Positions 1 through 64,000 of a DNA stretch of 64,000 nt are shown here, piece after piece. How positions within the stretch are numbered: position 1 is the first letter of the stretch; each line of letters begins with the position of its first letter. Source of the stretch: a virus; IMG/VR virus record IMGVR_UViG_3300045588_000033, positions 27,511 to 91,510 of that record; one strand, written 5' to 3'. The position numbers and the translations under genes were made by a program. The notes under the pieces are model-generated. The model worked only from the letters and a program-made list of their open reading frames with translations, was not told the DNA's origin and searched no databases.

Positions 1-1
1 T

Positions 2-160
2 TATTCTACATTTTTACAAAATATGGTATTTAATACATCAGTTCTTCTTTCTGATATTTCATTGTCAGCAGGAGATACTATAGATATTAAAGGATCATCA
101 ACCAATTCTGATAAAATATATTTAGGATTTGGAATATTTATACTTGATAAAATTAGCTAA
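2..160 (+). CDS. Partial CDS (3' end), probable structural/tail protein
   Basis: Open frame from nt 2 (YSTFLQNM...ILDKIS) to TAA 158-160, which overlaps the next ATG (TAATG). Confidence 0.6.
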   Translation, partial: YSTFLQNMVFNTSVLLSDISLSAGDTIDIKGSSTNSDKIYLGFGIFILDKIS

Positions 161-405
161 TGGCGATGTGCGATGATTATTCGTTATTAGTTTGGGATAA
201 ACAATGCGAGTTTGGTAAAGCAACATTTAAATACATGCAGCAATTGCAGTTCGGCAATGCATGCTGCGAGACACTAGATAAATTAAAAAATAAGCGTAGA
301 GCTTTAGAAATTCTTAACTGCTACGATACTAGAGATATAGAAAATAATACTACTATATACAACACTTTAACTTACCAACAGATTAAAAACTTATTAAATT
401 CTTAA
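160..405 (+). CDS. Hypothetical protein, tail region
   Basis: 81-aa ORF, translationally coupled to the upstream gene. Confidence 0.6.
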   Translation: MAMCDDYSLLVWDKQCEFGKATFKYMQQLQFGNACCETLDKLKNKRRALEILNCYDTRDIENNTTIYNTLTYQQIKNLLNS

Positions 406-407
406 TT

Positions 408-803
408 ATGTCACAAAAAGAAGTAGCCATAGTAGGCCATAATAATACAAGAGCACAAGTAACAGGTCAAGAAGAATTACTTGTAAAAGTAAACTCTATA
501 GGGTCTACTACAGGTTTAGCTACAGAAGTTACATTACAACAAGTAGAAGTAAACACTTCTCCTTACGCAAGAGTACCAAGCATGATTAGAACATCTTTAT
601 CAGGTGCTTTAACTCCTAATATTTATAGTGCATCTGTAGCTAACGTAGGTACATTAGATGGATTATTTTTAGGAGCTATACTTAAGAGTGGTGAAATCAT
701 TAATATTTCAGCAGGAGATATAAACAATTACTTTGCAAGTAATGTCATTACATATAATGCAATTGGAACAGAGTTTATTATAACTTATATAACTGCGGTA
801 TAA
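408..803 (+). CDS. Putative virion/tail protein
   Basis: 131-aa beta-rich ORF in the fibre cluster, TAATG coupled to the next gene. Confidence 0.55.
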   Translation: MSQKEVAIVGHNNTRAQVTGQEELLVKVNSIGSTTGLATEVTLQQVEVNTSPYARVPSMIRTSLSGALTPNIYSASVANVGTLDGLFLGAILKSGEIINISAGDINNYFASNVITYNAIGTEFIITYITAV

Positions 804-2170
804 TGAATTCTAAAACAAGAATATTTAAGTTTGTACCTACAACTGTATCAGGGCCTTTTAAAGTAAGGGTAGTTGCTGACGGTGGTAGTGTTGAATCAGA
901 ATCTTGTTTAAATGCTCAGGCTAAAGTATTATCTGACTCAGGTATATTAAGAGAGTGTAGTTTATTTATTACTCCTAATGGATATAAGACAAGTAAACTA
1001 TATGCTCAAACTCCATCCAACGGCAACGGAGACTTAACATGGACACGAAATAGTGAAACAACAAGGGTAAATAGTGCGAGGTTAATTGAGAATGTACTAG
1101 CAAACGTACCACGCTTAGACTATTCTTTGGGCGGTTGTCCAAGTATTTTATTAGAACCTCAGAGGACTAATCTGGCACTAAACTCAGGCGATGCACTAAG
1201 TGGTGGTGGGACTGGAGGTGTGGTCGTTGCTGATCAGATTACGGCACCTGACGGCAGCTTGGCTGATTTCTTTAAAGAGGACACAAGTAATGGTGAGCAT
1301 TATGCGGGTGACAGAACTTTTTCCGTTACTGCTGGAACCACATATACATGGTCGTTTTATGCCAAGCTTGGGTTGACAGGGGAGGTCCGACGCGTGTGCG
1401 TGAGAACTGGTCTTCAAGGCCCAGCAAATGTTATTTTCGATCTTGAAACAGGTGACAGTACTGTAATTGGAGGTGCTATTTCTTTCGGCAGTAGTTCTGC
1501 TGGAAATGGATGGTGGCGTTGCTGGATTGTGTTCATAGCAACTGGCACTGGAGTAGCTGTGTTTCGTCAGCAATTAGCAAAAGGCGTTAGCACTGGTTAC
1601 ATAGGTAACGGCACCTCAGGTCTATTTCTCTGGGGCGCTCAACTGGAAGCAGGAGCCTACCCAACATCCTACATCCCAACAGTTGCAAGTACATTTACAA
1701 GGGTTGCGGATACATTTAGCCGAAACAACATATTTACAAATGGGCTAATTTCTGCAAGTGGTGGAACATGGTTTATTGAATTGAATAATAATTTATTATT
1801 GACAAGAGATGCAATAGGAAATGGTATTTGGATTGGAGATAACAATACATCAAGCACAACTGGAAATTCATTAAACATTAGACACAACGGATTGACTGCA
1901 AGATTAATTATAAATAAGTGTATTAATGGTACGTTAACACCGTTATACACCACTTTGACAAACACTATTAAAATAGCAATTGATTGGAATGGTACAACTG
2001 CAGATGTCTTTGTGAATGGTGTTAAGGTTGTAACAAATACTGCCTTTGCAGTTACTAATATGGAATTCTTAAATGGTAATGGTATAGACGTTACAAAATA
2101 CATCAAACAAATGTGGCTTGAAAATGTTCCAATGTCCGACACTAAATTAATAGCAGCAACAACATTATGA
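803..2170 (+). CDS. Tail fibre/head spike-like protein with ConA/LamG-like carbohydrate-binding domains
   Basis: PRLDY..CPSILLEPQRTN, GNGWWRC and WGAQLEAGAYPTSYIPT motifs are typical of phage spike/lectin proteins. Confidence 0.7.
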   Translation: MNSKTRIFKFVPTTVSGPFKVRVVADGGSVESESCLNAQAKVLSDSGILRECSLFITPNGYKTSKLYAQTPSNGNGDLTWTRNSETTRVNSARLIENVLANVPRLDYSLGGCPSILLEPQRTNLALNSGDALSGGGTGGVVVADQITAPDGSLADFFKEDTSNGEHYAGDRTFSVTAGTTYTWSFYAKLGLTGEVRRVCVRTGLQGPANVIFDLETGDSTVIGGAISFGSSSAGNGWWRCWIVFIATGTGVAVFRQQLAKGVSTGYIGNGTSGLFLWGAQLEAGAYPTSYIPTVASTFTRVADTFSRNNIFTNGLISASGGTWFIELNNNLLLTRDAIGNGIWIGDNNTSSTTGNSLNIRHNGLTARLIINKCINGTLTPLYTTLTNTIKIAIDWNGTTADVFVNGVKVVTNTAFAVTNMEFLNGNGIDVTKYIKQMWLENVPMSDTKLIAATTL

Positions 2171-2439
2171 TATACCAACTCAAATATCCAACAAAAGAAG
2201 TAGCAATAAAAGACTTGCTACAAAAAGGAGTGTATACCAAAGATATGCAGTTCGGAAATAACATTCAAGCGGTTGTAGAAATCGGTTTAATTGTAGATAC
2301 TCCAGCAGTAATGGAAGACATGGAAATAGTTACAGAAGCTATCTATTTTGATGGTTACCACTTTGATATAATGACTGATGAAGTACTTGAATTTGATTAT
2401 ATTGTAACACCAAAAAACCAAAGTCATAAATTCTTATAA
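2167..2439 (+). CDS. Hypothetical protein, possible fibre assembly chaperone
   Basis: 90-aa ORF with ATGA overlap to the fibre gene; DGYHFDI..TPKN type small protein. Confidence 0.55.
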   Translation: MIYQLKYPTKEVAIKDLLQKGVYTKDMQFGNNIQAVVEIGLIVDTPAVMEDMEIVTEAIYFDGYHFDIMTDEVLEFDYIVTPKNQSHKFL

Positions 2440-2441
2440 TC

Positions 2442-2996
2442 ATGGCAACAGATATCCAAATAGTAAAACCGCAATTACCTCAGTATCAACCAGGATTATT
2501 TGCACAAACTGCATTAGGCACTGTAATAACTAATACTATTGCAGAAACTTCTCTTATAGGCCCAGGAGTGGGTACATTATCCGTTCCTGCAAATGGTTTT
2601 AAAGTAGGAGATAGTTTTTCACTTAAGATGTGTGGAAAGTTATCTTGTGCAAACAATGAAACAATACAGGTTAGAATTAAATCTAATGGAGTTGTTATTG
2701 GAGACTTTGGAGTATTTCCAATGAAGATTGCTACAAGTAAGTTTTTTGAACTAATAGCAGACTTCACAGTTACTAAAATTGGTGCAGCAGGTGTTGCAGA
2801 ATTATTTGTCAATGGTCAATATAGTTATAATCACAATGCAGCTGGTGTATTAGATGGAACTAACTTTGCATTAATATCTAATACCGTATTTGATACTACT
2901 ATAAATAATACTCTTACTATTACAGCACAATGGGGATTAGCAAATGCTGCTAATGCTATTCAATCACAAAACTTTGTATTATCTAAAACTTATTAA
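2442..2996 (+). CDS. Putative fibre/decoration protein
   Basis: 184-aa beta-rich ORF; N-terminal TDIQIVKP is shared with the next gene. Confidence 0.55.
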   Translation: MATDIQIVKPQLPQYQPGLFAQTALGTVITNTIAETSLIGPGVGTLSVPANGFKVGDSFSLKMCGKLSCANNETIQVRIKSNGVVIGDFGVFPMKIATSKFFELIADFTVTKIGAAGVAELFVNGQYSYNHNAAGVLDGTNFALISNTVFDTTINNTLTITAQWGLANAANAIQSQNFVLSKTY

Positions 2997-2999
2997 AAT

Positions 3000-4487
3000 A
3001 TGCCTACTGATATTCAAATTGTAAAACCAGATTTAATAATAGAAGGAAATAATATTGCTACTCCTAAGAGGGCTGCATTAAATTTTATAAATGCTACAGT
3101 AACAGATGATGCTATTAATAATCAGACTAATGTTACTATACCACCATCAGGAATCACAATAGGCACAACACCAATCACTTCAGGAGTTGCAGGTCGTGTG
3201 TTGTTTGAGGGTAGTGGGAATGTAGTGCAGGAAGATGCTAACTTTACATACGATGAAACATTAAAAAGATTAACTTTAAAAGCAGTTGGCGCACTATCTA
3301 CCGACATAGCATTCCGCATTAGAAACTCAGCAGATACACTTGACATAATCCGTGCAAATGGAGCAGGGGATGTGTTTGTTGGGTTAGGTGCGGGAAGGGT
3401 TAGTACGGGAAGTGGTAATACAGCTATTGGATTTCAATCTCTTTTTTCAAATACTTCCAGTGGTAGTAACACTGCTATTGGTAATAATTCACTATTGAAT
3501 TCTACAGGCGCTAGTAATACAGCTCTTGGATTTCAATCACTTTATACAAATTCATCAGGAGGAGGAAATGTAGCAATTGGAGCAAACTCACTTTTAAGTA
3601 ATACGACAGGAAACAATAATGTTTCAAATGGTTTTGGATCACTTAATTTTAACACAACAGGGAGTAATAATGTTGCTGATGGTTTTTATGCAGGTCGCTT
3701 CATAGCAGACGGCACAACAGCAAACACTATTACAAATAACTCAATCTACCTAGGCAACAACACTAAAGCCCTTGCAAACAACCAAACAAACCAAATAGTT
3801 ATAGGAGATAGTGCTACGGGTTTAGGTTCAAACACAGCGGTACTTGGAAATGACTCAATTACATTAACTGGGTTAAAAGGTAACGTAGCTATTGGTGCAA
3901 CAAGTGCTAGTGCTAAACTAGACATCAAATCCCAAGGAGCGTTAAGTACGGATGTTGCGTTTAGAGTTAGGAATAGTGCGGATACTTCAAACTTAATGAG
4001 TGTTCAAGGTGATGGAAATGTTAACTTTTTAACTAGGACAAACTTAGGTTTTCAAGGAATGACAACAACGGGCGGAGCATTATTTGTCTACGCTGGTAAT
4101 TCTGCGGATTTCATGTCGAGATGGATAAATACAGTTGGAAATCCTTGTATTGATTTTAGAACAAATGCAGATGGTGGGCAAATAATTTTAAGAAATCATT
4201 TAGGAGTTACTTCACTTACTTTGGACGGTAGATTTTCTAACGCTGTTGATTTTGCAGATAGTAGAGATATCGGATTCGGAACGGGTGGAGGTACTCGAAT
4301 CGGTTACGCAACAAATCAAAAACTTGCATTTTGGAACGCAACACCAATAGTTCAGCCAACAACCGCAGTAACAGCAGCTACTTTAACAAGCAATTTAGGG
4401 ACAATATTAACAGACACAGATACATTTGATGGCTATACAATGAAACAAGTTGTAAAAGCATTAAGAAATATGGGTATATTAGCGTAA
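3000..4487 (+). CDS. Tail fibre with NTAIG (YadA/Hep_Hag-like beta-roll) repeats
   Basis: Tandem ~14-aa repeats GNTAIGFQSL / NTAIGNNSL / NTALGFQSL / NVAIGANSL. Confidence 0.75.
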   Translation: MPTDIQIVKPDLIIEGNNIATPKRAALNFINATVTDDAINNQTNVTIPPSGITIGTTPITSGVAGRVLFEGSGNVVQEDANFTYDETLKRLTLKAVGALSTDIAFRIRNSADTLDIIRANGAGDVFVGLGAGRVSTGSGNTAIGFQSLFSNTSSGSNTAIGNNSLLNSTGASNTALGFQSLYTNSSGGGNVAIGANSLLSNTTGNNNVSNGFGSLNFNTTGSNNVADGFYAGRFIADGTTANTITNNSIYLGNNTKALANNQTNQIVIGDSATGLGSNTAVLGNDSITLTGLKGNVAIGATSASAKLDIKSQGALSTDVAFRVRNSADTSNLMSVQGDGNVNFLTRTNLGFQGMTTTGGALFVYAGNSADFMSRWINTVGNPCIDFRTNADGGQIILRNHLGVTSLTLDGRFSNAVDFADSRDIGFGTGGGTRIGYATNQKLAFWNATPIVQPTTAVTAATLTSNLGTILTDTDTFDGYTMKQVVKALRNMGILA

Positions 4488-4512
4488 AATTTAACAATTA
4501 AAAACAAATAAA

Positions 4513-4824
4513 ATGGGTTTAAAAATCAAAGCAACAAAAGAAAAGACAATCAAGTACATGGATTTGTCGGGTGAAGTGCAAGAGTTAACAAGTGTTTACG
4601 CACGTGTAGAGTGGGCAGCTAGAGAAAATGGAACAAAAGTTGAGGCTGCGTTTCCTTACATCTTTGTAAGCAAAGAAGCGTTTAAGTTAGGAGCTTCAAT
4701 GATTCAAACAGACATTCCAACAAGTGCAAATGGAGAAGTTGTAATACAAGACAACCAAACTGTGCATGAACTTTGTAAAGTTGAACTTGAAAAGTTGGGT
4801 TACGAAGTTGAAATAGACTTGTAA
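4513..4824 (+). CDS. Hypothetical protein, possible fibre chaperone
   Basis: 103-aa ORF directly after the fibre gene. Confidence 0.55.
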   Translation: MGLKIKATKEKTIKYMDLSGEVQELTSVYARVEWAARENGTKVEAAFPYIFVSKEAFKLGASMIQTDIPTSANGEVVIQDNQTVHELCKVELEKLGYEVEIDL

Positions 4825-5369
4825 TGCAATTTGATGTAAGACATATAATTACTTTATTCTTTGCTACTTTAATTAGCATAGTAATGTTGTACATGTTATC
4901 TGGCTGTCACAATGCCAAATATCATTTAGATAAGTTCTATGCTAAAGGTGGAGTAATAACGTGTGACACCACTTATATCAAGACTACAGACACTATATAC
5001 ATTAAGGGAGTTGACGGAAAAGACTCCCTCATATATGTTGTCAAAAATATACCATGTCCAAAGGCTACTGTAGAAACAAGATGGATGACAAGATTTGATA
5101 ATAGAAGATTCAAAGACTCTTTAAAGATAATGGCAGGAATGTATTCTGATTCTTTAAGAGCAGCTATTAAAAACAATAGAATAGATTCCAGAGAAGAAAA
5201 AATTAAGAATTCACAAGAAGAGAAAACAAATAGAACTCAAATAAAAGAAGAAAATAGAAATTATCCTTGGTGGATGATATTTCTTTCAGTTATGGGTACT
5301 ATCTTTATAGTTATTATTTTAACCAAAGTATTGATAAGATATATCAAACTACAAGCACCATTAATATGA
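4824..5369 (+). CDS. Lipoprotein, putative unimolecular spanin
   Basis: N-terminal signal with lipobox LSG-C plus a C-terminal TM helix (YPWWMIFLSVMGTIFIVIIL); adjacent to holin and endolysin. Confidence 0.65.
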   Translation: MQFDVRHIITLFFATLISIVMLYMLSGCHNAKYHLDKFYAKGGVITCDTTYIKTTDTIYIKGVDGKDSLIYVVKNIPCPKATVETRWMTRFDNRRFKDSLKIMAGMYSDSLRAAIKNNRIDSREEKIKNSQEEKTNRTQIKEENRNYPWWMIFLSVMGTIFIVIILTKVLIRYIKLQAPLI

Positions 5370-5863
5370 AAACGAATTTAATACTTATAGCTTTGTCAAT
5401 CTTTTCTTTTTTTGCTCCAATAGAGCTTTGTACAATTATCTTAATGGGTATTATATTATTAGACACAGTAATAAAATTAATATCTTTAAAAAAGATAGCG
5501 TGTGTAGAAGGTAGGAAATTCAGGGATCTATTTAAATCTAAAATGCTTAGAAGAGGATATATATTTAAAGCAGCAGGATACTACATCCTTGCAGGAGCTT
5601 TATTTCCTTTAGACTTCTACGCATTAACTCCATTTAGTTCTAGCCTACTAAGCGCATTGGGATATTCATTTGTAATACCTACACCAGCTTTGTTTACTAA
5701 TATGTTATTGTGTATATTTGCTTTAATGGAATTGTCTAGTATCAACGAAAATTGGTTCGATATTAGTGGTAATAACATTTTAAAAAGTACATTTAGTATT
5801 GTTAGAAAGATTAGAGCAACGATAACTAAAGTGTCAGACACTTGGAAAAACATTAAAAATTAA
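5366..5863 (+). CDS. Holin (phage holin 4-like)
   Basis: Likely start at ATG 5366 (MKTNLIL), overlapping the upstream TGA; multiple TM segments and ELSSINEN motif; precedes endolysin. Confidence 0.7.
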   Translation: MKTNLILIALSIFSFFAPIELCTIILMGIILLDTVIKLISLKKIACVEGRKFRDLFKSKMLRRGYIFKAAGYYILAGALFPLDFYALTPFSSSLLSALGYSFVIPTPALFTNMLLCIFALMELSSINENWFDISGNNILKSTFSIVRKIRATITKVSDTWKNIKN

Positions 5864-5866
5864 GAT

Positions 5867-6385
5867 ATGAGTTATAGTTTTTTAAATACTGAAAAATCAC
5901 CAAAGCTTTTAGTTGAAGCAGTAAAAATGCTTGGTACTAAAGAAATTGTAGGTAAGCAACATAATCCTGTTATTATGGGATGGGCTAAAGAAACTGGTTT
6001 AGAAAAAGTTTATACAGCCGATGAAATTCCTTGGTGTGGATTAGCTATTGCGTATGCTTGTCATAAAGCAGGTGTGGAAGTAGTAGATAAACCTCTTTGG
6101 GCACTTAACTGGGCTAAATATGGAACTAAAGTAAATGAACCTATGTTAGGTGATATTCTTACATTTAAAAGAGATGGTGGCGGGCATGTAGGAATTTATG
6201 TTGGAGAAGACAAAGATTGTTATCATGTACTTGGTGGAAACCAAGGAAACGCTATGAATGTAATAAGAATATTAAAATCAAGATTGCACCAAGCTAGAAG
6301 AACTAAATGGAAGGTTGCTCAACCTGCAAATGTTCGTAAAGTATTGTTAGATGCTAAAGGTATAATCAGTAAAAATGAAGCATAA
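5867..6385 (+). CDS. Endolysin, NlpC/P60-CHAP (TIGR02594-like)
   Basis: DEIPWCG ... GGGHVG ... VLGGNQ catalytic Cys/His motifs. Confidence 0.85.
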   Translation: MSYSFLNTEKSPKLLVEAVKMLGTKEIVGKQHNPVIMGWAKETGLEKVYTADEIPWCGLAIAYACHKAGVEVVDKPLWALNWAKYGTKVNEPMLGDILTFKRDGGGHVGIYVGEDKDCYHVLGGNQGNAMNVIRILKSRLHQARRTKWKVAQPANVRKVLLDAKGIISKNEA

Positions 6386-6543
6386 TGAAAATTAGAAACA
6401 ATTGGAGAAGCAGTAGAAGACAATGGGACAAATTGTCTTTAAGATTAAGAGTAGCATATTTTGATATATTTACTGTAGAAATAGATATCTCAAGAGAATT
6501 CTATATGTTGACAATTTTAAACATAACTATTAAAAATAGATAA
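6385..6543 (+). CDS. Small hypothetical protein (52 aa, not in ORF track)
   Basis: Hand translation MKIRNNWRSSRRQWDK...TIKNR; TAATG coupled to endolysin. Confidence 0.55.
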   Translation: MKIRNNWRSSRRQWDKLSLRLRVAYFDIFTVEIDISREFYMLTILNITIKNR

Positions 6544-6545
6544 TT

Positions 6546-6686
6546 ATGGCTAAGATTAAAGACAGTGCTACAGGAAAGGAAACTACTACTAAAGTTTATA
6601 GACCAGGTGTACATGCTAAATCTAAAAGTTCTAAATTAAAGAGCTCACGTAACTACAAAAAAGCTAACGTAGGCCAAGGAAGATAA
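6546..6686 (+). CDS. Small basic protein (46 aa, not in ORF track)
   Basis: Hand translation MAKIKDS...RPGVHAKSKSSKLKSSRNYKKANVGQGR; Lys-rich with a GQGR terminus. Confidence 0.6.
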   Translation: MAKIKDSATGKETTTKVYRPGVHAKSKSSKLKSSRNYKKANVGQGR

Positions 6687-6702
6687 TTTAAAAAATTAAT
6701 CG

Positions 6703-6710
6703 TATATTTG
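6703..6710 (+). promoter_or_regulatory. Bacteroidota-type -7 promoter element TATATTTG
   Basis: Matches TAnnTTTG, intergenic, 5 nt before ATG 6716. Confidence 0.55.
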
Positions 6711-6715
6711 CTATT

Positions 6716-7423
6716 ATGTTATCATTACAAGATTTACAGGCTCAGATAGATGAATCACTTGCGATTAACTCCGTAGAGTCATCCTTCTCGTATGAATTTT
6801 ATACAGATTTAATTAATGAGCAAAGATCATTGTGGTTACGCAATGAGTACAATAAAAACAGAAGCATCGATCCGTATGTAATACAGGATCTAAATTGCAT
6901 CGAACTAGAATTAGTAAACCCTATACAATGCTGTGTCGCAGTGCCTGCAGGTTGCAAAGTTTTACGAACTAAATTAAAGATTCCAAATACAATAGAGTTT
7001 TTCTTTACTAAAGGAATCGTTTCTGTAGGTTCTCCCGATATAATGAAGCCAAGAGCTTTATTGGTAGATTATTCTAGAGTGCCTTACGTAGGTAGCGGCA
7101 GAACTAATCAAAATGCTGTTTATGCTTTTTTATACGGAGGGTACATGTACATTACGTCTAAGAGTAGTAGCCATCTAATGATGAAGTACATCACCATCAG
7201 AGGAATATTTGAAGACCCTACTTCTTTGGGAGAATTTATCAATTGCTCTACTAATCAGACTTGTTGGACTCCAGCAGACCCTTATCCAATTAATCAATGG
7301 ATGTGGGCATATATTAAGCCACAGATATTACAACAATTACTACAGAAAGGTGCAGCACCATACGATGATGCTAACAATGCGCAAGATGCAAGAATAGATG
7401 TTCCCACTCAACCTGCTAGATAA
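6716..7423 (+). CDS. Tail ring/tubular protein (crAss-like)
   Basis: Synteny plus QDLNCIELELV and IRGIFEDP..YPI motifs seen in crAss ring proteins. Confidence 0.6.
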   Translation: MLSLQDLQAQIDESLAINSVESSFSYEFYTDLINEQRSLWLRNEYNKNRSIDPYVIQDLNCIELELVNPIQCCVAVPAGCKVLRTKLKIPNTIEFFFTKGIVSVGSPDIMKPRALLVDYSRVPYVGSGRTNQNAVYAFLYGGYMYITSKSSSHLMMKYITIRGIFEDPTSLGEFINCSTNQTCWTPADPYPINQWMWAYIKPQILQQLLQKGAAPYDDANNAQDARIDVPTQPAR

Positions 7424-7965
7424 TGGAAATGGCTAACATATATTTAAAAAGAGGCAAAGGGAAAATTGCTGGCAATATTAAGAAGGATGATTTCTTTTCT
7501 TATTATAAAAGCAATGCTAGAGAATCCCTATTGCCTAAAGATAAATATAATGCGTTTATTAAGGATTTACTAAATACCTTTAGTACAGCTATAGTTGATA
7601 ACAATCTAGAGTTAAAGATTACTAAAGTAGGAAAGTTAAGAATAAAGAGTAGTCATTTGAATTTCTTTAAAGCTAATGGGGAGAAATCCAAAAGCTTAAA
7701 ACCTAATTGGAAAGCTACTTGGGAATTTTGGCAAAGTAAATACCCAGGATTAACAAGAGACGAGATTGTAGAAATAAAAGATAAGAAAGTTATTTATCAC
7801 GAGAATGAGCATTCTAACCAAGAGTTTTATGAGCATTACTGGGATAAAGCAACAATTAATTTAAAGTATAAAAGTTTTTATGTATTTAAAGCATCAAGAC
7901 AATATTCTAGATTAATTGCTAAAATAGTTAAAGAACCGAATCGTAAAGTATTTTATTATGGATAA
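7423..7965 (+). CDS. IHF/HU-like basic protein (crAss-conserved)
   Basis: Basic; LELKITKVGKLRIK and FKASRQYSR motifs; lies between ring genes. Confidence 0.6.
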   Translation: MEMANIYLKRGKGKIAGNIKKDDFFSYYKSNARESLLPKDKYNAFIKDLLNTFSTAIVDNNLELKITKVGKLRIKSSHLNFFKANGEKSKSLKPNWKATWEFWQSKYPGLTRDEIVEIKDKKVIYHENEHSNQEFYEHYWDKATINLKYKSFYVFKASRQYSRLIAKIVKEPNRKVFYYG

Positions 7966-8233
7966 CGAAACAATGGAAAACGAAGGCTCCTCTAAAAGTG
8001 TGGAGACTGTAGTAAAGACTACTAGAAAAGAATTTGAAGACGGAGGTTACGAAGAAACACGCGTTGAAGAAGTTGAAGGTGGATTTATTACAACCGTTTG
8101 TACTCGTAAAAAAGTAAACGGAGAGTGGGAATATAAAGATGAAAAATCAGTAAGCGTAGAAGATCCTACTAAAGATACTTCATCTGAAGGAATCGCAAGT
8201 AGACTAGAAAGCATACTTAAAGGTATAGTATAA
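7958..8233 (+). CDS. Hypothetical acidic protein
   Basis: 91-aa ORF coupled to both neighbours. Confidence 0.55.
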   Translation: MDNETMENEGSSKSVETVVKTTRKEFEDGGYEETRVEEVEGGFITTVCTRKKVNGEWEYKDEKSVSVEDPTKDTSSEGIASRLESILKGIV

Positions 8234-9057
8234 TGTACGCAGGAAAAACAGTTTCTTATAAAGCAATCCTTGATAAATGTATCAGGGATTTCGGCTTTAA
8301 CTATGATATCCACGAAGAAGAAGGAATAGAATGGTTAGCAGAATTTATGGCACACACTAATGTAGGCGTGACTATGGAGGAAAAGATTGCTTATGTTGAA
8401 TCTTGTGACGGTAGAGCAGACTTGCCATTTGACTTATATAAAATAGGCCAAGTAGCTCACATGGAAGGAATAACAACAATAGAAGAAGCTGAATGCGGGC
8501 ACGGTAGAATGTATCCAATGCGTTGGAAAACAGATTACTTCCACAAAAGATATCACAAAGATACTAGAGACTATACTACCGAAGGTAGAGAAACTTACAC
8601 TGTAGGTCAAGGATACATTTTCCCATCTTTTAATAAAGGTATTATGGCGATGAGTTATTCGGCTATACCTACAGACGATTGTGGCTATCCTACTATTCCT
8701 GCAGAACAACAATGGATGGAAGCAGGAGCTCACTATATTGCTCATAAAATAGCAAGAAAACTTTGGTTACGTAACGAATTATCGGGAGATAAATTCCAAA
8801 TTATAGAACGAGATAAAGAATGGTACTTTGCTCAAGCAGTAAACCATGCTAAACAATGGAACGGTGTTGATGAAGCAGAAAGTGTTAAGAACAGTGTAGT
8901 AAGAACTATACCTGATTTACAGGCGCATGCTTCTTTCTTTGCTAATATGCAATTGCCAGAACAAAGAAAGTTTAGACCGAAAGCAGGTACAGGTTTAGTA
9001 TCTACTATTAACGTATTAACTCAGAATGCACAAGGAAGTAACCCAGCTACTACATAA
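8233..9057 (+). CDS. Tail tubular/ring protein
   Basis: ADLPFDL, YSAIPTDDCGYPTIP motifs; immediately upstream of the muzzle gene as in crAss-like phages. Confidence 0.65.
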   Translation: MYAGKTVSYKAILDKCIRDFGFNYDIHEEEGIEWLAEFMAHTNVGVTMEEKIAYVESCDGRADLPFDLYKIGQVAHMEGITTIEEAECGHGRMYPMRWKTDYFHKRYHKDTRDYTTEGRETYTVGQGYIFPSFNKGIMAMSYSAIPTDDCGYPTIPAEQQWMEAGAHYIAHKIARKLWLRNELSGDKFQIIERDKEWYFAQAVNHAKQWNGVDEAESVKNSVVRTIPDLQAHASFFANMQLPEQRKFRPKAGTGLVSTINVLTQNAQGSNPATT

Positions 9058-12000
9058 TGGAAAGACACATAAATACATACCAAGGATTAAATAAAGATAC
9101 TGCTTATGATAGTATACAATCTGAATTATATATTGATGCCAAAGATATTAGGATAACTACTACTAATGGAGAATCTATGGGAGCCTTTACTAACATTAAA
9201 GGTAACCAAGAAGCTTTTACTATTCCTAATGCCTACGGAGCAGGTCTACCTTTTGGACCATGGGCAGCTGTAGGAATCCCTCAAATAATAGGATACACTA
9301 CTATAAGAAATAGGATAGTATTATTTGTAGCAGATGATTCAGAGGCAAACGGTTGGATTTATGTAGTTGAATATAATACAGCTACCAGAGAAATACTTCC
9401 TGGATTTCCAGTATTAAAATATTATAGTCCAATCTTAAACTTTAGTAAGAAATGGCCAATAGAAGCATTAGGTCTATATGAATCTAACTGCATTCAAAAA
9501 GTATATTGGACAGATTACAATAATTACTTTAGAAGTATTAATTTAGAAGATGCTAACTTACTTACATTCCCAGCTTCTTCTGTAGATATTTTTCCAGACA
9601 TTACTTATACTCAACCGCTTTTAAAAGTAATAGCAGGTGGGGGAATAGGTGTGTATGCGGGTGAGTACCAAGTAGCTTATAGATTAATTACATCTGATGG
9701 TAAAGAAACTTTAGTTTCTCCTCCAAGTAATTTAGTACATGTTGTTTCCGATTCGGAAACTACTCAATCTGCTTTTTACAACGGAGATTTAAATGCTACA
9801 ATAGATACAGGTAAAAGTTTAAGTTTCCAAGTAGATACAAGTAACTACGGAGATTTTAATGAAATAGAATTTATAGTAATATATCATTCTTCTCAAGTAT
9901 CATCGCCTGTAGTTAATAGTATAGAAAAGATAAGTATAAATAATCAAACTACTATTAGTTTTACTTATACAGGAAATGAAGGAGCTATAGTACCTATTGA
10001 ATTATTAACATTTACAGCTAAGAATAATCCATTTAAAACTCCTAAAACAATTACTCCTAAAGATAGTTCTTTAGTAATTGCTAATATTAAAAGTTCTACT
10101 GTATCTATAGCAAGTTTATTAGGGCCTAATGAAACTTTTGATTCTAGAACTAATAGATTCTTAAATGACGGAGTAACTTTGCCACATCCACTAACAGGTA
10201 ATCCAGAACAAATAGATGAAGCTAAAACTAAGAATGCTTTTAATGTATCTGTGGATCCTTCTTATAGTGCTAAACCATCTATAGGATTTAACTCAGATGC
10301 GCATTGGGATACTGAATGGCAAACTGCAAAGCAATTTAAATATAAAATTGATGGAGCTACTTTAGGAGGAGATGGTCCTAATATTTCTTATGAATTTCAT
10401 TTAGAAGCTTTTACTTTAGACTCCGCTGTCCCAGGATTCTCAGAAGGAATTCCTACTGTTCCAAATACTCCAGATTTTGTATTAACTCATAATCTTAATG
10501 ACGGTTATGGTACTTACGAGAATACTACTTACCCTAATTTTGCCTCTCCGTTTTTATCGGGGCTAATGCGGGGTTATAAACGGGGGGAAACTTATCGTTT
10601 TGGTATAGTACTGTATACTACTAAAGGAGAAGCTACTTTTGTAGAATACATTGGCGACATCAAGTTTCCAGATATTTCAGAAAGAAACAGCACTGAAACT
10701 ATTCCAGGGACTGGGATAAACTATTGGCCATTATCCTTATCTCCTGCGGATACGGCACAACCACGTACTGTCGGATACTCATTAGGAATAAAATTTAATA
10801 TAGATTTTTCTAGTTGTCCTTTATTAGAATCTCAAATAGAAAGTTATCAAATAGTAAGAGTACAAAGACAAGATGCCGATAAGCGCAGATATTCTCAAGG
10901 TTTAGTAAAAGGATTTTATTTTGCTCCTATTTTAGAAGGTGATGCAGAAGATTTTAATTTACAAATAAATGGCAGCAGCAATGCCTTACATTTATATCCT
11001 TATTATCCAGTAGATAGTGGGACTAATTTATCTAATGCTACTTTTGCCACTCTAGAAGATCAAGAATACGATCCTTCTCCTTATACTCCTGTATATGCAG
11101 ATTATAAAGTTAAAGGACAATACTTAGGGTTTTATTCCCCAGATTTATCATTTAAATTTGGAGATAGTAATACCGCAATGACAGCTTTAAGCAACAACCC
11201 TTGTATGCTAGTAACAGGAGCTTACTACGACTACATGAACTCTTATATTCCAATAGGTGGAAGAGATTTTTCTGCACAAGGTTTGGGACAACATTGTTTT
11301 GATCAAAGATTAACTTCCAGAAGTACTTATCCAACTAGTTTTAATAGTATAGAAAATATTAAACAATTTGCAGATTTAACTTATATGCAAATGCCTGATA
11401 CTGCTAGCTATGAAAACAGTGTTACTTCTGATTACGGAGGATCTTATATGCGCAATTATTACGCAATAGATGATTACAATAAAAAACCTGATGTAAATTT
11501 AAATAAACCACAGGATGGTGCTTCTAATACAGATGTGCCTACTATAAATAAAGCTGGAACAAGTATTATTGGAAGAATTAAAAGGATTACTATAGACCCT
11601 TTAATAGGTACATCCGTAACTCCTTCTGCTTTCGATTATTTTAAAGCCCCTTATACAAATTATATACACGTCAAGACTATAACTTCAGGTGCGCCTAATA
11701 TCGGTATATCAGATTCTACTTTTCCTATTATAGATTATGTACTTCCTAAAAGTGAGGTGTACGGAGGATATAATCAAAGTGCGTTAGAAACTAATATCTT
11801 CATAGGAGCTTCACCTGTAATAGCTAAAACAAATCTTAATCCTAAAGTATTTGGTGGAGATATTTTTGTAAACATGTTTACGCTACAGACACAGACTGTT
11901 GATTTTAATACAGACTTTTATGCTGATAATAAATATCACCAAGATAATACTGAGACACAAGCTTACCCAGTAGAAACACAATTAAATTTAGAATTAGCTG

Positions 12001-13451
12001 CAGGATCTACTTTAAGAACAGAAGTTAAATATACTTTTAGTGGCGAACAACAAACGCACTTTAGACAAGAAACAGAAAATTCTTTTACTAATTACGGTAA
12101 GACTAGTTCATTAATGTATGCTTATAATAATGTTTACTCTAGAGATAACTACGATGTAACTTTCTTTATAGAACCTGTCAACGGCAATAACTGTTCTATA
12201 AAAGTAAATGATGTTAGGGCTTATTTATCTAGTGTAAAAATTAATGGTGAGACTATAGATTCTTGGACAAAGTTTGGTGCTAATAATTATTATGATATAG
12301 ATGACTACGGTCCTATTAATAAAATAATTAACTGGAAAGACACTGTGCATTTTGTGCAAGATAGGGGGATAGGAATTTACGCTATTAATAGAGCTGCCGT
12401 AACTACTACTGCTGACGGAGTTCCTACTCAACTAGGTACAGGATTAGGTTTTGGTAAGCATCAATATTTTTCTAAAGAAAATGGATCTATTCACCAATGG
12501 GGAGTTAAGACTACTAATTCGGGTTTATACATATTTGATGCTATTAGAAGAAAATTACTAGTAGGTGTTGGCGGAGGGCAGTTAACTATGTTATCGGAGA
12601 TAACAGGTTTACATTCATTATTTCAACAATTGCCTGAAACTACTTTTTTACGTAAAGAAAATGATGGAGATAATCCTATATTAGGAAAAGGAATTACTAT
12701 TGGAAAAGACCCTATTAATGATGAGGTTATATTTACTTTCTTAGAAGAAGCTAACTATTTAACTTTAGGTTTAAATACTACTTACCTAGTAGGAAGTGTT
12801 ATTTATCTAGGAGAAGGTTACGGATATGTTGAAGTAACTACTCAATTTACTACAGGAAGTAATAAACTATTAAATATAGGAATTGCTTTAGCAAACTCCG
12901 TTGCTTATACTCCTAAAAATGTTTCTATAGTATACGATGAATTAGCACAAAAATTCTCTTCTATATATTCAGCAACTCCTACACTGTGGATAGACAACGG
13001 TGATATATTATTAAGTCCTAATCCAACAGCCAATAATGTAATCTATACTCACAATATAGGAAACTACGGAGAATTTTATGATAATGTAGAAGAAGCTTCT
13101 GTTACATTAGTAATTAATCCGCAGGCAGATATTAATAAAATACTAAGAACATTAGAATTTAATTCTATCGTCAGAGATGATGCTAAAGTAATTGACAGAA
13201 ATATCACTATTACAGCATTTAGAATACAAACACAAGTACAGGATACAGGTAAGGTATTATTTTCATCAGGTAGAATTAAACGTAAATTTGATAAATGGAG
13301 AGTTAAAATTCCTAGAGATATAAACACAACTAATCAAAAAGGACGTTTAAGAAGTTCACATTTTATTGTAACTTTATACTTTGACAATACGGCAAACAAA
13401 CAACTTATAATGAATCGTTTAATGTCTTACTTCGATTATCAGATATTCTAA
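9057..13451 (+). CDS. Tail stabilization/muzzle protein (P22 gp10-like)
   Basis: 1464 aa; GLNKD N-terminus, YWTDYNN, GYKRGETYRFGIV, FGGDIFV and RKFDKWR motifs of the crAss muzzle family. Confidence 0.8.
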   Translation: MERHINTYQGLNKDTAYDSIQSELYIDAKDIRITTTNGESMGAFTNIKGNQEAFTIPNAYGAGLPFGPWAAVGIPQIIGYTTIRNRIVLFVADDSEANGWIYVVEYNTATREILPGFPVLKYYSPILNFSKKWPIEALGLYESNCIQKVYWTDYNNYFRSINLEDANLLTFPASSVDIFPDITYTQPLLKVIAGGGIGVYAGEYQVAYRLITSDGKETLVSPPSNLVHVVSDSETTQSAFYNGDLNATIDTGKSLSFQVDTSNYGDFNEIEFIVIYHSSQVSSPVVNSIEKISINNQTTISFTYTGNEGAIVPIELLTFTAKNNPFKTPKTITPKDSSLVIANIKSSTVSIASLLGPNETFDSRTNRFLNDGVTLPHPLTGNPEQIDEAKTKNAFNVSVDPSYSAKPSIGFNSDAHWDTEWQTAKQFKYKIDGATLGGDGPNISYEFHLEAFTLDSAVPGFSEGIPTVPNTPDFVLTHNLNDGYGTYENTTYPNFASPFLSGLMRGYKRGETYRFGIVLYTTKGEATFVEYIGDIKFPDISERNSTETIPGTGINYWPLSLSPADTAQPRTVGYSLGIKFNIDFSSCPLLESQIESYQIVRVQRQDADKRRYSQGLVKGFYFAPILEGDAEDFNLQINGSSNALHLYPYYPVDSGTNLSNATFATLEDQEYDPSPYTPVYADYKVKGQYLGFYSPDLSFKFGDSNTAMTALSNNPCMLVTGAYYDYMNSYIPIGGRDFSAQGLGQHCFDQRLTSRSTYPTSFNSIENIKQFADLTYMQMPDTASYENSVTSDYGGSYMRNYYAIDDYNKKPDVNLNKPQDGASNTDVPTINKAGTSIIGRIKRITIDPLIGTSVTPSAFDYFKAPYTNYIHVKTITSGAPNIGISDSTFPIIDYVLPKSEVYGGYNQSALETNIFIGASPVIAKTNLNPKVFGGDIFVNMFTLQTQTVDFNTDFYADNKYHQDNTETQAYPVETQLNLELAAGSTLRTEVKYTFSGEQQTHFRQETENSFTNYGKTSSLMYAYNNVYSRDNYDVTFFIEPVNGNNCSIKVNDVRAYLSSVKINGETIDSWTKFGANNYYDIDDYGPINKIINWKDTVHFVQDRGIGIYAINRAAVTTTADGVPTQLGTGLGFGKHQYFSKENGSIHQWGVKTTNSGLYIFDAIRRKLLVGVGGGQLTMLSEITGLHSLFQQLPETTFLRKENDGDNPILGKGITIGKDPINDEVIFTFLEEANYLTLGLNTTYLVGSVIYLGEGYGYVEVTTQFTTGSNKLLNIGIALANSVAYTPKNVSIVYDELAQKFSSIYSATPTLWIDNGDILLSPNPTANNVIYTHNIGNYGEFYDNVEEASVTLVINPQADINKILRTLEFNSIVRDDAKVIDRNITITAFRIQTQVQDTGKVLFSSGRIKRKFDKWRVKIPRDINTTNQKGRLRSSHFIVTLYFDNTANKQLIMNRLMSYFDYQIF

Positions 13452-14293
13452 TGAAAAAAACTCCTAAAAATATACCAAGCCCTTATAAGTTCCCAGGTAC
13501 ACCTATCTTTAGAGATACTACTGCTTTACCTTTTGCTGACGGAGGCCCATTAAACGATAGGACTAATCATGGTGAAATATTAAACAGTGTTTATGCATCT
13601 GCTTTAGGTAATTACTATGCAAATGGAGGAATGCTTAAAAGAGCAGATGGTTCTTATTCTCCTCGTGGATTATGGGATAATATTAGAGCTAATGCTGGGT
13701 CTGGAAAAGCGCCTACTAAAGAAATGTTAGCGCAAGAAAAAAAGATTAGTAGAAACTATAAAGACGGAGGACAATTTCAAGGTAATTATTCTTTACCTGA
13801 AGATAGTTTTAGACAAGGAGGAAATAATTTACACGATAGTATTTATGCATCTTCTCCTCAACAGTACCCAGGGATTTATAATTTAGGAGGTAATTTAGAT
13901 GATAGACAACAAATGTATATGCCACTTGACCATGTTACTCGTAACGGTGGAAGTATACTATCAATGTCTAATACTCCACAAATGGAAGGAGAAGGAAAAG
14001 ATTTGACTTATCCTGAAGATTCTTATACTTATGCTGATGGAGGACCTTTATATACTTATGCAGGCAGACCTGGAGCTAAGTATCAAAAAGATACTCAAGG
14101 AAATTGGTTAATAAATACAAGTGGAGAAGAATTTACTCCTATAAAAGACCCGACAGGAAAGAGAAGTGCAATCTTAAATAAGAATGCTACTATTTATACA
14201 AATCCTGCTAAGTTTAAAAGAGAGTATGATCCTTTGTTAGATATTCCTGCTGCTTTATCAAATCCTGAACAAGAAAAACCTAAAGGATTATAA
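13451..14293 (+). CDS. Cargo/internal virion protein with repeated [FY]xxGG motifs
   Basis: FADGG, YANGG, YKDGG, YNLGG and YADGG motifs; follows the muzzle gene. Confidence 0.6.
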   Translation: MKKTPKNIPSPYKFPGTPIFRDTTALPFADGGPLNDRTNHGEILNSVYASALGNYYANGGMLKRADGSYSPRGLWDNIRANAGSGKAPTKEMLAQEKKISRNYKDGGQFQGNYSLPEDSFRQGGNNLHDSIYASSPQQYPGIYNLGGNLDDRQQMYMPLDHVTRNGGSILSMSNTPQMEGEGKDLTYPEDSYTYADGGPLYTYAGRPGAKYQKDTQGNWLINTSGEEFTPIKDPTGKRSAILNKNATIYTNPAKFKREYDPLLDIPAALSNPEQEKPKGL

Positions 14294-14343
14294 TATTAAA
14301 AAAATAAATAAAAAATTGTATCTTTACACATAAAATTGCGTAT

Positions 14344-17300
14344 ATGTCTGATAATTTAACTTACGGTGATATTCCTCCTCAAATACAGCAGTATTTGGCT
14401 AGGCCTGGTGTTAATAAACAAAAGGCTTTAGAATGGTTTAATTTAGGTATATCTGAACCACAGACATATAACCAAGCTAAGTTATTAGCAGAAGCTGTTG
14501 GTAATTCTCCTGAGCAAGCAAAAGTAGTTGCAGGACAATGGCAATTAGAATCAGGAGGCGGTGCTAGCGTAGGTGCTAATTATAATTATTTTGGTATTAA
14601 ATCACACGATAAAGCTACAAGAGATAAGTTAAGTGCGAGAGGTATAGCAGTAACTGCAGGAGCAGAAACAGGAACAGGTGAAGTTTTTGGCGGTAAGAAA
14701 GTAAAACAACAATCTAGTTTCATGGAGTTTCCTAGTTCTTTTGATGCTTTTCAAGCTCATAGAGTATTCTTAGAAACAAATCCTAGATATGAAGGAGCCT
14801 TAGCAGCAGAGACTGCTAAAGATTTTGCCCTAGGTTTAGAAGCAGCTGGCTATGCTACTGCTCCTAATTATGGCAGCACTTTGTATAATAGTTATGTAGC
14901 ACCTAAAGAAAAAAGACCTGCTTCAGGTGATGTACGCCCAGCAAGTTTAGGTAAAACTAAATCTAAGTTAGGAACTTCTTTACCTAATCAGCAGCCTATA
15001 GTACTTCCAAGTATGCAAACTAAATCTCCTGAACTTATTACAGATACTTTAGGAGTTAGACCAGAAATTTCTACTAGCCCTTCTCAAGCTAATTATATTC
15101 CAGAAAACTCTGCACCAATAGTAATGCCTGAAAGTCAAGCTATGAAGTTGACTACTCCCGCAGGATGGTTCGGTAGTGGTAAAAGTATTTTTGCAAATGG
15201 AGGACATTTATATCCAGATGGAGGAAAAGTAGGTTCTTCAAGTGGCTATGCTGCATCTAGAAATCCTAATGCATGGAGAGCAGAGTATGCTCCTCTAAGT
15301 TATAATTATAATGACTATTTAAATTCTGTAGGATATAGAGTAGGAGTAAGTACTCCTAATGTTTTTCCTAATATATCAGGTAAAAAGTCTAGTAAAATAG
15401 ATGCTAAATTTCCAGCATCTATAGACGTATATCAAGATTATCACGATAGTAGTAGAGCTTTTGAAAAAGATCCTACTAAATATAATATACCTGGAGAATA
15501 CGAAGGTATTAATACACCCACAGCTATTAATCCTCTTGATATAAGCCATATTCCCTATGAACGTGGAGTACGGCCTGCTAATTTAGGTATTGAAGGTAGA
15601 TTTGGCGTACATGGTTTACCTGGTTCTGCTAATGCAGAAGGCAGTAGAGTTAATGCAAGACTAGAGGCTATAGCAGGCTATAGTAAACATAAAAAAGGAT
15701 ACGCAGGATTTGAACCAGGAGTAGATTGGAAATATAGTAAAAAAGATCCAGGAAATCTAAACGGTATGCTAAATACCAAAATAGGTGCAGGATGGCCTTT
15801 ACAAGTTACTGGTAAAGCTCCTTATAGTTATGTAGACACTTATGCACCTAATGTGCCTGAAAATACAGCGCCAACTGATGTAGGCAAGTATGAAGAAATA
15901 TTAGGAAAGGGAGCTCCTAGTAGAATGCAGATGGGGCCTAAATTTACAGCTCAAGCAGATTTTACTGCTAGTAAAGGCCCGTTAAGAGGTGCTCAAATTG
16001 GTGCTAGAGGTAGTGCATTATTTGATTATAATTCAGGTGAAAATACTTATCATAGTGTAAACACTTTAAATTCCGATTCAACAGCAGTTCTAGGACAGGC
16101 AGGTAATGTAGATTTTGCAAGAAAGCAACCTATTTTAAATGCTGAGATATTTGGAAGTTACCCTATAAAAGCTGCTGCACAAAAATTAAATATACAAGAT
16201 AAAATAGCGGCAGCTAAAGAAAAAGACGATAGAATATTTAATGATGTTACTATAAGCGGCCCTAGTGGAAATATGGGGATGCCTAGTTTTAATAAAACAA
16301 TACCAACAAATAATAATCCAGTTGGCGCTATGCCAGGATTCTCGCCAGAAACAAACTCACCTGTTTCTGAAGAATTTACACAAGAAAGATATAATACAAA
16401 TCCTATGATGGAATATGCAAAAGGCGGCAACATGTACGCTAACGGAGGTTCTTTTAACAACAAAGGTTTTAGATCACTGCCTACTAATGTGCAGAATAAA
16501 ATTAAATCTAACTCATTTGCTGATGGCGGTCCTATGGGACAGTTAACAGAATTTAATGGTGGAGGAACTCACGAAGAGAATCCATTAGGAGGAATACCTC
16601 AAGGTACAGCTCCTGACGGTGCTGTAAATTTAGTAGAGTCTGGTGAGACTAAATTAAATGCTGAGAATTATATTTTCTCTGACCAAATTAAAATAACAAA
16701 AGAAATTGCTAAAGAATTTAATCTTCCTGAGAAATTAGTAGGAAGAACTTACGCAGAAGCATCTAAGAAAGTTAACTATTCTGACTCTAGAAGAGAACCA
16801 GGATACGATACTATTCAAGATAATAGTAGCAAGAAGAATTTAGATACATTAATGCGAGGACAAGAACTTCAAAAACAAATGGAAGTTCAAAAAAAATTAG
16901 GAGAAATTCAATCTTTAGACCCTAATGCATTAGCACAAATAGCACAATCTTACCAACCACAAGGAATGCCTCCACAAGGAGGAGCTCCTCAAGGTATGGA
17001 ACAAGAAATGCCTCAAGGACAACCATCTCCTGAAGAAATGGCGATGATGCAACAAGGTCAAGGACAACCTCCTATGGATCCAGCAATGATGGAACAAATG
17101 ATGGCTCAACAAGGAGGACAACCTATGACAATGCAATACGGAGGACCAATGTCCTATAAGTGTGGCGGTAATATGTATGACTTTGGTGGTACTATGCGTA
17201 CTATTGGTTCAGGTGCTTACGGTGTTGGTGAAGGTCTTTTAGATACTTTAACTATGGGAGCAACTGATGCTTTAACAGATAAAGGATACGAAGCTTTAAA

Positions 17301-18522
17301 TAATATGGGCAATCTTTCCGATACAGAAAAAGAAAAAAATGCTTCTGTTAGAGGATTTAGTAATGCTGCTGGCGCTATAGGTGGAGCAGTTTTAACTGGT
17401 GGGGCTACTACAGGAGCTGCAATTTCTGAAGGTTCAGAAGGACTAGCTACGGGATTAACTGGTCTAAAAGGTACTAACGAAAAGTTTGACAATATTGCAA
17501 ACTCACTTGGACAAGTAGGTTCGATAGCAGGAGGTTTTGTAGGAGGAAATCCTAGTGAAGCTATGGGAGCAATGGCTGGAAGTAAAGGAGCAAATGCTTT
17601 AATGCAGTTAGGAAGTAATCCAATGGCAGGAAATATTGCTAATATGGGACAAATGGCTAGTAATTTTGCTGATGGCGGGCACTTATATCCTGGCAATTAC
17701 CCAACCTATAAAGACAATGCTGGCCCAATGGGACAACCATTAACTAATATGTACGCAGGTGGTGGATATAAAGAAGAGGATATCTATAGTCCTGACCCTA
17801 ATTCAATAGTTACAGATGATACCTTAGCGCAGGAAGCTTATGATGCAAAAAATTATTTAGCAGGATTACCGAATCCTGATGGATCTTATAGTCCTATTTC
17901 AGGATTTAAAACTGATCAATCTACTACAAATATGCCTTCTGGATATACAGAAAATCTAGGAACTTATGCTGCAGGCATGGCTCCTATTATCTATAATGCT
18001 TATCAAGGATTCTTAGCTAAAAAATCACCTTTGCCGAGTATTGAATCCATGACTGCTAGTTATGATCCTTACCGACAAAATATAGCACCACAGTTAACAG
18101 CTGCAGATAGAGCTTTAGCAACTAGTCAACGTGCTGCTAAAGATGTTGCATCTGGAGGTGGGAGTTATATGGCTAACATGCAAAATTCTGCTAATCAATA
18201 TAGAGATTATATTGATGAAGTAACTACAGGGAGAGAAAATGCTTACGGCCTTGCTAAACAAGAAGCTGACAAGTATAAAAATAAAAACAAAGTAGATGCT
18301 ACTATGGCTAGATGGCAATTAGAAGCGCAGATGAAAGCTGCTAGACAAGAACATCAAAAAGAAGCATTATCGGGTATTAAATCTTATAGTGACGCACAAA
18401 AACAAAATGCTTTAGCAAGTGATTTTAATACAATGGCTGGTGAAGGTAATTATAGTTATGTTTACACTCCTTATTTAAAATCTTTGCAAGAAAAAAATAA
18501 AGGAAAGAAATCTAATAAATAA
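14344..18522 (+). CDS. Cargo protein 1-like with N-terminal GH73 (FlgJ-type) peptidoglycan hydrolase
   Basis: QWQLESG..NYNYFGIK..NPRY..AAGYATAPNY is the GH73 signature; GGTHEENPLGG cargo motif; Q/M/P-rich linker; Gly/Ala-rich hydrophobic segment. Confidence 0.75.
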   Translation: MSDNLTYGDIPPQIQQYLARPGVNKQKALEWFNLGISEPQTYNQAKLLAEAVGNSPEQAKVVAGQWQLESGGGASVGANYNYFGIKSHDKATRDKLSARGIAVTAGAETGTGEVFGGKKVKQQSSFMEFPSSFDAFQAHRVFLETNPRYEGALAAETAKDFALGLEAAGYATAPNYGSTLYNSYVAPKEKRPASGDVRPASLGKTKSKLGTSLPNQQPIVLPSMQTKSPELITDTLGVRPEISTSPSQANYIPENSAPIVMPESQAMKLTTPAGWFGSGKSIFANGGHLYPDGGKVGSSSGYAASRNPNAWRAEYAPLSYNYNDYLNSVGYRVGVSTPNVFPNISGKKSSKIDAKFPASIDVYQDYHDSSRAFEKDPTKYNIPGEYEGINTPTAINPLDISHIPYERGVRPANLGIEGRFGVHGLPGSANAEGSRVNARLEAIAGYSKHKKGYAGFEPGVDWKYSKKDPGNLNGMLNTKIGAGWPLQVTGKAPYSYVDTYAPNVPENTAPTDVGKYEEILGKGAPSRMQMGPKFTAQADFTASKGPLRGAQIGARGSALFDYNSGENTYHSVNTLNSDSTAVLGQAGNVDFARKQPILNAEIFGSYPIKAAAQKLNIQDKIAAAKEKDDRIFNDVTISGPSGNMGMPSFNKTIPTNNNPVGAMPGFSPETNSPVSEEFTQERYNTNPMMEYAKGGNMYANGGSFNNKGFRSLPTNVQNKIKSNSFADGGPMGQLTEFNGGGTHEENPLGGIPQGTAPDGAVNLVESGETKLNAENYIFSDQIKITKEIAKEFNLPEKLVGRTYAEASKKVNYSDSRREPGYDTIQDNSSKKNLDTLMRGQELQKQMEVQKKLGEIQSLDPNALAQIAQSYQPQGMPPQGGAPQGMEQEMPQGQPSPEEMAMMQQGQGQPPMDPAMMEQMMAQQGGQPMTMQYGGPMSYKCGGNMYDFGGTMRTIGSGAYGVGEGLLDTLTMGATDALTDKGYEALNNMGNLSDTEKEKNASVRGFSNAAGAIGGAVLTGGATTGAAISEGSEGLATGLTGLKGTNEKFDNIANSLGQVGSIAGGFVGGNPSEAMGAMAGSKGANALMQLGSNPMAGNIANMGQMASNFADGGHLYPGNYPTYKDNAGPMGQPLTNMYAGGGYKEEDIYSPDPNSIVTDDTLAQEAYDAKNYLAGLPNPDGSYSPISGFKTDQSTTNMPSGYTENLGTYAAGMAPIIYNAYQGFLAKKSPLPSIESMTASYDPYRQNIAPQLTAADRALATSQRAAKDVASGGGSYMANMQNSANQYRDYIDEVTTGRENAYGLAKQEADKYKNKNKVDATMARWQLEAQMKAARQEHQKEALSGIKSYSDAQKQNALASDFNTMAGEGNYSYVYTPYLKSLQEKNKGKKSNK

Positions 18523-18530
18523 GATTAATT

Positions 18531-21347
18531 ATGATAACTCCATATTCTACTCCATTAAAAACTGAATATAAACCTTTAGGTTTAGAAGCATTTGCTCAAC
18601 CTTTATCCCAAATGTCTGAAAAATTAGAAACTGCTAAAAGTTTAGCAGCTAATGCAGACTTCGAGATGAGCAGATTAAATCAAGATGACCCTAGAAGTAA
18701 GGAGTTAATGGAATTGTTGAATCAAAAAAGTTCTGAAATAGCTTCTAACTTAAATACTTCAAAGAATTACCGCCAAGCTACACAGCAAATAATGGATTTA
18801 AACAAAATGTTTACTAAAGATCCAGAATTGCAATCTATTAAAAGTAACTATGAAGGTTATAAAAAAATGGAGCAAGAGCATAAAGATATGGTTGCTAAAG
18901 GAACTATAACTCAAAGAGATCTTGATACTTGGAAAATGAAAACTTTAGGAGAGTTTAAAGGCACTGGATTTAATCAAAAAGGTGGAGATTATACTACTAT
19001 AAGCTTACAACCTCGTATGAAGAATATGGAGGAGGAAATGCGTAAAGAATCTTTAGAATTAGCTAGAATGGCTGTAACACAGCATTATCAAAATCCAGGA
19101 GTAGATACACAAGTAGAAATATCTCCTGGAGTTACACAACGTATTGAAACTAAAATAGATTATAGAGACTTAAATCAAGTAGCAGGAGAAATTCAACGTA
19201 TGCTAGCTACTTCTGATAAATACAAAGATTGGGTACAAGAAGATGCTGATTATACTTTCTATGCAAATTCTCAAGGAGAAAAAGGAGAAGAATTTAGAGA
19301 TAATATTATTGACGGAACTGTAGGAATTTTACAAACTCAACTTGCAGCAGCTGTTAAAAGCAAAAATCCTGAACAAGTTACTGCTCTTACTCAGGAATTA
19401 AACAGTACTTTACAAGAAATAGAAGAAGCTAAACTTAATAGCAATGAAGTAGAATTAGCTAAAAAGTATTATAAGCAAGCAGCTAATAATAGATTTGCGC
19501 AATTAGGTGTTGCTGCTGCAGATTTAGTAGATTTTAAAGATGTAAGTAAGGACATTATTGAAAAAGTTGATGCAGGTGTTAAAGCAAAATTAGATGCAAG
19601 CACAGCCTTACTTAAAGATTTTAAATCTATAGATACAGATATAGCTACTGCAGATCTAGATAAGAAAAATATGCCTTTCTCAGGTGGAAGTAGTACAAGT
19701 TCTGTGGAAGAAGAAGTACTTATTTTAAATAATAAAAATACTTATGAAAGAATTAGAGATACTAAAGTAGAAACGGTTCCTACTTTAAAACAATTTGTAG
19801 GAGGTAATAACTTAGATCCTAATTATAATGAAATATTAGAAACTGCTAAAGATATTTATGTAGTAAATAACGGATTAGAGAAATTTGAGCCAGCTATTAA
19901 AGATGTTGATGCTAAAATAGCAGCTGAAAACTTAAAATTAAACAAAGCGGTAACGCCTGAAGAAAAAGCAGAACAAGCAGCAAAAATAAAGGTATTAAAT
20001 CAAGATAGAAATCAATTACAATTAGCTCGTGCTGATACGGGAATAGTTCTAGAAAATCTTATTGTAAGAAATATAGCAGGCGATGAAGAATTAACTTCTT
20101 TGTGGAAAGAAGCTGGTAGAGATACTCCAACATTCTTAGGAATGTTACAAGAAGCTAATATTAAATATCTTGAAAAAGTTAAAAGTAATATAATAGATCC
20201 AAATGCTAAAATAGATCCTTTATCCAAAGAAGGACAATTACAGGCTGAAGCAGCTGCCAAAGGATTAGTAATTGACTACCAATTACCGTCAATTCCAGGA
20301 ATAGGAGTTAAAAAAGGTAAATTAGTGGATTTCTCTGAAACATTAATGGCCAATTATAAAGAAAATATATCTAATAAATTACCTTCAGGAGTTACTCCAT
20401 TAGAAGCAATAGGTAATGAAAATTTAGATAACTACACTGGAGGAGTAGTAGAAAACCTAAAGAAGAATATATTAGCCAATCAAGGGGGTGCTTCCAAAGT
20501 TGATCGAGTATCTTTCAATAAAACAAAAGGTACTACAGAACCGATGGTAGGAAAAAATAACTACGATTTAAATGCTTACGAGCAAGAATTCCATTATGTA
20601 GGAAACAATCAAGATGGTACTCAAGTTCTTAGATACGTATTAAAAAGAGAATTCCAAAATGCAGAAACTGCTAAGAGTGCAGTAGCTTCGGCAATTAGAA
20701 CTCAAAAACAATTGCCTGAAAATACTATTGTATCGGATAAAGAAATTAATGCTTGGAAAGCAGCTAACCCTACTGACATTTATATTACACCTACGGGGCA
20801 ATCAAAGAGTCTAGATATCGCAGCAGCGGCAAAAGAAAGCTATGTTGAATATGCTAATGCGATGCTAGATGTAGGAAGTGAAAAAATGTTTGATAATGTA
20901 AATAACTTTGCATCAATACATTTGATATCTGATCCAGCTAGAAGAATAGCATATACAGAAATGGCAGGAAGATTGCAAGATGCTGTAGAAAATAAATATA
21001 CATCAACCGAATTAATTCAAGCACCTGCTGCATATAGTCAAAATCAAGATGGAACTCAATCAGGGTTTGTAATAAGATACAAAGTAGAATCTGGAGAAGT
21101 AGTAGCTAGTATCAATAGAGTAACTATTCCTAAAGGGGGTGGCCAAGCTATATACAGTGATGTTATTGCTAGAAAAACTTTAGATGCTGCTGGTAATTTA
21201 CCTACGCAATTAGTAGCAATGGATTTAATGTACGGTACAGGTGCTGAAAGAGATTTAATACAAGAGACTACAGGTTGGCAACAATCTACTTTTGTTCCTG
21301 CATTTAAATCTTCTAAGTTTACTACTGTATACAACGCATCGTACTAG
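18531..21347 (+). CDS. Cargo/ejection protein
   Basis: 938-aa helical ORF in the cargo cluster. Confidence 0.6.
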   Translation: MITPYSTPLKTEYKPLGLEAFAQPLSQMSEKLETAKSLAANADFEMSRLNQDDPRSKELMELLNQKSSEIASNLNTSKNYRQATQQIMDLNKMFTKDPELQSIKSNYEGYKKMEQEHKDMVAKGTITQRDLDTWKMKTLGEFKGTGFNQKGGDYTTISLQPRMKNMEEEMRKESLELARMAVTQHYQNPGVDTQVEISPGVTQRIETKIDYRDLNQVAGEIQRMLATSDKYKDWVQEDADYTFYANSQGEKGEEFRDNIIDGTVGILQTQLAAAVKSKNPEQVTALTQELNSTLQEIEEAKLNSNEVELAKKYYKQAANNRFAQLGVAAADLVDFKDVSKDIIEKVDAGVKAKLDASTALLKDFKSIDTDIATADLDKKNMPFSGGSSTSSVEEEVLILNNKNTYERIRDTKVETVPTLKQFVGGNNLDPNYNEILETAKDIYVVNNGLEKFEPAIKDVDAKIAAENLKLNKAVTPEEKAEQAAKIKVLNQDRNQLQLARADTGIVLENLIVRNIAGDEELTSLWKEAGRDTPTFLGMLQEANIKYLEKVKSNIIDPNAKIDPLSKEGQLQAEAAAKGLVIDYQLPSIPGIGVKKGKLVDFSETLMANYKENISNKLPSGVTPLEAIGNENLDNYTGGVVENLKKNILANQGGASKVDRVSFNKTKGTTEPMVGKNNYDLNAYEQEFHYVGNNQDGTQVLRYVLKREFQNAETAKSAVASAIRTQKQLPENTIVSDKEINAWKAANPTDIYITPTGQSKSLDIAAAAKESYVEYANAMLDVGSEKMFDNVNNFASIHLISDPARRIAYTEMAGRLQDAVENKYTSTELIQAPAAYSQNQDGTQSGFVIRYKVESGEVVASINRVTIPKGGGQAIYSDVIARKTLDAAGNLPTQLVAMDLMYGTGAERDLIQETTGWQQSTFVPAFKSSKFTTVYNASY

Positions 21348-21388
21348 GAAGTACTTATTAAGAATTTCTAAATAACAATAATTTTATT

Positions 21389-21396
21389 TATCTTTG
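21389..21396 (+). promoter_or_regulatory. Bacteroidota-type -7 promoter element TATCTTTG
   Basis: TAnnTTTG in the intergenic gap before ATG 21413. Confidence 0.5.
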
Positions 21397-21412
21397 ATTA
21401 ATATAAACATTC

Positions 21413-24400
21413 ATGGAAGAAGATATAGATAAGCCAGTTAAGGTAAAAGGAGTAGACACTGGTAAAGAAGGTGGGACCTATTCTTCTGTATTGCCTAAAA
21501 CTAAATCTTCCGATGCTTACCGAGAAGCTAAAACTTCTGAAGAAGATTTTATACAGAAGTTAGGAAATATTGCTGAGACTTCTTCTAAAACTACTATTGC
21601 AGGGACTGACTTCAATGTTGACGTAAGAGCTAGAGCTCTATATACTCCTATGAATTTGGCTAGCGGTATACGTGACCCAAATGAACGTGCTAAATTCTTA
21701 AACGAGCACGGGAACAAAATGGTTAAATTAATGGGCCAAGATGAATATGGCATCAGATTTAATCGTGAAATAAAAGATGTTGCAGCTTATAAAGAAAAAT
21801 TATATGATAAACATGTAGATAAATTTCTAGATGATTTAGATGAAAATCAAGGATTTCTGGCAGAAGCTGCTAATACTGCAGTAAAACTTGTAGGAGGAAC
21901 TGCTGTAGCTGTAGGAGGATTAATACCTTTAGTATATGGTTTAGGAAAAGGATTAATTACTTGGGACGCTAAGAATATTTTCAATAACGGAATGTTTGAT
22001 GCATGGGAAACCGTGGATCAAGGGATAAGTAATAAGTTTGCAGTATATGGAGGATCAGATTATGATTTAGACGAAACAGGAGCTCAAAAAGGTTTCTTCT
22101 CTAGATTTATATCTCATCCAATGAAATCTCTTAATGCAGATATAGCACCTGCAGTTTCTTTTGTAGCTAGTGCAGTTATTACTGAATTATTAGCAGGAGC
22201 AGCAGCACCATTTACAGGCGGGGGGTCAGTGATAGCAGCAAATGCTATGTTGGCTGCAAGAGCTACTAGATTATTTGGAGGAGGAGCAAAAGCAGCACTA
22301 CAAGTAGGAATAAAAGGTACTAACCTACTACTTCCTAAGGGTATGAAGGCTATTCGAGGTTTGGAAACTTTGAGTGACTATCAACAAGCTAAAAAGTTAG
22401 TAGTACTTTCTAAAAAATATAGAGAAACTTTAGGCACAGCAACTTCTATGGTAAGAAGTGCTGGTTATGAGTCTTCTTTAATTGCCAGAGATACTTATGA
22501 AAGTACTTTGGAAAGTATGCTAAGTAAGCATGCAGAATTAAATGTAGATGCACAAGGTAACTCTATACAGCCTACAGAAGCAGAAATGGCATTATATACT
22601 CAAAAAGCAGAAGATGCTTCTGAGTATGCTTGGTTTACTAATATTCCATTAGTAGGCTTTTCTAATATGATGCAATTTCCTAAGATTTTTGCAGGAGGGT
22701 ATAAAGTAAATAAAGCATTATCTAAATTAAATCCAATAAAAGCTTCAGGAACTGTAATTAACAAAGAAGGTGTTAGAGTTGCTCGTTCAGAAGTATTAGG
22801 TAAATGGGGACGTACTGCCGTTGTAGGCGGTGCAATGGTAAAGTCAGGTATTACTGAAGGATTTGAAGAATTCTCTCAAGGAGTACTTGAGCATGGTTTA
22901 GCTGATTATTATACTGCAAAATATACTAAAAATTCTAGAGATACTTCTATTGGCTTAGTGTCAGCAATGAATACTGCTGCTAGAAATTATGCAGGATCAA
23001 CTGAGGGACAAGATTCTATGGCTATAGGATTCCTAATGGGGATGTTGGGAATACGTTTACCTATGAGGGTTAATAAAGACACAGGTAAATTAGAAAAAGG
23101 TTGGGAAGTTTATGGTGGAGCATTCCAAGCTCGTAGAGATGTTAAAGAAAAATGGGCTAAAGATAAGATTAATGCTGATTACCTTAATGCGCATTCTACC
23201 CAAGATGCATTAAAAGCCAATTATAACAACATGGCTCGTGCGGTTACTACTCAGGAAGAACAAGATCTTGCAGAAAGTAGTGGAGATTTATTTACTTATA
23301 AGAATAAGGAACATGAGCAAATGCACTCATTTGTTTCTACAAGAATAGAACTAGGATTAGAAGATACTATTTTTCAAGATTTAGATGCATACGAAGCATT
23401 ACCTCTTGATGTATTTAACGAACAATTTAGTACTAAAGAAGTTAAAGAATTTACTGAAGAATCTAGAAAAGAAGTACTAGACAAAGCTAGACAAGATACA
23501 AAGAGTGTTATAAAAGCAACTGAAGAAATAGATGCGTTATTTAATGATAACACTACTTTTGTAGATTTCTTAACTAGAAAAGATTATAAAGGTTTACAAG
23601 ATCCTAAAAATATTACACAGGCTCTAAAAGAACAAATGATTTACTTACATTCTGCTAATAGTAATCTAGAAGGAAGAGAAGTTAAATTAGGTGAGGATGT
23701 GCAGAAGCTGACTAACGGTGAGATTTTACCTATGTTATTTAATAATATAGTAGGAAGAATAGCAGGTATTAAGAAGGACGACGGTAGTGCAGAAATGATT
23801 ACATCGGCAGCAGAGTTATACAAAGCTGCTATGCAAGAATGGCAATCAAAAGACCCTAACGGTTATAATTTTCATGCAAAAGAAGTTGGGCCTATTCTAC
23901 AAGACATAGTAAAAATTAAAGTAAAAAGAGAGCAGTTAAGTAATTTATACAAAGTATTATTTACTAAATCAGGTGCTAAAAACTTTGCACAATTCTATGA
24001 ATTATTAGAAAGCCACTACATTGATGAGGCGAATAAAAAGGTTTTAGAAAAAATAGCTGAAGATGCTAAGACTGCTAAAACTTCTCAAAAAGTCGATAAA
24101 TTAAATAGAGATGAAAAATCTGTATCTGGAGAAACTCCAATTATGGATGCAAAAACTAAAGCAGAATTAGAGCAAGCTGACCAAGAATTAAATTCACTTT
24201 TTACAGAAACTATTCCTGAAGATGTTATTAAGAACTCGGATTTAGAAACATTAATACCTTCAGCATCTGCTAATACTATATTAGAGATACTAGCAACTAA
24301 ACCTGCTATTTTTAGATTACTAAAAAAGAGTCTATTAAACAAAGGAATTATATTAGGAGACACTGTTGATGAAGCTTTGCAGAATCTAACAATGGACCCA

Positions 24401-25348
24401 AAATTAGGATTTAACATTGTAGCTGAATATAATAATATTAGAGCATCACTTTTGGCTAATGCCCCAGCAGTTAATGTAATATTAAACTTTGCGGATTCTA
24501 AAGACAGCAGTCAACCTAATCCTGGTGCAGAGAAAGTATTAACTCCTGAAGAAGAATTAGCAATAGAATTGGGTAGATTACAAGCTAAGTTTAACCCTGG
24601 GGATACGGTAACAGCTTCGGCAATTATAGGGGTAACTCACCATAAAGAAATAAAAAATAAGAAACTTACAAGAGACCCTAAAACAGGTAAATTTATTAAA
24701 AAAGAAACTGATCAGCCTGTAGATAATGCTTTACTAAACTCTACTGAATTTTTATCTAATAAAGAATTAGAAGAGAAGTTTAAATATGCAGAATTTAAAA
24801 TAGAAAAAACTATTCCTTGGAAAGATCGTAAAGGCAACACAGTAGAAATTACTGATGATAATATTAGAATAGGTGTTTATCACGAAGGAGTATTCTTAAT
24901 GGATTTACCTGCTTTTCAAGAAGGTATGCCTGCAAATTTCTTAGCACTTCGTAAAGCTATTATAGCTCAAGAAACTGGAGTAGCAGCACCAAGTACTACT
25001 ACTGCGACGGAAACAATTACAAAACAAAAAGTTCGTTTAAAAAATGTTATTAATGATTTTTCTATAGACGCACAAGCATTATTAAATAATCCTAATCCTA
25101 CTATAGAAGAATATAATGCCGTAATAAGTAACTATGAATTTGATTTATCTGCAGATTTACCTAGTAAAAAATTACGAGCTAATATAGAATCCCAATTAAA
25201 AGATATTAAAAATACTTTTAAAATTACAATTCCAACTGCTACACCAAGAAGATCGGAAATAGATGAAAATTTTGATAATATAATAGAACAATTACTTAAA
25301 TCAAAAGTTAATGTGTTCTTTAAAGAAGAATTTAAAAAAGAATGTTAA
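21413..25348 (+). CDS. Large cargo/ejection protein with predicted membrane helices
   Basis: 1311 aa; Gly/Ala hydrophobic stretches, EGFEEFSQG motif; upstream of the virion RNAP. Confidence 0.65.
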   Translation: MEEDIDKPVKVKGVDTGKEGGTYSSVLPKTKSSDAYREAKTSEEDFIQKLGNIAETSSKTTIAGTDFNVDVRARALYTPMNLASGIRDPNERAKFLNEHGNKMVKLMGQDEYGIRFNREIKDVAAYKEKLYDKHVDKFLDDLDENQGFLAEAANTAVKLVGGTAVAVGGLIPLVYGLGKGLITWDAKNIFNNGMFDAWETVDQGISNKFAVYGGSDYDLDETGAQKGFFSRFISHPMKSLNADIAPAVSFVASAVITELLAGAAAPFTGGGSVIAANAMLAARATRLFGGGAKAALQVGIKGTNLLLPKGMKAIRGLETLSDYQQAKKLVVLSKKYRETLGTATSMVRSAGYESSLIARDTYESTLESMLSKHAELNVDAQGNSIQPTEAEMALYTQKAEDASEYAWFTNIPLVGFSNMMQFPKIFAGGYKVNKALSKLNPIKASGTVINKEGVRVARSEVLGKWGRTAVVGGAMVKSGITEGFEEFSQGVLEHGLADYYTAKYTKNSRDTSIGLVSAMNTAARNYAGSTEGQDSMAIGFLMGMLGIRLPMRVNKDTGKLEKGWEVYGGAFQARRDVKEKWAKDKINADYLNAHSTQDALKANYNNMARAVTTQEEQDLAESSGDLFTYKNKEHEQMHSFVSTRIELGLEDTIFQDLDAYEALPLDVFNEQFSTKEVKEFTEESRKEVLDKARQDTKSVIKATEEIDALFNDNTTFVDFLTRKDYKGLQDPKNITQALKEQMIYLHSANSNLEGREVKLGEDVQKLTNGEILPMLFNNIVGRIAGIKKDDGSAEMITSAAELYKAAMQEWQSKDPNGYNFHAKEVGPILQDIVKIKVKREQLSNLYKVLFTKSGAKNFAQFYELLESHYIDEANKKVLEKIAEDAKTAKTSQKVDKLNRDEKSVSGETPIMDAKTKAELEQADQELNSLFTETIPEDVIKNSDLETLIPSASANTILEILATKPAIFRLLKKSLLNKGIILGDTVDEALQNLTMDPKLGFNIVAEYNNIRASLLANAPAVNVILNFADSKDSSQPNPGAEKVLTPEEELAIELGRLQAKFNPGDTVTASAIIGVTHHKEIKNKKLTRDPKTGKFIKKETDQPVDNALLNSTEFLSNKELEEKFKYAEFKIEKTIPWKDRKGNTVEITDDNIRIGVYHEGVFLMDLPAFQEGMPANFLALRKAIIAQETGVAAPSTTTATETITKQKVRLKNVINDFSIDAQALLNNPNPTIEEYNAVISNYEFDLSADLPSKKLRANIESQLKDIKNTFKITIPTATPRRSEIDENFDNIIEQLLKSKVNVFFKEEFKKEC

Positions 25349-25350
25349 TT

Positions 25351-25824
25351 ATGGAAAATTTATTAAGTGAAATAGAACAAAAAGAACTAAACAAGTTTGG
25401 TTTACTAGAACTAACTGCTTCTCAGAATTACTTACATCTTAGTAATAGGATGAAAACTTTAGGCTATTTCGGTGCTGAAAAGTTTTTCTTAAGTGAATCT
25501 AATAGTGAAAGAGATCACTATGGTAAAATTGAAAAATTTGCTAATGATTTAGGCGGAGAAGTATCAGTAGAATCTTTGGTAAAAGTAACTAGCACTGTAA
25601 GTAATATTAAAGAAGCCTTAGAACATGCTTACCAAATGGAAAAAGATTTGATGATGGAGTACGAGAAAGCAGCAATACGCACCGACTTATCATTAAAAGT
25701 TGTACTTTTGTTGCAAGACTTCACAACGCATCAAGTAGGAGCAGTAGGTGAATATGGAGATTTACTTGCTAGGTTAGCTCTTACAGATAATATGTTGTTG
25801 TTCGATCAAGAACTTGGTAATTAA
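25351..25824 (+). CDS. Ferritin-like protein
   Basis: ELTASQNY..GYFGAEKFF..E..SERDH..AYQMEK..LLQDF..HQ follows the Ftn four-helix pattern; start either 25342 or 25351. Confidence 0.75.
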   Translation: MENLLSEIEQKELNKFGLLELTASQNYLHLSNRMKTLGYFGAEKFFLSESNSERDHYGKIEKFANDLGGEVSVESLVKVTSTVSNIKEALEHAYQMEKDLMMEYEKAAIRTDLSLKVVLLLQDFTTHQVGAVGEYGDLLARLALTDNMLLFDQELGN

Positions 25825-25835
25825 AAAATTAAATT

Positions 25836-28800
25836 ATGGCTTGTCAATACTGGTATAATAATGCTTGGCGTTCTGAAGAAGAATTTAAGAATATTTTAGA
25901 TAGTGGATTATTAGACAATTTAATCAAGGATAAGAAAGTATCTATCCCAGGGTTAAAAGCTGATGCCAAAAAAGCTAGAGAATTTGCTAAGGCTGGTATT
26001 AAAAAACAACCATTAAGATTACGTATTATAAATAAAATACAAGCACGTATTAATAATGAGAGAGAGCCTATAACAGGTGCTTTTGTTAATAATAATCCTG
26101 TAAAAGTTTTAGCTCAGGCAACTGCTGAGAAAAAACAAAAAAATCCTAAAGCGGCTCAAATTCCTTTTTTAATTGTAATTAAGGTTAAAGGAGAGCTGAA
26201 AGTAGGTAAAGAAACTAAGAATACTGAAAAACTTAGAAACGAGATATTAAATTCAAAAATATCTGGAACTATTGTTGAGAATCTAAAAGAAGGTATTCCT
26301 TATATGATGGTTCCCTCTGCATACGGATTATACCCTATACAGATGAAATCTCACGCTGTTAAAGATACAACAGCATTTACGGGATTAAAAACTGCAGTTA
26401 AGGCCCTACAAACAGCCAATCCTCAAGATTTCTTCCTTACTAAAAAGAACATTGAGAAAATGTTATACCAGACTACTATTGACATAGAAGCTGGTAAATA
26501 TAAAGTAGTAAGACAAGACCCTACAACTAAATTAGCAGTTACTAAGTTATTTAGCACTGCTGAGGAAACTAGTGCTTATTTAGGCAATTTATTATATCGT
26601 TGTGACTATACCAAGATTAACTCAGTAGTAGGAGGAACAGACTATAATACACAATTAGCTAATATTGGAGCAGTCTCTACAGATTTATTTTCTGAAGACG
26701 GCAACTTCTTTAACTCTAGTTCTTTTGTAATAGAAGCTTACCAAATATCTCCTGAAGATAAAGCAACTTTAGAATTACTTATAGAATCTAAAGTAGGGCC
26801 TAATCCTGCTTCTGTATCTTTTTCTAATGCAGTAGCACAACAAAATACTACAGCTCCTGCAGCAAGTATTAATAAAGCAGACGAAAGTCCTATCTTTAAT
26901 ACTCCTATAGACCAAGTAAATGCTGCTATTGCAGCTTCTACTGGAGAAATTATACGTGATTATACAATTGCCCCAAATACTAATTTTCCTATTGCTAGAG
27001 TTATTGCTTCTGTAAAAGATGGAGTAGTTACGGTACAATCTATCCAGTTAATTTCTAAATCTAAGCAAGTAAATCAAAGTGATAAAATTACAATTTCTCC
27101 TAAAAAACCTACATCCAAGCAACAACAAGCTGCTACTAAAGCATTTTTTGAATCTAAAGATATTATTGCTATAAAAGAAAAAGCTACCAAAACTCCTGCA
27201 CCGACAGGTGTTGTAGATTGGTTAAATTTAATATCTAAAGCAACTTCTTCAAAAGAATTAGATGCTATTGTCGATCAGATAGACAAAGCAGATGCTATGA
27301 CGCAAGCTTTGATGGAAGACATAGCTACTACAAGACTTATATTACCTGAAACTTCTCCTACTACAAAAAGTCCTTCTGCAATTACTGCAGCACTGCAGCA
27401 GATGGTGGATCAAGAGTTAACTGATTTAGCGCCAGAAGTAGAAGAAGAAGGAATGGATACTTTAGAAGGGATGATAGCTCGTTCTAAAGAAACAGTTGCT
27501 GAAGAACCTATAGCTGAAGAATCTATGGATTTTGGATCTTTATTTGACGATGAAGTAGATATTGAGGGTAAAACTTTAGAAGAAGTTCCTAATGCTGTTA
27601 AAACAAGATTAAGACAAACTCCTAAAACAGACGGAACTAAGTGGTCTAAAAAAGAAGAGATTACCAAATTAAGAGAAATGATTGGTAATCGTAGTAAAAA
27701 AAATAATGGTAAAGTAAGAATATTTAAATCTTTAGAAGCTTTAGAAGAATATTTACCTGCAGAGACTTACGAAATGCTTCTTGAAGCAAGAAAACATGGA
27801 AAACAACTTCACGGTGTATTTACAGAAGCAGCGTTGTATTTAAGTGAAAATGCAGCAGCAGGAACTACTTATCACGAAGCTTTCCACGTAATATTTAATT
27901 TAGCCCTACCTCTAGAAACAAGAGTTAAGATTCTAAATGAAGCATTAGAAAAATATCCAGAAGAATTACCCCTAGTAAAAGTAGTAGATGCATCAGGTAA
28001 GGAAACTTTCAGAATGCCTACTTTTATTGAAATAGAAGAATTACTTGCTGATAAATTTATGGACTACGTTATGTCCAAAGAAGAAGATAAATTTGGAGAT
28101 AAAGACTTTGAATTTACTACTTTAGGTAAGACTTTTAGAGGTATGTATAGAATGTTGGAAGTATTCTTCCACCCTTCTAGAAAAATAGATATAGACCAAT
28201 TATTTGAAGATATAAATTGGGGAGTATATAAGTACTCTGTCAATTTTAGAAATACAGTATTGCCATTCCAAGTTAAACTTAAACAAACTGATCCCGATCA
28301 TAAATATGATAACGGTGAGGAAGAGCGTCAAGCTTTTGTTTACATGCAATCTAGAATGGATGATATTTTTGATGTTTATAGAAGTATCAGCATTGAAAAC
28401 GAGAATAAGACTGAAAGAGAGATTATTAATACCATGGGAGTAGATAAATTCTACACACAGTTATTAAGTAATATCTTTGCAGATGCTAAATTAAACAGAA
28501 ATAATAGTGCAGGACAATACATAATGAAATTGTACTCTGTGTTAACTAACGGAGGTACTGCTGCATCAACTGTTGAAATAGAAGGTAAATTATTTAAACA
28601 ATTTAATAAACCTACAGACTTACTACAAAGATTTAATCAATCTTTAGTACTAAGAGGTTTACACATGAGCTACAAAGGTGCAGTCGCTGCCAAGGATAAT
28701 TTAATTGGCGATAGTGCTAATCCTATAGAAACTAACGAAGAAAATACAAAATCGGAAGCATGGATGAAAGGGAACATAGAAATGGACCCTAGAGACAGCA

Positions 28801-31800
28801 TGAGTCAGAAACTCAAAAGTTTCTTTGCTACTATTCCTAAATTTGTTTCCAATAGAAAGGACGCTAGGCCTCTACTAAACGTATTTAATGTACAAGAAAA
28901 AGAAGAAGGCGGTAAAGTATTTGGTTACCTATTATCTCGTATTTCTGATAGTTATTCTGTAGAAAATATGATGGAAAAGCTTCAAGCTATTAAAACTGAG
29001 AAGCCCTACATTGTGCACATTATAGAAAAAATGGAACAAGATTCCACATTGAAAACAGAATTGTGGCTAGCAATAGGACAAAAGCATTTTGCTACTTTCT
29101 CATTTGCTTATGATGATAATGGTGAATACAAAATAATTAAATCTAATAGAAAGAATTTTGGAAATATAGTTAGAGACGAAATTATTGGTGGATTCTTAAT
29201 ACAAGGTAATCCATTGTTTGAAAAAGATGCAAAAGGCCGAACTAATTTTGAAGATATTAATTTAGAAAAAGTAGATGCTTTATTAGAAGCTCTTACAAAT
29301 ATTAAGTTAAGTGCTTCTACAATAAATAAAGCAGAAGGAAATACTAAAAAAGCTGCTGAATTATTATTTAAAGTGCTTTCTAATACAATTACTAAAGTCA
29401 ATATTAATATTTCTCCTGAAGATATTTACACAGTGTGGAATCCTGAAACAGGAAAAGCTTCTTGGAAAAATATTGAAAATTTAATAAATACCTTAATAGA
29501 TATCACTACTGAGTTAAGCAATAATAAAAATCCATTCTTAGGTTTAAAACCAGACGAGTTAATAGTAGATAGGAAAGTAAAGGGAGATAAGAATTCTATA
29601 GAAAAATTAGGTAGAATTTTACAACCTGCTTTAGAAAAAGAAGTAGTTTCTGCATTTAGAAATATAGAGGGAAATACTGTGTACAATTTAATTTTATCTA
29701 ATTTCTTAAATAAACAATTAGATAAGTTTAAAAATGAAGAATCTTTTCAAGAGTATTTAGAACAAATATCTAAAGATTCTTTACTAAGCAATCTTCCATT
29801 TATAAAAGATTTAAATGACCCAGACTCTGGAGTTATGAAGGCTCTAAATGTAATTATATTAGACGGTCTAGCTAGAAAAGGTAAGAAGAAGTCGGTAACT
29901 TACGAGAAGATGTCGGATATAGAAATGATGGCTACAGAGTTAGCAATGTTTCAGAATTCAAATTCTCAATCAAAAGCAAAATACAAATTACCAATTCCTT
30001 CAGATGCGCCAACAATTCCATTCTTGGAATCAAGTAAGTTTACAAAAGAAGAATTAGTAGATAAGTTAACTGCTACAGCTAAGGCAGAATTTTCTAGAAT
30101 TACTAAATTACGAAGTAATACTAATAAAGACCTTGCATTAATACCTAATTATTTAGAAAAAGGTGTAGACTTTCAAATATTATCTTTTTTAAATAGTAAG
30201 ATTGATAAAACTAAGGTATTTAATGAAAAGCAAGTTAGAGCTCTAATAGAGGAATTCTTAAATAATAAATTTATACAAGACCATATTGCATATTACAAGA
30301 AAAAAGGTATTATAACTGCAGTAAATCCAACTACAGGAGAAATTGCTTTTGCTGACGGTTTAATAAGTAAGAGTGTAAAAAACAAAACTGAGTTCTTTAA
30401 AGACTTTTTGTATAACACTTATTATATGAATACTCAGTTAACTACAGTATTTGGGGGAGATCCTGCTTTTTATAAGAGCACTGTAGATTATCAGAAAAGA
30501 TATAAGCAAATTATGAGTCCAGGTATCTACACAGATACTGCAAATTTACCTGATACTTATAATGCTATTATTCTTAATGATGAAGAAGCTCCTACAGCTA
30601 AAGAAACTGTAGAAGTTATAGTAGAATTAATTAAAAATTCTGATTTAAATAAAGAAGAAAAAGCAGAATTAACAGCTTTATGGAAAACGGCTAAGCACAA
30701 TCTTACAGATGCTGCTACTTTTATTAGTCCTTTACGTAAGAAGCAACAATTGCAAGGATTAAAAAGATGGACTCCTCCACACGAAGATGCTTATCAACGG
30801 GAAATTAAAGGCTTGCCTTCTTTGCCTGAAGATTTAAATTTATTCCAACCAGAAAAACCTTTCTTCTTTACGCAAAGAATAGTTAATGGGACAGTTGTTC
30901 CTACGCAAATTAAAAACTCTGAGATAGTTCTTACAAGAGAATTAGCTTATAAAAAAGATACAGACGGTAATTTTAAATTTCCTAAGTTAGTTGCTATTTA
31001 TAATACTTTAATGAATGGTATAGAAACTGAAGAAGGAGTTACTAGAATAGATACTGCTATTTTTGAATCAGCTGTTAAAGTAGGCGCTTTAGGTAATTCT
31101 ACTAATGCTAAAGGCAAAGTAAGATTTACTTCTTACGAATTACAAGAAGACGGTACTTACGCTTTACCTGCAGATACTCAAGTAATAACTCTTAAAAGTG
31201 AAGAATGGAGATTACAGCAAGAAACTCCTGAACACTACATAGACTCAGAAGGTAACTTTGGTACCCAGTTGAGAAACCTTGCTATTGGAGATATGGACCT
31301 TACAGGTACGTATAATATTAACGGCAAAAGTATGACAGGCGAAGACGTTGCTAAGTTATACCAAGAATTAATTGCTGAAGATTTAAAATCTTCTTTTGAA
31401 GAATTAAAAGAAGTATTTGAAAACAAGGATGGCTCAATAGATTACGAGCGTCTAGCAGAAATGCTTAGAAAAGAGGTTATAAGTAGAGACATGGGTCAAG
31501 AATATTTAGATGCATTAGCACCTATTAAAGATGCCATGGGGAATACTACTACTACTCTTCCTTTGTACCATCCTTTGATTTCTTACAAAATGATGGCAGT
31601 AATGAACTCTTTCTTTCAGAATAGAGTTACTAAGCAAAAAATTGCAGGAGGTGCAGTAATTAATGCTTCTTCTTACGGTGTAAATGAAGACTTAAAGTTT
31701 AAAGTAGATAAAAAACTAGGTAAAATTACTCTTCAAGCAATGATGCCTTGGACATCCAGAAAGTATTTCCCATTAGATGCTAATGGAGAAGTAGATATGG

Positions 31801-34800
31801 CTGCTATTAAAGCAAATGCTCCAGAATTATTAAGAATTATTGGATATAGAATTCCTAACGAAGATAAGTACTCAACATTTAATATTGAGATAGTAGGATT
31901 TACTCCACCAAATATGGGGGGATTAATGATGCTGCCTGTAGAGGTAACCACTTTAGCGGGGCTTGACTTTGATATTGACAAAATGTATATGATGGCTAGG
32001 TCATTCTATGTCAATAAGAGAGGTAATCCTGTTTATATTAAATACGTAGATAAAGTAGAATCTGAAGAAGATGCACAGACTTTAGCTAAAAATATATTCT
32101 CTAATTTTAAAGATTATAAAAGATTTGTTCTTAAGAATGTTGAAGCCAAGAACGTCGATAAGATGTTAGAAGGACGAACAGATTTATTAGACAAGTTAGC
32201 TCTTGACCCTGCTATAATGGCGGATAAAGAGGATATCAGCAAATCTATTAAAGAATTAAAAGAAGAGAAAAAAGCTGCTATCTTACTACACGGCCCAGAT
32301 AGTAGATTTGTAAAGTATATTCAAGATAGTTTAGATGATTTATACCTAGCTATTTCCGATGCTGTCCCTTTTAATGAAACACAAACTCCTTTAACAGCTA
32401 AACACGAAGAAGCAATTAACTTTATTGCTAAGAAATTATTAGACAAAGATTTTAATGCTGTAGAATTTAATTCATCATTAGCAAGAGATAATAAAAAATT
32501 AGAGATTATTCAAGGTATTTTTGAGAATAAGAACACTGCATTGTCTATACTTAACCCTGGAAACTTTGACTCTCTTAAAGAAAATGCTGCTAGAATTAGA
32601 TTGCTACAAGCAGGAAAAGAAGTAGAAGGATTAACTAGAGCACAACTTATTAAAGAAACAGAAGCACTAGATAACGAAGAAGATTTTAATATTAACTATC
32701 CTTCTACGCAACTAGAGCTATTCAGAAGAAATATGACGGGTAAGCAGTTGATTGGTATTTTTGCTAATCACAATACTCACCATGCTAAAGCGCAATATAC
32801 TGACTTGCAATTAAAAACTCCAATTGTTATAAACGGAGTTTCTTATTCTATGTTGAATCAAGTTAAGAATGAACAAGGATCTCGTATTTCAAAATCACTA
32901 GCAACTGACTTAGCAGCTGTAGTGGATACTGCAAAAGATCCAATTGCATCTTTCTTAAATATGAATACGTTTACTGCTAATACACAAGCACTGTTGCAGC
33001 GATTAGGAGTAAATGATAGAACAGTTTTTGCTCTATTGAACCAGCCTATTATTTTGGAATTAACTCAAAAGTATTTTAACGATAAAGGGTCGCTATCTGA
33101 GGAAAAGCACTTAATGGAAATTAAAGCAAAGTGGCTAAAAACTTTAACAGAAAAGCTAGAAGGAGCAGATATAGATTTAAAAGAATATAAAGATAATTTA
33201 GAATTAAATTTAGAAACTCTAGAAAATAATATCTATCCTAGTAAGACCTTAGAATATTATGCTGAACAATATAGAGCTATTAATGCTTTTGAAGTTTACT
33301 ATAAATATGCTACTGAATTAGGCACAGGTGTACAAGCTGCTAAAGTTGATACAACTGGAGTAGGCCCTACAAGTGCTACTAACTTCATCATAGTTAATAA
33401 GCAAAATAGATTACTAGAAAAAATAAAAGGAAATTCTAATACTATAATTGGATTAGACGAAGTATTTAAAACAGGTACTCGTCAAATAATGATTCCTGCA
33501 TTTAATAAATGGGGTATAGAAGGTCCTATTAATATTCTTAATAAAATATTTGCATCTATTGGTAATTTTAATGCTCAAGGAGAATTAAATTTCTCTTCTC
33601 TTGGAGAATTAAAAAATTGGTTCGACAAGCAAAAAGGTGATTTTTCTTCTTTAACTGAAAAAGAAGCAGGAATGATTGACATAAATTACATCAATTTCTT
33701 GGCAAGTAAATTTCCTTTCTTTGACTACAGCAAAAGTGCTAATATTCTAAATAATTTACCCGATGCTTTAGTCGCTTTTAAAAAGGAAATGCCTACTAAT
33801 TCTCCTTATAGTTCATTGCTGAATTCTTTGTATGTAGTAGCTCCCGACGGTAGTTCTAATATCAAAAGAATTGACTTTTACACTACAGGTAAAAATTCTC
33901 TAGATACTCAGAGAAGTAGAGAAGCTTGGGAAAGAATGTTAATAGATGAGAATCCTGCAGTAAAAGAATTGGCACTTAAATTAGTTCAATATACTTTCTT
34001 CTCTGCAGGTTACGGATTTGGACCATTTACTTTTGCTAATATAGTTCCAGTTAAGTTTTGGACAAATAAATATCAAATAGAAAATAATATTGTAGATTCT
34101 AAGGGAAGACCATTTAATCTTTTCTTATCGTCTGCTTTAGAGTCTGATTTCTTGAAAAATGATCCAGTAGTTGCGGATAGATTTAAGAAACAATTTATTC
34201 AAAATTACGCAGATAAAGAGCAGTTTACTAAAACTGTTAAAGTAGACAAGGTATTTACACCAGGTGCAGGAAAAACTAAAGAACAATTAGATTTCGATAC
34301 TACAATGGCTGCCAAAGAAGCTCCACAAGGAGTTATTATGACTGCTAAAGGTAATTTAATTGTTAATAGAGATAAGAATCCTCAATTGCTTCCTTTTGGT
34401 CTTAAAGCTGCTCCTGTAAAATATATTAAAGTTTATAATAAAAAAGGAGGATTTACTTTATACGAATATAAAGAAACTGCTTTTGACCAAAAAAACAATG
34501 ATATTTATGAAGGAAAAACTAAAATAGACACTGTAACATATTTCCCTATAAATACTTTAGGTACTTCAAACTTTGCTTTAGAATTTAATTATAATGATGA
34601 TATTTCAAAGTCAATACTTGAGGGTACTAAAAAAGTGGCAACTGCTAGTCCTATATCACAAATGGACGCAGAAATGGACAGAATAACTCAAGAATCACTA
34701 GCAGGCATAGAACAAGATGCCTTACAAGATATTAGATCTCTAAGTCCTACTACTGCTCCAACTACTAGCACTAGCCCTTTAGATCTTTTAGGACAAATGG

Positions 34801-35039
34801 CAGATAGAAATTTAGAACCTGAAAAAGAAACTCCTGCAGCTACTAAATCTCCATTAGATTTACTCGGGCAGATGGCAGATACAAGTAGAAACGCTGAGGG
34901 ATTGTTTGAAAAATTAGGAGGAGATTCTTATAAAGAATATACAGATGCAGGCGGTACTGAGATAAGTAAAAAAGATTTCTTATCTTTAAGCCAACAATCT
35001 CAGGATAATGCAATATTTCAAGCTAAAAATTGTAAATAA
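25836..35039 (+). CDS. Virion DNA-dependent RNA polymerase (phi14:2 gp66-like), with zincin-like HExxH domain
   Basis: 3067 aa; catalytic GLDFDIDKM (nt ~31965-31979), GYRIPNED, SAVKVG; HEAFH at nt ~27873-27887. Confidence 0.9.
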   Translation: MACQYWYNNAWRSEEEFKNILDSGLLDNLIKDKKVSIPGLKADAKKAREFAKAGIKKQPLRLRIINKIQARINNEREPITGAFVNNNPVKVLAQATAEKKQKNPKAAQIPFLIVIKVKGELKVGKETKNTEKLRNEILNSKISGTIVENLKEGIPYMMVPSAYGLYPIQMKSHAVKDTTAFTGLKTAVKALQTANPQDFFLTKKNIEKMLYQTTIDIEAGKYKVVRQDPTTKLAVTKLFSTAEETSAYLGNLLYRCDYTKINSVVGGTDYNTQLANIGAVSTDLFSEDGNFFNSSSFVIEAYQISPEDKATLELLIESKVGPNPASVSFSNAVAQQNTTAPAASINKADESPIFNTPIDQVNAAIAASTGEIIRDYTIAPNTNFPIARVIASVKDGVVTVQSIQLISKSKQVNQSDKITISPKKPTSKQQQAATKAFFESKDIIAIKEKATKTPAPTGVVDWLNLISKATSSKELDAIVDQIDKADAMTQALMEDIATTRLILPETSPTTKSPSAITAALQQMVDQELTDLAPEVEEEGMDTLEGMIARSKETVAEEPIAEESMDFGSLFDDEVDIEGKTLEEVPNAVKTRLRQTPKTDGTKWSKKEEITKLREMIGNRSKKNNGKVRIFKSLEALEEYLPAETYEMLLEARKHGKQLHGVFTEAALYLSENAAAGTTYHEAFHVIFNLALPLETRVKILNEALEKYPEELPLVKVVDASGKETFRMPTFIEIEELLADKFMDYVMSKEEDKFGDKDFEFTTLGKTFRGMYRMLEVFFHPSRKIDIDQLFEDINWGVYKYSVNFRNTVLPFQVKLKQTDPDHKYDNGEEERQAFVYMQSRMDDIFDVYRSISIENENKTEREIINTMGVDKFYTQLLSNIFADAKLNRNNSAGQYIMKLYSVLTNGGTAASTVEIEGKLFKQFNKPTDLLQRFNQSLVLRGLHMSYKGAVAAKDNLIGDSANPIETNEENTKSEAWMKGNIEMDPRDSMSQKLKSFFATIPKFVSNRKDARPLLNVFNVQEKEEGGKVFGYLLSRISDSYSVENMMEKLQAIKTEKPYIVHIIEKMEQDSTLKTELWLAIGQKHFATFSFAYDDNGEYKIIKSNRKNFGNIVRDEIIGGFLIQGNPLFEKDAKGRTNFEDINLEKVDALLEALTNIKLSASTINKAEGNTKKAAELLFKVLSNTITKVNINISPEDIYTVWNPETGKASWKNIENLINTLIDITTELSNNKNPFLGLKPDELIVDRKVKGDKNSIEKLGRILQPALEKEVVSAFRNIEGNTVYNLILSNFLNKQLDKFKNEESFQEYLEQISKDSLLSNLPFIKDLNDPDSGVMKALNVIILDGLARKGKKKSVTYEKMSDIEMMATELAMFQNSNSQSKAKYKLPIPSDAPTIPFLESSKFTKEELVDKLTATAKAEFSRITKLRSNTNKDLALIPNYLEKGVDFQILSFLNSKIDKTKVFNEKQVRALIEEFLNNKFIQDHIAYYKKKGIITAVNPTTGEIAFADGLISKSVKNKTEFFKDFLYNTYYMNTQLTTVFGGDPAFYKSTVDYQKRYKQIMSPGIYTDTANLPDTYNAIILNDEEAPTAKETVEVIVELIKNSDLNKEEKAELTALWKTAKHNLTDAATFISPLRKKQQLQGLKRWTPPHEDAYQREIKGLPSLPEDLNLFQPEKPFFFTQRIVNGTVVPTQIKNSEIVLTRELAYKKDTDGNFKFPKLVAIYNTLMNGIETEEGVTRIDTAIFESAVKVGALGNSTNAKGKVRFTSYELQEDGTYALPADTQVITLKSEEWRLQQETPEHYIDSEGNFGTQLRNLAIGDMDLTGTYNINGKSMTGEDVAKLYQELIAEDLKSSFEELKEVFENKDGSIDYERLAEMLRKEVISRDMGQEYLDALAPIKDAMGNTTTTLPLYHPLISYKMMAVMNSFFQNRVTKQKIAGGAVINASSYGVNEDLKFKVDKKLGKITLQAMMPWTSRKYFPLDANGEVDMAAIKANAPELLRIIGYRIPNEDKYSTFNIEIVGFTPPNMGGLMMLPVEVTTLAGLDFDIDKMYMMARSFYVNKRGNPVYIKYVDKVESEEDAQTLAKNIFSNFKDYKRFVLKNVEAKNVDKMLEGRTDLLDKLALDPAIMADKEDISKSIKELKEEKKAAILLHGPDSRFVKYIQDSLDDLYLAISDAVPFNETQTPLTAKHEEAINFIAKKLLDKDFNAVEFNSSLARDNKKLEIIQGIFENKNTALSILNPGNFDSLKENAARIRLLQAGKEVEGLTRAQLIKETEALDNEEDFNINYPSTQLELFRRNMTGKQLIGIFANHNTHHAKAQYTDLQLKTPIVINGVSYSMLNQVKNEQGSRISKSLATDLAAVVDTAKDPIASFLNMNTFTANTQALLQRLGVNDRTVFALLNQPIILELTQKYFNDKGSLSEEKHLMEIKAKWLKTLTEKLEGADIDLKEYKDNLELNLETLENNIYPSKTLEYYAEQYRAINAFEVYYKYATELGTGVQAAKVDTTGVGPTSATNFIIVNKQNRLLEKIKGNSNTIIGLDEVFKTGTRQIMIPAFNKWGIEGPINILNKIFASIGNFNAQGELNFSSLGELKNWFDKQKGDFSSLTEKEAGMIDINYINFLASKFPFFDYSKSANILNNLPDALVAFKKEMPTNSPYSSLLNSLYVVAPDGSSNIKRIDFYTTGKNSLDTQRSREAWERMLIDENPAVKELALKLVQYTFFSAGYGFGPFTFANIVPVKFWTNKYQIENNIVDSKGRPFNLFLSSALESDFLKNDPVVADRFKKQFIQNYADKEQFTKTVKVDKVFTPGAGKTKEQLDFDTTMAAKEAPQGVIMTAKGNLIVNRDKNPQLLPFGLKAAPVKYIKVYNKKGGFTLYEYKETAFDQKNNDIYEGKTKIDTVTYFPINTLGTSNFALEFNYNDDISKSILEGTKKVATASPISQMDAEMDRITQESLAGIEQDALQDIRSLSPTTAPTTSTSPLDLLGQMADRNLEPEKETPAATKSPLDLLGQMADTSRNAEGLFEKLGGDSYKEYTDAGGTEISKKDFLSLSQQSQDNAIFQAKNCK

Positions 35040-35048
35040 ATTTATTTT

Positions 35049-38000
35049 ATGTCACATTGTATAAATACTTCACATCCAGAATATTTAGAGTTATTACTTC
35101 AAACTGAATTAAGTCCAGGTGTTTTAAAAGCTAAAATAGCTACTTGGATGGATAATAATACTGCGGATAGATTTCCTACAGTCTCTGATATATTAGATGC
35201 TACAGATGATGTTTTATACAATATAGAAAAAGAAACGCATGCTTCCGCAAAAGCTAAAATACTTAAAAAAGTAAATGCTAATAAAGAAGGTTATGTTTCT
35301 CCCTTTAAATATCCAGAACTACTTACATTAGTAGGAATGTATAATAGGAGTCAGCCTAAAAAATCTTTAGAATTACTTAAAGCAGCTTCAGGAAATTATT
35401 ATATTAATGTTATAGGCACTGCATTACAACTAACTTCTAAAACTAACGAACAACCTATAAAGGAATTAGAAACTAAATTAAGAAGTTGGGCAAGAACCCA
35501 TGGTATCGCTATTGAAGCGATGGAAGATTTAATGAGAAGATTTGATGGTCGCTATAAAGACGGAGCATTAGGATTAGCAGATTTTACTAAACAATTAATA
35601 GGATTAGCAGACGGTGCTAAAATGGATACTCTGCCTGAAGAAATTGCTCACTTTGCAGTTAGAATCTTAAAAGATAGAGGAGATATAGCGGTACTAAGAG
35701 CATTGGAAGTAGTTAATTTAACTACTGAATATGCAGAAGTATTAGAAGAATACGAAGGTGTTTATACTACCGAAGAGCAATTTAGGGAAGAAGCATTGGG
35801 TAAAATACTAGCCAAAGAAATAGTAGGTCAATATACTAAGCCAGAGGTTGCAAGACCAGAAACCAAAGGATTCCTTGCATATTTAAATGCTATAAAGGAA
35901 AGATTTTTAAAGTGGGTAAAAACTAATTTCAGCAAAGGCACACCTGCTAGAACAGATTTAGAGAATTTTATACAACCATTAGCGCAATCTATATTGCAAA
36001 ATGAGCGATTGGGAGAAATACAAGTGCAAAGAGAATTAGATGTGCTATATCAATTGCCTAAAGAGGAAGAAGAAGAAATTCCCGAAGCAGAACAGCCTGT
36101 AGATTTAGCAATGGAAAGAAAACAAAAATTCTTACAAGAAGCTAAATTACAGATGATAAATCGTATGACGCAATTAGAGCGTGGTGCTAAAAGTCAGTTA
36201 GCTATAGACAGATTAAAATCAGAAATAACAATATTAGAATATCAAATAAGCACTGGACAATTAGATGCAGCTATAAGTAGTTTTGTTATATTGGCTCAAA
36301 AAGAATTAGGTCAAATTTATAATGTATTAGAAAAAGGAATAGATAGCAGCACTATGAATCCTGGAGTAATTGTAATGTCCAAAGGATTTATAGATATGTA
36401 TTCTAATTTATTTAATACTTTCCTAGCAGATATCTACGATTGGAGAGTTCCTAAAGAAGTTCGACAAGACTTAATAAATACTATCCAAACTACAGGTTCT
36501 CTTATCTCAGCTATGAATCCGATGATTTATACATTATCTAGACGAGAAGGAATTAAAGCTGTAATAGAGGGCAATACTGATCATAATGGTGATAAAATAG
36601 ACCCAGATTTTGATGAAGCAGCTGCTTTTGATGATACTCATGAGGACATGAGTGCCTACAGACTACAAGTAGGTATTTATAAAAATGCTAGTTCTTTTCT
36701 TATTAAAGCTGCAACTAAAATAATATTCGATTCTATAAGTAGAGTAAAAAGATTTGCAACACAAACAGGCAATGAACTATTAACTGCTCAAACAGCTATG
36801 TTAGCTTCTGGAGCAAAAATAATGGACCTAGTAGAAAAAGATGAAAAAGGTAATCCTACTCATTATTTTATACGAGAATACCATTGGGATCGATATTATA
36901 AAAATATAAATGCTACTAAAGACGAAATTGTTGCAGCATTAGGAGTAGATAACTACGGCCAAATAGTAAAAGATTACCTTAATCCCGCAGATAAAAAAGT
37001 TTTTAACGATATTTGGAAAGAATTTTTTGCTAATAATACTAAATTAGTAAAAATGACTGAAGAAATAGATGGAAAATTAGTAACCATAGAAACTAGTGTT
37101 CCAAATGATTCTTACAAAAATTCAAGTTTTGCCGAAGTAATGGCGAATCCTGCTACTAAAAATTACTATGACTTACTAATTGCTAAGAAGAAAGAAGCCA
37201 TAATGAAGCTTCCTATTCAATATAGAAAAGAGCGTGCTGTTTACATGGTGCCTCCTGTTATTAAAAGCACACTAGATAGATTAACTAATTCTAATGAGAG
37301 TATCTTAAATAGAGTAGGCAAACTTACAAGAGATTCTTTATTCTTAGACCCAGATGATACACAGTTTGGTCAGATATCAGAATTAAATAATAAGATGGTT
37401 CCTATTTTCTTTACAGGAGCCTTAAAAGACACTAATGACCTAGCATTTGATGTTGCTCGTACAGTTACGTTATTTGCAGAAATGGCTGAGAATTTCCAAG
37501 AAATGAATAAGATTTCGGGAGATTTAGGCGTTATTCAATTATCTATGGCGGAACGTAATTACTTTAAAGGTAAGATACGTAAAACAGGTAAAGAAGGCAC
37601 TAACGAATATAAAGCATTGGAAATTCTTTTAGATACTCACGTATTTGGCGTAGAGAGACAAGCTTTGCTTTCTAAGCCCGTTCCTTCTAATATTGTAACA
37701 GAAAAATTAGGTATTGCAGGTAAGCAATTTTCAGGTACTAAATTTTCTCAAGTATTTAGTAATTTTATTAAAGATAATAACCTTGCTTTCGGGTTTACTA
37801 CTGCAATCTCCGCATTTTTAAAAGGATCTGGGGATTCTATTATAGAAGACCAAGTAGGTATTTATACTACTAATGAAAGTAAAATGTGGGCTCGAGGCGA
37901 GTTTATGAAAAACATTGCACATGTAAGTACTGAGATAGGCAAAGCTAAACAAACTAATAAAATGCATCTTATACTACAACAAACACAAGTTGTAAATTTA

Positions 38001-39242
38001 GATAAGATGCTGCGAGATACATCTAAAAATAGAGTTGTAAGACAATTAGCAACTAAGGATATGTTGTATATTCCTTTTGCTACAGGTGACTACGGCTTAA
38101 AAGGCAGAGTTGCTTTAGCTATTTATGATAATTATAGATTACACAATGGCCAGTTTATGACTAGAGCTAAGTTCTATGAAAAAACTGCTAAAAATGCAGG
38201 AGTAGCTAATGATAGTGCTCACCAAAAAAATGTAGGTAAAGATTGGGAAGCTCTAAGAGAAAAAAGTTTATACAATGCTTATGAAGTTATTGATGGTAAT
38301 TTGCAAATTAGATCCGAATTCCAGCAATTTGTAACTCCTGGATTATTAGCTTCAGTTGACGGTAAAGTAGATCACGTAACTCATAAAATAGATGGTACTT
38401 TAAGTGCTACAGATAAAGGAGCACTTGCAAGAACTATCTTAGGCGATTATCTATTAATGCACAGAGGATGGTTTATAGGAATGGTAGATGCTAAATTTAA
38501 AGTTGAAGGTAAAAGCCTTATAACAGAAGAAGATGAAATAGGTGACTATAGAGCTTCTTTAGATTTTATGTGGAACGGAATTGGCAAAGCTATTGTTAAA
38601 GATAGAGCAGGTTTACAAGGAGCTTACGCTAGTTGGAAAACTTTAAGTCCTGCAAAAAAACGAGGAGTTAAAAAAACTATTTTAGATTTATTCTACTTAA
38701 ACATCGTATCCGTACTTGCAGCAATGGCAAATATAGCAGCTGATGCAGATGATGACGATAAAGATTGGACAACTCAATATACCGCTTATCAGTTAAACAG
38801 GCTACTACTTGAACAAGGTGCTGCTTGGTCTCCTGCAGAACTTGCAAATATGATCGATGAGCCAGTTGTAGGAGCAAGAATGATTAAAGATTTATTAGAT
38901 ATTTCTGAGTCATTTAATTTTACAGAAACTTACGAAGGCGGTATGTATAAAGATGAGTCACATGCTAGTAAATGGTGGTTCCGTAAATTGCCTATTAAGA
39001 ATCTTTACGAGATGCAATTTCCAGAAATGAAGAATCAATTTATTAAGCAGATGGTAGATTCTAAAGTATATCAAATGATGACTCCTGAACAACAAATTAA
39101 TGTTGGATTATTAGGAACTTTTAAAAATATGTTTATACCTACAGGTATTTTAAGAGATGAAAATGCTAGCCAATTTGACCCAGTTCCAGACTTAATAGAA
39201 GAATTGGAAGAAGATCAAGAGGTAGATAACGGATTCAATTAA
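35049..39242 (+). CDS. Large cargo protein downstream of the RNAP
   Basis: 1397 aa; degenerate zincin PEEIAHF...REEALGK; crAss synteny. Confidence 0.65.
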   Translation: MSHCINTSHPEYLELLLQTELSPGVLKAKIATWMDNNTADRFPTVSDILDATDDVLYNIEKETHASAKAKILKKVNANKEGYVSPFKYPELLTLVGMYNRSQPKKSLELLKAASGNYYINVIGTALQLTSKTNEQPIKELETKLRSWARTHGIAIEAMEDLMRRFDGRYKDGALGLADFTKQLIGLADGAKMDTLPEEIAHFAVRILKDRGDIAVLRALEVVNLTTEYAEVLEEYEGVYTTEEQFREEALGKILAKEIVGQYTKPEVARPETKGFLAYLNAIKERFLKWVKTNFSKGTPARTDLENFIQPLAQSILQNERLGEIQVQRELDVLYQLPKEEEEEIPEAEQPVDLAMERKQKFLQEAKLQMINRMTQLERGAKSQLAIDRLKSEITILEYQISTGQLDAAISSFVILAQKELGQIYNVLEKGIDSSTMNPGVIVMSKGFIDMYSNLFNTFLADIYDWRVPKEVRQDLINTIQTTGSLISAMNPMIYTLSRREGIKAVIEGNTDHNGDKIDPDFDEAAAFDDTHEDMSAYRLQVGIYKNASSFLIKAATKIIFDSISRVKRFATQTGNELLTAQTAMLASGAKIMDLVEKDEKGNPTHYFIREYHWDRYYKNINATKDEIVAALGVDNYGQIVKDYLNPADKKVFNDIWKEFFANNTKLVKMTEEIDGKLVTIETSVPNDSYKNSSFAEVMANPATKNYYDLLIAKKKEAIMKLPIQYRKERAVYMVPPVIKSTLDRLTNSNESILNRVGKLTRDSLFLDPDDTQFGQISELNNKMVPIFFTGALKDTNDLAFDVARTVTLFAEMAENFQEMNKISGDLGVIQLSMAERNYFKGKIRKTGKEGTNEYKALEILLDTHVFGVERQALLSKPVPSNIVTEKLGIAGKQFSGTKFSQVFSNFIKDNNLAFGFTTAISAFLKGSGDSIIEDQVGIYTTNESKMWARGEFMKNIAHVSTEIGKAKQTNKMHLILQQTQVVNLDKMLRDTSKNRVVRQLATKDMLYIPFATGDYGLKGRVALAIYDNYRLHNGQFMTRAKFYEKTAKNAGVANDSAHQKNVGKDWEALREKSLYNAYEVIDGNLQIRSEFQQFVTPGLLASVDGKVDHVTHKIDGTLSATDKGALARTILGDYLLMHRGWFIGMVDAKFKVEGKSLITEEDEIGDYRASLDFMWNGIGKAIVKDRAGLQGAYASWKTLSPAKKRGVKKTILDLFYLNIVSVLAAMANIAADADDDDKDWTTQYTAYQLNRLLLEQGAAWSPAELANMIDEPVVGARMIKDLLDISESFNFTETYEGGMYKDESHASKWWFRKLPIKNLYEMQFPEMKNQFIKQMVDSKVYQMMTPEQQINVGLLGTFKNMFIPTGILRDENASQFDPVPDLIEELEEDQEVDNGFN

Positions 39243-39272
39243 CGAAACGTCAAATTTTTTTTAAAGCCCGTA

Positions 39273-39302
39273 AAGAGCAATGAGTATTAACTCACTGCTC
39301 TT
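39273..39302. terminator. Hairpin at the convergence of the late and early arms
   Basis: AAGAGCA-A-TGAGT atta ACTCA-C-TGCTCTT inverted repeat between converging genes; only a short U-tract. Confidence 0.45.
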
Positions 39303-39642
39303 CGTGCTCTACTAATTTATACTTAGAAAAATCCATACCCTCTTGAAGTAAATTATCTATCACGGATAACCCTATTCTATCAGATTTAGCTATTAATTCA
39401 GCTATTCTAGAAATAGATTTAGTCATTGTCATAGTTTGTATTTCATCTGCGGCCCAAATTCTATCTCTATTCTTGGCATTGCTAAGATTTAATACATTTA
39501 CTGCTTCTCTGACTTTTTGAGTAATTTTCTTGTCTTGCTCATAAATAGTACCTTTTAGCTCCAATTGGCAATCTAGTACTACTTGAAATGCTGAAAGTAT
39601 TATTACATAAGTTTTGACTTCGTCAGCCATTCCTTCCATCAT
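39292..39642 (-). CDS. Hypothetical protein
   Basis: 116-aa ORF at the end of the minus-strand arm. Confidence 0.6.
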   Translation of the reverse strand: MMEGMADEVKTYVIILSAFQVVLDCQLELKGTIYEQDKKITQKVREAVNVLNLSNAKNRDRIWAADEIQTMTMTKSISRIAELIAKSDRIGLSVIDNLLQEGMDFSKYKLVEHEEQ

Positions 39643-39656
39643 GTTTTTAATTTAAT

Positions 39657-39992
39657 CTAGTTTATTATTAACTCTTCAATATCGATACTTTCTAATATTG
39701 TTTCTTTATCTTCTTCCGTTTCTTCTAACTTATCGTATGATGTTAGTTCTCGAAAACGAGTAGTAGCAAACATAGGCTCGGACCAGTCATCAATAAGATG
39801 TATGTAAATAGCTCCGTTAACTACTTCTTGTAATAAAATTCCTGTAACAATATCTTTATTATTAAAAATTCCTCTAATTGTATAAACATTATTAACTTTT
39901 ACCCAATTCTTGTAAGCTTTAGCAACAAAACCTTCTTGCCCGCTTTTAATAGAATCATCTATACATATTACTTTTGTACCTACTTTAAACAT
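39657..39992 (-). CDS. Hypothetical protein (SH3-like N-terminus MFKVGTKVICIDD)
   Basis: 111-aa ORF. Confidence 0.6.
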   Translation of the reverse strand: MFKVGTKVICIDDSIKSGQEGFVAKAYKNWVKVNNVYTIRGIFNNKDIVTGILLQEVVNGAIYIHLIDDWSEPMFATTRFRELTSYDKLEETEEDKETILESIDIEELIIN

Positions 39993-40371
39993 TTTTGATT
40001 AGTTTTTTATTCTTTTTTTCTTTTCTCCCGTATTCTAAATAAAATTGTTGTTCTTCTGCCCCTAAATCTTCCCATTTATAATTAGGAATTCCTGCTATTA
40101 ATTCTTCTTCTGAGTAATATTCTACGTCTTTATTGCCTAATCGATGTATCTTATAAGATACACTCTTAAAAGTACCCCTAGTGCTATAATACAATCGTTG
40201 AATGTCTAATATTACTCTGCGGGAAGTTTTATATTGCAAGGATAATTGCATAATAGTAGTGCCATTGATGAGATCATTAACTATTTTAAACAATTGGTCT
40301 ATTGTAAATTCTAATTTAACTTTGCCCGCATAGTGCCTAGCATAGCTACCATTGAATTTGATTTTCTCCAT
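39985..40371 (-). CDS. Hypothetical protein, possible HTH
   Basis: 128-aa ORF overlapping both neighbours. Confidence 0.5.
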   Translation of the reverse strand: MEKIKFNGSYARHYAGKVKLEFTIDQLFKIVNDLINGTTIMQLSLQYKTSRRVILDIQRLYYSTRGTFKSVSYKIHRLGNKDVEYYSEEELIAGIPNYKWEDLGAEEQQFYLEYGRKEKKNKKLIKNV

Positions 40372-41029
40372 ATAAGCTTATCATTAATTTATCTGCTTGT
40401 TTAAAATTAGGGCATTTCCAATCTCTCCTTTCTATAGAAGCAACGTGTGGGCATTCCCAACTAAAGACATGTTGATTGTTTAATTTATCTGCATGCTCTT
40501 GTGCCTCTTCTCCCCATAAAAAGAAAATAGTTCCTGGTTTATATTCCACTATAGATGCTATTACAGCATCGTGAAACTTTTTCCAAGGCGCTAAATGGGA
40601 CCCTGATTCACCACTCCGCACTGTCAAGGCCTTGCTTAAAAATAGCACACCTTGCTTATTCCATGAGGACAAAGAAAGATCAAAATCTAGATTTAACCCA
40701 TTGTAATATTCTCGTTCTACACATCTTGCTATATTATACAGAGAACCATTGTGGATACTATCTATATAACTATCCGAATGTAACTCAGGGAAAATACCTA
40801 CATTAAAACCAGGCTCCTTTCCTATGATTACTACTTTTACATCATCCCAAGGACACTCCTTAAAAGTATTAAAAATAGTAGTAAGGTTGGAAGGGTATAT
40901 TGTTTTTAGGGCATATTCAATGTTGATATAATTTATTAACTTTTCCATATAAGGAGTATTTAGTACACTTTTAAGATTCAGTGCCCATTTTTCTCCCAAT
41001 TGTTCTATCCAATATTGTTTGCCTAACAT
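40346..41029 (-). CDS. ung: Uracil-DNA glycosylase-like protein (degenerate active site)
   Basis: DVKVVIIG, WNKQGVLFL..ALTV..SGSH..W and FFLWG are family-1 UNG fold motifs; GQDPY reads GKEPG. Confidence 0.75.
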   Translation of the reverse strand: MLGKQYWIEQLGEKWALNLKSVLNTPYMEKLINYINIEYALKTIYPSNLTTIFNTFKECPWDDVKVVIIGKEPGFNVGIFPELHSDSYIDSIHNGSLYNIARCVEREYYNGLNLDFDLSLSSWNKQGVLFLSKALTVRSGESGSHLAPWKKFHDAVIASIVEYKPGTIFFLWGEEAQEHADKLNNQHVFSWECPHVASIERRDWKCPNFKQADKLMISLYGENQIQW

Positions 41030-41065
41030 GTTAATTGTTTTAGTGATTAATCAAGAGGGGAACTC

Positions 41066-41683
41066 TTAATTGAATTCCCCACTTGGCTCTAGTTTGCTAT
41101 CGGTATAAGCAAATTCTTTAAGCATATTATTGTCTAACTTTTCCACATCTCTATCTATAATAGGCCAAACTTCTTGGTCATATAAATACGCAGGAGCTGT
41201 AGGAGAAGATAATCTATCTTCCCAACTATCTTTTAGAGACTCAGATTTATTTAATATCAATGGCAGCGTAAATGCTTTACCAGAAAAGAAGTGATTACTA
41301 AGAATTAATTTCTTAGCAACAGCACTTATCTCTGAATATTTGCCATTTAATATTAAAGTATAATCGGGTAACATTTCTTCGGACACTGCATACACCATAA
41401 TAAGATAATTATTCTTCTCATAGGAATCCCTATAATTAGGAAATGCTCTCATTGTGGTGTAAAATGTTTCAAAATCTACATCTCGGTAATTCTTAATCAA
41501 TAAAAATATACAATTTTCTCTATACAAAGCAACGTTCTCATCAAATAAATAAGAGTTTATAAATCTTAGAGTAAACATTTGTTTACCTAAAATAGTTTTA
41601 ACATTGCAAGTAAATAGTGCTTTAGGAATTTCTAATAATGGAAACAAAAAGGTAGAAGTTTTAGTATATTTAACTAAACTCAT
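41066..41683 (-). CDS. Conserved crAss-like hypothetical protein
   Basis: TKTSTFLFPLL...GKYSEIS...EVW; lies between the exonuclease and UDG-like genes. Confidence 0.55.
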   Translation of the reverse strand: MSLVKYTKTSTFLFPLLEIPKALFTCNVKTILGKQMFTLRFINSYLFDENVALYRENCIFLLIKNYRDVDFETFYTTMRAFPNYRDSYEKNNYLIMVYAVSEEMLPDYTLILNGKYSEISAVAKKLILSNHFFSGKAFTLPLILNKSESLKDSWEDRLSSPTAPAYLYDQEVWPIIDRDVEKLDNNMLKEFAYTDSKLEPSGEFN

Positions 41684-42693
41684 ACTTCAATATTTAGTTT
41701 GCCTCCATTTTTATAATACTCCATGGGAAATTTCCAAGCATTATTATCTAATGCATATTGCAGTCTGTCTAAAGCATCAATAAAACCTTCTAGTTTTCTG
41801 CCGTTGCTTAAAGTCCCACCGTGAAATCCTATCTCCATTACGTCTGCATCTACTTCAAAAATCATAGGATCATTGTGCAAATTAGTTTCAACTACAATAT
41901 ACAGAAAATCTGCAACTGTGTAACCGTTATCCCATAATTCTTTTACTTTAGGATGTTGTAGTAAGCCCCAAGAGTACACAGTAGCTTGGAAATCATAGCG
42001 GTAAGTAAAGAATTCATATTGAAACCCAGTAATAGGTTTACCCGTAGTTTTAAAGTCAATCGGAGTTATAATTTTATCAGTGTGATTTACACAAACTCTG
42101 TCTAACTCTCCTTTTAAATCAAATCCTTTAAAGTTAAATTCTATAATAAACTTATCCCAGAATTCTACGTTTTTATCATGTTTTCTATCTACATACGGCT
42201 TAGTAAATTCATCAGACTTAAGAGCCATTACACAACTTAAAGCTTTAGCATACTCAGTTTCTGTAATAGTAGTCTTGCCTTGAGTAGTCTTTAATAGCTC
42301 AAAATAATCTTTACCGTCTACTAGAATTTTATCTATTCTAGTATCATCTTTCCAATTATTATAATAGCCTACATTGTTGCAATGTTTAAGAATTACATTT
42401 CTATCTACACTTACAGTTCCTCCTAATGCTGCCATCTCTGCAAAAACTCCATCTACGATAGCCTTTACTGCCTCACTACACTTAGACTCATCAGGTATTT
42501 TAACAAACTTCTCCTCAAACTCGTCCTTAGATCCTACCAACATTATATCTACAACACTGCCAAACACAAAATGAGGAGCGATAGACTGCTCCCCATTTTC
42601 TTGTTTTTCTTTTGCTTTTAGATATTCTTTAGGGCTTGTAAGTATCTTTTTAAGGATACTTTGATTCAACTTTTTAATATCTCTATACTCCAT
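41680..42693 (-). CDS. PD-(D/E)XK exonuclease (RecE/DUF3799-like)
   Basis: LKGELD..PIDFKTT..YRYDFQATVY; FGSVVD. Confidence 0.8.
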   Translation of the reverse strand: MEYRDIKKLNQSILKKILTSPKEYLKAKEKQENGEQSIAPHFVFGSVVDIMLVGSKDEFEEKFVKIPDESKCSEAVKAIVDGVFAEMAALGGTVSVDRNVILKHCNNVGYYNNWKDDTRIDKILVDGKDYFELLKTTQGKTTITETEYAKALSCVMALKSDEFTKPYVDRKHDKNVEFWDKFIIEFNFKGFDLKGELDRVCVNHTDKIITPIDFKTTGKPITGFQYEFFTYRYDFQATVYSWGLLQHPKVKELWDNGYTVADFLYIVVETNLHNDPMIFEVDADVMEIGFHGGTLSNGRKLEGFIDALDRLQYALDNNAWKFPMEYYKNGGKLNIEV

Positions 42694-42695
42694 AT

Positions 42696-43226
42696 TTATT
42701 TTTTTATTAATCCTCGTACTAAATCTTCAAGAGTTAATTCTAGTGTTTTAATTTCATACACTAACTTTCTATCTTTAAAATTTAATACAGGGATGAATTC
42801 GTAACTAGTTTTTCTTAGATGTTTAATATTATCTTCGGGAATAATTCCTTTCTTGATTAATACATCATCTAAGCACTTAAGCCAAATTAATGCTAAGTTT
42901 CCTATATCCCAATTTGGTTCATAGTCCGCTGCAGCAGGTTTCCAGCTTACTTTTCTTTTTCCCGTGACCTTGTCAATAATCATTTTCATTCCTCCAAAAT
43001 TTATTGGAGCATACACCGTAAGACGAGTTTCTACTGGGCCTTGTATTGTTAAATTTTCTGGAATATGTTTTTCTATATAACCGTGCATAGCCGCAACTAA
43101 GGCGGCTCTTGTTGAAAAATGCACGGATGCATGGATTTTATTATAACCAATTTTAACCCATACTTTCTTATTTTGTGGTATATGCGTAATAAATTCTGGG
43201 AACTCTAATTTAAGTTCACTAACCAT
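42696..43226 (-). CDS. RusA-like Holliday junction resolvase
   Basis: WDIGNL..WLKCLDDVL..IIPEDN resembles the RusA DxDN..K..D..DD pattern. Confidence 0.6.
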   Translation of the reverse strand: MVSELKLEFPEFITHIPQNKKVWVKIGYNKIHASVHFSTRAALVAAMHGYIEKHIPENLTIQGPVETRLTVYAPINFGGMKMIIDKVTGKRKVSWKPAAADYEPNWDIGNLALIWLKCLDDVLIKKGIIPEDNIKHLRKTSYEFIPVLNFKDRKLVYEIKTLELTLEDLVRGLIKK

Positions 43227-43236
43227 ATTTGTGTTT

Positions 43237-44409
43237 TTATAACCATTGAAGGTCCGATTCGCTAATAGCAGGAATATCCCCTATTACTGTTTCTTCCGCT
43301 ATTACTATTGGAATAAAATCAGGCATTGTAGTGTAATTGTAATTGCTATTGACAATCTGTAAAACTTGATCAATTGCAGTAACACTTTTAACTCTGAAGT
43401 ATCTAGAACTTCCGTGATTTACTATTTGTTTAGAATACTTAGTCATTAGAATATTTAACATATCTTCAGTTAATACTCCTTTAAGAATTAAACTATCTAC
43501 AATAGTATCTAGTTTACTTTCTAATGAGTAATTATCTTTGCCTAAATAAGACAATAATGCTTTGAAATTAACGTGATTTTTAGTATGACTTTCTGCAATT
43601 GCATTATAATGTTCTTTAAACAGCAAGTGAATATAAAGTAAACTTTCCTTATACTTACTATTTGCCATAATTTCCATTGCAATTACTGTGTTATCTAAAT
43701 CGCTACTTTTAAACATTTGTGCTAACTGCTCATAAACTACTTCATCTATTACAACAGCATCGTCACCATTTAAATTAGAAACTAAACTGCCGTCACTGTA
43801 AATAGATTTTGATAATACAAATTCTAAAACTTTAGCTTCTGCAGTTGAAATAATTTCTACACAAGAAGAACTTCTTGCTGCATGCGCCAAACTTGCTTGA
43901 TTAACAATATCAGATTTATAGATTTTTAAATCTTCATTAGTAATTAAACTCAATGACTGCCAATCTAAATATACTATATCTTCAGTATAAAATTCTAAAG
44001 CTGTTTCCACTGCTGCTACTTGTTTTATATCTAAAGAAGATTTAAGAATTTCAAAACAACTTTTAAAATTTACTAAAGGTATAGTATAAAACCATTTAGA
44101 TTCTAACATTTTGCCTAAAGAATGCTTATTAGCAAATATTGCTGTAGCATCTTCTATATTCTTAACTACTTTGATATTATAATCTAAAATAAGATTTTTT
44201 AACTTAACTCTAGGAATATTTACATTAGGCATAAAATATAATTTATCGCCTATTTTAGGAGTATAATCTGCACCAGAATGATAATCAAAGTTTTCTTGCT
44301 CTTCGTTATCTACAACAATAATTGTCTCTACATCCAAATACAATCTTTTAATGCTGTTATCAGGATTTACTTCCGAACCTTCTGTACTAAATACTAAAAT
44401 ATTTTTCAT
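43237..44409 (-). CDS. Hypothetical protein (BRCT-like N-terminal region) linked to MoxR/vWA
   Basis: 390 aa; LYFMPNVNIPRVKLK...KVVKNIEDATAIF. Confidence 0.5.
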   Translation of the reverse strand: MKNILVFSTEGSEVNPDNSIKRLYLDVETIIVVDNEEQENFDYHSGADYTPKIGDKLYFMPNVNIPRVKLKNLILDYNIKVVKNIEDATAIFANKHSLGKMLESKWFYTIPLVNFKSCFEILKSSLDIKQVAAVETALEFYTEDIVYLDWQSLSLITNEDLKIYKSDIVNQASLAHAARSSSCVEIISTAEAKVLEFVLSKSIYSDGSLVSNLNGDDAVVIDEVVYEQLAQMFKSSDLDNTVIAMEIMANSKYKESLLYIHLLFKEHYNAIAESHTKNHVNFKALLSYLGKDNYSLESKLDTIVDSLILKGVLTEDMLNILMTKYSKQIVNHGSSRYFRVKSVTAIDQVLQIVNSNYNYTTMPDFIPIVIAEETVIGDIPAISESDLQWL

Positions 44410-44414
44410 AATCT

Positions 44415-45365
44415 TTATTTTATGGCCATATTAGCGACCTTTGCGTTTAACATTATTTTACTAAATTTAGGCTTATTACCATTTAACAGCTCCTTAATGA
44501 TATAATACTTCAAATCGTCTGTGAAAGACTCACAATCGGTAGTTATAGCCACTAATCTTTGGATTATAGGGTCAGCAATACTGCTGGTTGCAGCTTTAGT
44601 TATAGAATAATTAATAATTCTAGTAGCTACTACACTTGAGATATCTGCTCTAAACTCATCACCTTCACCAATCATATCTTTTAAAGAGCCAAATACATAG
44701 CCTGCATCTTTTGTTAAGATATCTTCAGGGCTTATAATTTTATCTAACTTATTATTGATAAACATAGTAAACATAGAACTAAAGTCTGTTCCAACGGAAC
44801 CTTCACCAATCATTTGAATCATTGGTAACTCATCATCAAACTTTTGAATAGAACTAATAGAGTTAAAGAATGTAGTTACAGATCTTGGATTAACTCTTTG
44901 AGTTACTAATTCAGGATTCATCAACATAAAGTTGATACATCTACCATCTATTCCTACATTTTCTGCCCATTTAGCCCATACGTTAACATCATACTTTAGC
45001 TCAACAGAAATAAATCTAGTTTGCTGCGCAACATCTAATGAAGTTACATTGTAATCACCATTGTCAGGATTAGAAGAAAGGATAACGTGCCAGTTCTTAG
45101 GCAATTTCCAAGAAATATACTCTTGACGGTCACATATTTCCATTACAGCTTGCTGAAATCTATGGTCAGCTCTTGAGAAATCATCTAATAATAAGAATCC
45201 ACCTTCACCTTTACCTTGAATCCATTCTGGTGCAGCATGTGTCATTCTTTTATCTACAACTCTATAGCCTTTCTCACCTGCAGTAGCAATCTCTTGCTCA
45301 GTAATCCATAAAGTTTTACCTTCTGCATTCTTAACTTTATATTCTTTAACAGGGAAACCAATTAA
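44415..45365 (-). CDS. MoxR-type AAA+ ATPase, exon 2
   Basis: Walker B LLLDDFSRAD, SSNPD, Arg finger QQTRF; joins exon 1 to give ELGD|LIGFP. Confidence 0.85.
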   Translation of the reverse strand, partial: LIGFPVKEYKVKNAEGKTLWITEQEIATAGEKGYRVVDKRMTHAAPEWIQGKGEGGFLLLDDFSRADHRFQQAVMEICDRQEYISWKLPKNWHVILSSNPDNGDYNVTSLDVAQQTRFISVELKYDVNVWAKWAENVGIDGRCINFMLMNPELVTQRVNPRSVTTFFNSISSIQKFDDELPMIQMIGEGSVGTDFSSMFTMFINNKLDKIISPEDILTKDAGYVFGSLKDMIGEGDEFRADISSVVATRIINYSITKAATSSIADPIIQRLVAITTDCESFTDDLKYYIIKELLNGNKPKFSKIMLNAKVANMAIK

Positions 45366-45631
45366 CATTATTTGTTATCTCTAAGGCTCTTTATCCTTAG
45401 ATTCTGCATCTTTATATATACATGCAGTTCAGACTATATCATCACATTTCTATTATAGCTATTCTTGGTAGAATATCAAAATGTGTTCTGCGCTCGTGGA
45501 TAATTTACCTCCATCACCACATGGTAAGGTTACTATATCTAGTCGTTGCTCCTTACTTATATTTCTATAAGTCTTGGGTCAGTATTGTCCATTTCAGGAT
45601 GTTCACTGAGTTCACAGAATTTAAAGGGGAC

Positions 45632-46381
45632 CTAATTGGTTTTTAATTTTATTTCAATATTAAAATTTGTTTTTCCAGATACTATCATCTTAGAGAAAAA
45701 TTCCCATGCATTTTTTACATTATTAAAAGCAAATTCGCCTTCAGAATAAAAATTAAAATGTTTACCCAAATAATTTGGATTTACATCGAATTTTTTTATA
45801 GAAGTTTTGCTATTAGAATATCTTAATCTTATTCCGTCTTTACTTATACCCTTAATATAACCTCCAGTTAATCTTTGTACGTCTTTTTTAGTAATATTTA
45901 ATTTTTCAGAAGCTTCTTCTTTGTCTTTAAAAGACTTTAAATAATTTCCAAAATAATCATATACTTCGACTGTACAAAAATCAAATTTAGTTTTATACTT
46001 TCCAGCCGCTCTACCATCAATAATTGATTTTGATAATTTTTGCTTACTATATATTGATAAAGTTTTAAGAACAGGATCTAATTGTAAATTAAAATTAGGT
46101 TTTAATGCATCTATGTAATATTTTTCTCTTAAAATTCTAGATTCTGGTGAACAAAATTCTAATATTTCGTATTTAAAACTGTTTATACCGTATTTATTAA
46201 AAGCTTTTTGCATAAAATCATTTGAATGTTTGTTATTCAAAAGTTTTTGCCTATGTTCTAATAATCTATCGTATAAAGTTTTAGAACTACCTACGTATGT
46301 TCTAGAATTACATGTTATCATGTATATCCCAGATTTTTGTCTTAGTTCTTTTGCACTCAATTGAAGAATTGATGTTTTCAT
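45632..46381 (-). CDS. GIY-YIG homing endonuclease (intron-encoded)
   Basis: SGIYMI..YVGSS..R..H..HSN..E..FN motifs; NUMOD-like C-terminal part; ATG at 46381. Confidence 0.9.
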   Translation of the reverse strand: MKTSILQLSAKELRQKSGIYMITCNSRTYVGSSKTLYDRLLEHRQKLLNNKHSNDFMQKAFNKYGINSFKYEILEFCSPESRILREKYYIDALKPNFNLQLDPVLKTLSIYSKQKLSKSIIDGRAAGKYKTKFDFCTVEVYDYFGNYLKSFKDKEEASEKLNITKKDVQRLTGGYIKGISKDGIRLRYSNSKTSIKKFDVNPNYLGKHFNFYSEGEFAFNNVKNAWEFFSKMIVSGKTNFNIEIKLKTN

Positions 46382-46384
46382 ATA

Positions 46385-46392
46385 CAAATATA
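46385..46392 (-). promoter_or_regulatory. TATATTTG -7 element inside the intron, upstream of GIY-YIG
   Basis: TAnnTTTG 3 nt before the HEG ATG. Confidence 0.5.
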
Positions 46393-46421
46393 ATTAAATA
46401 TTTGCTAAAAACTAAATATTA

Positions 46422-46640
46422 ATCCCCTAATTCTTCTAATTGTGATAGATTTAATTTAACTACCTCTAGACCTAATTCAGAACCCGACTGCAATATTGCA
46501 GAAGTTTTTCCTAGACCAGCATCACCTACTACATTAATAGTAACAGGTACTTTACCTTGAGTTTGGATAAACTGATTATTATTCACAATATGCTTGATAA
46601 ATGATTTTAACTCATCTACATTTAATTTTACTTGACTCAT
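46422..46640 (-). CDS. MoxR-type AAA+ ATPase, exon 1
   Basis: Walker A GDAGLGKT; ends ...QLEELGD at the 5' splice site. Confidence 0.85.
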
Positions 46641-46650
46641 ATTTAATTTT

Positions 46651-47832
46651 TTAAAGTTCTAATTTTATTACTTTCCCAGGAAGGGCTTCATTCATACTTG
46701 ATTGTTCAGACAATACCCATAATACTTTCTTTGAAGGCTTTTTATTAGTATAACATTCACCATCAGTGAAATATATTAAACTAGTAAATTGTGTATTTTT
46801 TTCAAAATAATCTAATACGGGGTCAAATTCTGTCCCACCTCTACCAGATATTTTTAATTCAAACTTGCCTTTGTAATCTTCAATACTGTGAATTTCAGTA
46901 TCACATTGAACAATAGTAATCTCTACACCTGCTTTGTAAATATGATATATTTCATTCATAAATTCTCCAAGCTCTTGAGTACTAACAGATCCAGAGGTAT
47001 CAATAGCTAATAGCATCTTTTGTCTCATTTTAATTTTAAGACCAGGATTACCTTCGTATCTTTTATTCTCTTTTCTGCGTATCTTCTTAGTAAATACCTT
47101 TGTGCTAATTCCAGTAAATCTTCTAATATATCCCTTCCAATCAAATTTTGGAGGTAATATTACATCTAATTGAATTAGATCGTTCATCTCACCAGGAACA
47201 ATACCTTGCTTCTTTAAAGTCTGTTCTTTAGCGGTGCCTAAGAGCCTTTGCGTTTGCTTGTCTATTAGCTTTTGCTCTGCCTCAGATAAATCTTCGAACT
47301 CGTCCCATGTGCTATGGTCAGGCAGACCTTCACCGTCACCGTCCATTTGGTCACATAATTTATCAAATGCATCACTGCCACTAGTACCAGTTTGATCTTT
47401 TTTATCCTTAGCTTGCTTAAGCTTGTCATAGTAATATCTACAACCTGCTTTTCTATCTAAATTTAATTCTGGATATTTGTCAATATCAATGCCTCCTGTA
47501 GGTAACCATTCAGGAATAATATATTGATTAATCTCCATATCCATAGCTACATTAGCTAATTGTCTATCACTAAATTTAAATACAGCACTCAAATGGCCAA
47601 AAGCAATATGCAAAAGCTCATGTTTTAGAAGACCTAATCTATGGTCTTCCGATAACTCTTCCCAAAAAGTAGGATTAATGACTAGCTGATAATTTATTCC
47701 TTGTTTACCAACGCCAGCCGTGGGTACTCTTGTGTACCATAATTTATTTAATAAAATGAGAAAGAACCCGTAATAGGGCTCTTTCATCATTAAATCTTTA
47801 CTAGTTTTACTTAATGTGTCCGCTCTATTCAT
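46651..47832 (-). CDS. Metallopeptidase plus vWA domain protein (DUF2201-like), MoxR partner
   Basis: HELLH zinc motif; MIDAS DTSGS..GGT..FTDG. Confidence 0.85.
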   Translation of the reverse strand: MNRADTLSKTSKDLMMKEPYYGFFLILLNKLWYTRVPTAGVGKQGINYQLVINPTFWEELSEDHRLGLLKHELLHIAFGHLSAVFKFSDRQLANVAMDMEINQYIIPEWLPTGGIDIDKYPELNLDRKAGCRYYYDKLKQAKDKKDQTGTSGSDAFDKLCDQMDGDGEGLPDHSTWDEFEDLSEAEQKLIDKQTQRLLGTAKEQTLKKQGIVPGEMNDLIQLDVILPPKFDWKGYIRRFTGISTKVFTKKIRRKENKRYEGNPGLKIKMRQKMLLAIDTSGSVSTQELGEFMNEIYHIYKAGVEITIVQCDTEIHSIEDYKGKFELKISGRGGTEFDPVLDYFEKNTQFTSLIYFTDGECYTNKKPSKKVLWVLSEQSSMNEALPGKVIKLEL

Positions 47833-48829
47833 ACTTCTTAATTTTTAATTTTACAATATCCACAGCTTCTTGCTTACCTACTACTCTAACTAAGTCACTA
47901 AAGTCTGTAACTTTAGGCATTTCAGGCACAAAGAAATATGGAATATCATACTTTTCTGTGAAGCTCTTGGACAATTTCTTACCCGCTTCATCATTGTCAA
48001 ATAGACAAATTACTTTTTTAAATCTAGATTTATATTCATCCATTACTGAATCTTTCATCATTACACTTTCAGATTGTAGGCCTATGGCAGGTATATCTAA
48101 ACAATCGTGAATACTCATAACATCTTTTAAAGACTTAGTAATAATTAACATATCACCAGATTTAGGCAATTGTGTATAACCTTGGTGTACAGAATAATCT
48201 GCATTATTAATCCATTTTTTAATTTTAATCTCTGTTGGTTGATAGATTTTATAACTTACTCTATTATCTTTTATTTCCACATAAGCATAAGCTTGTTCAT
48301 GGGCCTTAACGGCAGTGTCGTTATAAAACACATAACTAATAGGATGTACATTAAATTTTAATAATGTAGCTTTACAAATACCAAAAGAATTCCAAAATTC
48401 TTTATCTCTATAATTCCAGGGCCTTGTTTTAATTCCCAATTTAATTTTATCCTTATGAATAATTCTTGTATAAGATATCACTTGCTTAGTAAGATCTACA
48501 CTAAAATTGGATAGTCCTAAATCAAAAGTAATTTTCTTTAAAGCTTCAGGATAATCAACATTAAACATTCTCATAACTAATACTACAAAGTCACCACAAT
48601 CTTTTGTGGCAAAGTCATAAAACATTAGAATGTTTCTATTTACCTTGTGAAAATACAAGGCAAACGATGGAATATTATCTTCCCGTAAAGGACTATGAAA
48701 TATTCCTAAATGTGTAATATCTTCTCCCAAATAAAACGAATAGATTTCTTCTTGCGTAACATGCTTAAGAATGTCCTCCCTCGTAATCTGACTATTAAAT
48801 ACTATTGAATTTAGATTGATTTCTTTCAT
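47825..48829 (-). CDS. dnaG: DNA primase (DnaG-like, Toprim)
   Basis: SPLREDNIPSF..DFA..GD N-terminal domain; ITKSLKDVM and LFDNDEAG..DFSD Toprim motifs. Confidence 0.85.
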   Translation of the reverse strand: MKEINLNSIVFNSQITREDILKHVTQEEIYSFYLGEDITHLGIFHSPLREDNIPSFALYFHKVNRNILMFYDFATKDCGDFVVLVMRMFNVDYPEALKKITFDLGLSNFSVDLTKQVISYTRIIHKDKIKLGIKTRPWNYRDKEFWNSFGICKATLLKFNVHPISYVFYNDTAVKAHEQAYAYVEIKDNRVSYKIYQPTEIKIKKWINNADYSVHQGYTQLPKSGDMLIITKSLKDVMSIHDCLDIPAIGLQSESVMMKDSVMDEYKSRFKKVICLFDNDEAGKKLSKSFTEKYDIPYFFVPEMPKVTDFSDLVRVVGKQEAVDIVKLKIKKYE

Positions 48830-48862
48830 AAAAAAATGAGGAGGACATTAGTGTCCCCCTCA
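48830..48862 (-). terminator. Rho-independent terminator between the SSB-like gene and primase
   Basis: Minus strand TGAGGGGGACA ctaa TGTCCTCCTCA followed by TTTTTTT, then the primase ATG. Confidence 0.7.
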
Positions 48863-48883
48863 GTAAAATTAATTATTTTTTTC

Positions 48884-49477
48884 TCACCACTCGTCTCCAG
48901 CAACAATATCATTTGCATTAGCAGTTCCGCTAGCAACAAATGAATCTTTTTGGATACGTGCCATTGCATCGATATTACCTGCTTTTAAGCGAGTATCAGC
49001 GATAGCAACAGACATTGGCTCCAAGAAAGGCACCCAACTTCTTGGCTGAATATAATCCTTAATTCCTTGAGTAGAACCATAATTAGCAAATACTCGGAAT
49101 TTAAGACCTGTACCTAATCCAGTACGGATAAGTTGCATACAACCGTCTAACAATTCTTTAGCGCTGTTAAATCCTGTAGGAAATTGGTAAGCATCTCCAT
49201 AAATTGCATGAATAACATGCTTAAGAACTTTACCTTGCTTTTGGATTAGCTCAGCAACTGTAGAGTAATCTGTAGCTTTTTCTACATACCAAAAACTTGT
49301 GTTACAAGTTCCACCATCTGCATCGGTAAATGATAACTTGTAGTCAGGAGAATTAGGCTTATCATCAGCCTTTTTCTTTTCTACTGTCATCATAACATTT
49401 TCTGCTACACCTGCATTTCCGCCATTGAAAATTGCTTTACCCTCTGCATCAAATGATGCGTCATTTAAATTGATCAT
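48884..49477 (-). CDS. Putative single-stranded DNA-binding protein
   Basis: 197 aa in the replication block; acidic tail with terminal aromatic residue (GDEW). Confidence 0.45.
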   Translation of the reverse strand: MINLNDASFDAEGKAIFNGGNAGVAENVMMTVEKKKADDKPNSPDYKLSFTDADGGTCNTSFWYVEKATDYSTVAELIQKQGKVLKHVIHAIYGDAYQFPTGFNSAKELLDGCMQLIRTGLGTGLKFRVFANYGSTQGIKDYIQPRSWVPFLEPMSVAIADTRLKAGNIDAMARIQKDSFVASGTANANDIVAGDEW

Positions 49478-49525
49478 ATTGTTTATTATTTAAAATTGTT
49501 AATTATTTACTTACTTAATTACTTC

Positions 49526-50149
49526 TTACCAAACTCCTTCTTCGTCGTTCTCTTCTTCGTCTTCTTCTAGTTCAAGCATTTCATCGACTTCATCTTCGAT
49601 AGTCTCTTCCACTAAAGCATCTTCTACTTCCCTAGTGTGGTCTGCCATTTCGTAAAGAGCTCCTCCTTCAGGTGTTCCAGGAATAGTAGATAGATCGGCA
49701 TCCATATCTTCTTCGTCAGATACTTCACCTAAATCTACAGTATTAAATTCCATTACTTCTTCAGCAACTGCTGTTCTAAGAACTAATTCAGAATATCCTG
49801 CTAAAGGGAGAACATCAAAATGATTCTCTACTTCAGTATTTAATCCTAATCTTTTAGCAATAAACTCGTAAGTTTTCTTATCACTAATAGTACATGATTG
49901 AGTTAAACCGAATCCTTCGATTTCTCCAAATACTTTACGAATAAAGATTTGCGCACCATCAGCTGTAAAACCGAAAGAAACTCTTTCTCCTCCATCGATT
50001 CCTAAAGAAACTTGCGCTGCTTTATTAAAACTAAACTTTCTACCTGCTCCTACTTTAGCGATTGCAGACATTGTCATTGTTGGTAATGAGAAAGACTCTT
50101 CTTTCTTCTTTCTCTGTGTCGGAACTGCGTCCCAAATTAAATCTTGCAT
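49526..50149 (-). CDS. Hypothetical protein with highly acidic C-terminus
   Basis: 207 aa ending EEDEEENDEEGVW. Confidence 0.6.
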   Translation of the reverse strand: MQDLIWDAVPTQRKKKEESFSLPTMTMSAIAKVGAGRKFSFNKAAQVSLGIDGGERVSFGFTADGAQIFIRKVFGEIEGFGLTQSCTISDKKTYEFIAKRLGLNTEVENHFDVLPLAGYSELVLRTAVAEEVMEFNTVDLGEVSDEEDMDADLSTIPGTPEGGALYEMADHTREVEDALVEETIEDEVDEMLELEEDEEENDEEGVW

Positions 50150-50174
50150 TGTTTTACTTTTTATTGGTTATTTA

Positions 50175-50849
50175 TTAAATTGAATAATATTCTCTTATGA
50201 CTGCGTTTACCTCTACTAGATCATTATCTACTAGAGCTTCTTCAAACATTTCAATAGGAGTTTTGCACGTATCTGTACCAGAATTTAAGGTTCTAAATAC
50301 GTGACGATTTGGTGCCCCAGGTGTCTTTACAATTTCTGCATAAAACACAATAGAACTAAAGCTTTCAGGCACAAAGCGCTCAAGCATCCGTCCCTGTACA
50401 CCGATTCTTTCTGTAGAGAAACCACCATCATCATAGTGAGTTTCTGGATGAGCAAATAAATATACAATGATATCTTCTCTTAATTTATCATTAATGATAT
50501 TAATTAAGTCATATTGATTAGCGGCAAATTTGCCATACTTATCAAAACCTTTTTCTGCTCGAAAAGAAGGATTCATTACTGCATCTGTCATTATACGACT
50601 CCATGTGTCGATGATAACAGTTTTGATTTTTTTATTACCATGTGCCCGCTTTAAGGTACCAATTACTACTTGCACATCAGAAGTCTTGACATAATTGTCA
50701 TTCTCTTCATTGTACTTTAAGTTAAATTGTTTAAACGGAAGCGCTTTTTGATCCGTATTAATGATAATTGTTTCCTCTGGATTTAGGTTCCGTAATGAGG
50801 TAGATTTTCCTGTGCCGCTTTTTCCAACGACAAACACGAGTTGACCCAT
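50175..50849 (-). CDS. AAA_24/Sak4-like ATPase (single-strand annealing recombinase family)
   Basis: GKSGTGKSTS Walker A, VIIDT Walker B, AHPE, CKTP motifs. Confidence 0.75.
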   Translation of the reverse strand: MGQLVFVVGKSGTGKSTSLRNLNPEETIIINTDQKALPFKQFNLKYNEENDNYVKTSDVQVVIGTLKRAHGNKKIKTVIIDTWSRIMTDAVMNPSFRAEKGFDKYGKFAANQYDLINIINDKLREDIIVYLFAHPETHYDDGGFSTERIGVQGRMLERFVPESFSSIVFYAEIVKTPGAPNRHVFRTLNSGTDTCKTPIEMFEEALVDNDLVEVNAVIREYYSI

Positions 50850-50895
50850 AAATTGTTGATTTTTAGATTGTTTACTTTATTAAAGATAAGGATTT

Positions 50896-51192
50896 TTAAG
50901 TTAAATCCCTAATTTCTTGGCGTATTTCTGCCTCTTTTACTGTCTTTCTTTTCTGCCAAGTAGCGCCTCTTAGATGAGGATGTTCCTCTTGTACTTTACG
51001 AGAAGCTCTGCCAAAAGAATCCATATAAGGTATAACTCTTTTCTCCATATCTTTTAGAAACTCCTTAGTTGGCTTATTAATATCGTATCCTATCTCTTGT
51101 AGATAGTTATAATATAACCTCTCATTAGAATCTCGTAAAGCTGGATGAGCAGTTAACTTAGCTTTTACCCAAATATACTTGTCTTTTATCAT
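50896..51192 (-). CDS. Hypothetical protein
   Basis: LRDSNERL...RASRKVQEEHPHLRG small phage protein. Confidence 0.6.
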   Translation of the reverse strand: MIKDKYIWVKAKLTAHPALRDSNERLYYNYLQEIGYDINKPTKEFLKDMEKRVIPYMDSFGRASRKVQEEHPHLRGATWQKRKTVKEAEIRQEIRDLT

Positions 51193-52262
51193 AAGTTCTT
51201 GTTTTTATAATATTCATCAATCTTTTTAAGCTCTTCGGGCTTTCCGTTTAACTCGTCCGCTTTGGGTAATTGATAATATCCTCCATACTCGCCAATAAAC
51301 AGGAAGCTAATATTTAGTTGTGCTTGTCCATCCCGATTTTTCAGAATCTTAGCTAACCTATATCTGTCCCTAAATTTACCGATGTCGTATCCAAGACATT
51401 TCTCTACTCCTAAATAAAAAGGACTTGCTAGACCTATAATAGTATTTGAATCCTCTGCTACATTGCCTGTATTTTTAATATCGCTGAGCATTGGCATCCA
51501 ACTATCTCCATCTCTTCTGTCCATTTGTTCAGAGCCCCTATTTATTTGGGATATTACTACTGGACTAAAGTTAAATTTATTCCTAAAGAACACTAAAGTC
51601 TTAGAGATTTTGTCAATAGCTTCTTTTAAACTAGAGTATTTACCAAGATCTACTAAACCAATATGATCAATAATTATTAAGGTAATTAAAGAAGGATTAT
51701 TAGGAATATAATCAATGATAAAATCATTGTCATCACGTATTACTGTACCTCTTTTTTCAGCATACCCCATTAAGTCTTTATATAAGAAATCAGGATTTAA
51801 ATTACTTCTATAAAATAGATACTTATCCTGAATCTCATTCATTTTTACCTCATATTCCCCTATTAACAACTCTACTTCAGGTGATATTTCCATGTCACCC
51901 TTAGATTTAATTTCATCAATAGAAGTTAGTATCCCATGGTTCTTCCAGATTAAAGAAGCAATATGCTTAGCAATCTGATCTTGCGGAGGAATCTCTAAAG
52001 AATAATAGATAATCTCTAAATCGTGCACATACCCAGGATTATTCTGAAGATATTCTATAGCACCATAAACATAAGTGCTATTTACAAATGCAGTTTTACC
52101 GATAGAAGTACCTGCAAAGATTAGATCATATCTACCTTGTTGAATATTTTTAATATGCTTACTAAGAGTAGTAAATCCACTAAAGGGAATACCCGTGTTT
52201 AGTCCTAACTTACCCCTGGCAATCTCTTCCTTGAGTTTATCCCAATATTTTATTTTTGCCAT
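51189..52262 (-). CDS. dnaB: DnaB-like replicative helicase
   Basis: AGTSIGKT, YSLEI, IIIDHIGL, ISQINR, LKNRDG motifs. Confidence 0.85.
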   Translation of the reverse strand: MAKIKYWDKLKEEIARGKLGLNTGIPFSGFTTLSKHIKNIQQGRYDLIFAGTSIGKTAFVNSTYVYGAIEYLQNNPGYVHDLEIIYYSLEIPPQDQIAKHIASLIWKNHGILTSIDEIKSKGDMEISPEVELLIGEYEVKMNEIQDKYLFYRSNLNPDFLYKDLMGYAEKRGTVIRDDNDFIIDYIPNNPSLITLIIIDHIGLVDLGKYSSLKEAIDKISKTLVFFRNKFNFSPVVISQINRGSEQMDRRDGDSWMPMLSDIKNTGNVAEDSNTIIGLASPFYLGVEKCLGYDIGKFRDRYRLAKILKNRDGQAQLNISFLFIGEYGGYYQLPKADELNGKPEELKKIDEYYKNKNL

Positions 52263-52281
52263 AATTTTTATTTGTTTAAAT

Positions 52282-52860
52282 TTAAATAGTTGTGCTATTC
52301 CACTCCTCTTCCTCCTTTCCGCTTTCTTGAATAAATACTTCCCATTGTTCCCAAGAACTGTTGTTTAATACAGTTTCCATATTCTGCAAAAATTCTAACT
52401 TACCACTAGACTTCTGTTTAGCCACATAAGCACTAATACTTGCTATAGCCTTAAGATGACTCTCATTAGTTTTAACACGCATTAGATATTTCTTCTCATG
52501 CTTTAATGCTAACTGTGAAGTAGGGCCCGATGCACGCAATACTCTAGAGCCAACTTTTACAGGATAACAATTATAAAATTCCCAGAAATTAATATTAGCA
52601 TCCGTTTTAATTCCCAATAAATCTGCAACATTTTCTCTGCTAATAAGAGTTTCCATGAATTTTATATTGCTACCTGTAGTATTTAATATGTACGGAGTAC
52701 CTACTAAACTATCTCTAATAATAATTGCTTCCTTTATGCCGAATAAACTCTTAATCTCATCAAACTTTTGGTTATACATTAACAGCAATAATATTACCTG
52801 ATTAGGTAATAATTGCTTTTCAACCATTTTCTCAATTGTAAGCTCTATCTTCATATCCAT
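52282..52860 (-). CDS. Putative replication initiator/replisome organiser
   Basis: FWEFYNCYP...FLQNMETVLNNSSWE; upstream of DnaB. Confidence 0.5.
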   Translation of the reverse strand: MDMKIELTIEKMVEKQLLPNQVILLLLMYNQKFDEIKSLFGIKEAIIIRDSLVGTPYILNTTGSNIKFMETLISRENVADLLGIKTDANINFWEFYNCYPVKVGSRVLRASGPTSQLALKHEKKYLMRVKTNESHLKAIASISAYVAKQKSSGKLEFLQNMETVLNNSSWEQWEVFIQESGKEEEEWNSTTI

Positions 52861-53939
52861 TTAATTTTAGTTTTTTCAAATCCTTGTAATGCAGAATTCA
52901 TCCATACTTCGTCTTGAGTGCCTTTAAGATATAGTATATATATCTTGGCTTTAGATTTACCTTGAAGATTCATAGCACGCATTGTTTGCTGAATACAAAG
53001 ACTCTCTACACTTTTCAATTGATTGAACACTGCTATCTTTAAATTAGGAATAGTAATGCCCATAGAAATCATAGAAATAACAGATAATTTATTAATCTTG
53101 CCAGTCTTAAAATCTTCTAAAGAAGACTTATCAGCTTTACTGTGAAAGCATCCATCGCCTATTTGATTGGCAATTTCTTGCCTACCTGTAAATATCAAGC
53201 ACCTACCTTTTATCGAACCTACTATTCCTACAGTAGCATCTAATTTAGCCTTAGAATTATAAATAATTCCTGTTCTTTTAGACATTAAGAATCTTAGATT
53301 TTTGTACCTACCCTTGTGTACAGCCGTTTTATAAGCAGTATCCCAATAATTATAAGCATCTCTTTCTGTTTGATAAAAAGGCGCAGCCTCTGACCCTCCT
53401 AATACATATTTTTCAGTATTATCCAAGTCTACAGCGACACAAATTATTTCATAATCTGCAATAATTTTGTCCTTGATAGCTTGCTCGAAAGTATATGTGA
53501 AGAAGGGAGCTAAGGTAAGAATATTATTTAAATTAAACTCATCTTGTTGTGTTAAAGTTCCAGTTAATCCTAAAATTCTACTACCTTTTATTTGATGTAG
53601 GCGCAATTGTGCAAGTACCTTTAGATTATAACTATGACACTCATCAGCAATAATTAGATGATAAGCACCAGCATTCATTTTCTTCAAGCTATTGCTCCAT
53701 ACATATTCTACATCAATGTTATCTACAAGATTCCATTTAACAACTTCTACCTTCCAATCCTCTAAAATAGACAATTGAGGTGCCACAATTAACACCTTAA
53801 TTGCCTTATCCACAGTATTTAAAGCATCAATCGTTATTTTGCATTTACCTACCCTGGGACTAACAAAAAGAATACCATTGAATTTATTCTTTACTGCCTC
53901 TAAAGTAGCTTCTTTTTGTATTTTTTCCCTTTTCGTCAT
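52851..53939 (-). CDS. Superfamily 2 helicase
   Basis: PRVGK, DECH, LGLTGT, GITIPNL..QQTMRAM motifs. Confidence 0.8.
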   Translation of the reverse strand: MTKREKIQKEATLEAVKNKFNGILFVSPRVGKCKITIDALNTVDKAIKVLIVAPQLSILEDWKVEVVKWNLVDNIDVEYVWSNSLKKMNAGAYHLIIADECHSYNLKVLAQLRLHQIKGSRILGLTGTLTQQDEFNLNNILTLAPFFTYTFEQAIKDKIIADYEIICVAVDLDNTEKYVLGGSEAAPFYQTERDAYNYWDTAYKTAVHKGRYKNLRFLMSKRTGIIYNSKAKLDATVGIVGSIKGRCLIFTGRQEIANQIGDGCFHSKADKSSLEDFKTGKINKLSVISMISMGITIPNLKIAVFNQLKSVESLCIQQTMRAMNLQGKSKAKIYILYLKGTQDEVWMNSALQGFEKTKIKWI

Positions 53940-54339
53940 CTTTTAATTCTTTTAATTCATACATAATTATACTCTTCCAACCGTCTTTATGATCTGCAGA
54001 AGGTACTCTTTTTGTATAAGTAATAGGATATAAACCTTTTTCTATCCATTCAAGATAATTAGCTTTAACTTCTAAATGCACACTAGTATGACTATCTAAA
54101 TCTAGTAAGCTAAGTATGCTACTATGGTCTCTAGATAATACTCTACCAACTTCTGAATAAGAAATTCCTTTAGCTATTAATTCTAATGCTACTATTCTAC
54201 GTAATTCTACTATATAACTATTCTTATGCAATTTGCAATGTTCAAAATAATCATGTAAATAACTAACACTTTCTAGTAATACTATCTCTGCTTTCAATTT
54301 TACTAATCTTTCTTTAAAAGAAATTTTATCTTTCTTCAT
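53884..54339 (-). CDS. DnaA C-terminal-like HTH protein
   Basis: SYSEVGRVLSRDHSSIL resembles DnaA domain IV (RDHTTV). Confidence 0.6.
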   Translation of the reverse strand: MKKDKISFKERLVKLKAEIVLLESVSYLHDYFEHCKLHKNSYIVELRRIVALELIAKGISYSEVGRVLSRDHSSILSLLDLDSHTSVHLEVKANYLEWIEKGLYPITYTKRVPSADHKDGWKSIIMYELKELKDDEKGKNTKRSYFRGSKE

Positions 54340-54340
54340 C

Positions 54341-54586
54341 TTAATGTTTCCAAGTTTTAGTTATCATCGGTTCTGCTTTTAACTTTACTGTCTTACAAAA
54401 TACTTCACCTGCTTTCTCCATACAATCTTGTAGGACATCAGCCATATCTTGTGCCATCTCTTCTGGACATTCTACTAACCATTCATCATGAACTACATTA
54501 GGTAGTTTTACTTTAAATACTAAATCTTTCTCTACCAAATATCTAAAGAAATAAATACCAGCCAATTTAGTAATGTCTGCACTCGT
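54341..54586 (-). CDS. polA: DNA polymerase family A, exon 2
   Basis: TSADITKLA and motif C VHDE; completes NYPVQG|TSAD. Confidence 0.9.
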   Translation of the reverse strand, partial: TSADITKLAGIYFFRYLVEKDLVFKVKLPNVVHDEWLVECPEEMAQDMADVLQDCMEKAGEVFCKTVKLKAEPMITKTWKH

Positions 54587-54663
54587 CATTTTGTTATCAT
54601 AAGAGCTCTTTATCTCCTATTTCTATAGATTTTTATTCTCTATAGTTCAGACTATATCTTAAT

Positions 54664-55344
54664 CTATTTATAATTTTTTAATATCCAATCCGCAAATAGT
54701 ATTAATTCTTCAGACGTTGCTGAATTTTTCATACTATTAGCCTTTTTTGTAATAATTTGTACATTACTTTTTGTGTATCCTAAATTGTTATCAATTCTAT
54801 CCAAGGAAGGAGTGTGCTCATAATTTCCTTTAATTCCTGATATAAAAGGAATTTTAAGAATAGGACACAAATCAGGAACAACAATATCTTCTTTAGTTAG
54901 AGTAAAAGCTAGATTTTTTTTAACCGCTCTACGTTTAGCATTTGCTAACATAACATTTTTAAAATGTATCCTACTATTTAATTTTTTTTGTTCATTGATT
55001 TTTTTCCTATACTCGAAGTCTACACTCATTCTTTCTTTTTTATTTTGATTAGATTGAACATAATACTTTTTTTGAACTCTAGTAGAATTAGAACATTCTT
55101 TGCACCATGTATGCAGTCCTCCTATATGTCTAGGATTTTTAGCAAAATCTTCAGAATTTTTTATTTTCTTACAATGATTGCATTTTTTTTCTAATAAAGC
55201 GACTTCATACCTTACACTTAGTCTTTTTTCTTTTTCACACATTTTACAATGACCTGTACGGCCATCTAAAGTTTGAGTATGTTTAGGAAATTCTGTTAAT
55301 TCTTTTTGTAATTTACATTTTGTACAAATTTTCATATTGTGCAT
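54664..55344 (-). CDS. Intron-encoded HNH/His-Me-finger endonuclease with tandem CxxC zinc fingers
   Basis: CTKC/CKMC, CNHC/CKEC, then CPIL..PSLDRIDNNLGYTKSNV..AN..K; real start 55344 or 55335; sits in the L8 loop closed by AATCTATTTA/TAAATAGATT. Confidence 0.8.
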   Translation of the reverse strand: MHNMKICTKCKLQKELTEFPKHTQTLDGRTGHCKMCEKEKRLSVRYEVALLEKKCNHCKKIKNSEDFAKNPRHIGGLHTWCKECSNSTRVQKKYYVQSNQNKKERMSVDFEYRKKINEQKKLNSRIHFKNVMLANAKRRAVKKNLAFTLTKEDIVVPDLCPILKIPFISGIKGNYEHTPSLDRIDNNLGYTKSNVQIITKKANSMKNSATSEELILFADWILKNYK

Positions 55345-55360
55345 TTTAGTTATTTCTGCA

Positions 55361-55368
55361 CAAATATA
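55361..55368 (-). promoter_or_regulatory. TATATTTG -7 element inside the intron, upstream of the HNH gene
   Basis: TAnnTTTG 16 nt before ATG 55344. Confidence 0.5.
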
Positions 55369-55542
55369 ATAAAAGTTATTGATATTAATAAATAGATTTC
55401 CCGCTTTCGTGGAAGAATTATTGTCCGTTCTGGACTCACTTCTAGTCGTTGCACCGCTCCTCAAAATTCCTTATGAGGCTTGGCTCAGTATTCCCATTCC
55501 AGGGTTCACTGAATTAACGGGATTTAATCAGGGCAAAAGTTC

Positions 55543-57306
55543 ACCCTGAACAGGATAATTTAAAGACATTCTTTCGATATCTCCCTTTTTCATAAAGTAT
55601 TCTCGTACTTTAGGTTTATAATAATTAAGGAAAGTATGAGAGTTTTTACTCTTTTCTAACTTATAATCATCCCAAAATCCATCTGTTTCGTATATCTCAC
55701 CATGAAGTTTCTTAAATTCCTCAAAGAAAGGAATAAAACATTTTCTACCGCTTATATTATTAAATTGAATATAACCTAATTCTAATGCTCTTTTCTTTTC
55801 TACTTTAAAATAATTAGCTAATCCAGGAAATGCTTTAAAGTAAGCTTTATAAACTTCCTCGCCTTCAGTCATAGATATATTTAGATTCTGCGCAATAGTC
55901 ATTCCTGTTCCACCATAGTTAATAGCAAAACCTGCACCCTTAGCAATCTGTCTTTTACCTTTATGATTATCTTTTATCTCATCTAGACTTAAATCTCCTA
56001 ATTCTGGAAATATCTTCGATGCTATAAAACTATGCATGTCCCCAAGACCTTTAGCATAAAACTCAAGTAAATCCTTATCTAAGGACTTGTTGGCTAATAC
56101 TATTTGTTCTTGACCTGCATAATCACTTACTACTAACATATTACCTTTCTCTGCTTGAAAGCAGCCTCTAGTTCTATTATCACTTGGTATATTCTGCATA
56201 TTAGGCATTTGAGCTATTCCTTTCTTAGGCATGCCCTTTTGACCACTAGATAGTCTGCCAGTGTTCATAATTTGATTATAATTAGTATGCACTCTTCCAG
56301 TTGCACTATTAATATAATTAAACCAGTTTTCACCATAAGTACTAACTTCTTTCTGCGATTCAGTATACTCTATATATGTAGAAATAATAGGATGCTTTTT
56401 CTTTTGCGGGCCTAAAACTTTCTTGTCTATAGAATCTTTCATCAAGCCTGTTTCTTTGTCCTTAGTCAACGTGTCTACACCCAAAGATTGCATAAATGGA
56501 ATAACTTGCTTAGACGATGCCCAATTAAGTTTACATTTAATACCAGAATCAAATAGAGATAATTGATTATCAATAAATTTAGGATAAGTAGCAGAATTAT
56601 CTAGGATAAAATTATCCAAAGTTTCTTGTACCGCTAATAAATCTTTTAAATCATCATCGCATTTACTTCTCCAATCTGTAGGATTCATATACATACCACA
56701 AAACTCGATATATGCCAAGCATACTACGAATTCATTATCTAAAGAAGCAGTTCTTGTTAGGAAATTATTCTCAAGAGCTACTTCTTGCTTTCTTTTAACT
56801 TGATGTAAATACTTAACATCATCGGCAGCATATTTAATAACTCTTGTAGATAAACCTTCTCTATGAATATTACCTCGTATAGTCTTATCTAATTCTATTT
56901 TACAATATCTATATACTACTGCATCTAGAGATCTTCTTACTGTGTCTAAACCTGTTGTTAGAATTCTTTCTACTAAGAAAGTATCGAATATCTTAGTAGA
57001 TACAATGCCATAATACAGCAAGAATCTAAGGTCAAACTTAGCATTATGCATTATTAAAACTTTACGCTCTAGTAAGTCTTTATACAGCACTGGGCTAACA
57101 GTTAAACAATCTACTACATATTGACGTTGTTCGTCGCCTAATTGCATACTTAGTAAATCTTTTGTGAATGGATCCATTCCTCTAGTTTCTGTATCAAAGC
57201 CTATTACATCTAGTGTCTCTAGATACTCCAAAGATTCTTCAACAGTAGCCATAGAATAACCAGCAGCCGTAAATAACGACTGCTGATTAGTTACTAAATA
57301 AATCAT
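55543..57306 (-). CDS. polA: DNA polymerase family A, exon 1 (3'-5' exonuclease plus polymerase)
   Basis: DTET, HNAKFD, YAADD exonuclease motifs; TGRLSS, DYAGQE motif A, RQIAKGAGFAINYG motif B. Confidence 0.95.
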
Positions 57307-57315
57307 TAAAGAATA

Positions 57316-57504
57316 TTAAATTTTGCCCTGTAAAGTAATATATGCCTTTGCAAAACGCAAACGACCATATACACAAAGACTGCCATTCTTTTGAACAGCT
57401 ACTTGATAAGTTTGTTTAGCCCAGAATTTCCAAGCAGGATTTTTAGTACTTACCAACACGATAAATTTACCGTTTTCTTCTACAATTTTAAATAATTTGT
57501 TCAT
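57316..57504 (-). CDS. Hypothetical protein
   Basis: 62-aa ORF with an A-rich upstream region. Confidence 0.5.
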   Translation of the reverse strand: MNKLFKIVEENGKFIVLVSTKNPAWKFWAKQTYQVAVQKNGSLCVYGRLRFAKAYITLQGKI

Positions 57505-57519
57505 GTTTTTGATTTTTGT

Positions 57520-57720
57520 TTATTGATTATTTACTACACTTTTTGTGCTTATAATTAATCCCTCGTGGATTATTTTATTTAATACTTGAGTTTGTGAATC
57601 TATAATAGTAGATTCTATACCTCCGCTTTTAGACATCATAGCTAGTGCTGCTCTGTCTAAATCATCTTCAGGTGTTAAAACAATCTGAAGAGTTCCATTT
57701 TTTATTATTTCTGCTTTCAT
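57520..57720 (-). CDS. Hypothetical protein
   Basis: 66-aa ORF. Confidence 0.5.
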   Translation of the reverse strand: MKAEIIKNGTLQIVLTPEDDLDRAALAMMSKSGGIESTIIDSQTQVLNKIIHEGLIISTKSVVNNQ

Positions 57721-57729
57721 AATTTTTAA

Positions 57730-57834
57730 TTAAAATTCATTTTTATCTAAATCGTCATAGATGCTTTTTGCAAAGCCAATTAAAATAACTCCACAAATTA
57801 AAATGCAGAGTATGCTGATTACTATTAATGCCAT
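57730..57834 (-). CDS. Small membrane protein (34 aa, not in ORF track)
   Basis: Hand translation MALIVISILCILICGVILIGFAKSIYDDLDKNEF; fills the gap between neighbours. Confidence 0.45.
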   Translation of the reverse strand: MALIVISILCILICGVILIGFAKSIYDDLDKNEF

Positions 57835-57836
57835 GT

Positions 57837-58052
57837 TTAACTATTTAAAGATTTTAAATCATGTTCCTTCATAGAACACACTAACTCTACTTCTGTATCA
57901 GCGGGTAAATGAAATATCTCTCCTTTATCATCTTCACACACAGAATACATTCCGTCTGTATAAAAAAAGTTAAATTCACCTACAGGTTTATCATTCATTT
58001 CTAAACCTTCAATTTTTACTCTAGAATATCTAGGTATATCGTATAATTTCAT
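57837..58052 (-). CDS. Hypothetical protein
   Basis: MKLYDIPR..DGMYSVC..HLPADTEV small phage protein. Confidence 0.55.
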   Translation of the reverse strand: MKLYDIPRYSRVKIEGLEMNDKPVGEFNFFYTDGMYSVCEDDKGEIFHLPADTEVELVCSMKEHDLKSLNS

Positions 58053-58077
58053 ACTTTATTTTTAATAAATTAATAAC

Positions 58078-58443
58078 TTATTCGAAGTAATACTTAACAC
58101 AAAAAAGATCGTAAACTACTACAAATATATTGTCTTCATCTTCATTATACTTTATGATTATAGCACACTCTTCCCCTTCATCATCAGTTGCACTCCATAT
58201 ACCTTCTTTACTATCACTACTTTCTAGTTTAATTATTTCATATACAGAATTATTTTTATCTGTAGAGAAAATATAACCATTTTGAATAGTAAAGGTAATA
58301 TCAGCTTTTACAGCTGTTTCCCAATTGTATTTAGCTGTGCCTTCATTCCAGTAACCTATTTGTGCTGCATAAGTGTTTATAACACTTTGAGAAAAACTGT
58401 TTACAGTAAACAATAAAACCACTATTAATAATAACTTCTTCAT
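58078..58443 (-). CDS. Exported protein with a Bacteroidota-type signal peptide
   Basis: MKKLLLIVVLLFTVNSFS-Q signal peptide with Gln at +1. Confidence 0.6.
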   Translation of the reverse strand: MKKLLLIVVLLFTVNSFSQSVINTYAAQIGYWNEGTAKYNWETAVKADITFTIQNGYIFSTDKNNSVYEIIKLESSDSKEGIWSATDDEGEECAIIIKYNEDEDNIFVVVYDLFCVKYYFE

Positions 58444-58655
58444 AATTTTTCTTCTATTTCTGTTTGTACTTCTAGCCAGTAAGTCCTAGCATTATAATCT
58501 TCTGGATCTAGTACTTCCAATACATATTTAACTACAACCAGTGCACATAACTTAGCTGTTGGATATTCAATCCATGTATAATCGTTCATCTTATCACTTT
58601 GCAAGCCATAAAACTCATCCACTAATGCGACAGCTTGTTCTTTTATACTCATCAT
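58440..58655 (-). CDS. Hypothetical protein, paralog of 58652-58834
   Basis: AKLCALVVV..YWLEVQTEIEEKL; start corrected to the ATGA overlap at 58655. Confidence 0.55.
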   Translation of the reverse strand: MMSIKEQAVALVDEFYGLQSDKMNDYTWIEYPTAKLCALVVVKYVLEVLDPEDYNARTYWLEVQTEIEEKL

Positions 58656-58834
58656 AACTTTTTTAGTTCTGATCTTACTTCCAACCAAAACTCAGTACCT
58701 CTATCCGCACCCATGTAGCCTAATATTTCATCTATTGCAATTAGTGCGCATTGTTTAGCTGTATCAGGGTCAATATCCCATCTTACATTTGTGTACTTTT
58801 CTACTAACTCAAATGCTTTTGAATATGCTGTCAT
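58652..58834 (-). CDS. Hypothetical protein, paralog of 58440-58655
   Basis: AKQCALIAIDEIL..FWLEVRSELKKL. Confidence 0.55.
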   Translation of the reverse strand: MTAYSKAFELVEKYTNVRWDIDPDTAKQCALIAIDEILGYMGADRGTEFWLEVRSELKKL

Positions 58835-59307
58835 AACTTATGTTCTTTTAAATAAAGTTCAATAACTCTTATGGTCTTAGCTAAATCCTCATGGAAATAT
58901 CCTTTCTTCCTGCATCTTACGAGCCTTTTAATGCAATCAAATTCCCATGAATTAAGATCATGTTGTTCTGCAAATAGATAAAGACTACCGTTAGAATTAT
59001 CGTAATGATTATCTTTTTTAGCAACATTTTGAGCCTCTTCTTTAAGTCTATATCCATCTTTCAACATCATATAATTTTTAGCTCTTTCTTTTTGCCCTGC
59101 CTTTATTTTAGATATAGTAGCGTCATCTGCAAAATCTTTCTTTGGTACAGCAAGCTCATTACCGTAACCATCAAATACTAAATAATCCCCATCAAATTCT
59201 CTAATAAGATTATAGTATGTTCCATAGTTTAATGAGCCAAAGGCTTTGCCCACATACAATACTTTATCTGTTAAGTATAGTTTTTCTATTTGTTTTCCTG
59301 TTTCCAT
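58831..59307 (-). CDS. DUF3310-like protein
   Basis: C-terminal NHY...IKRLVRCRKKG..EDLAK. Confidence 0.55.
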   Translation of the reverse strand: METGKQIEKLYLTDKVLYVGKAFGSLNYGTYYNLIREFDGDYLVFDGYGNELAVPKKDFADDATISKIKAGQKERAKNYMMLKDGYRLKEEAQNVAKKDNHYDNSNGSLYLFAEQHDLNSWEFDCIKRLVRCRKKGYFHEDLAKTIRVIELYLKEHKL

Positions 59308-59312
59308 TTTAT

Positions 59313-60347
59313 TTATTTTTTTCTTGTAACTGTTAATACTCCATCATCCAATGTCCAATCATAATCAGTATTTAAAAAGAATGAACTTTTATACTTATCT
59401 GTAGAAGGTAATCCAATAAAAGAGTCATATCCTGATTTATTACTTTCTCCAAATACAGAAATTCCATCAACTTTAAAATTAATATCATCTGACTTAAAAT
59501 TTAATTCTTCAGCCTGTTTACCAAATATATTTGCAAGTACTGCTGTCTGACTAAGACTAGCTGCTTTAAACATTTCACTTACTTCTGTTTGAGTAAACTC
59601 AATAGTATTTCCAAATGGATTTCTTCTTGAATATTTAAGAATTGTTTCTTTCCATTCACTACATGCTACATCATAAATCTTTTGTAATTGTTCTCTTGTA
59701 ATTGTGTAATTTTTCATTGTTTCTTTTGTTTTAGTTTCTGTTCCATTTACTATTTCATCCCATTCTTCTAGTGATAAGATTGTGTCAAAAGCATCTTCAG
59801 AAGAATAATTATTTAATTCTTCATATATACTAATACCATAATATGGCCAATCTAAAGACTTACCAACAACACTCGCATTAAATTTTTTATTCAACCATTT
59901 AATATACTTGTCCCATAACTCTTGATTAGTATTTGTACAAGCAAAGGACTTTGGTAGTTTTTTTACTAATATTAGATCACATTCATATACACCCCGATCA
60001 TCTTTAGGGAAATATATATGCTCACACTTACCTTTCTGAATGAAATCCACTATAAATTTTTTACCTGGTTTATATCCAAGGGCATGTGATTTGATTGCTG
60101 CTCCATTTTCAACACATTGTACTCTATCTCCTATTTTAAATTTTTTCATAACTTCTTTAACTAAGTGTTTCTCAATTTGATCTACTGGATAGTTCCAAGA
60201 AGCAGTAGCAAATTCAATTCTAACTCTTTTTAATACTGCACTTACACTAATAATTTCTCCTATTTCACCAATATGTTTATCCATTGATTCATTATAGTCA
60301 CCTTCAAACTTAAAACCTCTTACTTTTTTTCCTACTAAATCTTCCAT
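59313..60347 (-). CDS. Multi-module hypothetical protein
   Basis: Start corrected to the TAATG overlap at 60347; internal module starts MKKFKIGDRV and MKNYTITREQ. Confidence 0.55.
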   Translation of the reverse strand: MEDLVGKKVRGFKFEGDYNESMDKHIGEIGEIISVSAVLKRVRIEFATASWNYPVDQIEKHLVKEVMKKFKIGDRVQCVENGAAIKSHALGYKPGKKFIVDFIQKGKCEHIYFPKDDRGVYECDLILVKKLPKSFACTNTNQELWDKYIKWLNKKFNASVVGKSLDWPYYGISIYEELNNYSSEDAFDTILSLEEWDEIVNGTETKTKETMKNYTITREQLQKIYDVACSEWKETILKYSRRNPFGNTIEFTQTEVSEMFKAASLSQTAVLANIFGKQAEELNFKSDDINFKVDGISVFGESNKSGYDSFIGLPSTDKYKSSFFLNTDYDWTLDDGVLTVTRKK

Positions 60348-60775
60348 TACTTTTCTTTTACAATTTCTATTAATTTCTTTAAACAAGCAAGTTCTGCTTC
60401 TTCGTAAGTATTATGTTTATCAAAATATTTAGGAATATGATAAGGAACTATTTTATTCTGTCTTGAATCATGTCTATTTTCCTCTAAAATTACATTACTT
60501 CCAAAAAATTCAAAACCTTTATTTATTACATGATGTAAATTATAATTATCCCTAAACCATCTAAAGCATTGTGTGAATGTTGGTGCAGTAAAACAATCGT
60601 TATTAAAAACTTTAACAATGTTTGAATTGTTACAAGGTTTAGATGTCCATTTTTTGTAAGTTTCTGGAGCTATCTGTAAGTCTTTTGTTTCGGCAAACCA
60701 AGCAATACAAGGTTCATCAAATCCAAGTTCTTTAAGCTCTAATGCTTCTGTGTAATCTACAAATTCTTTTTCCAT
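60347..60775 (-). CDS. Hypothetical protein
   Basis: MEKEFV..LKELGFDEPC..APT..FRWFR..TYEEAELACLKKLIE. Confidence 0.6.
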   Translation of the reverse strand: MEKEFVDYTEALELKELGFDEPCIAWFAETKDLQIAPETYKKWTSKPCNNSNIVKVFNNDCFTAPTFTQCFRWFRDNYNLHHVINKGFEFFGSNVILEENRHDSRQNKIVPYHIPKYFDKHNTYEEAELACLKKLIEIVKEK

Positions 60776-61044
60776 TACTTTTGTTTTAATTGTTCTCCTG
60801 TTAGTATAAAATACAGATTCTGTAACTGGTGTACATATCTAAATAATTCTATGTCAGGTGCTATACCTATATCATCTTCATGTCCCATAATACCAATTGA
60901 GAAGTCATCGCAATATGCCAATAAGAAGTCTTTATGCTTTAACTTATAGTCTACCCCAAAACAATCTTCTGAGTTGTATACTATTTTCTCAAATCCAAAA
61001 CTCAAGAGTAACTCTTCAGTTAAGGGAATATTTTCTTGTTCCAT
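60775..61044 (-). CDS. Hypothetical protein
   Basis: IPLTEELL..FGF..YVHQLQNLYF.LTGE. Confidence 0.6.
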   Translation of the reverse strand: MEQENIPLTEELLLSFGFEKIVYNSEDCFGVDYKLKHKDFLLAYCDDFSIGIMGHEDDIGIAPDIELFRYVHQLQNLYFILTGEQLKQK

Positions 61045-61045
61045 C

Positions 61046-61246
61046 TTATTCTGATTTAATTTTTTCGTTGTAATATTGTTCTGCTTTATTTTCTTTGCTT
61101 TTATCCCATTGGTCGGTCACAAATCCTTTATTAAAAGCATCAATTATCTGTTGCTTCTCCATTGCTTTGGCATGTTCATATTCCGATATTGTAATATTTC
61201 CCTTGTGTTCGTACATTTTATTGTACAACCATTCTATTGCTGTCAT
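61046..61246 (-). CDS. QTAVEW-family small protein
   Basis: MTAIEWL..AKAMEKQQIIDAF..AEQYYNEKIKSE; start 61246 or 61267. Confidence 0.6.
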   Translation of the reverse strand: MTAIEWLYNKMYEHKGNITISEYEHAKAMEKQQIIDAFNKGFVTDQWDKSKENKAEQYYNEKIKSE

Positions 61247-61253
61247 GTTGTCT

Positions 61254-61433
61254 TTATTCAGATTCATTTGTACAAGCTAAAACAGCCATGCCTAACACGA
61301 TACCTATAAAAGATGATATAAGCTTACTTGCAACAGTTTGGTGATCAAATCCCCCCATTATGTACATAGAACATATATGTACTGCTAAAAATGTAACTAA
61401 GAAAGCTACTATATTTTTTGTTAATCTATTCAT
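61254..61433 (-). CDS. Small two-TM membrane protein
   Basis: Start at the junction ATG 61433 (MNRLTKNIVAFLV...). Confidence 0.55.
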   Translation of the reverse strand: MNRLTKNIVAFLVTFLAVHICSMYIMGGFDHQTVASKLISSFIGIVLGMAVLACTNESE

Positions 61434-61434
61434 C

Positions 61435-61572
61435 TTATTCTGATTTAGGTGGAAAATATGTTCCACATTCATTACATAAAAACTCTTCTACTGGTTTTTC
61501 TTTTTTACTCCAATCTAAATTAGCATGAATGTTTTCACACTCACCACAATTAGGACAACATTTTGCTTCCAT
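61435..61572 (-). CDS. Small zinc-ribbon protein (45 aa, not in ORF track)
   Basis: Hand translation MEAKCCPNCGECENIHANLDWSKKEKPVEEFLCNECGTYFPPKSE; bounded by junction motifs. Confidence 0.65.
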   Translation of the reverse strand: MEAKCCPNCGECENIHANLDWSKKEKPVEEFLCNECGTYFPPKSE

Positions 61573-61573
61573 T

Positions 61574-61786
61574 TTATTCTGTTTTAAAAGTTTGTTGTTT
61601 ATCTGCTAAATATTTTTCATGACATCCTTCAATTAGAATGCATACACCTATGCCGATTCCAAAAATACAAGCATATACAATTCCTTGTTTACCTTCATCT
61701 TTATCTAATCTAAAAGATAATATAAGTCCTATACATAATCCTAACATTATTTCACTTACCAAAAATAAAAATTCATAATTTTTCAT
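61574..61786 (-). CDS. Small two-TM membrane protein
   Basis: Start at the junction ATG 61786 (MKNYEFLF...), ends TFKTE. Confidence 0.55.
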   Translation of the reverse strand: MKNYEFLFLVSEIMLGLCIGLILSFRLDKDEGKQGIVYACIFGIGIGVCILIEGCHEKYLADKQQTFKTE

Positions 61787-61787
61787 C

Positions 61788-62009
61788 TTATTCTGATTTA
61801 AAGGTTTCTTCCCAATGTGATTCAAATGTTTGCCAATTATCTTCAGCAATACCCTTACCCTCAAACCTACCTGCTTGATGTGCAGTGTTCCATGTTGTAA
61901 CTATCTGCTCCTTTTCCATTTCTTTGACTTGTTTAAATACTTCTGATAAACTAAATTCTTTATCATCGTAAATAATTTCTTCTAACCACTCTACTGCTGT
62001 TTGTTTCAT
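61788..62009 (-). CDS. QTAVEW-family small protein
   Basis: MKQTAVEWL..KEMEKEQI..ETFKSE. Confidence 0.65.
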   Translation of the reverse strand: MKQTAVEWLEEIIYDDKEFSLSEVFKQVKEMEKEQIVTTWNTAHQAGRFEGKGIAEDNWQTFESHWEETFKSE

Positions 62010-62010
62010 G

Positions 62011-62226
62011 TTACTCTGTTTTAAATGTTTCGTTATAATATTGTTCTGCTAATTTTTTATTGGTATCACTAAAAGATTGTGAATCGAATTCAGACTGCCC
62101 ATTTATATGCGAAATAATTATTTGTTGCTCAAACATTTGTTTAGATTTTTCAATAGCGTGCAAATCTTTAAGCCCAATGCTTTCTTTTAATTCATTTACT
62201 AACCATTCCACTGCTGTTTGTTCCAT
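62011..62226 (-). CDS. QTAVEW-family small protein
   Basis: MEQTAVEWL..KQMFEQQII..AEQYYNETFKTE. Confidence 0.65.
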   Translation of the reverse strand: MEQTAVEWLVNELKESIGLKDLHAIEKSKQMFEQQIIISHINGQSEFDSQSFSDTNKKLAEQYYNETFKTE

Positions 62227-62244
62227 GTTATTTTGTTTTAAAGG

Positions 62245-62631
62245 TTAGTTAGCATATTTCCATTCAAATCCACCTGCTGTACCTTTTTCTTGTTTTAAAA
62301 TAGTAGACATGTTATTTTTTGTAACTCCATTTTTTTCACAAGCGGTTATAATATTTTCATAACTACATATATAAGAGCCATTATAATATTTAGAGACAGG
62401 TTTACAAAATGATTTACTTGGAATCACAGTTACATCACCAATTCTATTAACAATTCTAGCTCCATCAGAATATCTCCTAAATTGTTTATTTATTGATGTT
62501 AAAGTATGTCCAATAATTGTACTGTTGATAGAACCTCTTGGTGCTTTTAATTGTATTTCTAATTCTCTAACTGTATTTACATCAAATACTTCTAATAAGT
62601 GACCTTCAAGGTCATACATTGCTATTTTCAT
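62245..62631 (-). CDS. NUMOD1-like DNA-binding domain protein (two repeats, no nuclease domain seen)
   Basis: IAMYDLEGHLLEVF...; KPVSKYY.G.YI..Y.NI..A...TAGGFEWKY. Confidence 0.65.
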   Translation of the reverse strand: MKIAMYDLEGHLLEVFDVNTVRELEIQLKAPRGSINSTIIGHTLTSINKQFRRYSDGARIVNRIGDVTVIPSKSFCKPVSKYYNGSYICSYENIITACEKNGVTKNNMSTILKQEKGTAGGFEWKYAN

Positions 62632-62632
62632 T

Positions 62633-62857
62633 TTATTTTGTTTTAAAGGTTAATTCTTCTGTTAAAATAGCGTTCATTTCTTTTTGTGATTCAAGTTCGG
62701 CTTCAAGTTGAATGATTCTATCAATATTAAATTCTTTGATTCTTTTTTCATACACTTGAATTTGTGCTTGTTTAGATACTATTATTCGTTTTAAAGCAAA
62801 AAATTGAATTTTCAAGCCTTCATAAGTTGCGTGGGGTTTTGCATTTTCTAATTCCAT
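62633..62857 (-). CDS. Small coiled-coil protein
   Basis: Heptad-like sequence ending LTFKTK. Confidence 0.55.
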   Translation of the reverse strand: MELENAKPHATYEGLKIQFFALKRIIVSKQAQIQVYEKRIKEFNIDRIIQLEAELESQKEMNAILTEELTFKTK

Positions 62858-62858
62858 A

Positions 62859-63077
62859 TTATTTTGATTTAAAATCCTTATTCATGTGTTTAATCAAATA
62901 AAATTCACAATTCCAATCCTTATGTTTGTTCCCATGCCACCCTGCTCTAAAATCATTTTTTCTTTGCTCATCTTCCATTTCTTTGGCTTGTTTAAACAAC
63001 TCTTTAAACTTTTGATTAGTTATTAATTGACCACCTTTGATTTCACCCGCAAACCATTCTACTGCTGTTTGTTCCAT
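62859..63077 (-). CDS. QTAVEW-family small protein
   Basis: Start at the junction ATG 63077: MEQTAVEWF..QAKEMEDEQ..DFKSK. Confidence 0.6.
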   Translation of the reverse strand: MEQTAVEWFAGEIKGGQLITNQKFKELFKQAKEMEDEQRKNDFRAGWHGNKHKDWNCEFYLIKHMNKDFKSK

Positions 63078-63078
63078 C

Positions 63079-63540
63079 TTATTTTTTATTAAATTTTTCG
63101 TTGTAGTATTGTTCTGATGTATTATATTCACCATCCATACCATCAAGATATGCTGTACGTATTATTTCCTTCTCCATTTCTTTGGCTTGTTCATATACTT
63201 TACTTATTTTATCCCATTCGCTTGGGTACAATTCAAGAATGTTATCTAATTCTTCATATAATAATTCTACTGCTGTTTGTTCCAATCCTTTCGTTTCAAT
63301 TTCTTTGCCGTTAAAACCATTATACCACCCACGCATATATTCCGAGTGATTTTGTAGTTTTTCTAATTCTAAAAGATTAATTAATTCTTGCTTAAAACTA
63401 ACCAATCCAATCTTCATTCCATGATGCCTACTCGTTGAAGTTTCATCCCTAACTTTTGATGCTTCAATTCTACACGCTTGAGCAATTTCTATTTGCTCAT
63501 CTATTTTTTCAATTGCTTTTTGTATTACTGTCTTTTCCAT
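63079..63540 (-). CDS. Fusion of a MEKTVIQ module and a QTAVEW-family module
   Basis: Internal LEQTAVELL..QAKEMEKEII..SEQYYNEKFNKK. Confidence 0.6.
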   Translation of the reverse strand: MEKTVIQKAIEKIDEQIEIAQACRIEASKVRDETSTSRHHGMKIGLVSFKQELINLLELEKLQNHSEYMRGWYNGFNGKEIETKGLEQTAVELLYEELDNILELYPSEWDKISKVYEQAKEMEKEIIRTAYLDGMDGEYNTSEQYYNEKFNKK

Positions 63541-63541
63541 C

Positions 63542-63769
63542 TTATTCTGGTTTAGCGTATTGAAGATATTGATAAAATTGATGCTGCTCCCTGGTTAAAT
63601 TTTCATTGTTCCAGTCTTTTGGTTCTACAAAATTATATTGTTTTTTCAAAAATATAATTTGTTTTTCCGAATCTTTTTGTAGTTTCTCTTTTAAAAGAAA
63701 ATACCCTACCGCCCCATAAGATACCATAAGGGCGGTAAGAATAAAATTGATTATTGTTTTATTTGACAT
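63542..63769 (-). CDS. Small single-TM protein
   Basis: Start at the junction ATG 63769 (MSNKTIINFIL...), ends AKPE. Confidence 0.55.
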   Translation of the reverse strand: MSNKTIINFILTALMVSYGAVGYFLLKEKLQKDSEKQIIFLKKQYNFVEPKDWNNENLTREQHQFYQYLQYAKPE

Positions 63770-63770
63770 A

Positions 63771-64000
63771 TTATTTCTTTTTAAATTGTTCAAACCATTG
63801 CTTTGTTGTATCTCCTAAATTAGAAGTTTTATTAGAAGATAAATCATATCTATATTGTTGTAAAAATTTTATAACTTCTTCCTCACTATACATTTTTTCT
63901 TGTTGGTATTTAGCGCCTTGAATAAAAATCTGTCTGTCGTCTTCATTAGAATCTTCCATTGGATTGTAAGAGTCATTAATAAGCCTTGGATACAACCTCA
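63771..64000 (-). CDS. Partial small hypothetical protein
   Basis: GAKYQQEKMYSEEEV..WFEQFKKK; frame probably runs off the window end. Confidence 0.5.
   Translation of the reverse strand, partial: RLYPRLINDSYNPMEDSNEDDRQIFIQGAKYQQEKMYSEEEVIKFLQQYRYDLSSNKTSNLGDTTKQWFEQFKKK

Follow-up and report, generated by a model that had tools for sequence, protein, structure and literature searches.

The window analysed here, a 64,000-nucleotide stretch of viral DNA, ends in an array of small genes, all encoded on the minus strand. Each unit of the array is a single gene, and successive genes are joined by a short recurrent linker. The features are listed below from the window's end inwards, with the supporting evidence in brackets.

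63771–64000, minus strand: 3′ part of a gene, product ending ...WFEQFKKK; the 5′ end lies beyond the window and the contig end
63767–63788, minus strand: linker 1, coding; tail FKKK, TAA, 1 nt, ATG (PWM 15.1)
63542–63769, minus strand: predicted membrane protein, 75 aa, non-family, tail AKPE (no PHROG match)
63538–63559, minus strand: linker 2 (PWM 18.3)
63079–63540, minus strand: 153-aa protein, its C-terminal half a QTAVEW-family domain (HMM E 7e-14)
63075–63096, minus strand: linker 3 (exact 22-mer, PWM)
62859–63077, minus strand: QTAVEW-family gene, 72 aa (HMM)
62855–62876, minus strand: linker 4 (exact 22-mer, PWM)
62633–62857, minus strand: coiled-coil-like protein, 74 aa, non-family, yet with tail TFKTK
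62629–62650, minus strand: linker 5, left-hand member of the near-identical pair around gene X
62245–62631, minus strand: gene X, 128-aa DNA-binding protein, NUMOD-like and stand-alone, ending ...WKYAN with its own TAA
62224–62247, minus strand: linker 6, non-coding; gene X stop at −21, 18 untranslated nt, ATG
62011–62226, minus strand: QTAVEW-family gene, 71 aa (HMM)
62007–62028, minus strand: linker 7 (exact 22-mer, PWM)
61788–62009, minus strand: QTAVEW-family gene, 73 aa, with three helices in the structure model (HMM)
61784–61805, minus strand: linker 8; from −17 to the ATG, the allele of at least 120 IMG/VR contigs (PWM 25.7)
61574–61786, minus strand: predicted membrane protein, 70 aa, non-family, tail TFKTE
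61570–61591, minus strand: linker 9 (exact 22-mer, PWM)
61435–61572, minus strand: zinc-ribbon-like protein, 45 aa, tail PPKSE
61431–61452, minus strand: linker 10 (exact 22-mer, PWM)
61254–61433, minus strand: predicted membrane protein, 59 aa, followed by a degenerate linker with a 7-nt spacer
61046–61246, minus strand: QTAVEW-family gene, 66 aa (HMM)
61042–61063, minus strand: linker 11, right-hand breakpoint of the array difference from L331
60775–61044, minus strand: 89-aa gene (phrog_10066), ending ...EQLKQK with a TAATG overlap
60347–60775, minus strand: 142-aa gene overlapping the following one by TAATG; L331 lacks it

The sequence-only reading had proposed that eleven of these junctions share one sequence, citing each by the G of its minus-strand ATG, and all eleven 22-mers were indeed found exactly at those sites. 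The junction was also recovered independently by a repeat search, as eight copies of 19 nt with at least 84% identity (D4) and six junction copies of 30 nt (D2). In leave-one-out PWM scoring the linkers reached 9.3–24.4 bits, whereas the 103 other gene starts averaged −16.6 and did not exceed 11.6; in a fixed register, the information content, a comparison suggested in that reading, was 20 bits at array starts versus 3.4 bits at other starts. The extended linker pattern occurs only at 88.5–91.3 kb of the genome (61.0–63.8 kb of the window) on the minus strand. No other sequence repeats throughout the array region, and the copies are always in register with the gene boundaries. The TAA, one nucleotide, ATG arrangement described for every junction holds for most: a 1-nt stop/start spacer is present at 10 of 14 array boundaries versus 4 of 99 elsewhere, but the stop lies at −21 at 62224, and two of the 14 boundaries are TAATG overlaps. 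The weaker variants reported at 61254, 60773 and 60345 are real, the first having a 7-nt spacer and the other two being these overlaps.

The array proteins are not all unrelated, because five genes are QTAVEW paralogues (63079–63540, in its C-terminal half, 62859–63077, 62011–62226, 61788–62009 and 61046–61246; HMM E 1e-13 to 1e-17). The earlier statement that unrelated proteins share one C-terminal tail is thus correct for the non-family genes that carry such tails but not for these five. Since 5 of the 11 window genes ending in or abutting a linker belong to this family, part of the linker uniformity reflects shared ancestry, and tandem duplication alone accounts for much of the local uniformity; boundaries between two family genes have about 65 nt in common. 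Homogenisation of linkers within genomes is weak (identity 0.51 within loci versus 0.46 between loci). The closest of the 55 linker pairs in the window, with 1 mismatch in 23, is that of linkers 5 and 6, which flank gene X. Gene X matches phrog_20162 in its C-terminal part and has homologues carrying PF22083 and PF07453, and a search of it for nuclease or recombinase domains detected none. The architecture of linker 6 is found also in L080, L137, L152, L154, L155 and L326. At the outer end of the array, the tail of the truncated gene represents a second common linker allele, and L014, L028, L088, L113 and other loci contain homologues that share both this tail and its linker DNA. Tails of one gene can also differ between phages, as the homologue of the 89-aa gene in L080 ends in ...ELTFKSE followed by the linker.

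Part of the linker corresponds to a start signal of this phage as a whole. TAAA starting at −16 to −12 is a genome-wide start signal, being present at 52 of 94 non-array genes (about 7 expected), and a genome-wide search of gene starts for a G-rich Shine-Dalgarno signal found none. The sequence-only reading did not see the junction spacing in core genes, but the heart of the motif, TAAA about 14 nt upstream and A at −3, is found at such genes as well. The linker has TAAA at −14 to −11 and A at −6 and −3; array starts show A frequencies of 0.89 at −13, 0.97 at −12, 0.89 at −6 and 0.97 at −3, and G is rare. Reporter tests in Flavobacterium johnsoniae (Baez et al. 2019, PMC6847099) identified A-13, A-12, A-6 and A-3 as positive determinants, and all of these are present in the linker. 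Folding is also weak at array start regions (−1.7 kcal/mol versus −5.3 for internal coding windows). Taken with this published work in another organism, these features suggest that the linker serves as a Shine-Dalgarno-less start region of the Bacteroidia type for the downstream gene. With TAA, one nucleotide and ATG following so tightly, it covers the five final codons of the gene before it, and this position dictates the Phe-Lys-Ser/Thr-Glu/Lys tail. Family C-termini encoding the local start signal are exemplified in L038, L043, L057, L071 and L085, where the tail ...TYGG[DE]K of the same protein family is encoded by a GGAGG Shine-Dalgarno sequence with an ATGA overlap. Promoter-like sites numbered 25 (33.9 expected), with no excess of the sigma-70 type, and terminator-like sites 1 (1.0 expected), none of them at a junction; given this lack of promoter and terminator signals, the array appears to form one long transcript, on which termination-reinitiation probably couples the translation of successive genes. 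The notion that the junction combines a stop codon and a translation start is borne out for the stop and, judging by these start-site features, probable for the start.

A translation signal and paralogy might suffice to explain the array, with a start-site optimum reached by convergence, tandem duplication of QTAVEW genes and no role as a module or in crossover. This explanation, which we regard as unlikely, draws on the genome-wide A-rich core, its match to the published determinants, the five paralogues and the long stretch shared at their boundaries. Even the use of TCA for serine in the tail could result from selection that favours A and disfavours G or T. Among loci not chosen by the linker, the tail serine codon is TCA in 33 of 33 cases versus 34% in gene bodies, and ACC, a rare codon, encodes the tail threonine in 23 of 30 cases versus 10% in gene bodies (p about 1e-15), which indicates that synonymous sites of the linker are frozen. 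ACC at −19 to −17 is rare and not A-rich, but it is kept even in non-coding copies. Core genes of the phage, moreover, start without the linker. At least 120 IMG/VR contigs contain the exact 21-mer, sometimes as coding and sometimes as non-coding sequence, and other phages use quite different uniform junctions around the same gene families. Convergence on an A-rich Flavobacterium-type context, raised earlier as the competing explanation, thus accounts for the core but is insufficient alone, because synonymous sites are frozen, copies are non-coding in part and an identical 21-mer recurs in so many contigs. Indel breakpoints inside the linker, described below, also argue against it.

The distribution of the 21-mer suggests that small genes carry the linker with them as a DNA module that is inherited and copied. 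Among the 158 copies listed, 55% form the end of a family gene and 27% that of a different gene, the remaining 18% being non-coding, and the genes that follow them fall into 69 unrelated gene clusters. The contigs listed with it range from 4 to 220 kb and mostly have no other nucleotide similarity to each other. Its commonest carrier is the very widespread QTAVEW family, whose natural C-terminus the linker forms. Upstream ORFs stop at −4 (161 cases), −14 (36) or −21 (27), together 224 of 236 cases, and these three linker positions provide one stop per reading frame. The suggestion that any gene dropped into the array is expressed fits these fixed stops in all three frames. The exactness of the sequence, which exceeds start-site rules, and its restriction to small variable genes of the early region could instead point to a recognition site for a regulator of early messages (a translational repressor or site-specific RNase resembling T4 RegA or RegB) or to a promoter for a phage RNA polymerase, so that all the small genes are switched on or off in common. 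We find this improbable: no candidate regulator was identified, sigma-70-type promoters are not in excess, and the breakpoints inside the motif would be left unexplained. A phage-specific factor is also less likely, because the 21-mer is spread over many otherwise dissimilar contigs. A bolder extension of the module reading, which we put forward only tentatively, is that the linker spreads horizontally as a universal adaptor providing an any-frame stop and restart, its exact sequence being kept by gene-level selection for mobility. If so, otherwise unrelated Bacteroidota phages, crAss-like phages included, would share one homology 'socket', co-infecting phages could swap single genes in register without an integrase, and the exact sequence would be owed to mobility selection rather than to translation alone.

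Comparison of relatives supports the proposed function of the junction as a crossover site. L155 contains 830 nt (three genes) more than the near-identical L154, with an HSP overlap of 26 nt that is the linker, and L298 contains 770 nt (three genes) more than the near-identical L300, with an overlap of 19 nt that is again the linker. In these whole-gene indels, both breakpoints lie inside the linker, as the sequence-only reading had led one to expect; they were the only two clean in-linker indels found for this allele, and both are in contigs other than that of the window. An all-versus-all comparison of 291 loci yielded 41 overlap-type indels with 31 distinct overlaps, most of those of at least 16 nt being start-region junctions of other types (looser cut-offs and 366 loci gave 119 overlap-type indels); other junction types thus host indel breakpoints as this linker does. 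Among 19 relatives, linker-type starts were found at 31 of 413 variable genes versus 0 of 63 conserved genes, defined as present in at least 10 of the 19 (p = 0.01). The polymerase of L331 is 99% identical to that of the window's phage, yet L331 has about seven genes where the window has about 16, and only one breakpoint between them falls at a linker (linker 11); at 59.3–60.8 kb the replacement is bounded by gene starts, one side lacking a linker, and replacement in L078/L100 likewise took place at gene starts without a linker.

For homologous recombination to be efficient in Red-type systems, 19–26 nt of homology is close to the minimum. Two genes encoding possible recombination functions are present in the window:

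50175–50849, minus strand: Sak4-like single-strand annealing protein (phrog_2872, E 4e-65)
41680–42693, minus strand: exonuclease VIII-like protein (phrog_412, E 1.6e-25)

The annealing protein and its putative exonuclease VIII-like partner may perform such short-homology exchanges. Homologous or annealing-type recombination between linker copies would add, remove or swap whole genes that are still expressed, since the linker is the sole region-wide repeat and is in register with the gene boundaries, and no dedicated recombinase would be required. The events observed have the look of ordinary recombination at short homologies and not of site-specific capture of cassettes. Since any repeat can mediate deletions, the crossover role may be a by-product and not a target of selection.

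A dedicated cassette system, in which a recombinase would recognise the junction as its att site and take up or release single genes as circles, is very improbable. One gene per unit, the uniform junction and the upstream stops in all three frames are what such a system would produce, and in many phages gene X sits between junctions of the local type. The junction sequences around the same genes, gene X included, nevertheless differ between phages, and gene X has none of the catalytic domains sought. Phage_integrase (PF00589) and Resolvase (PF00239) had no match in the 91.5-kb record, which CheckV estimates as 69% complete, whereas controls were positive, and no hairpins or local inverted repeats were found at the junctions. 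With neither recombinase family nor hairpins found, and breakpoints that look like simple repeat-to-repeat exchange, the integron-like interpretation offered earlier finds no support; some replacements, moreover, did not involve a junction.

We consider it reasonably probable that this crAss-like phage has start signals of the Bacteroidia type and that the array represents its hyperplastic region of early genes, joined by a stop-restart linker of about 22–24 nt, and, with similar confidence, that this linker has two roles, as a putative translation start and as a copied DNA module at which crossover, supported by comparison of relatives, would occur by the mechanism suggested above.

Several known systems resemble parts of this arrangement. 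Integrons likewise consist of one-gene units in one orientation, parted by a recurring site and lacking their own promoters, but the array is not an integron, because no integrase was found in the 91.5-kb record and the junctions lack hairpin, promoter and terminator: it has no adjacent IntI, attC hairpins, attI/Pc or sign of site-specific exchange. Coupling by abutting stops and starts (ATGA, TAATG, TAAnATG) similarly places the two 1 nt or a few nt apart with the start signal within the upstream 3′ codons, and its counterpart with a downstream Shine-Dalgarno sequence constraining C-terminal codons occurs in the same protein family; the signal embedded here, however, is A-rich, lacks a Shine-Dalgarno sequence and recurs unchanged, as one module, in unrelated genes and phages. 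The SD-independent start region of Bacteroidia (PMC6847099) shares the A run at −14 to −11, A at −6 and −3 and low structure, but cellular starts are degenerate, whereas the linker is a fixed 21–24-mer with stop codons that keeps CC at −18/−17 and C at −9, which have no known initiation role. In the modular theory of lambdoid phages (PMC3029335), recombination at short shared gene boundaries likewise produces mosaic genomes; boundary sequences are rarely identifiable at mosaic joints there, whereas here one sequence with a defined stop and start recurs from contig to contig. In its working the linker seems most like the PeSL 'regulatory cassettes' shuffled in T4-type phages (Arbiol et al. 2010, PMC2839356; Comeau et al. 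2014, PMC4122927), with a translational linker replacing the promoter-terminator unit. In both, a short conserved expression signal recurs among the small variable ORFs of hyperplastic regions, close relatives differ by indels that break in the repeat, and an inserted gene brings its own expression signal without a dedicated recombinase. PeSLs are intergenic transcription signals of about 100 bp, comprising a sigma-70-like promoter and a stem-loop terminator, and mini-circles have been shown for them; the linker is 22–26 nt long, would act at the level of translation without promoter, terminator or hairpin, and lies mostly within coding sequence, so that it also fixes the C-terminal peptide of the gene upstream.

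The junction sequence is real and highly non-random. Eleven minus-strand gene boundaries between 61042 and 63788 carry a stop-restart sequence of ~22 nt (linkers 1–11), and all of the 22-mers quoted in the sequence-only reading are present, its coordinate for each being the G of the ATG. A repeat search independently recovered 8 copies of 19 nt. When a position weight matrix (PWM) made from the eleven sites was scored in a leave-one-out manner, the junctions scored 9.3–24.4 bits, compared with a best score of 11.6 and a mean of −16.6 for 103 other gene starts. A 1-nt spacer between stop and start was found at 10 of the 14 array boundaries but at only 4 of 99 elsewhere. The restriction of the junction to the array holds for the extended pattern, which has no further occurrence in the genome, but not for the motif core: TAAA starting at −16 to −12 relative to the next ATG precedes 52 of the 94 non-array genes (~7 expected). 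Two further points of that reading required correction. The junction at 62224 is non-coding, the preceding gene (62245–62631, gene X) having its own TAA at −21, and the proteins described as unrelated include five paralogues of one small family (QTAVEW), whose mutual boundaries have ~65 nt, not 20, in common.

The record (91.5 kb; G+C content, 33%), of which the window covers bases 27511–91510, is classed as linear in IMG/VR, with a CheckV completeness of 69%. The DNA polymerase of the phage shares 37–40% identity with those of crAss-like phages, and IMG/VR contains many closer relatives (73–99% polymerase identity). The array is located in a long minus-strand gene block, upstream of replication genes. 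Collinearity with the IMG/VR contig locus L331 (polymerase identity 99%) indicates that this block carries on from the opposite contig end, and points to adjacency of the two ends, with bases possibly missing at the end of the window. Small genes at the contig start, outside the window (genome positions 332–2933, minus strand), apparently lie ahead of the array when the contig ends are joined, and show other tight junctions, e.g. TTAAGTA-n-T-ATG and TAAnATG. Two genes inside the replication block may be mobile or DNA-processing genes, judging from their profile matches:

46651–47832, minus strand: 393-aa protein with an HNH endonuclease PHROG match (E 2e-62)
54664–55344, minus strand: 226-aa protein matching endonuclease VII and HNH PHROGs

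No match to GenBank phages was obtained in a near-identity search with the array or in a protein search with one QTAVEW member, and no array protein had a significant match in Pfam or PHROGs, except for phrog_10066 (gene 60775–61044) and a weak C-terminal match of X. QTAVEW proteins are characterized by an N-terminal M-x-Q-T-A-V-E-W, a central AKEMEKEQ, and a C-terminal YYNETF (61788–62009, minus strand, and paralogues; alignment A2). They were found in several hundred IMG/VR contigs, commonly as tandem arrays, and belong to no Pfam or PHROG family. The structural model predicts three helices (pLDDT 83) and has no fold match in the PDB. Gene X is a different type of array member:

62245–62631, minus strand: gene X, NUMOD-like DNA-binding protein with homologues in the contig loci L122–L185

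Its product is a stand-alone protein of near-constant length (127–131 aa) that is very common in these phage regions. It resembles the DNA-binding part of homing endonucleases, and no nuclease domain was detected in it. Across phages, X always ends in ...WKYA[N/x] with its own stop codon and is followed by the junction type of the host phage. The linkers flanking X (5 and 6) are the closest in sequence of the 55 pairs in the window, with 1 mismatch in 23.

The motif core is the general start signal of this phage and is not specific to the array. At non-array gene starts, A is frequent at −3 and a G-rich Shine-Dalgarno peak is absent. In Flavobacterium johnsoniae, ribosome profiling and reporters have revealed a Bacteroidia start region with a run of A at −14 to −11, in which A-13, A-12, A-6, and A-3 were tested as positive determinants (PMC6847099). 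All four are present in the linker, and by this likeness the linker would act in translation. Array start regions (folding energy, −1.7 kcal/mol) are no more structured than other starts (−2.6 kcal/mol; internal coding windows, −5.3 kcal/mol). A sigma-70-type promoter or terminator repeat was rejected as an explanation, since the array region contains no excess of either, and we therefore infer a single polycistronic message, with 1 nt separating each stop from the start that follows. With such tight spacing, the start region would have to overlie the final five codons of the gene upstream, which would result in the Phe-Lys-Ser/Thr-Glu/Lys tail.

A DNA pattern for the QTAVEW N-terminus matched at least 120 IMG/VR contigs, in which a small number of distinct C-terminal types occur, each encoding the start context of the following gene: the type of the window, a TTTAAACAACAAGAACA-ATGA overlap type, a ...FKNK type, and ...TYGG[DE]K (five contigs: L038, L043, L057, L071, and L085). 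In the last type, a GGAGG Shine-Dalgarno sequence supplies the codons of the tail, and an ATGA overlap with the next gene follows it; this is a clear case in which the ribosome-binding site of one gene sets the C-terminus of the protein encoded upstream. Similarly, the window copy of gene 60775–61044 ends in ...EQLKQK with a TAATG overlap, whereas its homologue in L080 ends in ...ELTFKSE with the linker. These comparisons argue that the tail is determined by the start signal and not by the protein. A start signal can shape unrelated proteins; QTAVEW proteins end in Phe-Lys-Ser-Glu before starts lacking a Shine-Dalgarno sequence and in Tyr-Gly-Gly before GGAGG starts. Regions with ...YGG[DE]K-type tails (L085:3700–4261 and L106:3960–3990) lie in contigs with Shine-Dalgarno-type starts. 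Another phage contig (L102:4380–6965) has a different uniform junction at at least 8 gene starts, non-coding copies included, consisting of the tail FKNK, TAA, the 4-nt spacer GATT, and ATG.

The alternative proposed in the sequence-only reading, convergence on an A-rich start context, accounts for the core, which matches the Flavobacterium type, but not for the linker as a whole. The exact 21-mer of linker 8 (61784–61805, minus strand) was found in at least 120 IMG/VR contigs, whereas fewer than one occurrence is expected by chance (roughly estimated from the base composition, with a collection of ~1e11 bases assumed). Among 158 copies of this 21-mer, 55% end a QTAVEW gene, 27% end another ORF, and 18% are non-coding, and in most of the non-coding copies the TAA of the upstream gene directly adjoins the CC of the linker. 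Downstream of the 158 copies lie genes of 69 unrelated clusters. At loci not chosen by the linker, the tail shows frozen synonymous sites: the Ser codon is TCA in 33/33 (34% in the bodies of the same genes), the Thr codon is the rare ACC in 23/30 (10% in gene bodies), the stop is TAA in 31/34, and a 1-nt spacer follows in 34/34. Selection for A-richness could explain the choice of TCA but not that of ACC, a codon that non-coding copies retain as well. Among upstream ORFs with 35 codons or more, the stop lies at −4 (161), −14 (36; TAA within TTTAAA), or −21 (27), and elsewhere in only 12 cases; whichever reading frame an incoming gene uses, the module would thus end it. The linker appears to be more than a convergent start signal. 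Conservation of the tail at the protein level alone was rejected in view of the non-coding copies, the three-frame stops, and the frozen synonymous sites. Strictly genome-specific concerted evolution was also rejected: identity within loci (0.51) is little above that between loci (0.46), and genomes do not each have an allele of their own, a few alleles being shared across phages. Within-genome homogenization is slight (matched or exceeded in 3 of 500 permutations).

Comparisons between related contigs support the other proposal of the sequence-only reading, that the junction is a crossover site. L154 and L155, metagenome contigs that are 95–99% identical and contain the linker at every boundary, differ by an extra 830 nt (three genes) in L155, and the two alignment blocks share 26 nt of L154, corresponding to the linker. 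L298 and L300, two crAss-like contigs related to the window phage, have flanks of 97–99% identity and differ by a 770-nt three-gene block; the overlap of 19 nt is again the linker. A first all-versus-all comparison (291 loci) yielded 41 overlap-type indels with 31 distinct overlaps, and overlaps of 16–36 nt were mostly start-region junctions of various alleles; a second (366 loci, looser cut-offs) yielded 119, of which two fall at the allele of this linker. In a comparison of 19 relatives, the region from two conserved anchor genes to the polymerase proved to be hyperplastic. L331 contains ~7 genes where the window contains ~16, with one breakpoint at linker 11 (61042–61063, minus strand). Linker-type starts (PWM score of at least 12) precede 31 of 413 variable genes and none of 63 conserved genes (present in ten or more of these genomes; Fisher p = 0.01). 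Not all exchanges are linker-based: L100 has four tandem QTAVEW genes and one more where L078, which lacks the linker, has a single unrelated gene, and the breakpoints lie exactly at ATGs. Each of the two proposals captured half of the picture. The phage encodes its own recombination module, which could plausibly catalyse linker exchanges:

50175–50849, minus strand: Sak4-like single-strand annealing protein
41680–42693, minus strand: exonuclease VIII-like protein

The main interest lies in the sharing of one linker by so many phage contigs. It offers a concrete way in which crAss-like phages, and other phages of Bacteroidota, could gain and lose small, fast-turnover early genes, which likely include those for anti-defence and host-takeover functions, while expression is maintained. 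The linker may also serve as a marker for hyperplastic regions in metagenomic phage contigs, and is a candidate for a compact stop-restart element in polycistronic constructs for Bacteroidota, in which Shine-Dalgarno parts fail.

The linker sequence was not found in the literature searched. The integron-like cassette system suggested earlier was rejected, as no integrase or resolvase was found in the record (CheckV completeness, 69%) and no hairpins were found at the junctions. The linker also resembles short conserved boundary sequences, an older idea (PMC3029335). The closest system in its working is that of the PeSL regulatory cassettes of T4-type phages, where modules in hyperplastic regions are shuffled by way of a recurring expression signal (PMC2839356, PMC4122927). 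The linker is not a PeSL, because promoter and terminator are both absent; it has a quarter of the length, sits largely inside coding sequence, and would act in translation.

Follow-up and report, generated by a model that had tools for sequence, protein, structure and literature searches.

A perfect 20-bp repeat around a nuclease-less NUMOD-like gene is the most similar pair within a junction family of a phage small-gene array

The perfect 20-bp repeat that brackets the gene of a 128-residue NUMOD-like protein is the most similar pair within a family of recurring gene junctions, and not an isolated repeat. The stretch of DNA analyzed here (the window, 64 kb) is the final part of a 91.5-kb linear phage contig from IMG/VR, with an estimated completeness of 69%. 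As a whole explanation, to which we assign a probability of roughly 0.55, we propose an array of linkers in which an orphan DNA-binding gene arrived as a single cassette. Each linker of approximately 20 bp would combine the stop of the preceding gene with the translation start region of the following gene at a fixed distance. The two copies of the repeat would be the linkers ahead of the 128-aa gene and ahead of the next gene, and the second would be kept intact, although untranslated, since it would drive initiation of the gene at 62011-62226. Linkers are the sole sequence common to otherwise unrelated neighbors, from which we infer that they double as crossover points for homologous exchange. 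By such exchange, related phages would gain, lose and reorder genes one at a time, each accompanied by one linker, much as for the PeSL (promoter-early stem-loop) cassettes of T4-type phages (Arbiol et al. 2010, PMC2839356; Comeau et al. 2014, PMC4122927). Arrival as a 405-bp unit, made of the gene and one linker, is the most likely origin of the 128-aa gene. It would encode the DNA-binding half of a two-gene homing endonuclease of the SegE-type GIY-YIG class, with the partner nuclease missing.

From approximately 58.8 kb to the end of the window the genes in the ORF list are all on the minus strand, small, and packed head to tail. The ORF list, a junction scan and alignment together delimit, within this region, an array of small early-region genes, placed head to tail and joined by one junction family (61044-63790, minus strand). 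On the coding strand the junction reads phenylalanine-lysine-x-x, stop, one base, ATG. From 61.0 to 63.8 kb it recurs at no fewer than nine gene boundaries in a row, nearly all small array genes are preceded by one, and phenylalanine-lysine-(threonine/serine)-(glutamate/lysine) is the C-terminal end of most array proteins. Two weak copies apart, the motif does not occur elsewhere in the 91.5-kb contig. A blastn search of 61000-64000 against 50,697 phage records returned no match. The 128-aa ORF (62245-62631, minus strand) is preceded by a gene for a 74-aa coiled-coil protein (62633-62857, minus strand; 27 relatives), whose core ends in ..ILTEEL and whose last five residues derive from the junction. 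Downstream of the 128-aa ORF comes a 71-aa gene from the family of QTAVEW paralogues (62011-62226, minus strand), where translation would start from the untranslated junction copy.

The repeat, TTATTTTGTTTTAAAGGTTA, is present without mismatch at 62228-62247 and 62633-62652, with 405 bp from copy to copy and the minus-strand ORF 62245-62631 in between; the initial annotation was thus correct in describing a perfect 20-bp repeat that brackets the gene. The reading frames agree with that description as well. The upstream copy (62633-62652, minus strand) encodes the LTFKTK and the stop of the 74-aa gene and would also be the start region of the 128-aa ORF, the ATG of which lies one base past the copy. 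The first three bases of the downstream copy (62228-62247, minus strand) are the TAA of the 128-aa ORF (62245-62247); the other 17 nt are untranslated, intact and directly before the ATG of 62011-62226. The 20-mer contains TAA in all three frames (offsets 0, 7 and 17), so that an upstream gene in any frame would stop inside it; the first of these (offset 0) is found in only five of 17 junctions compared.

A scan for the 20-mer with up to three mismatches gave four sites, compared with 0.11 expected from shuffled sequences, and the two sites outside the flanking pair are neighboring gene junctions, at 61574 and 61788. Over the 20-mer the flanking pair is identical at 20/20 positions vs 17-18/20 for other junction pairs. 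Over the 24 nt before the ATG it is identical at 22/24, and several other pairs reach 19-20/24. The chance that two draws from the junction profile match at 20/20 is P ~1e-5 to 1e-4 per pair, with 45 pairs possible, in an estimate built on 8-15 window junction sequences with pseudocounts. By this estimate the perfect identity appears to be somewhat more than the family consensus predicts, though the margin is not wide. With 17-18/20 being normal between junctions, the 20/20 match could perhaps reflect luck together with selection for a single optimal start region.

The junction has the features of a Shine-Dalgarno-less (SD-less) start region of the kind used in Bacteroidia: four A positions, no SD motif and little structure. 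Measured from the ATG (at 62631 for the 128-aa ORF), it carries A at -3, -6, -12 and -13. These four adenines enhance initiation in Flavobacterium johnsoniae, a non-SD host, as documented by ribosome profiling and reporters (Baez et al. 2019, PMC6847099). This signature extends across the whole phage. In the start-region profile of 64 ORFs that encode 120 aa or more, A reaches its maxima at -14 to -10 (0.73 at -12) and at -3 (0.69), and an SD-like motif precedes one of the 64; this A-rich, SD-less signature across the contig points to a Bacteroidia-type host. Folding of junction RNA gave energies of -0.9 to -5 kcal/mol, in two cases weaker than shuffled sequence (z +1.7 and +1.3) and in the third with z -1.2. 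Judged by its position and by these published determinants, the junction is probably a combined stop and start region. The downstream copy would be intact, though untranslated, because it is the start region of the gene at 62011-62226. Some non-A positions of the junction (T at -16 to -14 and C at -9) are conserved beyond the generic start-region profile. As this exceeds what a start region needs, the junctions must either share ancestry through recombination or carry an additional signal specific to the phage.

Comparison with related phages reveals that the type of junction belongs to the array and not to the individual genes. A second junction type, with a lysine-glutamine-glutamine-glutamate-glutamine end (..KQQEQ) and an ATGA overlap, occurs in 7-10 copies per locus in four related loci (L011, L012, L018 and L020), where it joins unrelated small genes. 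It is found also in L035, and it closes the relatives of the 74-aa coiled-coil gene in L035 and L074-L078. This type likewise has A at -3, -6, -12 and -13. The orthologues of the 128-aa gene in L011, L018 and L020 end with a TAA of their own, after which the junction of the resident type stands intact and untranslated; in L033 another gene likewise ends before an intact untranslated junction. The tail of the 74-aa gene after its conserved ..ILTEEL core switches with the junction type of the resident phage, and variation inside the junction has no bias to synonymous changes. These comparisons show the junction to be kept or homogenized at the level of nucleic acid within each phage. The conservation of untranslated copies, together with tails that match the junction type, excludes the role of a peptide tag, in line with the earlier proposal that the junction acts at the DNA/RNA level. 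In L073 and L082 the point at which the type-1 junction joins relatives of the 74-aa gene lies five codons downstream of that in the window (tail ..ELLNKTFKSE), which suggests that gene and junction were joined independently.

Mosaicism at the scale of single genes is evident when the 58-64 kb region of the window is compared by blastn with 80 fetched loci: the matching blocks are one gene long and end at junctions. The upstream 74-aa gene matches L033 over 62873-62629 (86%) and L065 over 62809-62626 (92%), while the block shared by the 128-aa gene and L004 spans 62644-62228. In none of the 27 relatives of the upstream gene (three viral and 24 metagenome loci) does the 128-aa gene follow, and the downstream neighbors in these relatives nearly all differ. 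The 127-aa genes that follow the upstream-gene relatives in L070, L080, L081 and L083 were considered as orthologues of the 128-aa gene and rejected, as they encode unrelated proteins. In L033 the upstream gene is followed by a relative of the gene 63771-63995, which in the window is four genes away. In L065 the identity of 92% extends up to the ATG, and a gene of the QTAVEW family follows after a single junction. This architecture is empty-site-like and presents the same family as 62011-62226, and it is not the exact allele. Of the empty site for which the initial annotation had proposed a search, only a similar arrangement was thereby found; the exact allele (upstream gene, one junction, orthologue of 62011-62226) was not found among the loci compared, and an exact degenerate pattern for the junction and the start of gene 62011-62226 had zero matches in a scan over IMG/VR. 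Within the QTAVEW family, the gene L036:2987-3205 resembles window 62240-62117 in its 5' part (83%) and window 63200-63063 in its 3' part (91%); by this alignment it is evidently a recombinant of two QTAVEW paralogues from the window.

The bases that vary within the linker provide insights on how the pair arose. Both copies of the repeat have A at -10 and -7, where the ends of the upstream gene in L033 and L065 have T at -10 and G or T at -7. The leader with the A variants also flanks the orthologues of the 128-aa gene in L004, L005-8 and L010. Arrival as a 405-bp unit would leave both flanks with shared variants that are missing from the orthologous upstream-gene ends; the distribution is consistent with a gene that came in carrying its own linker, or with subsequent conversion between the copies. 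In the insert-free relatives L033 and L065, the upstream gene natively carries the 5' part of the upstream copy, and in L019 the 128-aa gene natively carries the 5' part of its copy. Part of the 20-bp identity is, on these alignments, apparently a coincidence of two lineages of one motif. The flanking start regions are the best pair of the locus for 8 of 14 orthologues, compared with 31 of 141 other tightly packed genes, an excess that is only suggestive, as the loci are not independent. A length of 20 bp is short for homologous recombination, which counts against linker exchange. The integration of a recent single cassette with duplication of the crossover site, as had been suggested, thus retains its cassette nature. 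Its reading as the footprint of a fresh scar is unneeded: that argument is weak because the second copy, as start region of the next gene, would be needed for translation of that gene and because every array gene is bracketed likewise.

The gene between the copies encodes a protein without a nuclease domain, which can be assigned from homologue profiles, an AlphaFold2 (AF2) model and fold matches. The window protein itself has no Pfam match at E<=1, and it matches phrog_20162 (E 3.5e-6) over residues 72-127. In the 48 aligned members of its family (35-92% identical), PF22083 (I-HmuI NUMOD-like) is matched by 37 and PF07453 (NUMOD1) by 21, in support of the assignment as a NUMOD1-like gene in the initial annotation. 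The closest homologues are 76-92% identical to the window protein. The family comprises 78 clusters of stand-alone proteins of 123-146 aa with an invariant N-terminus, and its 12 invariant and 14 nearly invariant positions are all retained in the window copy. No longer or fused relatives were found, which is weak evidence. The AF2 model (pLDDT 90.9) predicts two beta-beta-helix-turn-helix-beta modules that fill the whole protein, and the N-terminal half aligns with the C-terminal half (hhalign 85%), so that the modules are homologous to each other. Superimposition with VIA-align places the C-terminal module on residues 117-172 of I-HmuI (1u3e_M; Z 8.2, rmsd 2.4 Å over 56 residues). Further fold matches are a Paulinella DNA-binding protein (8b6e_B, Z 7.8) and the helix-turn-helix of I-TevI (1t2t_A, Z 5.9), with the next match at Z 4.1. 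The best Foldseek match to I-HmuI reaches E 0.03 only, and a sequence profile search of solved structures gave none at E<=1. A nuclease catalytic domain is absent from the 128 residues, which are taken up by the two NUMOD-like modules. The proposal of a captured nuclease-less fragment of a homing endonuclease holds as to the absent nuclease domain; the protein is, by its conservation, evidently a member of a conserved stand-alone family and not a random fragment. No second copy of the gene is present in the genome, where the only other NUMOD-like match, a marginal one, is to residues 144-178 of ORF 45635-46393 (minus strand; E 0.07). Several endonuclease genes occur in the replication module, among them ORF 46651-47832 (minus strand, 393 aa), which matches PHROG 1314 (annotated as 'HNH endonuclease') with E 1.9e-62.

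A potential partner is encoded next to relatives of the 128-aa gene. Upstream of the orthologue, 14 of 25 loci contain a 141-aa gene whose product is a SegE-type GIY-YIG domain and nothing else (PF19835, E 3e-21). The two genes adjoin directly in L010, L015-17, L022, L026 and L027 (about 2560-3390), and at L021:1713-2590 the SegE-type gene is separated from the NUMOD-only gene by approximately 60 bp. A LAGLIDADG gene intervenes between the two in L005-8, and other inserts are found in L004 and L028. In the tree of the NUMOD-only proteins, SegE-linked copies appear in every major clade with unlinked copies interspersed, and the window copy groups with the SegE-linked L004 and L005/8 with a clade support of 95/95. 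This distribution argues that the two-gene unit is probably ancestral and that the DNA-binding gene has been separated several times. No fused SegE+NUMOD protein was found, the search with the SegE-type gene giving one unrelated fusion only; a limited literature search yielded no published description of such a two-gene SegE-type form. The pair of SegE-type gene and NUMOD-only gene looks like a two-gene homing endonuclease, and if so it would be a form of GIY-YIG homing endonuclease whose DNA-binding half may travel alone. We regard as quite unlikely the stricter view that NUMOD-only proteins serve a two-component SegE-type homing endonuclease as its free DNA-binding subunits and that the orphans are kept for an action independent of the nuclease. 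One possibility for such an action is occupancy of the target site, which would block cleavage by the enzyme of a co-infecting phage; another is binding to array junctions, which would steer the exchange of cassettes.

Several other explanations for the repeat were weighed against the linker array with arrival of a single cassette. The copies might be identical with no recombination event at all, as two instances of one optimal start region at the top of the range of similarity, within an old gene order. The values of 17-18/20 and 19-20/24 for other junction pairs, the 5' halves that are native to their own genes elsewhere, and the fit of the A positions to the known initiation signature are all as this account would predict. 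It explains less well that identity extends to the non-A positions (T -16 to -14, C -9), which the generic profile does not favor, that two variants are common to both copies and absent from the gene ends in L033 and L065, and that the neighbors of both genes differ in all sampled relatives. With the per-pair chance of a 20/20 match from the profile (given above) also against it, we hold this account to be somewhat unlikely. A different role for the junction, chiefly as a signal for transcription or RNA processing (a phage-polymerase promoter or a cleavage site for a phage RNase), would make the repeat two such signals. In favor of this role, the exact motif is restricted to the early array and its conservation exceeds the needs of a generic start region, and every phage lineage uses a junction type of its own, as a phage-specific factor would predict; moreover, early promoters are still undefined in the crAss-like model phage phi14:2 (bioRxiv 10.1101/2020.03.07.982082). 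Against this role, sigma-70-like promoters in 58-64 kb are not in excess (25 sites vs 33.9 expected) and none lies at a junction, and the Bacteroidetes -33/-7 promoter pattern occurs at two sites in the window vs 4.65 expected, with none in the array. No terminator hairpin exists on the coding strand, the single terminator-like site in 6 kb being on the strand opposite to the array genes, and no Rfam family is present in 58-64 kb. The constant spacing from the ATG and the stop codon contained in the junction suit translation better, which makes a chiefly transcriptional or processing signal decidedly unlikely.

Homing or transposition driven by a nuclease at the junction is another route by which the gene could have come to lie between two copies. 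The NUMOD-like protein would bind the junction, a nuclease would act in trans (the SegE-type partner or another endonuclease of the phage), and the repeat would be a target-site duplication or a product of repair. The linkage of the stand-alone GIY-YIG gene in 14 of 25 loci, the flanks of the orthologues, which are unusually alike, and the presence of other endonuclease genes such as 46651-47832 are compatible with such an event. However, a SegE homologue is absent from the 91.5-kb contig (69% complete by estimate), the same element brackets every other array gene where no such protein is encoded, and the array ORF list contains no transposase or integrase and no terminal inverted repeats were seen. 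Target-site duplications are also not a product of homing, in which repair of a double-strand break makes none. A target-site duplication as the main cause was rejected, since all array genes are bracketed alike, and we strongly doubt that a nuclease placed the gene. The remaining account, in which the junction is a C-terminal peptide tag on the array proteins (a signal for degradation, sorting or assembly), takes its appeal from the phenylalanine-lysine-(threonine/serine)-(glutamate/lysine) end that most of them share. The motif is nevertheless intact where it is untranslated (in the window and in L011, L018, L020 and L033), its changes are not biased to synonymous ones, and one protein has different tails in different phages; such a tag is scarcely credible.

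The linker array with single-cassette arrival has its closest counterpart in the PeSLs. These, too, are short regulatory elements that recur in a hyperplastic region, where they separate small genes of unknown function, and each occupies the interval between the stop codon of one gene and the start codon of the next. PeSL elements bound indels or replacements between related phages, as the junctions do here; a gene between two copies is the expected product of such exchange, and a circle of the gene with one copy is the predicted intermediate. In contrast to a PeSL, the window junction has no sigma-70 promoter and no stem-loop terminator, extends over approximately 20 bp, overlaps the coding end of the upstream gene, and has a regulatory role that would appear to be translational (an SD-less start region). 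The hosts differ as well, the window phage probably infecting Bacteroidia and the PeSL phages Proteobacteria. The junction is an analogue of the PeSL and not a member, since the defining promoter and stem-loop are missing. With regard to integron cassettes and transposons with target-site duplication, the junction is unstructured, and no integrase or transposase is evident in the array ORF list. The 'Kozak-like' SD-less start regions of Bacteroidia (PMC6847099) share with the junction the four A positions, the low structure and the lack of an SD motif, and the signature is genome-wide in the phage. Unlike these start regions, the window reuses one sequence at approximately nine consecutive genes with non-A positions fixed too, and its junction includes the upstream stop and differs as a unit between phage lineages. 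A phage of an SD-less host may, on this reading, build a plug-and-play gene array from one short element that would end the previous gene, start the next and supply homology for single-gene swaps, with the last residues of the proteins as a by-product. It would give T4 PeSL shuffling a concrete and testable counterpart among phages of a very different group. For annotation, arrays of this kind caution against equating common C-terminal tails and flanking repeats with peptide tags or transposon scars.

The 128-aa protein resembles I-HmuI, I-TevI and other NUMOD1-bearing homing endonucleases in the fold of its C-terminal module and in the matches of its homologues to PF22083 and PF07453, and its relatives recall T4 SegE through the adjoining GIY-YIG gene. 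It differs from the NUMOD1-bearing enzymes in that the polypeptide has no catalytic domain, the two NUMOD-like modules being the whole protein; the nuclease is a separate gene where present and is missing on the window contig. In T4, genes for free-standing homing endonucleases have promoters embedded in them that act as signals for expression of the next gene downstream (review PMC2988022). A selfish insert between phage genes that would leave downstream expression unbroken is common to both cases. What differs in the window is that a duplicate of the linker stands after the inserted gene.
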